Shown here one piece after another: positions 1 through 20,000 of a DNA stretch of 20,000 nucleotides. A model generated the notes under the pieces. That model worked only from the letters and a program-made list of their open reading frames with translations, ran no database searches and had not been told where the DNA came from. How positions within the stretch are numbered: the first letter of the stretch is position 1; each line of letters starts with the position of its first letter. The position numbers were made by a program, and so were the translations under genes. Origin of the DNA: an uncultured virus (IMG/VR IMGVR_UViG_3300025869_000012) (Duplodnaviria > Heunggongvirae > Uroviricota > Caudoviricetes); IMG/VR virus record IMGVR_UViG_3300025869_000012. The stretch is one strand, 5' to 3'.

Positions 1-509
1 TATGATCTTGTATCTGATTTACAAGCTTCCCAGAATATAAAGAATAATCTATTTGCTTCTCTAAAATCAGGGTGTCCAACGTCAATCTTTGACCATTGGA
101 GGTACATGTAATGAGTACCAGTAACATAAGTAGCAACACCCTTGTTATAAAACCAGAAACCATTTTCTCTTCTTTTAAATTCATCCTCTATGTAATCAAT
201 ATATTTGTTTTTAAACTCACCAGGATATTCTCTCCAATCAAATATTGATTTTATCTTATTGAGTTCTTTTGGGTATGGCATCACTTGCCATTTGTCATTT
301 TCAAACTTATGTATTTTCTTTGGCGCTTTTGGTAATGCTATTTGAAAGTTTTGTATTTCTATTATATCACCAATCTGCCCTGTCTTAGATATAACAACAA
401 TGTCGTGTTCTTTATTATACCCGTACTTCCACTTTTTACTTTTGTTTAACCTATTAACAGTTGTTAACTTTATTGGTTGAACAATTTTGTATAATGTTTG
501 GTTGTACAT
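1..509 (-). CDS. Terminase large subunit, N-terminal part (runs off the window start)
   Basis: Not in the ORF track. Manual translation from the ATG at 509 (TAATG overlap with the upstream stop) gives MYNQTLYKIVQPIKL...WKYGYNKEHDIVVISKTGQIG...EFKRRENGFWFYNKGVATYVTGTHYMYLQWSKIDVGHPDFREANRLFFIFWEACKSD, which I recognise as the N-terminus of terminases from marine Bacteroidota phages. The ATPase motifs would lie outside the window. Confidence 0.8.
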   Translation of the reverse strand, partial: MYNQTLYKIVQPIKLTTVNRLNKSKKWKYGYNKEHDIVVISKTGQIGDIIEIQNFQIALPKAPKKIHKFENDKWQVMPYPKELNKIKSIFDWREYPGEFKNKYIDYIEDEFKRRENGFWFYNKGVATYVTGTHYMYLQWSKIDVGHPDFREANRLFFIFWEACKSDTRS

Positions 510-781
510 TATGTAGATCTGTTTTCAGCAAAGCCGCCAAAAGCTTGTGGCTTATCTTCTTTCAATTTACCATCTAACATATTCTGCTCGTCTTGTATTT
601 TGTTTAATATTTCAAACGCATCAAATATAGCTAGCTTTTTAGTTGCTGCTGCATTTTTTAATCTATCAGCTGATACATCTTCTTCTGTATCTATAATTTC
701 TTCTTTGGCTACTTTAATTAATTCATCAACCGCCTTATAACCAGCTTGGATTATATTCTTCTTCTTGTCCTTGATATTCAT
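509..781 (-). CDS. Small helical protein, candidate terminase small subunit
   Basis: 90-aa charged helical ORF translationally coupled to the terminase large subunit. Function inferred from position only. Confidence 0.55.
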   Translation of the reverse strand: MNIKDKKKNIIQAGYKAVDELIKVAKEEIIDTEEDVSADRLKNAAATKKLAIFDAFEILNKIQDEQNMLDGKLKEDKPQAFGGFAENRST

Positions 782-1331
782 ATTTAATTGTAATTGAATT
801 AGTTAACACTCTATATAACCTCTCGCGCTCTATAACAAACTCAAACTTACTATTGGGACTAAACCCCACTAAAGTATTTTTTGTTATTCCTAGCGCGTCT
901 AAGGAATTATTAGAATATTTTAAAACACCAATCAAAGGTTGTTCTTTTTCCTCACTAAACTTCTCATATGATTTTATTGGTTTTACAAAACAATACTCAT
1001 CAGGCGCAGTCCATATACCTTTACTTTTATATAAAAATATTTGGTCTTTAGCAACACAGTATGTATGCTCGTCTATAAAGCTTCTACTGTTTTTCTCTAA
1101 GCCCTCTGCGTTATACCAACGTCTAAATACATTATGGTGAAGAATTACTTCATCACCAATTTGTATATTAGTATCACCAACTTTAGGTAACGCTTTTACA
1201 ACTCCTGTACGGTTTATCATTAAATGATCTTCTATTGAAGCGTTCAGCACGAGTTTAGTATCACCTACTTGTTTCGTGTTGTTGTAGCGTTTACCTTTTG
1301 GTGTTATGATAAAGTCAAATAACCCTTTCAA
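735..1331 (-). CDS. Tandem (two-domain) GroES/Cpn10-like co-chaperonin
   Basis: Two GroES-like units: FDFIITPK...RTGVVKALP...NIQIGDEVILHHN...YCVAKDQIF and DEYCFVKPI...LIGVLKY...LGITKNTLVGFSPNSKFEFVIERERLYRVLTNSITIKY. Confidence 0.65.
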   Translation of the reverse strand: MKGLFDFIITPKGKRYNNTKQVGDTKLVLNASIEDHLMINRTGVVKALPKVGDTNIQIGDEVILHHNVFRRWYNAEGLEKNSRSFIDEHTYCVAKDQIFLYKSKGIWTAPDEYCFVKPIKSYEKFSEEKEQPLIGVLKYSNNSLDALGITKNTLVGFSPNSKFEFVIERERLYRVLTNSITIKYEYQGQEEEYNPSWL

Positions 1332-1546
1332 TACTCTAGGTTATACTCGACTGATATTGCCATGTTTTTATTAAAGTCTTTCCATGGTAATACGTCTTCA
1401 TTTTTTTTAATAAACACACTATATTTGTCTTTACCGTCTATGATATCACAAATAGTGTGCCCGCCATAAACCTCTTGACCTACAGAATAGTGCATAGCAT
1501 CGTTCTTGTAATCTTTGCCAACACTAATTTTTCTTATTAGTTTCAT
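1328..1546 (-). CDS. Hypothetical phage protein
   Basis: 72-aa ORF overlapping both neighbours in the operon (ATGA-type coupling with the downstream gene). Confidence 0.75.
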   Translation of the reverse strand: MKLIRKISVGKDYKNDAMHYSVGQEVYGGHTICDIIDGKDKYSVFIKKNEDVLPWKDFNKNMAISVEYNLEY

Positions 1547-1778
1547 CTTCCTCTATTTTTTGATATTCACCTGAGTTAACATCAATGTTCAACTTATCAC
1601 CCTTACCGTACAACACATCCATCTTCTGATGAAACTCTTCTAGTTGTCTCTGTAAATTTATAATAGCTTGTGCTATTACTACCTTTTGTGTTTCTAAAGT
1701 ACCAAGTCTAAGCTTAGCTTGATTAATGTTAGAAACTCTATCTTGTAATTCTTTTAGTTCGTCTTTTTTTATTTTCAT
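1524..1778 (-). CDS. Hypothetical coiled-coil protein
   Basis: 84-aa ORF with a heptad-like pattern (LKELQDRVSNINQAKLRLGTLETQK...LQRQLEEF), in operon context. Confidence 0.7.
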   Translation of the reverse strand: MKIKKDELKELQDRVSNINQAKLRLGTLETQKVVIAQAIINLQRQLEEFHQKMDVLYGKGDKLNIDVNSGEYQKIEEDETNKKN

Positions 1779-1789
1779 TGTATTAAATT

Positions 1790-2695
1790 TTATTTTTTAT
1801 TTTTTGGTTTTCTGCTATCAATAAACCAATTTTTATATTTATCTCTTTTAGCAGTTATGTATTCAAAGTACTTATCAACTTTTTCTTTCCAGTTTTTATC
1901 TATCCTAGGACATATAACTCCTGATTTAGGACTTGAAAAAACTTTGTTGATATAATTTCTTGCATCATGCTTGTTATCAAACAAATGATTACTAACACAA
2001 TAAAAAGATCCATAAAATATATTGTTCCATACATCAAATGGTTCTATGTCTTTACCTAATACACTTGCATATACAGCACTTTCACTTAAATGCGTTGTGT
2101 AAACTTTCTTAGACTTTTGTATATAGTAATACATGTCCATCTCTCTTGGCAATACGTTTTCCTGCCCAAACAAATCTTTCATTTCACCAATTATCTGATG
2201 GGTTGTTATCGGGTGTGGCTTAAATAAAACGTTACCTTTATGTGTTCTTTGTATATGCCTCATTTTATTCAAACAACATCTGTCTTTTAATTTGTTTGAA
2301 CCTGGAAGTATAACTAAGTAATCTTTAGCTGGCCACTTTCGGTAGTCATCTAATCTATCTTTGTACTTGTTGGCTGTGTTATCTGTTATATTACTTACAA
2401 AATAAGAAGCATAATCTAAAACTTCATGATCTTTATCATTAAACGCGTCTGGTAATTGCGCATCTCTTATTTTAAAATTCATTGGCTGTAAATAAAAACA
2501 CGTTGCCAACTCTGTGTATGCCATTGTTTTAAAGTAAGGCATTTCCTCTGCCATTACATCATAAGCATACTCTATTCCGTTTTCGCTACACTTTCGTATA
2601 ACGTAGCCTTCTACTTGCTCTAAGTAATCGAGCTTATCATTTTTTTGAAGGTGCCCTATTCTTTCTTTAAGGACCTTCCTATTAAACATTTCCAT
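1790..2695 (-). CDS. Putative glycosyltransferase, capsule polysaccharide synthesis (KpsS/KpsC-like, GT-B C-terminal domain)
   Basis: VLFKPHP motif followed by MDMYYYIQKSKKVYTTHLSESAVYASVLGKDIEPF. This resembles the K-x-HP and 'V-x-T-x-x-S-x-x-x-x-EA-x-x-x-GK' segments of Capsule_synth and CMP-sugar transferases. Confidence 0.6.
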   Translation of the reverse strand: MEMFNRKVLKERIGHLQKNDKLDYLEQVEGYVIRKCSENGIEYAYDVMAEEMPYFKTMAYTELATCFYLQPMNFKIRDAQLPDAFNDKDHEVLDYASYFVSNITDNTANKYKDRLDDYRKWPAKDYLVILPGSNKLKDRCCLNKMRHIQRTHKGNVLFKPHPITTHQIIGEMKDLFGQENVLPREMDMYYYIQKSKKVYTTHLSESAVYASVLGKDIEPFDVWNNIFYGSFYCVSNHLFDNKHDARNYINKVFSSPKSGVICPRIDKNWKEKVDKYFEYITAKRDKYKNWFIDSRKPKNKK

Positions 2696-2754
2696 ATTAT
2701 TAAATTAAATTTAAATTTCTTTATATACTATTACACACTTTTAATCTTTTCTAA

Positions 2755-5700
2755 CTAGGTGCCAACGCTGTTGTAGTCTACCCTGTCAGTATTGTAATCT
2801 GCTCTTGTAGTATTGTAAAAAGATATACCAGTAGTAAATGTTGTTGTTGTGTTAAATACCGTGTTAGTACTTATAACAGTATTGGTTGCTCTTGTAGTAT
2901 TGTAAGTTGTAGTAGTAGCTCTATTAGTTGATACCACAGTTGTTGTGTTAGTTGAAGTGTTGTAAGTTGTAGTTGTATTTCTGTTTGTAAGGGTTGACGT
3001 GTTAAATACAGTAACAGTTGCTGTTGTGGTGTTGAACGTGGTAGTTGTAGCTGTGGTAGTATTAAATACTGTGGCTGTGATTCTGATTGTTCCTGTAGCC
3101 GTGCTGGTAGATTTGCTTGTTTCGTATGTAGTTGTAGTGGCTCTGTTAGTTGACACAACAGTACTTGTAGCTTTCTCCGTAACAGTACTTGTATTAAATA
3201 CAGTTGTTGTGTTTCTATTTGTACTTATAGTAGTTATAAATATTGTAGTTCTTGATGTGTTAAAGGTTGTGGTTGTGTCAATATTTGTTTCGTACGTCGT
3301 GCTATATACAGTTATAGTGTTAGTACTTGTGTTAAAAGTAGTTGTGGTAGCTGTGCTAGTGTTAAACGTTGTTACTGTAGCTGTTGTAGTATTAAATACC
3401 GTTATTGTATTTGTTGATGTATTAAATACGGTATTAGTTGTTCTATTAGTTGACACTACTGTATTTGTAGCTTTACTAGTATTTGTTGATGTGTTAAATA
3501 CAGTGGTTGTACTAGTATTTGTATTATAAGCAGTTGTTGTACCTCTTGTAGTATTAAAAGTTGTTGTAGTATCTACATTAGTTGAGTATGTTGTTGTATA
3601 TGCCGTAATAGTGTTGGTTGATGTATTAAAAGTTGTGGTAGTATCGATGTTTGTAGATACTGTCGTGCTTGTTGCTCTATTTGTACTAACTACAGTACTA
3701 GTTGCTTTTTGTGTTACAGTTGATGTATTAAATACAGTAACAGTAGCTGTACTAGTATTGAAAGTAGTAGTTGTTGCTCTATTTGTTGATACAGTTGTTG
3801 TAGTATTAAAAGTTGTTGTAGTACTAGTATTAAAAGTTGTAGTAGTAGCTGTACTAGTATTAAAAGTCGTTGTTGTAATAAATGTGGTTGTAGTTGAAGT
3901 GTTAAATACAGTAACGGTAGCCGTGCTTGTATTAAACGTAGTTGTAGTATCAACGTTTGTAGACACCGTGGTACTAGTAGTAACAGTTGTAGCAGTGCTT
4001 GTGTTAAATACAGTATTTGTAGTTTTTGTAGTTTCGTATGTAGTAGTAGTTGCTCTATTTGTACTGTATGTAGTTGTAGTACCAAATGTAGTCGTTGTGC
4101 TAGTATTAAAGGTGGTGGTTGTAGCTTGGTTAGTACTATATGTAGTTGTTGTATTAAACACAGTTGTTGTACTGGTATTGAATACTGTTACTGTGCTGGT
4201 AGAAGTATTAAAAGCAGTAGTAGTGGCTCTGTTTGTAGATATAGTTGTAGTTCTTGATGTTTGCGTTGTAGTCGAAGTATTAAAAACAGTGTTAGTTGTT
4301 TTTGTTGTTTCAAACGTGGTGGTCGTAGCTCTATTTGTACTAATAGTAGTAGTTCTACTAGTTGCTGTAGATGTTGACGTATTAAATGTAGTTGTTGTAG
4401 CTCTATTAGTAGATATAGTCGTAGTCCTTGAAGTCTGTGTTGTTGTGCTTGTATTAAATACAGTATTAGTTGCTGTTGACGTATTATATGTAGTAGTAGT
4501 TGCCCTATTTGTACTTATCGTAGTGGTTCTGCTAGTAGAGGTTGCAGTCGAGGTATTAAAAGTAGTTGTGGTGGCTCTGTTAGTAGAGTATGTTGTTGTT
4601 GTAGCTCTATTGGTAGATATAGTAGTTGAGCGAGATGTAGATGTAGTAAACACAGTTGTCGTTGCTCTATTAGTAGAATATGTTGTGCTAGTTCCAAATG
4701 TAGTTGTCGTTGCTCTATTGGTAGATATAGTCGTGCTAGTTCCAAAGGTAGTTGTTGTAGACCTATTTGTTGAAACGGTTGTGCTGGTTGCAAATGTTGT
4801 GGTTGTGTTATAAGTTGTAGTTGTATTAAAAGTAGTGGTTGTGGCACGGTTAGTACTAAACGTTGTGGTTGTACTTGTATTAAATGTTGTTGTTGTTGCT
4901 CTATTAGTAGAATATGTTGTAGTAGTTCCAAATGTAGTTGTTGTAGATCTACTTGTTGATACAGTTGTACTAGTTGCAAACGTTGTAGTTGTATTAAAAG
5001 TCGTAGTTGTGTTAAACGTGGTAGTTGTGGCACGGTTGGTACTAATTGTTGTTGTTGTACTAGTGTTAAATGTAGTTGTAGTACTTCTACTTGTAGCGGT
5101 GCTTCTACTTGTAGCAGTACTTTTAGTTGTGTTAAACGTTGTGGTTGTACTAGTGTTAAACACGGTATTAGTGGCTCTACTTGTAGACATAATGGTGGTT
5201 CTACTTGTGGCAGTACTTCTACTTGTAGATTTATTAGTTACCGTACTTGTGTTAAATATTGTTGTGGTATTAAACGTAGTAGTTGTGTTTCTGTTAGTAG
5301 ATGTATTTCTACTTGTAGCTGTTGTTTTATTTGTTATTGTACTAGTATTAAATGTAGTGGTAGTTGCCCTATTAGTACTTATAGTTGTAGTTCTACTAGT
5401 TTGAGTTGTTGTAGACGTGTTAAACGTAGTAGTAGTTGAACTACTTGTAGCGGTGCTTCTAGTTGTTAGTTTGTTTGTTATTGTGCTGGTGTTAAATATT
5501 GTTGTGGTGTTAAAAGTTGTTAGAGTTGTGTAGGTTGTAGTTGTATTAGTACTAGTATTAAACGTTGTAGTTGTGCCAGTACTGTATCCACCACCATCTG
5601 TTCTTGCAGCGTGACAGTCTAATGATGCACCATTATCAAAAATACCAGACGCTGACGGAAGCGTATCACTACCAATAGGAAGTAACACAGGCTGATTAAC

Positions 5701-6297
5701 ATCAAACTCAAACCAACTAGTATTATCAGTACCACCTTCTATTTCATATGAAACATTTTCACTATCAGCACTATGCCTTAATCTAATTCTACCACCATTA
5801 TCCATTAAAGCCTTAAGTACATTGTACTGGCTATCCCCATCCGCATCTGTAGCAGACATTGCCAGTTTAGTAACACTTAGAACAGCAGCATTATTACCTC
5901 TTATTTGACCGGCACCAGGATTTGCCATTGAAACATTTGTACTCCAGTTAAATACAGCACCTTCGTTGGTCCCGTCACCTCTAAACAGTATTTGATTTTT
6001 TGTTGTAGCAAGAACCGTATTAGTACTTGTATTAAACGTTGTTGTAGTATTAAACGTTGTTGTAGTATTTCTGCTAGTAGACGTTGATCTACTTTCCGTC
6101 GTGGTTCTATTTGTAGACACTGTGGCACTAGTAGCTGTTGATCTAGTTGTAGCTGTTGCTCTAGTTGTGGTAAACGTAGTGGTAGTACTTTTACTTGTAG
6201 CTGTTGACCTAGTTGTGTTAAAAGTTGTGGTTGTATTTGTTGCTGTAAGTCTATCTGTAACTAAAGATGTTTGAAAAGTTGTAGTAGTATTAGGCAT
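2755..6297 (-). CDS. Giant Thr-rich repeat protein B (~1180 aa) with one globular insert; probable virion fibre or surface protein
   Basis: Long open frame of FNTSTTTT / STNRATTTT / STATSRS modules. Likely start is the ATG at 6297 (MPNTTTTF), overlapping the methyltransferase stop. Non-repetitive domain at ~5580-6000. Confidence 0.85.
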   Translation of the reverse strand: MPNTTTTFQTSLVTDRLTATNTTTTFNTTRSTATSKSTTTTFTTTRATATTRSTATSATVSTNRTTTESRSTSTSRNTTTTFNTTTTFNTSTNTVLATTKNQILFRGDGTNEGAVFNWSTNVSMANPGAGQIRGNNAAVLSVTKLAMSATDADGDSQYNVLKALMDNGGRIRLRHSADSENVSYEIEGGTDNTSWFEFDVNQPVLLPIGSDTLPSASGIFDNGASLDCHAARTDGGGYSTGTTTTFNTSTNTTTTYTTLTTFNTTTIFNTSTITNKLTTRSTATSSSTTTTFNTSTTTQTSRTTTISTNRATTTTFNTSTITNKTTATSRNTSTNRNTTTTFNTTTIFNTSTVTNKSTSRSTATSRTTIMSTSRATNTVFNTSTTTTFNTTKSTATSRSTATSRSTTTTFNTSTTTTISTNRATTTTFNTTTTFNTTTTFATSTTVSTSRSTTTTFGTTTTYSTNRATTTTFNTSTTTTFSTNRATTTTFNTTTTYNTTTTFATSTTVSTNRSTTTTFGTSTTISTNRATTTTFGTSTTYSTNRATTTVFTTSTSRSTTISTNRATTTTYSTNRATTTTFNTSTATSTSRTTTISTNRATTTTYNTSTATNTVFNTSTTTQTSRTTTISTNRATTTTFNTSTSTATSRTTTISTNRATTTTFETTKTTNTVFNTSTTTQTSRTTTISTNRATTTAFNTSTSTVTVFNTSTTTVFNTTTTYSTNQATTTTFNTSTTTTFGTTTTYSTNRATTTTYETTKTTNTVFNTSTATTVTTSTTVSTNVDTTTTFNTSTATVTVFNTSTTTTFITTTTFNTSTATTTTFNTSTTTTFNTTTTVSTNRATTTTFNTSTATVTVFNTSTVTQKATSTVVSTNRATSTTVSTNIDTTTTFNTSTNTITAYTTTYSTNVDTTTTFNTTRGTTTAYNTNTSTTTVFNTSTNTSKATNTVVSTNRTTNTVFNTSTNTITVFNTTTATVTTFNTSTATTTTFNTSTNTITVYSTTYETNIDTTTTFNTSRTTIFITTISTNRNTTTVFNTSTVTEKATSTVVSTNRATTTTYETSKSTSTATGTIRITATVFNTTTATTTTFNTTTATVTVFNTSTLTNRNTTTTYNTSTNTTTVVSTNRATTTTYNTTRATNTVISTNTVFNTTTTFTTGISFYNTTRADYNTDRVDYNSVGT

Positions 6298-7354
6298 TAT
6301 CTGCACCTCCTTCCCCAATAAGTATACCGTTAACAAAGTAATTATAGTTAACGCCTAGCTTACATATTTCGTATATAGTATTATCTGAGTCATCAAAATC
6401 TATTTGTGTTATTTCTATTTCATCACCAGCAACGCCATATAACTTATCACCAACAAGTAGTTGATTTACATTAAAATCTCGCCACGTATTATTTCTTTTT
6501 GCTATTATAGGCTGGTTGCCAGTTGCTTTTAAATTAGAGTTGATAGTGTAAATACCTTTTGCTTTCATTACAAAAACATTTTTATCACCTCTTTGTTTTG
6601 TTGATGTTTTACCTGATACATCTGATGTCAATAGTGTGTCGTGTTTAACCGCTTGCCACATAGGAACAGCATCATCACTGTTAACATGAATAGTAGCGTC
6701 TTGCCTTACCACGCCATAGCCTGTTGCTGGCTTTTGATTTGTATACACAGGTAAGTGATATACAGTTCTGTTGAAATATTGATTTGCAGGTGGATTAATA
6801 TTAACATCGTAAAAATCAATATGATCATCTGGCCAATAAAACTTCATCCACGGGTCTGTTGTACCACCGCTCCAGTTCCACCACGATATTCTACTGCCTT
6901 GCTTTGCTTTTTGCTTTACAAAATACGCAAACTTTGGGTGTAAGTCTGCATCAGCGTATGTGTCCATTAATATAACGTCGTACCTACCCGCTTCTTGCAT
7001 TAAACTAAACCACCTGTCGTTTACGGCTCTTACTGTTGGATTACTAGAGGCAAACTCAGCTAGCTTAGGTTGTATTTGTGGATGCGTTTCTGCTATTGTA
7101 TGTGATGCAGGTTTTCTAGCCTGCACAGCTGTAGCTAATATACCCATGCCAAAACCACACTCTAGAACATGGTCACCTTCATTAACGCACACCTCTGCCA
7201 TCTTTTCCATAATAGGCTGTTCCCAACCCATCATAACCTCCCATGTTTCTTGCGCTGCCGGGTTAAACCAAACAATATCACCATTGTCCCTAACTGTAAG
7301 GTCTGCCTCGTGATAATTGACTTGTGTATCCGACGGTTTTTCGTATCCTGACAT
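6290..7354 (-). CDS. Rmt2/GAMT-like class I SAM-dependent methyltransferase fused to a C-terminal degenerate Hint domain
   Basis: VMMGWEQPIM, VLECGFGMGI (SAM motif I), IAETHP, ILMDTY and SWWN parallel guanidinoacetate/Rmt2 methyltransferase motifs. The C-terminal ~140 aa has the Hint pattern IYTINSNLKATGNQP...LLVGDKL...EIEITQI...TIYEI...NYFVNGILI. Confidence 0.8.
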   Translation of the reverse strand: MSGYEKPSDTQVNYHEADLTVRDNGDIVWFNPAAQETWEVMMGWEQPIMEKMAEVCVNEGDHVLECGFGMGILATAVQARKPASHTIAETHPQIQPKLAEFASSNPTVRAVNDRWFSLMQEAGRYDVILMDTYADADLHPKFAYFVKQKAKQGSRISWWNWSGGTTDPWMKFYWPDDHIDFYDVNINPPANQYFNRTVYHLPVYTNQKPATGYGVVRQDATIHVNSDDAVPMWQAVKHDTLLTSDVSGKTSTKQRGDKNVFVMKAKGIYTINSNLKATGNQPIIAKRNNTWRDFNVNQLLVGDKLYGVAGDEIEITQIDFDDSDNTIYEICKLGVNYNYFVNGILIGEGGADNA

Positions 7355-7380
7355 ATTTTTATTATTACATGTTTATTTTC

Positions 7381-10300
7381 TTAGTTACAACCTCTACTAC
7401 AGCCACCACCGCCACCACTTGCTGTGAATGTTGATCTTGATGTGTTGAACGCTGTTACGAATACTGTAGTTGTATTTGTTGCTGTAGATCTTGTTGTATT
7501 AAACGTAGTTGTGGTATTATACGTGGTTGTTGTACTTCTTGATGTATTGTAAGCTGTAGTTGTGCTAAATGTAGTGGTTGTATTAAACACGGTTGTGGTG
7601 TTAAATGTGGTCGTTGTATTGTATGTGGTTGTAGTGTTAAATGTTGTTTCAGTAGTTCTATTTGTTGATGTATCTCTATTAGTAGAAACAATTGTCACAA
7701 ACGCGGTGTAATGAGACTTGGATCTACCAACGGTTGTCGTAGCGGTAGTAGTACTAGTGTTATATGTTGTACTAGTACTTCTAGATTCTGTTGTATTTCT
7801 ACTAGTTGCTGTAGCTCTATTAGTAGATCTTATATGTGATGAATATGTAGTTGTAAACTGAGTTGTTGTATCAAACGTGGTAGTCGTATTTCTATTTGTA
7901 CTATATGTGGTAGTGGTACCAAACGTTGTAGTGGTACTAGTATTGAAAGTAGTTGTAGTAGCTCTATTGGTTGCCCGTATGTGTGATGCGTATGTAGTTG
8001 TGGTATTAAATGTAGTAGTGGTAGTAAATACAGTATTTGTAGTTCTACTAGTTGCCGTAGATCTATTAGTAGATCTTATAAGCGATGAATATTGCGTTAC
8101 AAAAGTTGTAGTTGTACTAAACGTAGTGGTAGTACTAGTATTAAATGTTGTTGTGGTATCTCTATTTGTTGATATAGTAGTACTCTTGCTCGTGTTATAT
8201 GTGGTTGTTGTGTTAAAAGTGGTTGTTGTGTTAAAAGTAGTTGTCGTAGCTCTATTTGTACTGATTGTTGTACTAGTACTAGTATTAAATGTAGTAGTTG
8301 TTGATCTACTTGTTGCTGTAGATTTACTTGTAGCTGTACTTCTAGTAGTCTGTGTGTTTGTGCTAGTATTGAATGTGGTTGTAGTTGATTTACTAGTTTG
8401 TGTCGTTGTGCTAGTATTAAACGTAGTTGTCGTGGCTCTATTTGTACTGATTGTTGTACTAGTACTGGTGTTAAACGTGGTGGTCGTTGATCTACTTGTT
8501 GCTGTACTTTTGCTTGTAGCTGTACTTCTAGTGGTCTGTGTATTTGTACTGGTGTTAAAAGTAGTTGTGGTTGACCTACTAGTTTGCGTAGTTGTACTAG
8601 TGTTAAACGTAGTGGTAGTTGATTTACTTGTTTGCGTTGTGGTGCTAGTGTTAAATGTAGTTGTAGTAGCTCTATTAGTACTAGTACTAAACGTAGTTGT
8701 TGTAGACGTGTTAAACGTAGTTGTGGTACTTGTAGAAGTATTAAACGTAGTAGTTGTAGCTCTATTAGTTGAATACGTAGTAGTAGTATTAAACGTTGTC
8801 GTAGTAGATGTATTAAAAGTAGTAGTAGTATTTGTACTTGTATTATACGTTGTAGTCGTATTTCTATTTGTACTATATGTGGTAGTGGTACCAAAAGTTG
8901 TAGTGGTACTAGTGTTGAAAGTAGTTGTGGTAGCTCTATTTGTTGAGTACGTAGTTGTGGTATTGAATGTTGTAGTGGTAGACGTATTAAATGTTGTTGT
9001 AGTACTCTTACTCGTATTAAAAGTGGTAGTTGTATCTACATTAGTAGAATATGTAGTGGTAGTACCAAACGTGGTAGTAGTACTTGTATTAAATACAGTT
9101 GTAGTAGATTTACTTGTTTCATATGTAGTAGTTGTAGCCCTGTTAGTAGATATGGTAGTTGTCCTGTTTGTAGATGTAGACGTACTAGTATTAAATGTAG
9201 TGGTAGTTGCCCTATTAGTACTTATAGTTGTAGTTCTACTAGTTTGAGTTGTTGTTGAAGTATTAAATGTGGTGGTTGTATTAGTACTTGTGTTATAAGT
9301 TGTTGTAGTGTTTCTATTTGTAGATATAGTTGTACTTCCAGCGGTGGTTGTATTAGTACTTGTATTAAACACAGTATTAGTAGACCTACTAGTTGATACC
9401 ACCGTATTAGTAGCTCTGTTAGTTGATATAGTTGTAGTTCTACTTGTAGATGTTGACCTATCAGTTTCGTAAGTAGTGGTGGTTGCTCTATTAGTACTTA
9501 TTGTAGTTACTCTACTTGTAGCTGTGGCAGTAGAAGTATTAAATGTAGTTGTGGTTGCTCGGTTAGTAGATACTACAGTATTAGTAGCTATATTAGTTTC
9601 GTATGTAGTTGTATATGCTGTAATCGTATTAGTGCTAGTGTTAAACACTGTAACAGTATCCGTACTAGTATTAAATACAGTATTAGTTGCTCTATTAGTA
9701 CTAACAACTGTACTTGTTGACTTTTGTGTAACCGTACTTGTATTAAACACTGTGTTTGTGGTGGTTGATGTGTTAAACGTTGTGGTAGTGCTTGTTGATG
9801 TGTTGTACGTAGTGGTAGTTGCTCTGTTGGTAGCTATTGTAGTCGTAAATACAGTTGTAGTACTAGTTGATGTGTTGAATGTTGTTGTAGTATCTATATT
9901 GGTACTATACTCAGTAGATGTTGATCTATTGGTTACAACAACAGTATTGGTAGCTCTATTAGTAGAGTATGTTGTGGTAGTATTTCTATTAGTTGATACC
10001 ACCGTGCTTGTTGTCTTCTGTGTTACAGTAGACGTATTGAAAACAGTATTAGTAGTTCTAGTTGTTTCAAATATCGTTGTTCTACTAGTTTCATATGCTG
10101 TTTCAAAAACAGTATTAGTGGTTATGTTAGTAGAGAAAGTCGTAGTAAAGTTTGTTGTAGTATTAGTAGATGTATTAAATGTAGTAGTGGTAGATGTGCT
10201 AGTGTTGAAAGTTGTGGTAAACGTAGTGGTAGTATTGAAAACTGTACTAGTATCTATATTAGTCGAGTATGCAGTATTAGTAGTTCTGTTAGTACTAACT

Positions 10301-10530
10301 ACTGTATTGGTTGATCTGTTTGTAGAAAGTGTTGTATTGAAAGCTGTCGTCGTGGATGTTGACGTATTAAAGGTTGTTGTAGTTGATGTAGACGTGTTGA
10401 ATGTGGTAGTTGTACTTGTAGATGTGTTGAATGTGGTTGTTGTAGAATACGCTGTCTGCGTCGTACGGTTTGTAGACGTGCTCCTCGAAGTTGAGGTACT
10501 TCTCTTAAATATTCTAAATAAATCCCACAT
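7381..10530 (-). CDS. Giant Thr-rich repeat protein A (1049 aa); probable virion fibre or surface protein
   Basis: Open frame built from the same modules as protein B, with a short N-terminal MWDLFRIFKR and a C-terminal SGGGGGCSRGCN. Lies directly downstream of a tail-fibre-like gene. Confidence 0.85.
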   Translation of the reverse strand: MWDLFRIFKRSTSTSRSTSTNRTTQTAYSTTTTFNTSTSTTTTFNTSTSTTTTFNTSTSTTTAFNTTLSTNRSTNTVVSTNRTTNTAYSTNIDTSTVFNTTTTFTTTFNTSTSTTTTFNTSTNTTTNFTTTFSTNITTNTVFETAYETSRTTIFETTRTTNTVFNTSTVTQKTTSTVVSTNRNTTTTYSTNRATNTVVVTNRSTSTEYSTNIDTTTTFNTSTSTTTVFTTTIATNRATTTTYNTSTSTTTTFNTSTTTNTVFNTSTVTQKSTSTVVSTNRATNTVFNTSTDTVTVFNTSTNTITAYTTTYETNIATNTVVSTNRATTTTFNTSTATATSRVTTISTNRATTTTYETDRSTSTSRTTTISTNRATNTVVSTSRSTNTVFNTSTNTTTAGSTTISTNRNTTTTYNTSTNTTTTFNTSTTTQTSRTTTISTNRATTTTFNTSTSTSTNRTTTISTNRATTTTYETSKSTTTVFNTSTTTTFGTTTTYSTNVDTTTTFNTSKSTTTTFNTSTTTTFNTTTTYSTNRATTTTFNTSTTTTFGTTTTYSTNRNTTTTYNTSTNTTTTFNTSTTTTFNTTTTYSTNRATTTTFNTSTSTTTTFNTSTTTTFSTSTNRATTTTFNTSTTTQTSKSTTTTFNTSTTTQTSRSTTTTFNTSTNTQTTRSTATSKSTATSRSTTTTFNTSTSTTISTNRATTTTFNTSTTTQTSKSTTTTFNTSTNTQTTRSTATSKSTATSRSTTTTFNTSTSTTISTNRATTTTFNTTTTFNTTTTYNTSKSTTISTNRDTTTTFNTSTTTTFSTTTTFVTQYSSLIRSTNRSTATSRTTNTVFTTTTTFNTTTTYASHIRATNRATTTTFNTSTTTTFGTTTTYSTNRNTTTTFDTTTQFTTTYSSHIRSTNRATATSRNTTESRSTSTTYNTSTTTATTTVGRSKSHYTAFVTIVSTNRDTSTNRTTETTFNTTTTYNTTTTFNTTTVFNTTTTFSTTTAYNTSRSTTTTYNTTTTFNTTRSTATNTTTVFVTAFNTSRSTFTASGGGGGCSRGCN
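8245..8616 (-). repeat. Internal ~186-nt (62-codon) tandem duplication in protein A
   Basis: cgtagctctatttgtactgattgttgtactagtact at 8245 recurs as cgtggctctatttgtactgattgttgtactagtact at 8431. The protein units (QTTRSTATSKSTATSRSTTTTFNTSTSTTISTNRAT) are near-identical with many synonymous differences. Confidence 0.8.
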
Positions 10531-10538
10531 ATACTACA

Positions 10539-11180
10539 TTATGAAAAATCACCAACAAAATTGACTAATGCTTGAGTTGATGATATCACAACGTATGATA
10601 TTACTGACGTGTCGTTTGCTCCTGTAGCAAAATTTACACTAGCACCCGCTGGTGTTAGCATGTTACTTGGTAAAGCTGCCATAGCAAAATCTGCCCCTAT
10701 ACTTGAAGGGTTTTTAAGTATTATAACACCAGATTGTCCAACGTTTTCACTGGCTATTGTCATAACTAATGAGTTTGAATTATCTACTAAGTTAACTACA
10801 AAGTTATCGTTTGCTGTTAAATTTATCGTTGATACACCACTACTAGGCGTTACTGTTGTTATTGTTCTTCTTAAATTTTGAGTTACTTTTATACTACCTG
10901 TTACATCAAAATCACTACTTACTGTTCCTGAACCTGTCAGAGCTAATGTGCTACCATCAAATGTTAAATTAGCCTCGCCGTTTAAACTGTCGGCATCAGA
11001 TGTTGTTATTATCCTATTATCAGCGCCATTAGCAATATCTACATTACTATAATTTGCTTTTGTAAAATTACCAAGTTGTGCTAGCGTAAAGTTTTTAGTT
11101 GAACCTGATACATCTGTACCTATCAACTTATCACCGTCTGTTAAACTTGTGTCTGCTGCTATTCTACTAATTCTAGGCAT
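10539..11180 (-). CDS. Tail-fibre-like structural protein
   Basis: Likely start at ATG 11180 (MPRISRIAAD...). Contains DGDKLIGTD and DNRIITTSDADSLNGEANLTFDGSTL, segments I associate with marine phage tail fibres, and a beta-rich C-terminus. Confidence 0.7.
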   Translation of the reverse strand: MPRISRIAADTSLTDGDKLIGTDVSGSTKNFTLAQLGNFTKANYSNVDIANGADNRIITTSDADSLNGEANLTFDGSTLALTGSGTVSSDFDVTGSIKVTQNLRRTITTVTPSSGVSTINLTANDNFVVNLVDNSNSLVMTIASENVGQSGVIILKNPSSIGADFAMAALPSNMLTPAGASVNFATGANDTSVISYVVISSTQALVNFVGDFS

Positions 11181-11184
11181 ACTA

Positions 11185-11583
11185 CTATTTTTTATTAAAC
11201 TTCTCGAAACTTCGACCGCCAAAATAGGCACCGATTACAGTTATCAATACTAACTGTAGCAAGTCCGTCCATTTTTGTTCTACGTTAAAATTAACTGATC
11301 CACTATCCACAAATACCATAAGGACAGTTGATACAATAAGGAAAACTAGCACAAGGGGTCTTACCGATCTTGTTAGCCAGTTGCCGTGTTCTAAATCTGC
11401 TTTCCATCTTTCTGTTACGTTTTTCTGCATTGCAGCTTCAGCGTCAATCAAGACTTTAGTCATCTCTTTTTCAAACGCTTGCTTCTCTGCACCTGTTGTT
11501 ATAAACCTATCAGCAACGCCAGCTATTTTATCTATAAAGCTACCAGCTGCGCCACCGAATAATTTTCCTAATATCTTACTCAT
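11185..11583 (-). CDS. 3TM holin (GTA_holin_3TM-like)
   Basis: N-terminal amphipathic segment, then RWKAD...WLTRSVRPL followed by two hydrophobic helices and a C-terminal GAYFGGRSFEK, typical of this family. Confidence 0.8.
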   Translation of the reverse strand: MSKILGKLFGGAAGSFIDKIAGVADRFITTGAEKQAFEKEMTKVLIDAEAAMQKNVTERWKADLEHGNWLTRSVRPLVLVFLIVSTVLMVFVDSGSVNFNVEQKWTDLLQLVLITVIGAYFGGRSFEKFNKK

Positions 11584-11589
11584 GTTTTA

Positions 11590-11991
11590 TTATTGATCAG
11601 TTCCTATAACCATCCACTCTACTATTGGATCCGTGCCATTGGGATTATATGCTTTTAATGTTTTATCGCCATGCATTGGAATAAAAGTAAAATCTCCACC
11701 AGCTAATTGTATTAATATAGGATCACCACTTGAAGTATCATCATATATGTATATTTTATTTGCAGCTGTAGCACTTGTGTTTTTTACAAATAAATACGCA
11801 ATAGCTGCATAATCATCTCCTGTATATAGAGTAACCTGACCACTAGCAGTTCCTTTAGCAGTTGACTTAACAACGGCTCTAGCTAAACCTGTTGTGTGAG
11901 ATGCTGTGATGGTGGTAGTAGTTGTTAAACTTAATGCGTCAGTTAAAAGATCTGAGCTTGATATTGTTAATGTTGGTATTATTGTTGCCAT
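11590..11991 (-). CDS. Hypothetical beta-rich protein, probably structural
   Basis: 133-aa Thr/Ala/Gly-rich ORF (YLFVKNT...LAGGDFTFIP) in the late operon. Confidence 0.7.
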   Translation of the reverse strand: MATIIPTLTISSSDLLTDALSLTTTTTITASHTTGLARAVVKSTAKGTASGQVTLYTGDDYAAIAYLFVKNTSATAANKIYIYDDTSSGDPILIQLAGGDFTFIPMHGDKTLKAYNPNGTDPIVEWMVIGTDQ

Positions 11992-11993
11992 AA

Positions 11994-12356
11994 TTATTTA
12001 TATTTTTTACTATTTACGTTGTATGCTTCTTTTTCCCATGGTAAATTTTTATTACGTGTATCTATGTATCTCATAGGTATAACATGTTTCCTGCCATGCT
12101 CCTTATCTTTCCAGTAATAATTGTTATCATCAAACCAAAGCTTACCACTATTAATTTGCTTTACATGAACTTTTTCATGCTTAATAGCTTCATTCTGCGC
12201 TTTAGCCGGAGCTTTTCTATTTACCCATATTGTTTTGTCTTGATCTGTATAACCAAGTACTTGTTTTGGTAATGTTGCGTAACGTATTAATTGACCCTCC
12301 TTTGATGCAGGATGGTGATCTAATACCTCATTTTTGCTTTTCATTTTAAATGCCAT
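11994..12356 (-). CDS. Putative zincin-like metallopeptidase (HExxH)
   Basis: VLGYT...TIWVN...AIKHEKVHVKQ plus a downstream LPWEKEAY that could supply the third zinc ligand. Confidence 0.7.
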   Translation of the reverse strand: MAFKMKSKNEVLDHHPASKEGQLIRYATLPKQVLGYTDQDKTIWVNRKAPAKAQNEAIKHEKVHVKQINSGKLWFDDNNYYWKDKEHGRKHVIPMRYIDTRNKNLPWEKEAYNVNSKKYK

Positions 12357-12796
12357 TACCTATCTTTATCTTTAATCATATCATCTATAGCTTTATTATA
12401 AACTTTATCTGTATATGATTTGTTATTATAGAATATATTTCTATCTGATATTGGTAAGTCTTCTTCACCTAATAATATTCTATATATTCTGCTTATTATT
12501 TGTGAGCATTTAAATGATGTCTTGAAAATGCTGTATTTAATTGTAGTTCTGTTGCGGTGTCGCCATACTTCTATCCAACCTGCTTCGCGTAAACGCTCCC
12601 AACGTTGTTTATCCCAGGAGTATGTATATGTTCCGTTTATAAAATCATCTCGTGTAAATCTTCCTTTACAATCAAGATATATAAGTAATTCTAAATCCGC
12701 GTCTTTTAAATCATAAGTTTTACAGGCCCATTTTCTTACGAGCCTGTAATACTTAAGAATTTTCAGTTCGCGAATATCGCTAGCCGATAACCTCAT
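12356..12796 (-). CDS. Hypothetical protein, possible winged helix-turn-helix (MarR-like)
   Basis: LKDADLELLIYL...FTRDDF...WERLREAGWIEVWR resembles a wHTH pattern. Coupled to its neighbours by overlapping stop and start codons. Confidence 0.6.
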   Translation of the reverse strand: MRLSASDIRELKILKYYRLVRKWACKTYDLKDADLELLIYLDCKGRFTRDDFINGTYTYSWDKQRWERLREAGWIEVWRHRNRTTIKYSIFKTSFKCSQIISRIYRILLGEEDLPISDRNIFYNNKSYTDKVYNKAIDDMIKDKDR

Positions 12797-13152
12797 TAAG
12801 AAGCATCAACTACTGCGATAGATGCGCATGCTGTAACGTGTGCACTAGCGTAAACGCTATTCACTTCGTCAGCTACTGTCACAAATGGGTCACCATTAGG
12901 GTGAGCATTTATTGCAGAAACGATGTCCTGTAAAGCTTCCTTGTATTTTCCAGAAGCAATAGTAAGAACAACGTGAGCTGCATCAACACCTGAGGTCCCT
13001 TGATTTTCTTGAGTTGACTCAAAGTAAACTCTCATTGAAGTTGCAGATGCCATCTCAAAGTGTGAAATTTGAGCTACAGGAAATAAAACTACTTCCTCAT
13101 CACTTGCTGTTCCTTCAGGAGCTGCAGATGCGAAATATAAAAATTTATCCAT
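12796..13152 (-). CDS. Hypothetical protein, possibly structural
   Basis: 118-aa ORF, acidic and Ala-rich, in operon context. Confidence 0.7.
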   Translation of the reverse strand: MDKFLYFASAAPEGTASDEEVVLFPVAQISHFEMASATSMRVYFESTQENQGTSGVDAAHVVLTIASGKYKEALQDIVSAINAHPNGDPFVTVADEVNSVYASAHVTACASIAVVDAS

Positions 13153-13213
13153 TTTCTTATATTTTAATTGTTAAACATATTCAGTATAGAGTTTATAGTG
13201 TAAGGATTACGGT

Positions 13214-13471
13214 CTAGTCTATTAACACTACATCACCAACTTTGATGATATAGTATAATATATCTTTATGTTGTATGCTGTGTCCAGCGTGTTTATCATA
13301 ATGCACCACATCGCCCTCGCTTACGCCTTCAACGAGGTTACCTATACTAATAACCTCAGCCTTTACATACCTATTGTCACTGTCTACACTATCCATAATG
13401 TCTAGACCAGCAATTTTTTTAGGTTTTTCTTTTATGTTTTTAACTACTATATAATAACTAACGGCTTTCAT
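13214..13471 (-). CDS. groES: Co-chaperonin GroES (Cpn10)
   Basis: YIVVK...KKIAGLDI...AEVISIGNLVEGVSEGDVVHYDKHAG...YYIIKVGDVV matches the Cpn10 pattern. Overlaps the groEL 3' end. Confidence 0.9.
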   Translation of the reverse strand: MKAVSYYIVVKNIKEKPKKIAGLDIMDSVDSDNRYVKAEVISIGNLVEGVSEGDVVHYDKHAGHSIQHKDILYYIIKVGDVVLID

Positions 13472-15032
13472 TTGGATTCAGTCTAATATTACTTACAATA
13501 CAATCAGCCGACGTTATAGTAGTCGCAACACTCACCGCATTTTTTAATGCAGTCTTTGTAACTAAGACGGGGTCTACGATTCCAGCTTTGATCATTTCAA
13601 CACTATTACCCGAGATAACATCAAAACCAACGCCAGTGTTGGTAGGCGTTTCGTAGTTTTCAATACCAGCATTATTCATTATAGTGATAAAAGGTGATTT
13701 AATCGACTTCGCTAGTATTTTCTCCCCAATATTGTTACTTTTTTCAAGCTCTTGCGCAGCGTTAAGTAGCGCTATACCACCACCTGCAACAATACCTTCA
13801 CGTAAAGCTGCTTTAGTAGCGTAAATAGCATCCTCAACCCTGTCCTTCTTTTCTTTCAATTCAACCTTTGATACAGCACCAACGCGTATCATACCAACCG
13901 AACCGCTTAACATGCTCAGTCTTTGTTGTAAATGCTTCTTTAGAAACGGATCTTTCTCTTTTTCAATGAGCTTTTCCACTTCTTTTATTCTTTCCTGTAT
14001 TACCTTAGTGTCTTTATTAACAGTTAACACAGTTTTTTCACCGTCTGTTACGCTTTTTAGCGCAGAACCAAGCACATCTGGCTGTATTAGGTCTAAATCA
14101 TCGCCTAATTCTTCATTTATTACCTTTGCACCGGTTAAAATTGACAAATCTTCAAGCGTTCCTTGCCTTGTAGACATAAAACCAGGTAAATCTATGATGT
14201 TTACGTCTATATTGCCCTTAATCTTGTTCATTAAAAGCGCAGATTTTGCTTTTTCGTCAATTTGTGCCATAATTAGCAGTGATTGCCTGCTTTGAATCAC
14301 ATGCTCTAGCACGTTTTGTATCTTTCTAAGGCTAGGTATGTTACAATTTACAATTAAAATAGCAGGGTTATCAAGTTCTGCTACACCTTTGTCCTTATTT
14401 GTAGTAAAATGTGGTGATGTTAGGCCAGCTTCAAACTGTACGCCATCAACTATTTCAGCAAAAGTCTTTTCAGATTCAGACTCTTCCATCATTACTACAC
14501 CATTTTTACCTACTTCTTTGTAAGCTTGTGATATAATTTTTCCAATTTGCCTATCGTTGTTGCAACTAATACTGCTAACGTGCTCCAAAAGATCACCTTC
14601 AACCTCAACACTTTCTCTTTCAAGATATTTATTAACTTTATCCAAGCCTGTATAAATACCGTCTTTAATTTCACGTATAGTTTTGTTAGATAATTCTTCA
14701 TTTATGTTTTTTAGTAAAGCTTCGGTTAAAACTATTGATGTGGTTGTACCATCACCTGCTTCCGCTACTGTTTTGGCCGATGCTTGTTTTACGAGTCTTG
14801 CTCCTATATTCTCCACGGGATCAAGCAGGACAACTGATTCTGCTACAGTTACACCGTCCTTTGTGATCACTGGAGAGCCTAAAGCGTCTTCGTATATTAC
14901 ACACATACCTGAGGCACCCAGGGTGGACTTCACTGCTGCAGCTAGTTTATCCACACCTGCTAATACCTTTTCTCTGGCTTTATCGCCAAAATTAAGATCT
15001 TTAACGATCTCACTAGGGTTATTATATTCCAT
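13458..15032 (-). CDS. groEL: Chaperonin GroEL (Cpn60), phage-encoded
   Basis: AVKSTLG, ITKDGVTVA, AGDGTTTS, ELKEKKDRVEDAIYATKAALREGIVAGGG and GIVDPVLVTKTALKNAVSVA. No GGM tail. Confidence 0.97.
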   Translation of the reverse strand: MEYNNPSEIVKDLNFGDKAREKVLAGVDKLAAAVKSTLGASGMCVIYEDALGSPVITKDGVTVAESVVLLDPVENIGARLVKQASAKTVAEAGDGTTTSIVLTEALLKNINEELSNKTIREIKDGIYTGLDKVNKYLERESVEVEGDLLEHVSSISCNNDRQIGKIISQAYKEVGKNGVVMMEESESEKTFAEIVDGVQFEAGLTSPHFTTNKDKGVAELDNPAILIVNCNIPSLRKIQNVLEHVIQSRQSLLIMAQIDEKAKSALLMNKIKGNIDVNIIDLPGFMSTRQGTLEDLSILTGAKVINEELGDDLDLIQPDVLGSALKSVTDGEKTVLTVNKDTKVIQERIKEVEKLIEKEKDPFLKKHLQQRLSMLSGSVGMIRVGAVSKVELKEKKDRVEDAIYATKAALREGIVAGGGIALLNAAQELEKSNNIGEKILAKSIKSPFITIMNNAGIENYETPTNTGVGFDVISGNSVEMIKAGIVDPVLVTKTALKNAVSVATTITSADCIVSNIRLNPNESR

Positions 15033-15052
15033 TAAATTAAATTTATTAGTTA

Positions 15053-15394
15053 TTATTTAAAAGTTTTTACGACTTTAGGTCCTTTTACGAACTCTAACTT
15101 TTTGCCGTAATGTTCAACGCTACCATCAATTGCTGCTTCAGCAGACTCTAATGTTTCACGTCTAGTGACATCGTACCAAGTGTCGCAATTACAGTCGTCT
15201 CCTTTACAACCGCAATTTTGAGGGTCTCTGTACTCGGTCTGGTAGTATCCATTGGGTAATTGAACTATCCTCCAGTTTTTCTTATCTGAAAGATGTTTCC
15301 AAAGATCAATAGTTTCCTCTTCAGAGTTTGTCATTTGTTTATATTGTGGTTGACCATTCCACGTCTTTGTGGTCTTATAATAAAAGTATGTCAT
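15053..15394 (-). CDS. Hypothetical phage protein
   Basis: Likely start at ATG 15394 (MTYFYYK). Contains NWRIVQLPNGYYQTE and a Cys-rich patch CGCKGDDCNC. Confidence 0.7.
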   Translation of the reverse strand: MTYFYYKTTKTWNGQPQYKQMTNSEEETIDLWKHLSDKKNWRIVQLPNGYYQTEYRDPQNCGCKGDDCNCDTWYDVTRRETLESAEAAIDGSVEHYGKKLEFVKGPKVVKTFK

Positions 15395-15436
15395 TGTTTT
15401 AAGTTTAAATTGGTTTAACATGGTGTACTTCTACAC

Positions 15437-15535
15437 TTATTTCTTTTTACGTTTTTTACCCATCATAGGTTTTTTACCCATTGTAGGTTTCTTAGCCATT
15501 TTAGGCTTCATCATTTTACTTTTTTTCTTCATCAT
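15437..15535 (-). CDS. 32-aa Lys/Met-rich basic peptide
   Basis: Below the ORF-track cutoff. Manual translation gives MMKKKSKMMKPKMAKKPTMGKKPMMGKKRKKK*. Fills the gap between two operon genes and has an A-rich upstream region. Confidence 0.7.
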   Translation of the reverse strand: MMKKKSKMMKPKMAKKPTMGKKPMMGKKRKKK

Positions 15536-15552
15536 TGTTTTATAGTTTAAAG

Positions 15553-16110
15553 TTATTTCTTTTTATTAGGATTACCTTTGCCACCGTCTTTTTTACTAGC
15601 ATGTACAGCTTTTCTTTGTGCGGCTGAAACATAGTTATTAGGCTTATTAGAATAAGCGTCTCTAACACTATTCATTTTATTCTTAGCTTTAGATATCTTA
15701 AGTTGTTGCTTCATTACTGATCTTGCTGCAACGGAGGTTTTTTTATTTTTTGCCTTTTGCTCTTTTTTACCTAGTCTTTCTATTTTAGACTCAGCGCTAA
15801 ACGGATTCTTTACTTTCATAGGCTTGTTCATCATAGCGGGGTTACCGCCTCTAAATAAATCTGTTATAGATTTTCCGATGCCTACTAAACCTGCTAAAGG
15901 GCCTATTGCATTAGCTACATTACCAAATGTAGACATAGAGCCATCGTCTTTACTAAAGATACCTTTTAAAAACTTAGGTTTAAGTGCTCCTTGCTCACCC
16001 GTACCCATTTGTGGTTTACCTTTATTTATTACTTTGTATTTGTTTATTTCCCACTGATCTAACTTACCGTTTTTGTTAATATCCTTAGGTGTGTATTTCT
16101 TTGCTGCCAT
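15553..16110 (-). CDS. Basic, low-complexity hypothetical protein
   Basis: 185-aa Lys-rich ORF with an EF-hand-like loop DINKNGKLDQWE near the N-terminus and a C-terminal YVSAAQRKAVHASKKDGGKGNP. Confidence 0.7.
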   Translation of the reverse strand: MAAKKYTPKDINKNGKLDQWEINKYKVINKGKPQMGTGEQGALKPKFLKGIFSKDDGSMSTFGNVANAIGPLAGLVGIGKSITDLFRGGNPAMMNKPMKVKNPFSAESKIERLGKKEQKAKNKKTSVAARSVMKQQLKISKAKNKMNSVRDAYSNKPNNYVSAAQRKAVHASKKDGGKGNPNKKK

Positions 16111-16112
16111 TG

Positions 16113-16523
16113 TTATTTTAATTTATACTTTGAAAATTGTTGTTTTTTTATCGCATAGTTACTGCCTCCAATACCTACTGGTCTTACGTTTTCGTTACCC
16201 CCTGGTTGAAACTTCTCTCTGTTAACTATTTGTTTGTTAAATGCATTTTTAATGCCTAATGTACTTACTATAGTATCACCTTTTTGAACATTAGCATTGT
16301 ACATATCTGCTGCATCAAAATCAGGATATTGCTTTATAAGATCTTTATTTGCTTTTTTATACGATCTAAAATCCATTTGTACTGCTGCGCCTTCTTTTAA
16401 ATTGTCGATGCCTTCTGATATTCTATTACCTATATTTTTAGTTATGCCTTTTAAGCCTAATCCTCGCTTATTTTGCTGAGGTAAATTTACATAGTTAAGT
16501 GGTGCGTTTCTCATATTAATCAT
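16113..16523 (-). CDS. Hypothetical protein, first gene of the minus-strand operon
   Basis: 136-aa ORF. The start could instead be the ATG at 16514. Confidence 0.65.
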   Translation of the reverse strand: MINMRNAPLNYVNLPQQNKRGLGLKGITKNIGNRISEGIDNLKEGAAVQMDFRSYKKANKDLIKQYPDFDAADMYNANVQKGDTIVSTLGIKNAFNKQIVNREKFQPGGNENVRPVGIGGSNYAIKKQQFSKYKLK

Positions 16524-16550
16524 AATTACAGGTTTCTATTAGTATTTAAG

Positions 16551-16695
16551 TAGTGTGACAATAGGCCCTTATTATTAGACTATATAGGGCTAATGTCACT
16601 ATAAAAAAATTGTGAGATAATTAGAAGTAGAGTGTTGTACTATGACATTATGTCATACATATAAAAATAAAAATGACAATATGACAATGGGCCCC
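16551..16695. repeat. TGACA-containing inverted and direct repeat cluster at the strand switch
   Basis: Imperfect inverted repeat gtgacaataggccct...agggctaatgtcac (16555-16599), palindrome tatgacat-t-atgtcata (16641-16657) and direct repeat atgacaat x2 (16673-16688). Confidence 0.75.
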
Positions 16696-16730
16696 ACCAA
16701 TATTCTAGAAATACAACATTATTATTTTCA

Positions 16731-16761
16731 ACAATCTATATACGATGCCATATAGATAATA
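16731..16761 (+). promoter_or_regulatory. Repeated promoter-like motif, copy 1
   Basis: ACAATCTATATACGA-TGCCATA-TAGATAATA, upstream of the ORF at 16792. Confidence 0.7.
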
Positions 16762-16791
16762 CTACTATACAAACAAAAACAAATATATCTT

Positions 16792-16923
16792 ATGACTAAA
16801 TTAAAATTCACTTCACTTGACTACAATAAATTCATACAAACTATTGATTCACTAGATTCCAATAATAATGATTACACAATTGAAACTGATTATTTAGATT
16901 CTTATTATATAATAATAAAATAA
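16792..16923 (+). CDS. Small hypothetical protein (43 aa)
   Basis: Manual translation MTKLKFTSLDYNKFIQTIDSLDSNNNDYTIETDYLDSYYIIIK*, following motif copy 1 and an A-rich leader. Confidence 0.55.
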   Translation: MTKLKFTSLDYNKFIQTIDSLDSNNNDYTIETDYLDSYYIIIK

Positions 16924-16992
16924 ATAGAAAAAGAGAGATAGTGCGGTATACTTTACTAACTAAAAATATACAATAAACAATTACACTACTTT

Positions 16993-17023
16993 ACAATGTA
17001 AATACTATAACTATAAGATAACA
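16993..17023 (+). promoter_or_regulatory. Repeated promoter-like motif, copy 2 (degenerate)
   Basis: ACAATGTAAATACTA-TAACTAT-AAGATAACA, upstream of the ORF at 17059. Confidence 0.6.
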
Positions 17024-17058
17024 TTACTATACAACTTAAACATAAAACAAATACAACT

Positions 17059-17286
17059 ATGAATACAATCACTTCTAAAAGATTTGTAGTAAGAAAAAGT
17101 CTTCTTAATACAAACACAAACATAACTTTCACTAATAAAAAAGGAAAAGAAATTACTTACTCACACGATAAAGTATTTAATATAATGAAAGATACTCTCA
17201 CTAACTTACCATGTTGGTTAAAGTATAAGAGTTACACTGCTACTAATAATATTCCATTAGTACTTAGAGATAAAGAGTTAGTTTAA
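17059..17286 (+). CDS. Hypothetical early protein
   Basis: 75-aa ORF after an A-rich leader (aaaacaaatacaactATG). Confidence 0.75.
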   Translation: MNTITSKRFVVRKSLLNTNTNITFTNKKGKEITYSHDKVFNIMKDTLTNLPCWLKYKSYTATNNIPLVLRDKELV

Positions 17287-17301
17287 TAGCTCTTTACCTC
17301 A

Positions 17302-17348
17302 TCTAGTCTTGGAGCAGAGGTGGGTTTCGACTACTCACACTAGAACTA
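17302..17348 (+). ncRNA. Minimal tRNA-like element (acceptor-like stem plus T-arm, no anticodon arm)
   Basis: tctagt (17302-17307) pairs with actaga (17339-17344). gtgggt-TTCGACT-actcac forms a T-arm with a canonical 7-nt T-loop. Confidence 0.5.
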
Positions 17349-17362
17349 AATTACAACTTACT

Positions 17363-17461
17363 ATGAAGAATAATAAACTAATTACAGAGACACTAATGTC
17401 TATAACTTTCTTAACACTTTTAACATTACTACTATGGATAACACTAATAATAATAGGATAA
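17363..17461 (+). CDS. Small single-TM membrane peptide (32 aa)
   Basis: Manual translation MKNNKLITETLMSITFLTLLTLLLWITLIIIG*. Confidence 0.5.
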   Translation: MKNNKLITETLMSITFLTLLTLLLWITLIIIG

Positions 17462-17544
17462 CTATACTAACCTCAGAAGAAATACAAATGGTTTTAGATA
17501 ACTGGTATGACAGGTTAGATTCAAGTGATGAGTTTACAATGTAA
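17434..17544 (+). CDS. Small acidic hypothetical peptide (36 aa)
   Basis: Manual translation MDNTNNNRITILTSEEIQMVLDNWYDRLDSSDEFTM*, overlapping the previous ORF. Confidence 0.4.
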   Translation: MDNTNNNRITILTSEEIQMVLDNWYDRLDSSDEFTM

Positions 17545-17566
17545 ACACGATCATTAATAGATAATA
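17536..17566 (+). promoter_or_regulatory. Repeated promoter-like motif, copy 3
   Basis: ACAATGTAAACACGA-TCATTAA-TAGATAATA, upstream of the ATG at 17580. Confidence 0.7.
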
Positions 17567-17579
17567 TATATAAACAACT

Positions 17580-17732
17580 ATGAATACAATTAAATTTCTA
17601 CCAAACAATAAAATACTACTTAATAATAAAACATTATTAAACAAAATAAATAACACTAACCAGTATGCCTCTTGGTATACTATTAAAAACAAAAACTATG
17701 GCGATACAATACAACGCTTACCAATCAATTAA
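17580..17732 (+). CDS. Small hypothetical protein (50 aa)
   Basis: Manual translation MNTIKFLPNNKILLNNKTLLNKINNTNQYASWYTIKNKNYGDTIQRLPIN*. The start context acaactATGAATACAAT is the same as for the ORF at 17059. Confidence 0.5.
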   Translation: MNTIKFLPNNKILLNNKTLLNKINNTNQYASWYTIKNKNYGDTIQRLPIN

Positions 17733-17868
17733 ATGTGGTAAAAACACAACAGAAAAAGATTTATACGAACTATTTGGCGACGCTATAACCGTCCATGATG
17801 GTAAAGGTAATGAAATAAAAGACTATTTTAAACATAAATACAACAAAAGAAATGGCTGGAATAACTAA
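17698..17868 (+). CDS. Small hypothetical protein
   Basis: ORF-track frame 17665..17868. The ATG at 17698 (aaaacaaaaactATG, MAIQYNAY) has the better context. Confidence 0.6.
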   Translation: MAIQYNAYQSIKCGKNTTEKDLYELFGDAITVHDGKGNEIKDYFKHKYNKRNGWNN

Positions 17869-18283
17869 ATACCAACAAGAAAAGCAAGCATTAGAAGATG
17901 CTTTCGCAAGAAAAATGTTACTTGACTATGATATACGTGAAGTAACTACGCAAAGACAAGCTAAAAATGGCACTAGAGAGTTTAAATTCCCTGTTAGTTG
18001 CTTCAGTAAGCAAATGATTAAGTGGCATAGTGAGCATTCACTACCAAAAACTAGACTTAGAATGGCTATATTTAAAAATGGTTATGTAAGAAAACAAAAT
18101 GGTGCGTACTGTCCTTACCCAATTAACAAAAGGTATAGACAAAATGTGCAACATACTTTACTAACTATTAACGGAGAGTTGAAAACTAGAAGATATAATA
18201 CTCTTGCCTATGAAATAATACATGAAAGTATTGCTATGATGAACTATATGTTAAACTATTATTTAAAGAACTATGCTAAGTAA
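17852..18283 (+). CDS. Hypothetical protein
   Basis: 143-aa ORF overlapping both neighbours. Confidence 0.75.
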   Translation: MAGITKYQQEKQALEDAFARKMLLDYDIREVTTQRQAKNGTREFKFPVSCFSKQMIKWHSEHSLPKTRLRMAIFKNGYVRKQNGAYCPYPINKRYRQNVQHTLLTINGELKTRRYNTLAYEIIHESIAMMNYMLNYYLKNYAK

Positions 18284-18476
18284 ACTAAGTATTGAAGAAT
18301 TTGAGAAATTAGCAGATCAAACTGCTGAAGAATCTATAAAAGATATATATAGAGCGTGCGATTGGGCACTAGATGGATACGAAATCAAGAAAGATTTCAA
18401 TGAAATTCATGGCACACTGATGAAAGCTGTCACTAAAAGAATAGCGATTCAAATGGGTGTAACAAAAGAAAAATAA
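18273..18476 (+). CDS. Hypothetical helical protein
   Basis: 67-aa ORF in operon context. Confidence 0.7.
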   Translation: MLSKLSIEEFEKLADQTAEESIKDIYRACDWALDGYEIKKDFNEIHGTLMKAVTKRIAIQMGVTKEK

Positions 18477-18478
18477 AT

Positions 18479-18509
18479 ACAATATAAATACGATTTACTA
18501 TGGATAATA
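18479..18509 (+). promoter_or_regulatory. Repeated promoter-like motif, copy 4
   Basis: ACAATATAAATACGA-TTTACTA-TGGATAATA. The ATG at 18515 follows GATAAT after 6 nt. Confidence 0.75.
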
Positions 18510-18514
18510 ATAAT

Positions 18515-18730
18515 ATGAAATGTAAATGTAAAAGAAATATACCTCAAGCGCGTGTTGACTTAGGTTATAAGACGTGTGTAACTTGTTCAACAGTTGAACC
18601 TTATGGTTGTGTAAGTATAACCTACCACAAAACCGGCAATACCATTCAGATTATGCCGAAGGAACAAGCGAAACGCATTCGTAAGTTAACAGAACGCCGA
18701 GGTTATGGCACAATGTTGAAAAACATATAA
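18515..18730 (+). CDS. DksA/TraR-like C4 zinc-finger protein
   Basis: MKCKCKRNIPQARVDLGYKTCVTCS resembles the zf-dskA_traR pattern C..C...IP..R.......C..C. The start is more likely 18515 than 18500. Confidence 0.65.
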   Translation: MKCKCKRNIPQARVDLGYKTCVTCSTVEPYGCVSITYHKTGNTIQIMPKEQAKRIRKLTERRGYGTMLKNI

Positions 18731-19010
18731 ATACTCGCATTGTTGCACCTTCGGGTAACTAAAGCGGATGTAAGACGAGTATGACTAACATGGAGGTATT
18801 TGGTACAATGTATACAAAGACCATACAATTAGTCAAGATCAGGTATGGACTTGCGACGTAATTAAGTTTACGCATCAAGTAATACAGGAAACACAGTAGA
18901 TCTTGTGTTGAAAACAATGGAGGTTCGATTCCTCCACTGATCTCTTAAACAGTAGGTACCAAGCCTGGACAAGAAGGGTGCAGCGTTACCGAGTCGCAAT
19001 GCCTACTGTT
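18731..19010 (+). ncRNA. Structured non-coding region with four consecutive stem-enclosed domains, one tRNA-like
   Basis: Closing stems atactcg/cgagtat, gactaa/ttagtc, agatcag/ctgatct and aacagtagg/cctactgtt. Includes a cUUCGg tetraloop and a T-arm tggagg-TTCGATT-cctcca. GC content is higher than the flanks. Confidence 0.6.
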
Positions 19011-19018
19011 ACCTTATT

Positions 19019-19049
19019 ACAAATTAAATACGAATAACTATAGATAATA
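19019..19049 (+). promoter_or_regulatory. Repeated promoter-like motif, copy 5
   Basis: ACAAATTAAATACGA-ATAACTA-TAGATAATA. The ATG at 19055 follows GATAAT after 6 nt. Confidence 0.75.
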
Positions 19050-19054
19050 ATAAT

Positions 19055-19276
19055 ATGTTATACAATAAATTAAAACCAGAAATTAAACGAAGATTACATA
19101 GAAATAGTAATCAGTATGCGATTAGTATACAACATATAATGAAGTCTCTTAAAACTAAGAGGTATTATAACGAGCTCACAATTGGTGAGATAAAACAAAT
19201 CAGAGCATTTGGTGATGTAAGCAACACTGATATACTCTGGGGTGATACAATGTTTAACGATTTAAATAAATTATAA
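19055..19276 (+). CDS. Hypothetical protein
   Basis: 73-aa ORF directly after motif copy 5, with TAATG coupling to the next gene. Confidence 0.75.
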   Translation: MLYNKLKPEIKRRLHRNSNQYAISIQHIMKSLKTKRYYNELTIGEIKQIRAFGDVSNTDILWGDTMFNDLNKL

Positions 19277-19605
19277 TGGAAAATAATGAAAAACTAAAAA
19301 AGTATCTTGACCACTACGATGCTCAAATATATACGAGTTATACTGATGAAGGCAATTGTAGCTTCCACGTTTACAGAGAAGATACCGCCGACGGTTATGA
19401 GGTGTTTATAGCTAAATATAAAAGCGACACATCAATCGATATACAAAATGACTTACACTACTACGCTCACACTTTAGATGACGTTATTGTAGCAGCTGTA
19501 AATGATGGTGAAACAGTATATGTAGATGATGACTTGTGGAATGATCATTACTTAGAAGATCATTTTGCAGATCTATACGATAGAGAATTTGGAGATGATG
19601 ATTAG
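19276..19605 (+). CDS. Highly acidic hypothetical protein
   Basis: 109-aa Asp/Glu/Tyr-rich ORF. Confidence 0.75.
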   Translation: MENNEKLKKYLDHYDAQIYTSYTDEGNCSFHVYREDTADGYEVFIAKYKSDTSIDIQNDLHYYAHTLDDVIVAAVNDGETVYVDDDLWNDHYLEDHFADLYDREFGDDD

Positions 19606-19714
19606 AAAAAACGTAACAAGCATAAGCGAAGTCCACAAACTACGTAAGTCCGTAGAAAGAATAGAAAAATTATTAAATAAAATAATAAAGAATGACACAA
19701 GCAGAATTCAATAA
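19595..19714 (+). CDS. Small basic hypothetical peptide (39 aa)
   Basis: Manual translation MMIRKNVTSISEVHKLRKSVERIEKLLNKIIKNDTSRIQ*, bridging two genes with overlaps. Confidence 0.45.
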   Translation: MMIRKNVTSISEVHKLRKSVERIEKLLNKIIKNDTSRIQ

Positions 19715-20000
19715 ACTAAATAAAGCTATTGATTTAATGGCTAAAAATATAATGGGTGATAAAGGCCCTGAGTATACACTAATGAATGATGATGTATTAA
19801 ATAACTTTAAAAGTACAGCAGACAGACTGAACACCAGCGCGTTAAAAGTATGGGCTACATACTTTGACAAGCAAGTAAATAGTGTATTTGCGCATGTTAA
19901 TCATGCTAATGTAAAGAAAGCAGAGTCTATTGACAGTAGATTCGCTGATATTATTAACTATGCAAAGCTTGGCTTAGCATTATTTAAAGAAGAAAGATAA
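19692..20000 (+). CDS. All-alpha NTP-pyrophosphatase-like protein (DUF1599 / nucleotide-modification-associated domain 1-like)
   Basis: KGPEY...DVLNNF...K...ESIDSRFADIINYAKL matches the K-x-x-(D/E)Y and E-x-x-x-x-x-x-x-D-x-x-NY pattern of this phage family. Confidence 0.6.
   Translation: MTQAEFNKLNKAIDLMAKNIMGDKGPEYTLMNDDVLNNFKSTADRLNTSALKVWATYFDKQVNSVFAHVNHANVKKAESIDSRFADIINYAKLGLALFKEER

Follow-up and report, generated by a model that had tools for sequence, protein, structure and literature searches.

Which cells come within reach of a phage depends on its fibres, and to our knowledge the known ones are built from parallel identical chains. Outside phages, the Thr-rich TxT beta-solenoid antifreeze proteins are made of alternating x-Thr, with a fixed coil length. 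In the T4 gp37 needle, a trimer, the chain is described as running to the tip and back, with both ends on the virion side, a collar domain D10 formed by residues 811-881 together with 1010-1026, and His residues that bind seven iron atoms (PMC6957217). The Peptidase_S74 'chaperone of endosialidase' domain is described as marking phage tailspikes and fibres and as forming homotrimers (PMC8326128, PMC6972908). Here we analyse a stretch of 20,000 nucleotides (the window) from an uncultured marine phage, in which two neighbouring genes, A and B, encode very long Thr-rich chains. From the comparison of this locus with its relatives we consider it very probable that A and B form a single long thin virion fibre, of which they are the two arms, antiparallel and in register.

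Gene A (7381-10530) encodes an (xT)n chain of 1049 aa with 48% Thr, the proposed outward arm, and gene B (2755-6297) a Thr-rich (xT)n chain of 1180 aa, the proposed returning arm; these and all features below are on the minus strand. Between them, the middle gene (6290-7354) encodes a 354-aa protein in which a GAMT-like methyltransferase is fused to a Hint-like domain. The preliminary description had started B at 6336, an upstream TTG; we take instead the ATG at 6297, which overlaps the stop of the middle gene and is preceded, 8 nt upstream, by GGAGGT (6305-6310). Immediately downstream of B lies a 301-aa gene (1790-2695) of PHROG 26179, conserved in every locus seen. The A and B genes do not overlap, which rules out an antisense-gene artefact. 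As single sequences, A, B and the middle protein have no match in Pfam or PHROG, and megablast of the neighbourhood against phage records gave none. A tblastn search with the middle protein returned one match, distant and uncultured; the search of genome contigs also returned one (28%), to the methyltransferase part only, in a Pseudomonadota MAG. The best matches of the 301-aa protein reach only 22-26%, in Caulobacter and Vibrio phages, GroEL has at most 41% identity to its best match, and a search of the ESM Atlas with A retrieved only unnamed viral clusters. Homologues carry the precomputed label PF27704. Literature searches on Thr-rich phage tail fibers, on the Hint domain with tail fiber intramolecular chaperones and on guanidinoacetate/arginine methylation in bacteriophage yielded no description of this system.

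The Thr-rich part measures 1028 residues in A and 1042 in B here, when a globular insert in B (residues 105-229; 5611-5985) is excluded. Co-variation of the A and B lengths across homologous loci had been named beforehand as a check, and it is strong: for 41 distinct complete pairs, which are related by descent and, in the relatives, all come from metagenome assemblies whose repeats may be mis-assembled, the correlation is r = 0.93 for full lengths and r = 0.997 (0.9966) for Thr-rich lengths ranging from 392 to 1643 residues. The Thr-rich lengths differ by at most 16 residues in 38 of the 41 pairs, an identity within 1-2% over a four-fold range; the remaining three, among them L019, which looks frameshifted, differ by 39-137 residues. 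The match holds whatever separates the two genes, be it a methyltransferase-Hint (MT-Hint) gene (21 loci), an MT gene with a second MT-like gene (4), a ~190-aa MT-like gene (12) or nothing (4).

The length changes themselves are paired. Among the eleven close locus pairs that passed the identity filter, we found nine independent indel events in which the net sizes in A and B are equal (62/62, 36/36, 14/14, 12/12 twice, 68/68, 24/24, 10/10, and 28 against 10+6+12), and all nine fall at mirrored positions. The distance of the indel from the C-terminal end of the A repeat correlates with that from the N-terminal end of the B repeat at r = 0.993, and the two differ by 12.6 residues on average, a result reached in none of 200000 draws of random positions. 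For example, one unit of a 186-bp (62-aa) tandem array is missing from the relative L004 both in A (array at 8231-8613) and in B (4682-5079). The paired inserted segments differ in sequence, with 0/48, 3/49 and 5/26 identical columns once the columns with Thr in both are excluded. Two indels have no partner, a loss of 24 in A (L004 versus the window) and a gain of 6 in A (L009 versus L011). If two arms must keep register, a length change in one could persist only when the other arm changes by as much at the mirrored position, and such paired changes, over time, would produce equal lengths and mirror-ordered repeat zones.

The insert domain and a natural fusion follow the same geometry. In the window the globular domain of ~125 residues lies ~100 residues from the B N-terminus, after a Thr-rich stretch (residues 1-104; 5986-6297) that leads from the proposed tip to the insert. 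In L007-L011, a homologous insert is found in chain A, ~97 residues before the A C-terminus (E 6e-10 to 6e-3, in a small database). The domain itself had no Foldseek match at E <= 0.001, and in the VIA wide search its best score, to parts of phage tail/baseplate proteins, was Z 5.4, below the noise level of 7-8. A single fused protein in some phage, whose existence was another check proposed at the outset, is seen in the contig L093, where A and B form one chain of 1297 residues whose N-terminus is of the A type and whose C-terminus is of the B type, with a turn at its midpoint. A unique 10-residue linker at residue 643, the exact midpoint, separates halves of 642 and 645 residues, and the aromatic positions of the reversed first half correlate with those of the second at r = 0.59 (0.23 in parallel). 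This fused form rests on one contig, the only viral contig with the exact linker DNA; a degenerate pattern of the linker had no match in metagenome contigs.

Some relatives carry a known fibre domain. Peptidase_S74 is present at the C-terminus of A in L069 and L106 (24.6 and 28.7 bits, cut-off 22), the two relatives of the L069 type that were tested, and ten further loci of this type share the tail ending; in the window, A has no S74 domain by Pfam. S74 on A in one clade may point, by extension from these relatives, to a trimeric state of the fibre. It also bears on the possibility that A and B form separate homo-oligomeric fibres, which have no contact along their length and simply span the same virion distance. 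Equal lengths alone would fit this possibility, as would the facts that phage fibres are usually homotrimers and that the A of some relatives has the homotrimer-forming S74. However, separate fibres need only their total length to agree, so that the equal-size mirrored indels and the mirror-ordered zones are left unexplained, as are a domain that either chain can carry at the mirrored site and a fusion through a midpoint linker. We regard this possibility as unlikely.

The order of the zones was assessed with landmark motifs, all of which were located within a few bases of the positions given in the preliminary description, and they bear out the reversed order that it had reported. From N- to C-terminus, A has SRTTIF at residue 149, STVTQK at 167 and 265, TNTITAY at 300, SRTTTISTNRAT at 363 and 431, FGTTTTYSTN at 488, 546 and 870, STATS(K/R)S at 669-737, TTESRSTS at 913 and FNTTRSTAT at 1010. 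B has FNTTRSTAT at 26, TTESRSTS at 66, STATSRS at 393 and 399, FGTTTTYSTN at 456 and 738, SRTTTISTNRAT at 301 and 589-681, STVTQK at 859, TNTITAY at 894, SRTTIF at 1015 and STVTEK at 1037. The reversal is one of zones and not strictly of blocks, FGTTTTYSTN and SRTTTISTNRAT being interleaved. The tandem arrays are mirrored too: a 174-bp array (8747-9084) precedes the 186-bp array in A, and follows it in B (4205-4600). The positions of rare shared 8-mers, a test likewise foreseen, are negatively correlated (Spearman -0.54) beyond block-shuffle controls of B, which reached this value in 0/500 shuffles with 30-aa blocks, 0/500 with 60-aa blocks and 5/500 with 120-aa blocks. The correlation is negative in 22 of 23 loci (positive in L031), and is weak or absent in several.

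Could the mirror order be a neutral by-product of repeat-array dynamics, free of any structural coupling? Growth from the locus centre, retention of ancestral types by edge repeats and gene conversion between A and B are conceivable routes, the arrays are neighbours on one strand, and their repeat types are shared. In addition one shared block, A418/B288, has 76% identical third codon positions, which suggests some exchange between A and B. In the other 24 of the 25 blocks with identical protein, the third positions are 0.19-0.62 identical (0.33 by chance). Such near-random synonymous sites in most shared blocks imply that the blocks are old and held by selection, rather than products of recent gene conversion. 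Moreover, the matched indels differ in sequence and are separated by 3-4 kb, which excludes a single event as the source of both, and length identity to 1-2% over a four-fold range needs selection. The best-matching A/B zones lie in mid-arm and not at the adjoining inner ends, and growth from the locus centre was rejected on this ground. A neutral origin is therefore very unlikely.

Both chains keep a strict two-residue period over ~900 residues, with no slip in B from residue 245 to 1150. One phase is occupied by T/F/R/Y/I/K and the other by T/S/N/A/V, and the rate of change in the bulky phase is 2.3 times lower (7.3-7.4% mismatches between orthologues, versus 16.8-16.9%). Repeat units are all of even length, from 4 to 34 residues, and successive aromatic residues are spaced by 3 to 34 residues. 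The unbroken period suggests a beta-strand-like extended conformation. With 48% Thr in addition to Ser and Asn, and without a Pfam or PHROG family, A and B could also be seen as flexible, possibly glycosylated, mucin-like tethers with no regular fold. A tether of this kind has no reason to hold a two-residue phase over such a length, to conserve one phase better than the other, to keep blocks of 17-33 residues identical despite scrambled synonymous sites, or to compensate its indels at mirrored places, and we give this alternative very little weight.

At the level of single residues, the match of aromatic positions between reversed A and B exceeds the parallel one in 40 of 41 loci, and that of each of 100 rotations in 36. 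High local correlations are partly automatic, since the forward repeat unit is the same in mirrored zones and any unit that has two aromatics in each period equals its mirror image, and this test is weaker than it appears. When all shifts were allowed, a test confounded by the short overlaps that it includes, the antiparallel shift near zero came out on top in only 7/41 loci. Aromatic-spacing strings, used as a separate residue-level check, gave a mixed picture and aligned better in antiparallel order in 32/41. A heteromeric fibre in which the two chains are paired in parallel, with both N-termini at the same end, is scarcely credible, for although the spacing strings favour this order in L076 and most of the L007 clade, the parallel full-length aromatic correlation is the lower one in all loci save one, indel positions read in parallel correlate at r = -0.51 and differ by 297 residues on average (against 0.993 and 12.6), and the 10-residue linker of the fused chain could not span extended arms of 640 residues.

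The k-mers, lengths, fusion, mirrored indels and shared insert all support the antiparallel A:B pairing, or split giant hairpin, advanced in the preliminary description, and the same comparative evidence favours its placing of the A C-terminus and the B N-terminus at one tip. A physical pairing of A with B, in a tail fibre or an adhesin, is what we infer from these sequences. In such a fibre the (x-Thr)n segments of A and B would lie alongside each other in opposite orientation, in register along their entire length, ~1030-1040 residues here, each block type pairing antiparallel with its own copy, which would account for the blocks reading forwards. The base would bring together the A N-terminal and B C-terminal peptides, the far tip would consist of the Gly/Cys/Arg tail of A and the N-terminus of B, and the globular domain would loop out of B ~100 residues from the tip. 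The sole non-repeat part at the N-terminal end of A is the peptide MWDLFRIFKRST (10495-10530), and aromatic/basic N-termini of a related kind are present in every clade (MKWLWNKIDFW, MKNIGFSRIDFW and others); at the other end of the pair, B finishes with a non-repeat peptide (residues 1168-1180; 2758-2796), and B tails are conserved but clade-specific. Each of these two peptides may serve as a base anchor. At the proposed tip, A ends in GGGGGCSRGCN (7384-7416), a Gly run followed by Cys-x-Arg-Gly-Cys. By a strict pattern, such a Gly-run/Arg-Gly tail is present in 19 of 25 loci with a GAMT-like enzyme and in 0 of 16 without.

The methyltransferase-Hint identity first given to the middle gene was right, by sequence, profile and structure matches (AF2 model, pLDDT 81.9). 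The methyltransferase domain (about residues 20-205; 6740-7297) matches GAMT chains with E 1.5e-8 in phmmer as a single sequence and with E 3.7e-17 as a profile, and the top Foldseek matches of its model are 1xcj and 3orh. The SAM-binding motif ECGFGMG and the WE and DTY motifs, aligned to GAMT, are invariant in 18/18 homologues. Within the latter two motifs, the invariant acidic residues E45 and D131 align to identical residues of GAMT, which we take to be those holding the guanidino group. GAMT and the yeast enzyme RMT2, an arginine methyltransferase, are of one type, and we propose protein arginine as the substrate here. The second domain (about residues 214-349; 6308-6715) has a Hint fold, with Foldseek matches to the BIL2 domain (6y75/6tmm, TM 0.69-0.70 over 156 columns) and the PhoCDC21-1 intein, and a profile match to the mini-intein chain 9hth_A (E 1.6e-4). 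It is catalytically degenerate. Its position 1, aligned to Cys1 of the L097-type Hint, is Gly214, not a nucleophile and near-invariant in 18 homologues; the Thr-x-x-His of block B is replaced by TGNQP in the window (TGNHP in most homologues); and the protein ends in NYFVNGILIGEGGADNA, without His-Asn. With these three changes it cannot work as an intein. The middle gene product would be an accessory tip factor, whose guanidino-type methyltransferase likely acts on an arginine of the fibre and whose dead Hint domain carries the enzyme and may dock it at the tip.

In the relatives L076, L097, L107 and L108, a homologous Hint domain is fused to the C-terminus of A and keeps Cys1, TxxH and the terminal His-Asn (ANGILTHN). 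The next residue is F, K, R or N instead of the Cys/Ser/Thr typical of inteins, and B starts 8-79 nt downstream. One might speculate, as a tentative and rather doubtful extension, that the fibre is a closed hairpin with a tip made by protein chemistry. The Cys1 Hint of these relatives would form a thioester at the last residue of A and pass the chain to the N-terminus of B, yielding the covalent hairpin that L093 encodes directly. The Hint of the window clade would have lost this chemistry and been retained to bind the tip, delivering an arginine methyltransferase to the Gly-run/Arg-Gly tail. With arms in the form of fully extended strands, each residue would add to the length of a fibre of ~130 to >500 nm, and paired slippage of repeats would tune it.

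Compared with known systems, the middle protein has GAMT as its best sequence and structure match and shares its SAM-binding motif, but is phage-encoded, fused to a Hint domain and placed between two fibre genes. Its C-terminal half shares the fold of the Hint superfamily (inteins, BIL domains and Hedgehog autoprocessing domains), but sits behind a methyltransferase, unlike an intein inserted in a host protein. The alternating x-Thr of A and B is that of the TxT beta-solenoid antifreeze proteins and suggests flat Thr-lined beta faces; constant coil length is not found, only evenness being kept in units of 4-34 residues, which argues against a regular solenoid. In the fibres and tailspikes of the S74 type (PF13884) the likeness is with L069 and L106, which carry the domain, whereas A of the window ends in a Gly-run/CxRGC tail; the domain match on these relatives groups A with the virion fibre proteins that fold from their C-terminal end, and we know of no S74 fibre that needs a second chain of equal length, nor did the literature searches turn one up. 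The A and B translations hold no HxH motif of the T4 gp37 type, and Pfam and PHROG searches found no sequence similarity to gp37. The out-and-back topology, inferred here from comparative sequence evidence, would be like that of the gp37 needle, with arms of 392-1643 residues, usually from two gene products, in place of ~60 residues in one chain. Indels that compensate across two genes are an unusually clean natural record of structural co-evolution, as they give the register of both chains without a structure. Should the arms be extended strands, they would constitute a ruler of very large aspect ratio that can be tuned genetically, and might serve as a scaffold in protein engineering. The tip modules are interchangeable and comprise an S74 chaperone, an active-looking Hint, a dead Hint joined to an arginine-type methyltransferase, and a plain linker; they form a natural series in which to ask how beta fibres of such length are nucleated and capped. 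Comparative data alone point to two different chains, or one folded back on itself, running antiparallel over hundreds to more than 1600 residues, and equal-length hairpin arms encoded by two genes would be an unusual way of building a virus fibre.

The two neighbouring Thr-rich chains, A (7381-10530, minus strand, 1049 aa) and B (1180 aa, with its ATG at 6297 on the minus strand, GGAGGT 8 nt upstream of it), had been proposed from sequence alone to be antiparallel arms of one fibre, on the ground that landmark motifs occur in them in opposite order. All of these motifs occur within a few bases of where they were first read, and that observation is confirmed. The reversed order stands at the scale of zones and is not strict block by block, since two motif types interleave. 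Such zones are visible along the anti-diagonal of a coarse A-versus-B dot plot, and Tandem Repeats Finder places 174-bp then 186-bp arrays in A, and 186-bp then 174-bp arrays in B. Positions of rare k-mers shared by the two chains are anticorrelated, as had been predicted (Spearman -0.45 to -0.55, k = 8-10); 0 to 14 of 500 block shuffles of B reach the observed value, depending on k and block size, and 39 of 500 do so at the weakest setting (k = 12, 120-aa blocks). In a weaker test over the first 23 loci compared, the 8-mer correlation is negative in 22, and in 8 of these it ranks among the 5 lowest values of 200 shuffles.

Searches with the middle protein, encoded between A and B, recovered 47 viral loci, and searches with the 301-aa protein encoded downstream of B recovered 80, on partly shared contigs. 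The length comparison uses 41 complete A/B pairs of distinct length, window included. Full-length A and B co-vary, as the proposed pairing had led one to expect (r = 0.93), and the lengths of the Thr-rich parts alone do so more closely (r = 0.9966, Spearman 0.992, range 392-1643 residues), with a difference of at most 16 residues in 38 of the 41 pairs. The exceptions are the related loci L019 (-137), L004 (-40) and L108 (-39). The one large outlier, L019, probably reflects a frameshift or a fault in the assembly: at 6151-7213 an odd non-Thr tail ends chain A, and a second short Thr-rich frame overlaps it. Two truncated loci have arms of at least 1850 and at least 1937 aa.

We also compared indels between close relatives (identity of 80% or more in A and of 75% or more in B), a filter passed by 11 locus pairs. 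The pair L004/L005 was left out, since its many small indels, all in the C-terminal third of A and the N-terminal half of B, could be explained by one exchange of contiguous central DNA; L011/L012 has no indels. Nine events were kept as independent by clade and position, L007/L012 and L009/L011 being dropped as repeat events. Net sizes in A and B are equal in all nine (62/62, 36/36, 14/14, 12/12, 12/12, 68/68, 24/24, 10/10, and 28 versus 10+6+12). Counted in repeat residues only, the distances from the C-terminal end of A and from the N-terminal end of B are 338/337, 519/509, 127/116, 375/351, 235/231, 354/342, 307/303, 310/278 and 180/195. Read as antiparallel, the positions thus agree closely (r = 0.993, mean difference 12.6 residues; 0 of 200000 draws under a random-position null), whereas read as parallel they do not (r = -0.51, mean difference 297 residues). 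Within a pair, neither insertion is a copy of the other. Two indels lack a counterpart, one of -24 in A (L004 versus the window) and one of +6 near the tail of A (L009 versus L011).

The insert of the window's B chain (residues 105-229) is homologous to an insert that lies in chain A of L007-L011, about 97 residues before its C-terminus (BLASTP E values of 6e-10, 1e-8, 1e-8, 4e-6 and 6e-3 in a small local database); the alignment spans the whole domain for L007, L009 and L011. If A and B pair antiparallel, the two insert sites are one place on the fibre. The preliminary description had also raised the possibility that some phages encode a single fused protein, and L093 does: its 1297-aa ORF (3550-7440 of a 15090-base IMG/VR contig) has an N-terminus of the A type and a C-terminus of the B type, each near that of L097. 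Thr-rich sequence fills the chain apart from a unique 10-residue linker at residue 643, with 642 residues in the half before it and 645 in the half after. The locus lacks any Hint, S74 or methyltransferase gene, and linker searches of viral and metagenome contigs gave no fused form beyond it. Four independent kinds of comparison together support the proposed antiparallel A:B pairing.

Tests at the residue level gave weaker or mixed results. Aromatic positions of reversed A correlate with those of B over the full length at 0.18-0.63, better than in parallel in 40 of 41 loci and better than all 100 rotations in 36 of 41; part of this correlation arises automatically, since mirrored zones share one forward unit. 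When all shifts are allowed, short overlaps score higher, and the expected shift is best overall in just 7 of 41 loci. Judged by strings of aromatic spacings, the mirror order fits better in 32 of 41 loci, but most of the L007 clade is not among them.

Where A and B share a block of identical protein sequence, the third codon positions mostly agree no better than chance (0.33): agreement is 0.19-0.62 in 24 of 25 such blocks, and 0.76 in the one that is closer. The shared blocks are therefore read as old and kept by selection, not as recent products of gene conversion. A block facing its own copy in antiparallel would make a locally two-fold symmetric contact, and paired duplications at mirrored sites would then give mirror-ordered zones of like period. 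Such pairing would account for blocks that keep their forward reading in both chains.

Both chains keep a strict two-residue period, one phase consisting of T, F, R, Y, I and K and the other of T, S, N, A and V, with no phase slip across B residues 245-1150 and only short local exceptions in A. Between close orthologues, changes affect 7.3-7.4% of positions in the bulky phase and 16.8-16.9% in the small-residue phase. This pattern suggests that the arms are long beta-strand-like segments with one face constrained. The units between aromatic residues run from 4 to 34 residues, nearly all even, and this variation in unit length makes a regular solenoid unlikely. The long open frames on the opposite strand at 2999-5404 and 7877-10564 (plus strand, up to 456 aa) are not genes but a side effect of the repeated Thr codons; the same repeats account for the strongly positive GC skew (0.4-0.47) across these stretches.

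What separates A from B varies together with the C-terminus of A, at the proposed tip. A methyltransferase-Hint gene as in the window (21 loci) accompanies a Gly-run with a CxRGC or RG tail; a GAMT-like gene with a second, distant methyltransferase-like gene (4 loci), a domain of ~105 aa followed by the Gly-run/RG tail; a ~190-aa methyltransferase-like gene alone (12 loci), a Peptidase_S74 domain (24.6 bits in L069 and 28.7 in L106, cut-off 22; the remaining ten share the tail ending of these two). Where no gene intervenes (L076, L097, L107 and L108), B starts 8-79 nt downstream of A, and the C-terminal 160-220 residues of A hold a Hint domain that has Cys1, TxxH and terminal His-Asn; it is homologous to the Hint-like domain of the window (E 3e-10) and is followed in 3 of the 4 by a Cys-rich tail. 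The L097 domain matches the Pho RadA intein (E 5e-4); against Pfam Hint models L107 and L076 fall under the cut-offs and L097 has no match. The ~190-aa protein, found between A and B in L031, L036, L037, L039 and twelve L069-type loci, is distantly class I methyltransferase-like, with a weak match to the GAMT-like domain (E 4e-5 to 1e-2) and Pfam matches below threshold, and occurs with or without the GAMT-like gene. In L016 and L022 a non-repeat domain forms the last ~90 residues of B, at the proposed base end; in the other clades, extra domains lie near the tip.

The window's middle gene (6290-7354, minus strand), whose stop is overlapped by the ATG of B, encodes a protein that matches guanidinoacetate N-methyltransferase (GAMT) over residues ~20-205 (E 1.5e-8 from the single sequence, 3.7e-17 with a profile of 18 homologues), and GAMT is the top Foldseek match of its AF2 model (pLDDT 81.9). 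The WE and DTY motifs of GAMT have a guanidino-binding role, and the motifs aligned to them are invariant. Residues ~214-349 adopt a Hint fold in the model (BIL2 domain, TM 0.69-0.70; mini-intein chain, E 1.6e-4) that is devoid of the position-1 nucleophile, the block B histidine (in the window's copy) and the terminal His-Asn. A strict Gly-run/Cys-flanked tail-arginine pattern ends A in 19 of 25 loci with the GAMT-like gene and in 0 of 16 without, the six misses being variants (GGCxRGC, CLRGC, CFRNC) or the frameshifted L019. The tail arginine of A, a candidate target of methylation, goes with the GAMT-like gene, in an association confounded by descent. Each arm also has ~50 arginines, which all fall in the bulky phase and are an alternative candidate target.

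The window is phage-like, with all genes from 3 to ~16500 on the minus strand, including the start of a large terminase gene. Directly after B in every related locus seen lies the gene for the 301-aa protein (1790-2695, minus strand; PHROG 26179, function not annotated), which may serve the base of the fibre as an adaptor or assembly factor. A holin-like gene (11185-11583, minus strand; PHROG 3427, Pfam GTA_holin_3TM just under cut-off) lies two genes upstream of A. Genes for GroEL (13458-15032, minus strand; PHROG 5725, E 2e-133; Pfam Cpn60_TCP1) and two GroES-like proteins (13214-13471 and 735-1331, minus strand) are near the fibre genes; the idea that they have to do with folding such long chains is speculative. 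A gene-poor stretch of ~28% G+C (16524-17851) separates the leftward gene block from rightward ORFs and may be a divergent promoter or control region. Among the viral records searched, the closest is a 27.8-kb fragment rated 40% complete, and related contigs reach ~70 kb; a nucleotide search of phage records and protein searches with the middle protein, its 301-aa neighbour and GroEL found no cultured relative.

In the open-access literature searched we found no description of a fibre of two antiparallel, length-matched chains, or of this gene set. Of known systems, the needle of T4 gp37 comes closest, one chain of its trimer running out and back (PMC6957217); it is, however, a single chain with iron-binding histidines, and ~20 times shorter per arm. 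Some relatives of A belong to the family of S74-chaperoned fibres, and since the S74 domain is described in two papers as homotrimer-forming (PMC8326128, PMC6972908), one might guess at a three-fold A3B3 assembly by analogy.

Follow-up and report, generated by a model that had tools for sequence, protein, structure and literature searches.

What does a Hint domain do in a phage enzyme once it has lost the residues with which such domains process themselves? Hint domains are single-turnover self-cutting or self-splicing machines, and their splicing residues are needed for autoprocessing. We address this question for a gene of an uncultured marine phage (IMG/VR record IMGVR_UViG_3300025869_000012; the window is the whole stretch of 20,000 nucleotides that was analysed). 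A first-pass annotation of this DNA had described a methyltransferase fused to a catalytically degenerate Hint domain and had proposed that the latter was repurposed as a binding or targeting module, for instance to dock the enzyme on the fibre.

The gene and its methyltransferase domain

The gene (6290..7354, minus strand, taken from the ORF list and its translation) encodes a protein of 354 amino acids, here P0001, in which a GAMT-like SAM methyltransferase (residues 12-207, approximately) is followed by a Hint-fold domain (residues 214-346). We found 88 homologues, 85 of which bear the label PF27704.1 as a database annotation. A comparison of the whole protein with Pfam and PHROGs returned only Methyltransf_25 (E = 0.087) and phrog_6074 (0.18), and the direct Pfam scan did not find the Hint domain. 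A tblastn search of 50,697 phage records gave a single partial match, to the methyltransferase part, with 34% identity, and no cultured relative above 41% identity was found via GroEL or the 301-aa protein described below. A search for homologues of 621-2000 aa, in which the enzyme would be fused to further domains, found none at E <= 0.001, which is weak evidence. In the nearest record (G001, a 27.8-kb fragment) the active-Hint profile matches the P0001 gene only. In the literature outside subscription journals, we found no description of a methyltransferase-Hint fusion or of the Thr-rich phage proteins discussed below.

The N-terminal part (6734..7321, minus strand) is a GAMT/Rmt2-like class I SAM methyltransferase domain according to phmmer, Foldseek and VIA-align. 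It has a Rossmann-like SAM-methyltransferase fold with a Gly-rich motif I, which reads LECGFGMG and is invariant across the alignment of the family (A1). Among PDB entries, phmmer matched it to 1p1b (E = 1.5e-8) and Foldseek to 1xcj (E = 1.5e-9); superposition on 1xcj with VIA-align gave a Z of 20.3 and an rmsd of 2.9 over 198 aligned residues, with 24% identity. The acidic residues of the guanidino site are present as well, since Glu45 and Asp131 align in phmmer with Glu45 and Asp134 of GAMT; E45 is invariant in alignment A1, and D131 is kept in at least 90% of the sequences. We take GAMT Glu45 to be an acidic residue that helps to hold or deprotonate the guanidino group. For Asp134, PMC12471008 gives the role of proton acceptor. 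The likeness to GAMT (1xcj, 1khh, 3orh) thus covers the fold, motif I and both acidic positions, whereas GAMT acts on a small-molecule substrate and has no Hint domain. Another similar enzyme is the yeast arginine methyltransferase Rmt2, which we presume to be GAMT-like. Its activity, as given in PMC4860837, is that of an arginine delta-N-methyltransferase, yielding delta-N-methylarginine. Judged by homology, P0001 probably methylates arginine, as a guanidino-type N-methyltransferase.

The Hint fold and the loss of its catalytic residues

The Hint domain had been placed at 6290..6718, and both ends are exact: codon 213, with which YGVV starts, has its first base at 6718, and 6290 is the end of the reading frame. 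The strings read from it, YGVVRQDATI (from residue 213), TGNQP (278-282) and NGILIGE (342-348), are all present. Fold, sequence links and residue tallies delimit the domain itself, with all autoprocessing residues lost, to 6317..6715 (minus strand).

The AF2 model of P0001 has a pLDDT of 87, and of 84-94 in the Hint domain. With this domain, Foldseek gave matches at E values from 1.8e-7 to 5.8e-7, the lowest with 6tmm (BIL2), and a TMt of 0.78 with an rmsd of 2.6 for 2lwy. The VIA-align scores were highest for 6y75_B (Z 17.5, rmsd 2.1, 134 aligned), followed by 2lwy (Z 17.2), the Ssp DnaB mini-intein (Z 15.7) and Hedgehog (6tyy, Z 15.6), and the matching region of P0001 covers residues 211-351. 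As modelled, the resemblance to the Hint fold greatly exceeds what chance would give. A phmmer search with the C-terminal 151 aa found 91 matches at E <= 1e-3, and 33 of the 39 that were scanned contain, at E <= 1e-3, a Pfam domain of the Hint type (PT-HINT, Intein_splicing, Hint, Hint_2, Vint or Hom_end_hint). Judged from these searches, the sequence homology of P0001 to Hint domains is transitive, that is, it runs through relatives. Both marks of the superfamily, the horseshoe-like all-beta fold and sequence homology, are therefore found, and the Hint fold that had been read into the roughly 140 C-terminal residues is borne out.

We tallied the catalytic positions in 97 unique Hint domains of the P0001 family. 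The position of the Cys1 nucleophile is taken by Gly214 (6713..6715, minus strand), as seen in the alignment with active relatives and in the VIA-align ranges, where residue 214 is aligned with the first residue of the RecA mini-inteins and with residue 258 of 6tyy. The first-pass annotation was right that Cys or Ser is missing here, but it had put Tyr213 in their place. Across the family this position holds Gly in 95 domains and Ala in 2, and never Cys, Ser or Thr. The remnant of block B, TGNQP (6509..6523, minus strand), retains the Thr and has Gln for His, so that P0001 (T-G-N-Q) lacks the Thr-x-x-His motif, which is intact in about half of its relatives (Thr in 72/97; His in 47/97, Gln in 34/97). 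Loss of this His therefore holds for P0001 and not as a general trait. The remnant of block G, NGILIGE (6311..6331, minus strand), is without His-Asn. At the penultimate position we counted Lys 61, Arg 23, Gly 10, Gln 2 and His 0 times, and a terminal Asn, found in 8/97 domains, never follows His. In summary, among the residues for which the homologues were to be compared, Cys1 and the His-Asn pair are kept by none of the 97 domains and the block B His by 47.

Only about 8 residues follow the Hint fold in P0001, so there is no C-extein; the Gly-rich end reads GEGGADNA plus the stop (6290..6316, minus strand, read from the sequence), and 71/97 domains have Gly at +1. The residues of the class 3 WCT triplet (Trp B:12, Cys F:4, Thr G:5; PMC2807308) occur in 0, 1 and 2 of the 97 domains, respectively. 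No Cys column is conserved across all members, and the P0001 Hint has one non-conserved Cys. The proposed catalytic degeneration is thus supported for the whole family, which lacks a position-1 nucleophile, a penultimate His and a WCT triplet.

Selection on the domain

In the four closest pairs, dN/dS is 0.11-0.22 for the Hint domain and 0.05-0.11 for the methyltransferase. At least 85 of the 97 domains agree at each of 24 Hint positions, including Gly214, Trp291 and Gly302-Asp303, and the near-invariant residues F320-D321-x-S323 are specific to this family. Because dN/dS between close pairs is as low as 0.11-0.22, we regard the Hint as dead yet still selected, and such purifying selection argues that the domain still performs some function.

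Known systems offer partial parallels. The best structural matches, over residues 211-350, are BIL domains (C. thermocellum 2lwy; Tetrahymena BUBL BIL2, 6y75 and 6tmm; Z 17.2-17.5, rmsd 2.1, 130-134 aligned). Many of these end variable, non-conserved proteins and do not lie inside housekeeping enzymes, and the same is true of the P0001 Hint. On the other hand, BILs cleave or splice via Cys1, with His-Asn in addition in the A-type, as stated in PMC7765530, whereas the P0001 family has Gly or Ala and His-Asn in 0/97 domains. The Hedgehog Hog/Hint domain (6tyy) shares the fold, a location C-terminal to a functional domain and a conserved Gly on the junction side. It cleaves Gly-Cys through its nucleophile Cys1 and adds cholesterol (PMC7765530); the junction of P0001 is Tyr-Gly-Val and has no nucleophile. 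The iRhom pseudoproteases, an example of pseudoenzymes whose fold is kept for binding, are alike in concept only, in that their catalytic fold is described as selected after the loss of catalytic residues; their fold and biology are unrelated to the P0001 Hint.

Thr-rich neighbours and their tails

The gene lies in a structural/lysis block with a TerL fragment, a holin and GroEL/GroES, between two Thr-rich repeat proteins. Protein B, upstream (7381..10530, minus strand), has 1049 aa, 48% of which are Thr. Protein A, downstream (2755..6297, minus strand), has a conserved start, MPNTTTTF, at 6297; in the ORF list it is extended to a TTG at 6336. We found no Pfam family for either of them. Two further proteins served as synteny anchors, one of 301 aa (1790..2695, minus strand; matches in L081 and L082) and one of 230 aa upstream of B (10539..11231, minus strand; match in L082).

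The last codons of P0001 contain a ribosome-binding-like GGAGG together with the start codon of gene A, an ATG (6295-6297), and this ATG overlaps the P0001 stop, as ATGCCTAA. The same 8-base overlap (-7) is found in 29 of the 34 related loci with methyltransferase and Hint among the best 80 of 292 viral loci.

All counts of the viral locus survey refer to these best 80 of 292 related loci. A same-strand neighbour with at least 30% Thr accompanies 34 of the 35 genes that encode both domains, and in 31 cases there is one on both sides. The cassette of three genes (Thr-rich B, methyltransferase-Hint, Thr-rich A) is conserved and retained down to 41% enzyme identity, although this gene order is conserved within one clade and is not independent evidence.

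Protein B ends with the tail GGGGGCSRGCN (7384..7416, minus strand; read from the sequence and tail alignment A3). Its Arg (7393-7395, minus strand), a probable methyl acceptor, is invariant in the alignment (26/26), and C-x-R-G-C is present in 22/26 tails; two loci with methyltransferase and Hint, L005 and L006, have Cys-free tails. A neighbour that ends with a Gly run followed by Arg and then Gly or Asn was seen at 31/35 loci with both domains and at 18/46 loci with the methyltransferase only, while none of the 1244 other ORFs at the best 80 of 292 loci has such a tail. Seven of the methyltransferase-only loci (L033-36, L038, L039, L041) have Thr-rich neighbours and the tail without any Hint; since they retain both, the Hint is dispensable for the association of the enzyme with its neighbours. 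The Gly-run/Cys end of B resembles the ...KGGGG/C junctions in related tandem Hints.

An AF2 model of the last 300 aa of B, made from an alignment of 24 rows, had a pLDDT of 32.5 and no readable fold, so that 'fibre' is no more than a tentative name for the Thr-rich proteins. Complex predictions of Hint residues 206-354 with the 40-aa tail of B gave ipSAE values of 0.01 and 0.00, which, without controls, weigh neither way.

Active-looking Hint domains in the same place

Among viral contigs, 147 pattern matches for loci with a Thr-rich protein and an active Hint were obtained, none of which was confirmed. The corresponding scan of metagenomes found three loci (L081-L083). Two of them, L081 and L082, begin with an anchor, followed by B' (with a Hint and a Cys-rich tail), A' and a 303-aa anchor, and a methyltransferase ORF is absent. 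The 301-aa anchor of the window is 60-61% identical to ORFs of L081 and L082 over 293-294 aa (E = 2e-136 and 2e-140), and the C-terminal half of the 230-aa anchor is 42% identical to the ORF before B' in L082 (E = 6e-13). The C-terminal Hint of B' looks active, with Cys1, TxxH and THN. Because the syntenic B' ends in such a domain, the dead Hint of P0001 occupies the place of a live Hint in its relatives. This syntenic arrangement of live and dead Hints is new here.

Outside the family, the highest identities in phmmer were to proteins that are Thr-rich and carry a Hint, P0117 (48%) and P0118 (44%). The active phage Hints as a group (P0117, P0118, P0106, P0114; L081-L083) are at most 48% identical to the P0001 Hint over about 85 residues and share with it the K-R-x-x-x-W and V-G-D motifs and the same place in the syntenic cassette. 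They differ in that their Cys1, TxxH and T-H-N are intact and that they belong to a Thr-rich protein, whereas the P0001 Hint has lost these residues and is fused to a methyltransferase. Related active Hints are C-terminal domains of phage proteins, some of which bear fn3 while others are Thr-rich. In a quick tree of 104 Hint domains, from which P0117 and P0118 were left out with a profile coverage below 95 positions, the 24 methyltransferase-linked domains form one clade (SH-aLRT 100); its sister among the active Hints is not resolved in this tree, and the root is arbitrary. Conserved gene order and an active-type Hint within the syntenic upstream Thr-rich protein support the suggested link between the domain and the flanking Thr-rich proteins.

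Possible functions of the dead domain

Our preferred explanation, on which our judgement is evenly poised, is that P0001 is a phage guanidino-type methyltransferase whose pseudo-Hint would have descended from the self-processing element of B and would now be a substrate adaptor. As a non-catalytic domain it would keep the enzyme in place while the methyltransferase domain would move a methyl group from SAM onto the guanidino group of the substrate, for which the Arg that never varies in the Gly-run/C-x-R-G-C tail of B is the likeliest candidate. Against this explanation count the seven loci that have Thr-rich neighbours and the tail without any Hint, and the Cys-free tails at L005 and L006. 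A narrower form of this explanation, which we hold rather doubtful, is that of an exapted pseudo-intein, captured from B by a phage protein arginine methyltransferase. It would recognise in trans the Gly-run/Cys end that it once held in cis and so present the enzyme with a single terminal Arg. As to the repurposing that had been proposed earlier, the domain is indeed still selected (omega 0.11-0.22) and linked to Thr-rich neighbours; its docking on these proteins is something we infer, and is plausible.

It is unlikely that the Hint is a structural relic, a partnerless domain that persists for folding or solubility of the methyltransferase and whose 3' end in addition contains the start of gene A with its ribosome-binding site. 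The GGAGG and ATG inside the last codons, with their conserved overlap, would fit such a relic, as would the relatives without a Hint beside Thr-rich proteins and an omega about twice that of the methyltransferase. However, the coupling signals are confined to some 25 bases at the 3' end, beyond the fold, and therefore cannot explain an omega of 0.11-0.22 over 133 codons; nor do they account for the 24 near-invariant positions, including the family-specific F320-D321-x-S323. Since stand-alone methyltransferase-only homologues of ~190 aa exist, the enzyme fold needs no Hint. Quite unlikely, too, is that the domain is a virion or assembly anchor, attaching the enzyme to the particle or a structural protein or oligomerising it, with no recognition of the tail. 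The structural/lysis surroundings of the gene and the related active Hints at the ends of fn3-bearing and Thr-rich phage proteins speak for it; against it, neither the window nor the best 80 of 292 viral loci yielded a further ORF with a Hint, and so there is no apparent Hint-Hint partner.

The substrate of the enzyme might also be a small compound with a guanidino group, or else a protein of the host, with the Hint as a regulatory lid or localisation module and the neighbours unrelated. Its closest solved structures are small-molecule GAMTs, and 28 of the 46 methyltransferase-only loci (best 80 of 292) have no RG-tailed neighbour. We consider this distinctly improbable, given that in the same loci the tail with its invariant Arg is exclusive to neighbours of the enzyme (0/1244 other ORFs) and that the cassette persists down to 41% enzyme identity. 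Extremely improbable, finally, is autoprocessing by a non-canonical route, of the kind seen in class 2 and class 3 inteins, which have no N-terminal nucleophile. Splicing in the absence of Cys1 is known among inteins (PMC2807308), and the Thr and His of block B are retained in many members (72/97 and 47/97). Against this stand the missing C-extein and the absence of a universally conserved Cys column. We rejected the class 2 route, which requires a +1 Cys and His-Asn, where this family has Gly (71/97) and no His-Asn (0/97), and the class 3 route on the residue counts given above.

Conclusions

If the exapted pseudo-intein explanation is true, the Hint fold would here be used to recognise a substrate, and the phage would encode an arginine methyltransferase that acts on one of the phage's own structural proteins. 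A dead Hint that is under selection throughout a family and fused to an enzyme would show how the fold can be reused, and the syntenic live and dead Hints are a natural before-and-after pair for the passage from autoprocessing domain to pseudoenzyme. The cassette suggests that the phage encodes a methyltransferase for protein arginine, and a candidate target is obvious, namely the one Arg, invariant among the tails, of a C-x-R-G-C loop at the terminus. Structural proteins of Cellulophaga phages that are not known to encode methyltransferases were recently found by proteomics to be methylated (PMC13288928), and PMC13445384 reports a mycobacteriophage tail protein methylated by a host enzyme. 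A phage that carries its own methyltransferase would extend this picture of methylated phage proteins, and the idea is directly testable.

Domain structure of the enzyme

The enzyme is encoded on the minus strand (6290-7354, 354 aa). Codon 213 starts at base 6718, so that the degenerate Hint domain proposed in the first-pass annotation (6290-6718) corresponds exactly to residues 213-354; the strings quoted for it are all found in the translation (YGVV from residue 213, TGNQP at 278-282, NGILIGE at 342-348). Residues ~12-207 form a class I SAM methyltransferase, with guanidinoacetate N-methyltransferase (GAMT) as the nearest match. This domain matches 1p1b in the PDB (phmmer, 1.5e-8) and 1xcj (Foldseek, 1.5e-9), and VIA-align superimposes it on GAMT with Z 20.3 (rmsd 2.9, 198 aligned). 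The Glu45 of GAMT is an acidic residue acting on the guanidino group. It aligns in the phmmer alignment with E45 of our enzyme, invariant among 37 aligned homologues, while D131, kept in at least 90% of them, aligns with Asp134, described as the proposed proton acceptor of GAMT (PMC12471008).

For the C-terminal part, a direct Pfam scan of the window enzyme itself found no Hint domain. The last 151 residues match 91 proteins at E <= 1e-3 (phmmer, 1.84 billion representatives), and 33 of the 39 matches scanned carry a Hint-type Pfam family (PT-HINT, Intein_splicing, Hint, Hint_2, Vint or Hom_end_hint). As a lead only, Hint-type clusters are also among the ESM Atlas feature-search results. The AF2 model of the enzyme (37 sequences) has a pLDDT of 87, and 84-94 in its C-terminal part. 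On this model the anticipated Hint fold is recovered both by Foldseek (E 1.8e-7 to 5.8e-7) and by VIA-align, in which residues 211-350 match the Tetrahymena BIL2 (6y75_B, Z 17.5, rmsd 2.1, 134 aligned), a C. thermocellum BIL (2lwy, Z 17.2), the Ssp DnaB mini-intein (Z 15.7) and Hedgehog (6tyy, Z 15.6).

Loss of the autoprocessing residues

We aligned 97 unique Hint domains of the methyltransferase relatives (from 111 before duplicate removal, i.e. 76 database proteins and 35 locus ORFs) with 12 active relatives. VIA-align range ends, in agreement with this alignment, equate residue 214 with intein residue 1 and Hedgehog residue 258; the Cys1 equivalent is thus Gly214, one residue past the position at which the annotation had noted the missing Cys or Ser. 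The absence itself holds for the whole family: the column has Gly in 95 and Ala in 2 domains, and a nucleophile in 0/97. The penultimate His is likewise found in none (Lys 61, Arg 23, Gly 10, Gln 2, gap 1), and the last-position Asn, present in 8/97, is never preceded by His. Block B is different in this respect, as its His is kept in 47/97, with Gln in 34/97 (the window among the latter) and the Thr in 72/97. The loss of Cys1 and His-Asn is general among the homologues; that of the block B His is not.

Other processing routes were considered as well. Class 3 inteins require a Trp/Cys/Thr triplet (PMC2807308), and its residues occur in 0, 1 and 2 of the 97 domains, respectively; the class 2 route requires a +1 Cys and a His-Asn end, both of which are missing in the family. 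We rejected both. Furthermore, only about eight residues extend beyond the fold, so that there is nothing to splice.

Selection on the Hint domain

The four closest pairs (dS 0.59-0.81) have omega values of 0.11-0.22 in the Hint domain and 0.05-0.11 in the methyltransferase; pairs further apart show saturation, and their values are higher. At least 85 of the 97 sequences agree at twenty-four Hint positions, including Gly214, Lys286-Arg287, Trp291 and Gly302-Asp303 (both 97/97) and a family-specific F-D-x-S. The short GEGGADNA end has to be read separately: since its codons hold GGAGG and the ATG of gene A, which overlaps the stop as ATGCCTAA, it is constrained by gene A translation and not by protein function.

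Genomic context and the arginine tail

The window looks like a part of an uncultured phage, with a TerL fragment, a holin, GroEL and two GroES-like proteins. We were not able to find a cultured phage close to the window; the nearest record is a viral fragment of 27.8 kb. The GroEL gene (13458-15032, minus strand; phrog_5725, 1.9e-133) adjoins an 85-aa GroES-like ORF (13214-13471, minus), and the second GroES-like protein (198 aa, 735-1331, minus; phrog_13932) lies close to the terminase gene. At 16524-17660, where G+C falls to the window minimum of 0.28, minus-strand genes on the left give way to plus-strand genes on the right, and this is probably a divergent promoter region.

The enzyme gene lies between two giant proteins, A downstream (2755-6297, minus) and B upstream (7381-10530, minus), consisting of 43-48% Thr in short T/S/N repeats with regular Phe/Tyr. 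No Pfam family was detected for either, and an AF2 model of a 300-aa part of B has low confidence (pLDDT 32.5); we label them putative fibres. In A, the repeats are broken at about residues 100-250 by a ~150-aa non-repetitive stretch (VLATTKNQILFRGDG...DCHAARTDGGGY), possibly a globular domain. The strand opposite A and B carries long Val/Leu-rich shadow ORFs (e.g. 3611-4813, 7877-9247 and 9476-10564).

Among the best 80 of 292 related viral loci plus the window, we find 35 enzyme ORFs with a Hint, 51 without and no Hint-only ORF. Of the Hint-bearing ORFs, 34/35 have a direct neighbour on the same strand with at least 30% Thr, and 31/35 have one on each side; where the Thr-rich flanks are incomplete, the locus sits at the end of a contig or its frames are broken. 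Among 26 unique tails of B (one out-of-frame tail, from L019, excluded), 22 have a Gly-run and then C-x-R-G-C, two a Gly-run and C-F-R-N-C, and another two a Gly-run and RG with no Cys; the Arg is invariant. A neighbour ending in a Gly-run and R[GN] is present in 31/35 Hint-bearing and 18/46 Hint-less loci, and such an end is exclusive to these neighbours (0 of the 1244 other ORFs with a length of 100 aa or more).

Seven Hint-less loci retain the Thr-rich neighbours. In the same loci a second methyltransferase-like ORF (183-185 aa) takes the place of the Hint between the two Thr-rich genes, following the enzyme (e.g. L033:10552-11109, L039:10558-11109 and L041:4433-4984); it is very divergent, with motif I intact and the Asp of the DTY motif replaced by Glu. 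Hint-less loci that have no Thr-rich genes (within L040-L055) encode a small protein of ~185-210 aa downstream, and its C-terminus is a Gly-run and RG; an example is the ORF downstream of L043:8693-9280 (...GGGGGGGGGRGEGMP), so that the pairing of enzyme and tail reaches beyond Thr-rich proteins.

Putatively live Hints in related loci

Identity to the dead Hint is highest for two database proteins, P0117 (48%) and P0118 (44%). Both are Thr-rich repeat proteins whose C-terminal Hint has Cys1, T-H-N and a His in block B, with a Cys-rich tail behind it. A metagenome scan gave three loci with such proteins (L081:3565-6735, L082:3740-7288 and L083:3-1196). Their Hints look active, with Cys1, TxxH and T-H-N, and have no +1 nucleophile (HN/AK, HN/RK) and a 35-45-aa tail with 4-6 Cys, a BIL-like arrangement.

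Synteny with the window was seen for L081 and L082, in which we found no methyltransferase ORF. The ORF preceding B', their counterpart of B, matches the 230-aa protein of the window (E 6e-13); the 303/304-aa ORF after A', the counterpart of A, has 60-61% identity to window 1790-2695 (E 2e-140, 2e-136); and an N-terminal MKNLGF..DFW motif is common to B' and the B of several Hint-bearing enzyme loci. The slot that follows the B repeats and precedes A is thus occupied by a live Hint in cis in one lineage and by a methyltransferase-borne dead Hint in the other. In a quick tree, 24 sampled methyltransferase-linked Hints form one clade (SH-aLRT 100), whose sister group the tree does not resolve; synteny and identity suggest that the dead Hint descends from a B'-type Hint.

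Six database proteins (P0099, P0100, P0103, P0104, P0112 and P0126) have two or three tandem Hints with ...HNKGGGG/CFL junctions. The HNKGGGG/C part resembles the Gly-run/Cys end of B, which we take only as a lead on a candidate recognition target of the dead Hint. One homologue, P0081, turns BRCT-like halfway through the Hint (precomputed PF00533, PF16589); it comes from a contig of 1.5 kb and is possibly an assembly chimera.

Proposed role

In the literature searched (subscription journals being outside its scope), we came across neither a methyltransferase-Hint fusion nor these Thr-rich proteins. The present analysis contributes residue tallies across the whole family, rules out the class 2 and class 3 routes, tests for selection and identifies syntenic relatives with a live Hint.

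Yeast Rmt2 is akin to GAMT. Its product is delta-N-methylarginine (PMC4860837). We infer that the enzyme would methylate the tail Arg of B. A strict need for the Hint is opposed by Hint-less relatives, which retain the association, and by two Hint-bearing loci whose tails lack Cys; where present, the dead Hint may act as a non-catalytic adaptor for the B-tail substrate or for the assembling structure.

What the first reader, a model, noticed from the sequence alone, without database searches (positions are those of the whole stretch)
18731..19010. Multi-domain structured non-coding RNA containing an enlarged tRNA-like module
Seen: four back-to-back domains. (1) atactcg 18731-18737 / cgagtat 18776-18782 with an inner acc-TTCG-ggt tetraloop. 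(2) gactaa 18783-18788 / ttagtc 18829-18834. (3) agatcag 18836-18842 / ctgatct 18937-18943, enclosing a long arm (acttg..cgtaa/ttacg..caagt), an aacaca/tgtgtt hairpin and a T-arm tggagg-TTCGATT-cctcca stacked on the closing stem. (4) aacagtagg 18948-18956 / cctactgtt 19002-19010. Domain 3 is ~108 nt with no normal D or anticodon arm and no encoded CCA. Inference: a tRNA-mimic or processed small-RNA array, for example a decoy for host anticodon nucleases, a Y-RNA-like species or RNase P/Z processing signals.
Basis: partly seen in the sequence, partly recalled or inferred. Interest (0 to 1): 0.7.

Follow-up and report, generated by a model that had tools for sequence, protein, structure and literature searches.

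The report
Phage tRNA-shaped RNA with kissing loop
A marine phage carries a conserved gene array for small folded RNAs whose core is a tRNA-shaped molecule that cannot decode and whose "anticodon" loop is built to pair with a second copy of itself, a variant not found in the RNA family library or the papers searched.

Summary
The four back-to-back stem-loops are in the sequence as described. Only domain 3 (18836-18944) stands out by folding energy (z -3.98), and it has strong comparative support. A covariance model finds 64 relatives (55 distinct) in marine viral and metagenome contigs; 97.7% of pair cells are paired, against 32-44% in slid controls.

Domain 3 is a non-decoding cloverleaf:
- a 6-bp acceptor stem;
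- a 4-bp D-like stem carrying GG and a swappable inserted hairpin;
- an anticodon-position hairpin with an 8-nt loop;
- a canonical T arm;
- C74 encoded, but no CCA.

That loop is self-complementary in every lineage: 7 loop types, all with a palindromic central tetramer. This argues for RNA-RNA kissing.

ARAGORN and Rfam call no tRNA or tmRNA here. Sister phages place the same hairpin just before tag-less mini-tmRNAs with a G3:U70 pair and A73 (Rfam tmRNA, 31-66 bits).

Domain 1 is a separate conserved motif with covarying closing stems. Domain 4 is conserved, with one compensatory change. Domain 2 has one partial relative.

A second, 44-nt tRNA top-half mimic lies at 17302-17345.

Most likely this is an early-operon RNA array cut out by host tRNA-processing enzymes to give a stable, dimerising tRNA mimic aimed at the translation or tRNA machinery. 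Processing, dimerisation and target are all inferred.

The parts
18731..18782 (+). Domain 1, here called motif M1. It is a hairpin with closing stem AUACUCG/CGAGUAU, a conserved core (CAUUGWUGCAC ... GUAAC-AAAGCRGAUGUAAG) and an apical ACC-UUCG-GGU.
   Evidence: Sequence and fold (z only -0.93). The same core occurs in 8 distinct contexts with different closing stems: ACUCG/CGAGU, GCUCG/CGAGC, UUGUGG/CCACAA, GAUAAAG/CUUUAU and CUAGAAAG/CUUUCAAGG. The apical inserts also differ. In L077 it is nested inside a mini-tmRNA-like element. In L386 and L397 it lies 3' of the tRNA-like gene.
18783..18834 (+). Domain 2: an accessory hairpin with closing stem GACUAA/UUAGUC.
   Evidence: Sequence and fold (z -1.89, 8 of 200 shuffles as good). 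It has no relative among the first 142 loci. One metagenome relative, L330, keeps the closing stem and both flanks but has a different interior. This is the weakest of the four domains.
18836..18944 (+). Domain 3, here called family F2: a tRNA-shaped, non-decoding RNA. G1 is at 18837, N73 is U18943 (it can pair with A18836) and C74 is at 18944.
   Evidence: Fold z -3.98. CM R1 finds 64 matches, 55 of them distinct; 97.7% of cells are paired and 11 of 23 pairs changed on both sides. ARAGORN and Rfam make no call.
18837..18842 (+). Acceptor stem, 5' strand GAUCAG. It pairs with 18937-18942 (CUGAUC).
   Evidence: Seven acceptor stem types occur in the family, all complementary: AGCUAG 14, AACUAG 12, GAUCAG 10, GGUCAG 7, GGUUAG 3, GAUUAG 2 and GGCCAG 1. 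Cells of helix 1 are 100% paired.
18843..18885 (+). D-like arm: stem GUAU (18843-46) with AUAC (18882-85), then GG (18847-48), then an inserted hairpin (18849-18880).
   Evidence: Two of the 4 stem pairs changed on both sides. In minimal 75-nt members the arm is GUA-UGG-UAC or GUGA-UGG-UCAC with no insert. Relatives have unrelated hairpins in place of the insert.
18890..18909 (+). Motif M2, a hairpin in the anticodon-arm position. The stem is AACACA/UGUGUU. The 8-nt loop GUAGAUCU (18896-18903) ends in the palindrome AGAUCU (18898-18903). It is flanked by conserved AGGA and GAAAACAA (18910-18917).
   Evidence: 114 true M2 contexts carry 7 loop types. Five of the 7 hold a 6-nt palindrome and 7 of 7 a palindromic central tetramer. 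Of 9 chance matches to the same pattern, 0 are palindromic. The stems covary.
18918..18936 (+). T arm: 6-bp stem UGGAGG/CCUCCA with loop UUCGAUU.
   Evidence: Sequence. Cells are 99.7% paired, and one pair alternates G-C and A-U.
18948..19010 (+). Domain 4: an accessory hairpin with closing stem AACAGUAGG/CCUACUGUU. Inside is a 9-nt loop UUACCGAGU closed by GCG/CGC.
   Evidence: It is identical in L011 and several metagenome loci. L007 and L086 carry a roughly 55-nt insertion. L397 has a compensatory G-C to A-U change in the closing stem. The UUACCGAGU loop recurs in the arm of a mini-tmRNA-like element, L021. Fold z is only -1.44.
17302..17345 (+). A second tRNA mimic, here called family F4. 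It is a 44-nt 'top half': acceptor UCUAGU/ACUAGA, linker C-UUGGAGCAGAGG, T arm UGGGU-UUCGACU-ACUCA, A73, then CUAA.
   Evidence: Sequence. Fourteen distinct contexts in relatives have covarying acceptors (UCUCUU/AAGAGA, UCUCGU/ACGAGA, ACUAGU/ACUAGU, AUCGU/ACGAU) and an invariant linker. Fold energy alone is not remarkable (z +0.19).

Best explanation
Region 18731-19010 is a non-coding RNA array inside a terminator-free operon of small, probably early, genes of a roughly 63-70 kb marine phage.

Its constant core is domain 3, a 107-nt cloverleaf that keeps what tRNA-maturation enzymes read: a 12-bp acceptor/T-arm stack, a T loop UUCGAUU, a D-loop-like GG, and N73-C74. In place of an anticodon arm it has a hairpin whose 8-nt loop ends in a self-complementary hexamer.

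I propose the following steps, all inferred:
1. Host RNase P cuts before G18837.
2. 3' trimming and the CCA-adding enzyme finish the end after U18943/C18944. This releases a stable tRNA-like RNA and also frees the flanking hairpins (domains 1, 2 and 4) as separate small RNAs.
3. Two copies pair loop to loop through AGAUCU.
4. The product acts as a non-decoding mimic or decoy for a host factor that binds the tRNA top half. This would put it in the same functional niche as the tag-less mini-tmRNAs that sister phages carry beside the same hairpin.

Shown here: the structure, the family, the strand, the modular make-up and the self-complementary loop.
For: Structure and family:
- CM hits in 64 places, 55 distinct; 97.7% of cells paired against 31.6-43.7% when the partner is slid.
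- 0 of 500 shuffles reach the observed percentage paired, the cells changed on both sides, or the covariation score (the smaller set agrees).

RNA on the + strand:
- All 46 CM hits in gene-oriented loci and the window lie on the gene strand.
- G-U pairs are kept, for example G-U in 50 of 51 cells at one M2 pair.

Not coding:
- No + strand ORF of 30 aa or more lies in 18731-19054.
- The arms are swapped for unrelated hairpins of other lengths.

Links to tRNA processing:
- The trailer N73-C-(U/A)-A is shared with the ARAGORN-called tRNAs of relatives.
- C74 is present in 55 of 55 members.
- There are 0 terminator-like sites in 16400-19400.
- The elements cluster with real tRNAs within about 3.5 kb in complete relatives.

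Self-pairing loop:
- Seven loop types (AGAUCU, UGAUCA, AGGCCU, AAGCUU, AACGUU, U-GUAC-U, U-GCGC-U) all have a palindromic central tetramer.
- 0 of 9 chance matches to the pattern do.
- By my reading of the sequence, the palindrome's axis lies 1 nt off the hairpin's axis, so it is not part of one larger DNA dyad.

Link to mini-tmRNAs:
- M2 is nested before the T arm in 64 contexts. In 29 it stands alone 16 nt or less before a GGG/GGA-NGUG 5' end.
- Those elements score 31-66 bits on Rfam tmRNA.
- 49 distinct elements keep G3:U70 and A73 while pair 4:69 varies: C-G 23, A-U 14, G-C 11, G-U 1.

Precedent:
- The TLD-only tmRNA of phage DS6A is described as inhibiting tmRNA, perhaps by titrating SmpB (passages of PMC4131195, and PMC11915505).
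Against: - No transcript ends, CCA addition or abundance could be shown. The RNA-library data were assembled contigs, which may hold DNA.
- The window's element lacks G3:U70, and Rfam gives it no tmRNA or tRNA hit even at E up to 10. Five minimal family members get none at E up to 5. Any link to SmpB, alanylation or trans-translation therefore rests on neighbourhood, not homology.
- L075 carries both an F2-type element and a mini-tmRNA, so the two are not simple substitutes.
- The covariation counts were made on alignments fitted to the model. One measure, further pair types, was not above the shuffles (497 of 500 reached it).
- Domains 1, 2 and 4 do not stand out by folding energy.
- No RNA-handling enzyme or partner protein was recognised among 71 ORFs of the closest complete relative.
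- The host is unknown.
Confidence: 0.5

Rival explanations
1. Pure cis-acting punctuation. The tRNA-like folds (18836-18944 and 17302-17345) serve only as RNase P/RNase Z cutting marks that divide the long early transcript into separate mRNAs, as t-elements do in plant mitochondria. The excised RNAs would have no role of their own.
For: - The elements sit between ORFs on the gene strand in an operon with 0 terminator-like sites.
- The 44-nt mini element at 17302-17345 holds little beyond the acceptor and T arm.
- The 3' trailers are shared with real tRNAs.
- t-elements are shown or proposed to direct RNase P/Z cuts and to receive non-encoded C/A (passages of PMC1920247).
Against: - A cutting mark does not need the invariant AGGA/GAAAACAA linkers.
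- Nor does it need an anticodon-position hairpin whose loop stays self-complementary through 7 sequence types.
- Nor does it need recurrent cargo motifs that move between scaffolds.
- The hairpin M2 is also kept as a stand-alone element in sister phages.
Confidence: 0.2
2. A specific inhibitor of host ribosome rescue. Domain 3 would be a diverged tmRNA tRNA-like domain that binds SmpB (or EF-Tu or the ribosome) and blocks trans-translation, as proposed for the TLD-only RNA of phage DS6A.
For: - Sister phages carry undoubted TLD-only tmRNA-like RNAs next to the same M2 hairpin.
- The D-like UAUGG of F2 resembles the AUAUGG of those elements.
Against: - There is no Rfam tmRNA hit for the window's element or for 5 minimal members.
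- It has no G3:U70 pair.
- It has a true D stem and an anticodon-position hairpin, which tmRNA TLDs lack.
- It co-occurs with a mini-tmRNA in L075.
Confidence: 0.15
3. A self-assembling structural RNA. Through kissing loops, the array or its products would build a multimer with a role in the virion, in packaging, or as a cage, like phi29 pRNA or the phage-borne GOLLD/ROOL RNAs found near tRNA islands.
For: - The loop is kept self-complementary in all lineages.
- The locus is rich in modules and lies among tRNA genes in relatives.
- GOLLD and ROOL are phage RNAs, often near tRNA islands, that form homo-oligomers through kissing loops (passages of PMC12286853).
Against: - One palindromic loop gives a dimer, not a ring or cage.
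- No second intermolecular contact was found.
- There is no Rfam hit to GOLLD or ROOL.
- The elements are small.
- phi29 pRNA is recalled from memory and was not tested.
Confidence: 0.08
4. A decaying tRNA pseudogene or a DNA-level element (attP fragment, origin or operator).
For: - Relatives carry real tRNA-Met, tRNA-Gln and other tRNAs in the same neighbourhood, while the window has none.
- The minus strand folds equally well.
- Phage attP sites often contain tRNA 3' halves (general knowledge).
Against: - 55 distinct members keep all four helices with compensatory changes.
- Both acceptor strands are present.
- G-U pairs and the strand bias point to RNA.
- No integrase was found among 71 ORFs of the closest complete relative.
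- The family is spread through marine metagenomes.
Confidence: 0.03

Closest known systems
TLD-only (tag-less) tmRNA of mycobacteriophage DS6A, and CDS-less organellar tmRNAs
   Same: It is a phage-encoded, anticodon-less RNA that keeps the acceptor/T-arm top half. Sister phages of this window carry clear members, and the same M2 hairpin accompanies both kinds (passages of PMC4131195 and PMC11915505).
   Different: The window's element has no G3:U70 pair and U73 instead of A73. It has a real D-like stem and an anticodon-position hairpin. It gets no Rfam tmRNA score.
Canonical tRNA (Rfam RF00005; ARAGORN)
   Same: Cloverleaf topology, a 12-bp acceptor/T stack, the T loop UUCGAUU, GG in the D region, and the same 3' trailer as the tRNAs of related phages.
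   Different: The anticodon-position arm has a 6-7 bp stem and an 8-nt loop with no fixed triplet. The D loop carries an inserted hairpin. The linkers are longer. Neither ARAGORN nor Rfam calls it.
t-elements of plant mitochondria (Forner et al. 2007, PMC1920247)
   Same: Non-canonical tRNA-like folds between genes that can direct RNase P/Z cuts and receive CCA-type additions (passages).
   Different: The setting is an organelle, not a phage. t-elements have no conserved self-complementary loop or cargo modules. Processing is not shown here.
Dimerisation-initiation hairpins of retroviral genomes (HIV-1 DIS). Recalled from memory; no tool result.
   Same: A hairpin loop with a 6-nt palindrome whose sequence varies between lineages but stays self-complementary.
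   Different: Here the loop has 8 nt (GU plus the hexamer) and sits in the anticodon position of a tRNA-shaped phage RNA. Dimerisation has not been tested.
GOLLD and ROOL RNAs (PMC12286853)
   Same: Phage-borne structured RNAs of unknown function, often beside tRNA genes, that self-associate through kissing loops (passages).
   Different: They are 5-8 times larger, have unrelated folds, and give no Rfam hit here.
Phage T4 RNAC and RNAD (species 1 and 2 RNAs)
   Same: Small stable RNAs from a phage tRNA region whose roles are unknown (passage of PMC3014915).
   Different: That they are tRNA-like in processing is recalled, not tested.
Bacterial Y RNA-like YrlA (PMC4201824; seen only in a search listing)
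   Same: A non-coding RNA with a tRNA-like module.
   Different: No Rfam hit. No Ro/TROVE protein among 71 ORFs of the closest complete relative.

Membership tests
tRNA | Called by tRNA detectors (ARAGORN; Rfam RF00005 at 29 bits or more) | tested here: not met
   ARAGORN finds 0 genes in the window. Rfam has no gathering-level match. At E up to 10 the only hit in the tRNA clan is tRNA-Sec, at 13.9 bits against a threshold of 47. Five minimal family members have no tRNA hit at E up to 5.
tRNA | Acceptor stem stacked on a 5-bp T stem with a 7-nt T loop (UUCRANY), and GG in the D loop | tested here: met
   6 + 6 bp stack, loop UUCGAUU, GG at 18847-48. Covariation.
tRNA | Anticodon arm with a 5-bp stem and a 7-nt loop bearing an anticodon | tested here: not met
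   The stem has 6-7 bp and the loop 8 nt (GUAGAUCU). The loop sequence differs between lineages and keeps only its self-complementarity.
tmRNA, including TLD-only forms (Rfam RF00023) | Score on the tmRNA covariance model | tested here: not met
   No tmRNA hit on window 18600-19100 at E up to 10. F2 loci L004, L007, L008, L009 and L011 have none at the gathering score. Sister elements do score: L074 and L075 at 66 bits; 8 of 8 F1 elements at 31-40 bits, below the cut-off of 47.
tmRNA, including TLD-only forms (Rfam RF00023) | Alanine identity: G1-C72, G2-C71, G3:U70, A73 | tested here: not met
   The window has G1-C72, A2-U71, U3-A70 and U73. It is met in 49 distinct sister elements.
tmRNA, including TLD-only forms (Rfam RF00023) | Binding to SmpB and entry into stalled ribosomes | not testable with these tools
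   Needs biochemistry.
Y RNA / YrlA | Rfam match, and a Ro60 (TROVE) partner gene | tested here: not met
   No Rfam match. 0 of 71 ORFs of relative G002 hit TROVE in Pfam.
GOLLD / ROOL | Rfam match | tested here: not met
   No match in the window or in 18 related loci.
t-element-like processing signal | Transcript ends coincide with the ends of the tRNA-like fold; non-encoded C/A at the 3' end | tested here: inconclusive
   Only contigs of RNA libraries could be laid on the region. They show presence, not ends.
Kissing-loop dimerisation hairpin | Loop self-complementarity kept through compensatory change | tested here: met
   7 of 7 loop types have a palindromic central tetramer and 5 of 7 a palindromic hexamer. 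0 of 9 chance matches do.
Kissing-loop dimerisation hairpin | Physical dimer formation | not testable with these tools
   RNAcofold cannot model kissing. Its extended-duplex gain did not separate the native loop from shuffled loops.

The most novel reading that the evidence does not exclude
This lineage of marine phages may run a modular 'tRNA-scaffold' RNA kit. A tRNA-shaped chassis, matured by the host's own tRNA enzymes, would carry exchangeable cargo hairpins and, in the anticodon position, a self-complementary loop that joins two molecules. The resulting dimeric, non-decoding tRNA mimic would work together with, or in place of, tag-less mini-tmRNAs to take over or blunt host ribosome rescue or another tRNA-reading system early in infection. 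A natural tRNA-shaped RNA that dimerises through its 'anticodon' loop would be a new kind of phage RNA effector.
Probability: 0.3. Interest if true: 0.85.

Novelty: new variant of a known kind. Interest (0 to 1): 0.72.

Why it matters
Phage tRNA mimics without an anticodon are known from a few cases, such as the TLD-only tmRNA of DS6A. Their range and purpose are still unclear.

This locus adds several points.
- A widespread marine phage lineage keeps several kinds of tRNA mimic side by side.
- One kind has lost the alanine marks but gained a loop made for self-pairing.
- The same small RNA motifs are shuffled between stand-alone hairpins and tRNA-like scaffolds. This is the 'tRNA scaffold' trick used in the laboratory to stabilise recombinant RNAs (that laboratory method is recalled from memory, not from a call).

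If the RNAs are matured by RNase P and the CCA enzyme and act on the translation machinery, they would give a simple, testable system for two questions: how phages use RNA alone to manipulate host tRNA-reading factors, and how short natural RNAs form defined dimers.

Tried and rejected
- **Cultured phage records.** Megablast and blastn of the window and of 18480-19080 gave no match. tblastn of the upstream 76-aa ORF gave no match. blastn of two mini-tmRNA-like elements gave only T-arm-length matches to tRNAs and phage tmRNAs.
- **Own assembly.** It is not held. The nearest record, G001, lacks the region.
- **RNA evidence.** Four metatranscriptome runs were laid. Contigs cover parts of 18737-19013, including the UGAUCA loop variant. 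They are assemblies and show neither ends, strand nor level. Depth differences were not used.
- **RNAcofold of M2.** The dimer is at -18.6 against 2 x -5.6 kcal/mol, but shuffled loops gave a similar gain (mean -5.8 against -7.4). Not informative.
- **First M2 pattern.** It was too loose: 117+ matches, mostly chance, and only one new true copy.
- **Bacterial genome scan.** Three matches, all with unpaired stems, so chance. No host clue.
- **Promoter scan.** 18 sites against 17.6 expected. No information.
- **Protein partners.** Pfam on 71 ORFs and PHROGs on 53 ORFs of relative G002 found no CCA enzyme, RNA ligase, synthetase, SmpB, Ro or integrase. The only hint was a sub-threshold TrmB-like hit, 21.6 bits against a cut-off of 24. 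Pfam on 11 small ORFs near the array found nothing above cut-off.
- **Ideas checked by eye and dropped for lack of covariation** (on):
  - pairing of CAUUGUU in domain 1 with AACAAUG after M2;
  - kissing between M2 and the UUGAUCA loop of the insert found in some domain-1 copies;
  - pairing of the domain-4 loop CGAGU with the domain-1 stem;
  - any link between the GAUC in the window's acceptor stem and the loop.
- **Other readings considered and dropped.** An 11-nt GNRA-receptor reading of UAUGG, an HDV-like ribozyme reading of domain 4, and a tag ORF in M2 were each rejected on the sequence.
- **Earlier notes of this scan.** Nothing near this place or by sequence.
- **Papers.** Searches found no paper describing this family: tRNA-like phage RNAs and phage tmRNA forms; T4 RNAC/RNAD; GOLLD/ROOL.
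Full report
**1. What is in the sequence**

Window 18731-19010 lies between a 76-aa ORF with CxC...CxxC (18500-18730, + strand) and the next ORF (19055-19276, + strand). No + strand ORF of 30 aa or more lies inside it. The reverse strand folds as well (z -2.92).

Folded one by one, only domain 3 is exceptional:

| Domain | z-score | Shuffles as good |
|---|---|---|
| 1 | -0.93 | 34 of 200 |
| 2 | -1.89 | 8 of 200 |
| 3 | -3.98 | 0 of 200 |
| 4 | -1.44 | 22 of 200 |

Perfect inverted repeats of 7 bp or more with a 20-110 nt gap are frequent in this AT-rich DNA: 144 in 20 kb, and 33 of 394 300-nt bins hold 4 or more. The stems by themselves prove little. ARAGORN finds no tRNA or tmRNA in the window. 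Rfam 15 has no match at gathering scores. With relaxed thresholds the only tRNA-clan match is tRNA-Sec at 13.9 bits against a cut-off of 47 (E 7.9), driven by the T arm.

**2. The genome**

The window is from a phage.
- It holds GroEL and GroES homologues.
- The closest complete relatives are 63-72 kb, 32-34% G+C, and 98-100% complete by CheckV.
- The closest, G002, has terminase, portal and virion proteins, a crAss-type muzzle domain, ribonucleotide reductase, thymidylate synthase, primase-helicase, ERF, DNA ligase and a sigma-like protein.
- Marine and seawater metagenomes and viromes of several studies hold the stretch.
- No cultured phage record matched.
- Structural genes run on the minus strand up to 16523. 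A run of small + strand ORFs starts at about 16640, and it has 0 terminator-like sites up to 19400.

The array therefore sits in a terminator-free operon of small genes. That these are early genes is my inference.

**3. Relatives of domain 3**

The upstream ORF brought in 77 related loci. In the nearest ones the DNA after the ORF holds the same tRNA-like module, with three kinds of change:
- compensatory changes in the acceptor stem (GAUCAG/CUGAUC, GGUCAG/CUGACC, GGCCAG/CUGGCC);
- compensatory changes in the T stem (UGGAGG/CCUCCA, UGAAGG/CCUUCA) and in the inner hairpin;
- unrelated hairpins in place of the 'long arm'.

I built a covariance model from 8 close sequences.
- It found 48 places at E up to 1 in 80 sources. 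All 46 in the window and the gene-oriented loci are on the gene strand; the other 2 are in loci that were not oriented.
- On 16 matches at E up to 0.001, 96.9% of pair cells are paired and 16 of 23 pairs changed on both sides. Slid controls give 35-45%.
- After adding metagenome loci there are 64 matches at E up to 1e-5, 55 of them distinct. 97.7% of cells are paired, 11 of 23 pairs and 153 cells changed on both sides, and slid controls give 31.6-43.7%.
- 0 of 500 shuffles reach the observed pairing, changed cells or covariation score. 2 of 500 reach the number of pairs changed on both sides.
- The count of further pair types is not above the shuffles: 497 of 500 reach it.

These alignments are fitted to the model, which favours it. 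The slid controls and the many double changes still make a strong case. G-U pairs that would be C-A on the other strand are kept (G-U in 50 of 51 cells at one pair). With the strand bias, this points to an RNA read from the + strand.

**4. Anatomy of domain 3 (family F2)**

In window coordinates:

| Part | Coordinates | Sequence and notes |
|---|---|---|
| Acceptor stem | 18837-42 with 18937-42 | GAUCAG/CUGAUC; A18836 can also pair with U18943 |
| D-like stem | 18843-46 with 18882-85 | GUAU/AUAC |
| GG | 18847-48 | |
| Inserted hairpin | 18849-80 | swappable |
| Linker | 18886-89 | AGGA |
| Hairpin M2, stem | 18890-95 with 18904-09 | AACACA/UGUGUU |
| Hairpin M2, loop | 18896-18903 | GUAGAUCU, 8 nt |
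| Linker | 18910-17 | GAAAACAA |
| T arm | 18918-36 | loop UUCGAUU |
| N73, then C74 | 18943, 18944 | U, then C |

Minimal members of 75 nt have no insert. Their D arm is GUA-UGG-UAC or GUGA-UGG-UCAC. The molecule is therefore a cloverleaf, not an armless fold.

Across 55 distinct members:
- seven complementary acceptor types occur;
- N73 is A in 43, U in 10 and G in 2;
- position 74 is C in 55 of 55;
- the next bases are UA, AA or UU, so CCA is not encoded.

The ARAGORN-called tRNAs of related phages have the same kind of trailer, for example tRNA-Met ...CUGCGCA-C-CUAA. This suggests one shared 3' maturation route. Even the minimal members get no Rfam tRNA or tmRNA hit at E up to 5.

**5. The self-complementary loop**

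This gave 123 distinct contexts.
- 114 are true copies with paired, covarying stems.
- They carry 7 loop types: GUAGAUCU 22, GUUGAUCA 4, GUAGGCCU 9, GUAAGCUU 11, GUAACGUU 8, GUUGCGCU 59, GUUGUACU 1.
- Five of the 7 end in a 6-nt palindrome, and all 7 have a palindromic central tetramer (GAUC twice, GGCC, AGCU, ACGU, GCGC, GUAC).
- The 9 chance matches, including all 3 bacterial hits, have unpaired stems, and 0 of 9 are palindromic.

A random tetramer is palindromic once in 16. Each switch between types needs paired changes. By my reading of the sequence, the palindrome's axis lies one base off the hairpin's axis, and a 6-nt palindrome cannot fold on itself. Because the only thing conserved is self-complementarity, the simplest reading is loop-loop pairing between two copies of the RNA. 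This is inferred; RNAcofold could not test it. Metatranscriptome contigs carry the paired variant A18898U with U18903A, that is UGAUCA.

**6. Sister elements and modularity**

A family-blind scan looked for a 5-bp T stem, a UUCRANN loop and an acceptor complement. In the 80 sources it found 103 elements: 28 are ARAGORN tRNAs and 75 are not. Several families exist.

The largest, F1, has GGGCGUG, GGGAGUG or GGGGGUG acceptors.
- Over all loci, 49 distinct elements have G1-C72, G2-C71, G3:U70 and A73 in 49 of 49. Pair 4:69 varies: C-G 23, A-U 14, G-C 11, G-U 1.
- ARAGORN calls only 5 of them: 3 tRNA-Ala, 1 undetermined, 1 tmRNA.
- Rfam's tmRNA model matches L074 and L075 end to end at 66 bits (cut-off 47), with the whole message part deleted.
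- It matches 8 of 8 tested F1 elements at 31-40 bits, below the cut-off, with E 1e-9 to 1e-13.

These are tag-less, TLD-only tmRNA-like RNAs. This kind is reported for mycobacteriophage DS6A and said to inhibit tmRNA, perhaps by titrating SmpB (passages of PMC4131195, and PMC11915505).

Hairpin M2 links the families. It is nested before the T arm in 64 contexts. It stands alone, 16 nt or less before an F1-type 5' end, in 29. Other arrangements account for 20, and 2 contexts were too short to judge.

Other motifs also move between settings.
- The core of domain 1 occurs in 8 contexts with covarying closing stems. Once it is nested in an F1 element, and twice it lies 3' of F2.
- An ACC-NCGGC-tetraloop-GCAAA-GGU arm occurs in both F1 and F2 scaffolds.
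- The UUACCGAGU loop of domain 4 recurs in an F1 arm.

Metagenome locus L330 has the window's four-domain order, with another insert in domain 1, another interior in domain 2, another arm in domain 3, and an identical domain 4. L397 has a compensatory change in the domain 4 stem.

**7. A second mimic in the window**

At 17302-17345, just after the ORF that ends at 17286, lies a 44-nt acceptor-plus-T-arm fold with an invariant linker UUGGAGCAGAGG, A73 and a CUAA trailer. It is conserved in 14 contexts with covarying acceptors.

Complete relatives hold 2-4 tRNAs or mimics within about 3.5 kb. The two closest relatives have no canonical tRNA at all.

**8. How it most likely works**

Shown: a conserved, strand-specific, modular RNA locus whose core is a non-decoding cloverleaf with a self-complementary loop.

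Inferred:
- Maturation by RNase P, 3' trimming and the CCA enzyme. This rests on the preserved top half, C74, the trailers shared with tRNAs, and the lack of terminators.
- Dimerisation through the loop.
- A decoy or scaffold role towards a factor that reads the tRNA top half, by analogy with the neighbouring mini-tmRNAs.

The main rival is pure transcript punctuation, as with plant mitochondrial t-elements (passages of PMC1920247). It explains the 44-nt element well. It does not explain the conserved loop, the linkers or the cargo motifs.

A specific SmpB sponge is possible, but the window's element fails both tmRNA tests (no model score, no G3:U70). A pRNA- or GOLLD/ROOL-like assembly (passages of PMC12286853) would need more than one contact between molecules. 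Decay and DNA-level readings are contradicted by the covariation, the G-U pairs and the strand bias.

**9. Novelty**

The kind is known: anticodon-less phage tRNA mimics and TLD-only tmRNA. The F2 form is not in Rfam 15, and my paper searches found no description of it. It differs in lacking the alanine marks, in having a D arm, and in carrying a kissing-type loop in the anticodon position. The shuffling of the same motifs between hairpins and scaffolds is likewise not described in those sources.

Earlier notes of this scan report related anticodon-less mimics in other phages. They are leads, not evidence.

Supplements of the papers were not read. Mao et al. 2009 is known to me only through the passage in PMC4131195.

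Noticed in passing
window 17302-17345 (+): A 44-nt tRNA 'top-half' mimic (6-bp acceptor, linker UUGGAGCAGAGG, T arm, A73, CUAA trailer) lies directly after the ORF ending at 17286. It is conserved with covarying acceptors in 14 contexts.
   Followed up: yes
window 18487-18509 and 19027-19049 (+): A repeated motif AAUACGA-N6-ACUAUNGAUAAUA ends about 5 nt before the start codons of ORFs 18500 and 19055. It gives 2 matches against 0 expected. Similar motifs precede homologous genes in relatives. It may be a phage-specific promoter or translation signal.
   Followed up: partly
window 18725-18734 (+): AUAUAAAUAC overlaps the stop codon of ORF 18500-18730, right before domain 1. Relatives have UAUAUAAGC at the same place. 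It may be the array's own start signal. Not tested.
   Followed up: no
L074 3497-3577; L075 3660-3740; F1 elements such as L010 3518-3594 and L028 1975-2050: Tag-less (TLD-only) mini-tmRNA-like genes of 47-161 nt with G3:U70 and A73 occur in sister phages. Rfam tmRNA scores are 66 bits for L074 and L075 and 31-40 bits for the F1 elements.
   Followed up: yes
L004 about 3420-3530; L007 about 3385-3440; L010 about 3596-3700: A roughly 50-nt module (UUGGGGAGGCGAUG...GAGCCC...GUGAACAAU) is inserted into different host hairpins in three phages. In L007 and L086 the host is domain 4. This nested insertion is reminiscent of a small mobile RNA/DNA module.
   Followed up: no
L008 about 3270-3305; L004 about 3268-3312; L330; L035: A hairpin module with loop UUGAUC(A) occurs either alone or inserted in place of the UUCG loop of domain 1. 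Its GAUC core could pair with AGAUCU-type M2 loops, but it does not covary with them (by eye).
   Followed up: partly
window 13458-15032 (-) and 735-1331 (-): The phage encodes GroEL (PHROG E 1.9e-133) and a GroES-like co-chaperonin. The best cultured-phage GroEL matches are only about 41% identical.
   Followed up: partly
L143 13477-14088 (relative G002): A 203-aa ORF has a sub-threshold Pfam hit to Methyltransf_4, the TrmB tRNA m7G family (21.6 bits against a cut-off of 24). This could be a tRNA-modifying enzyme in a phage rich in tRNA mimics.
   Followed up: no
window 17272-17295 (+): A hairpin AAAGAG...CUCUUU spans the stop codon of ORF 17059-17286, just before the mini tRNA mimic. Relatives have other hairpins at the same place.
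   Followed up: no
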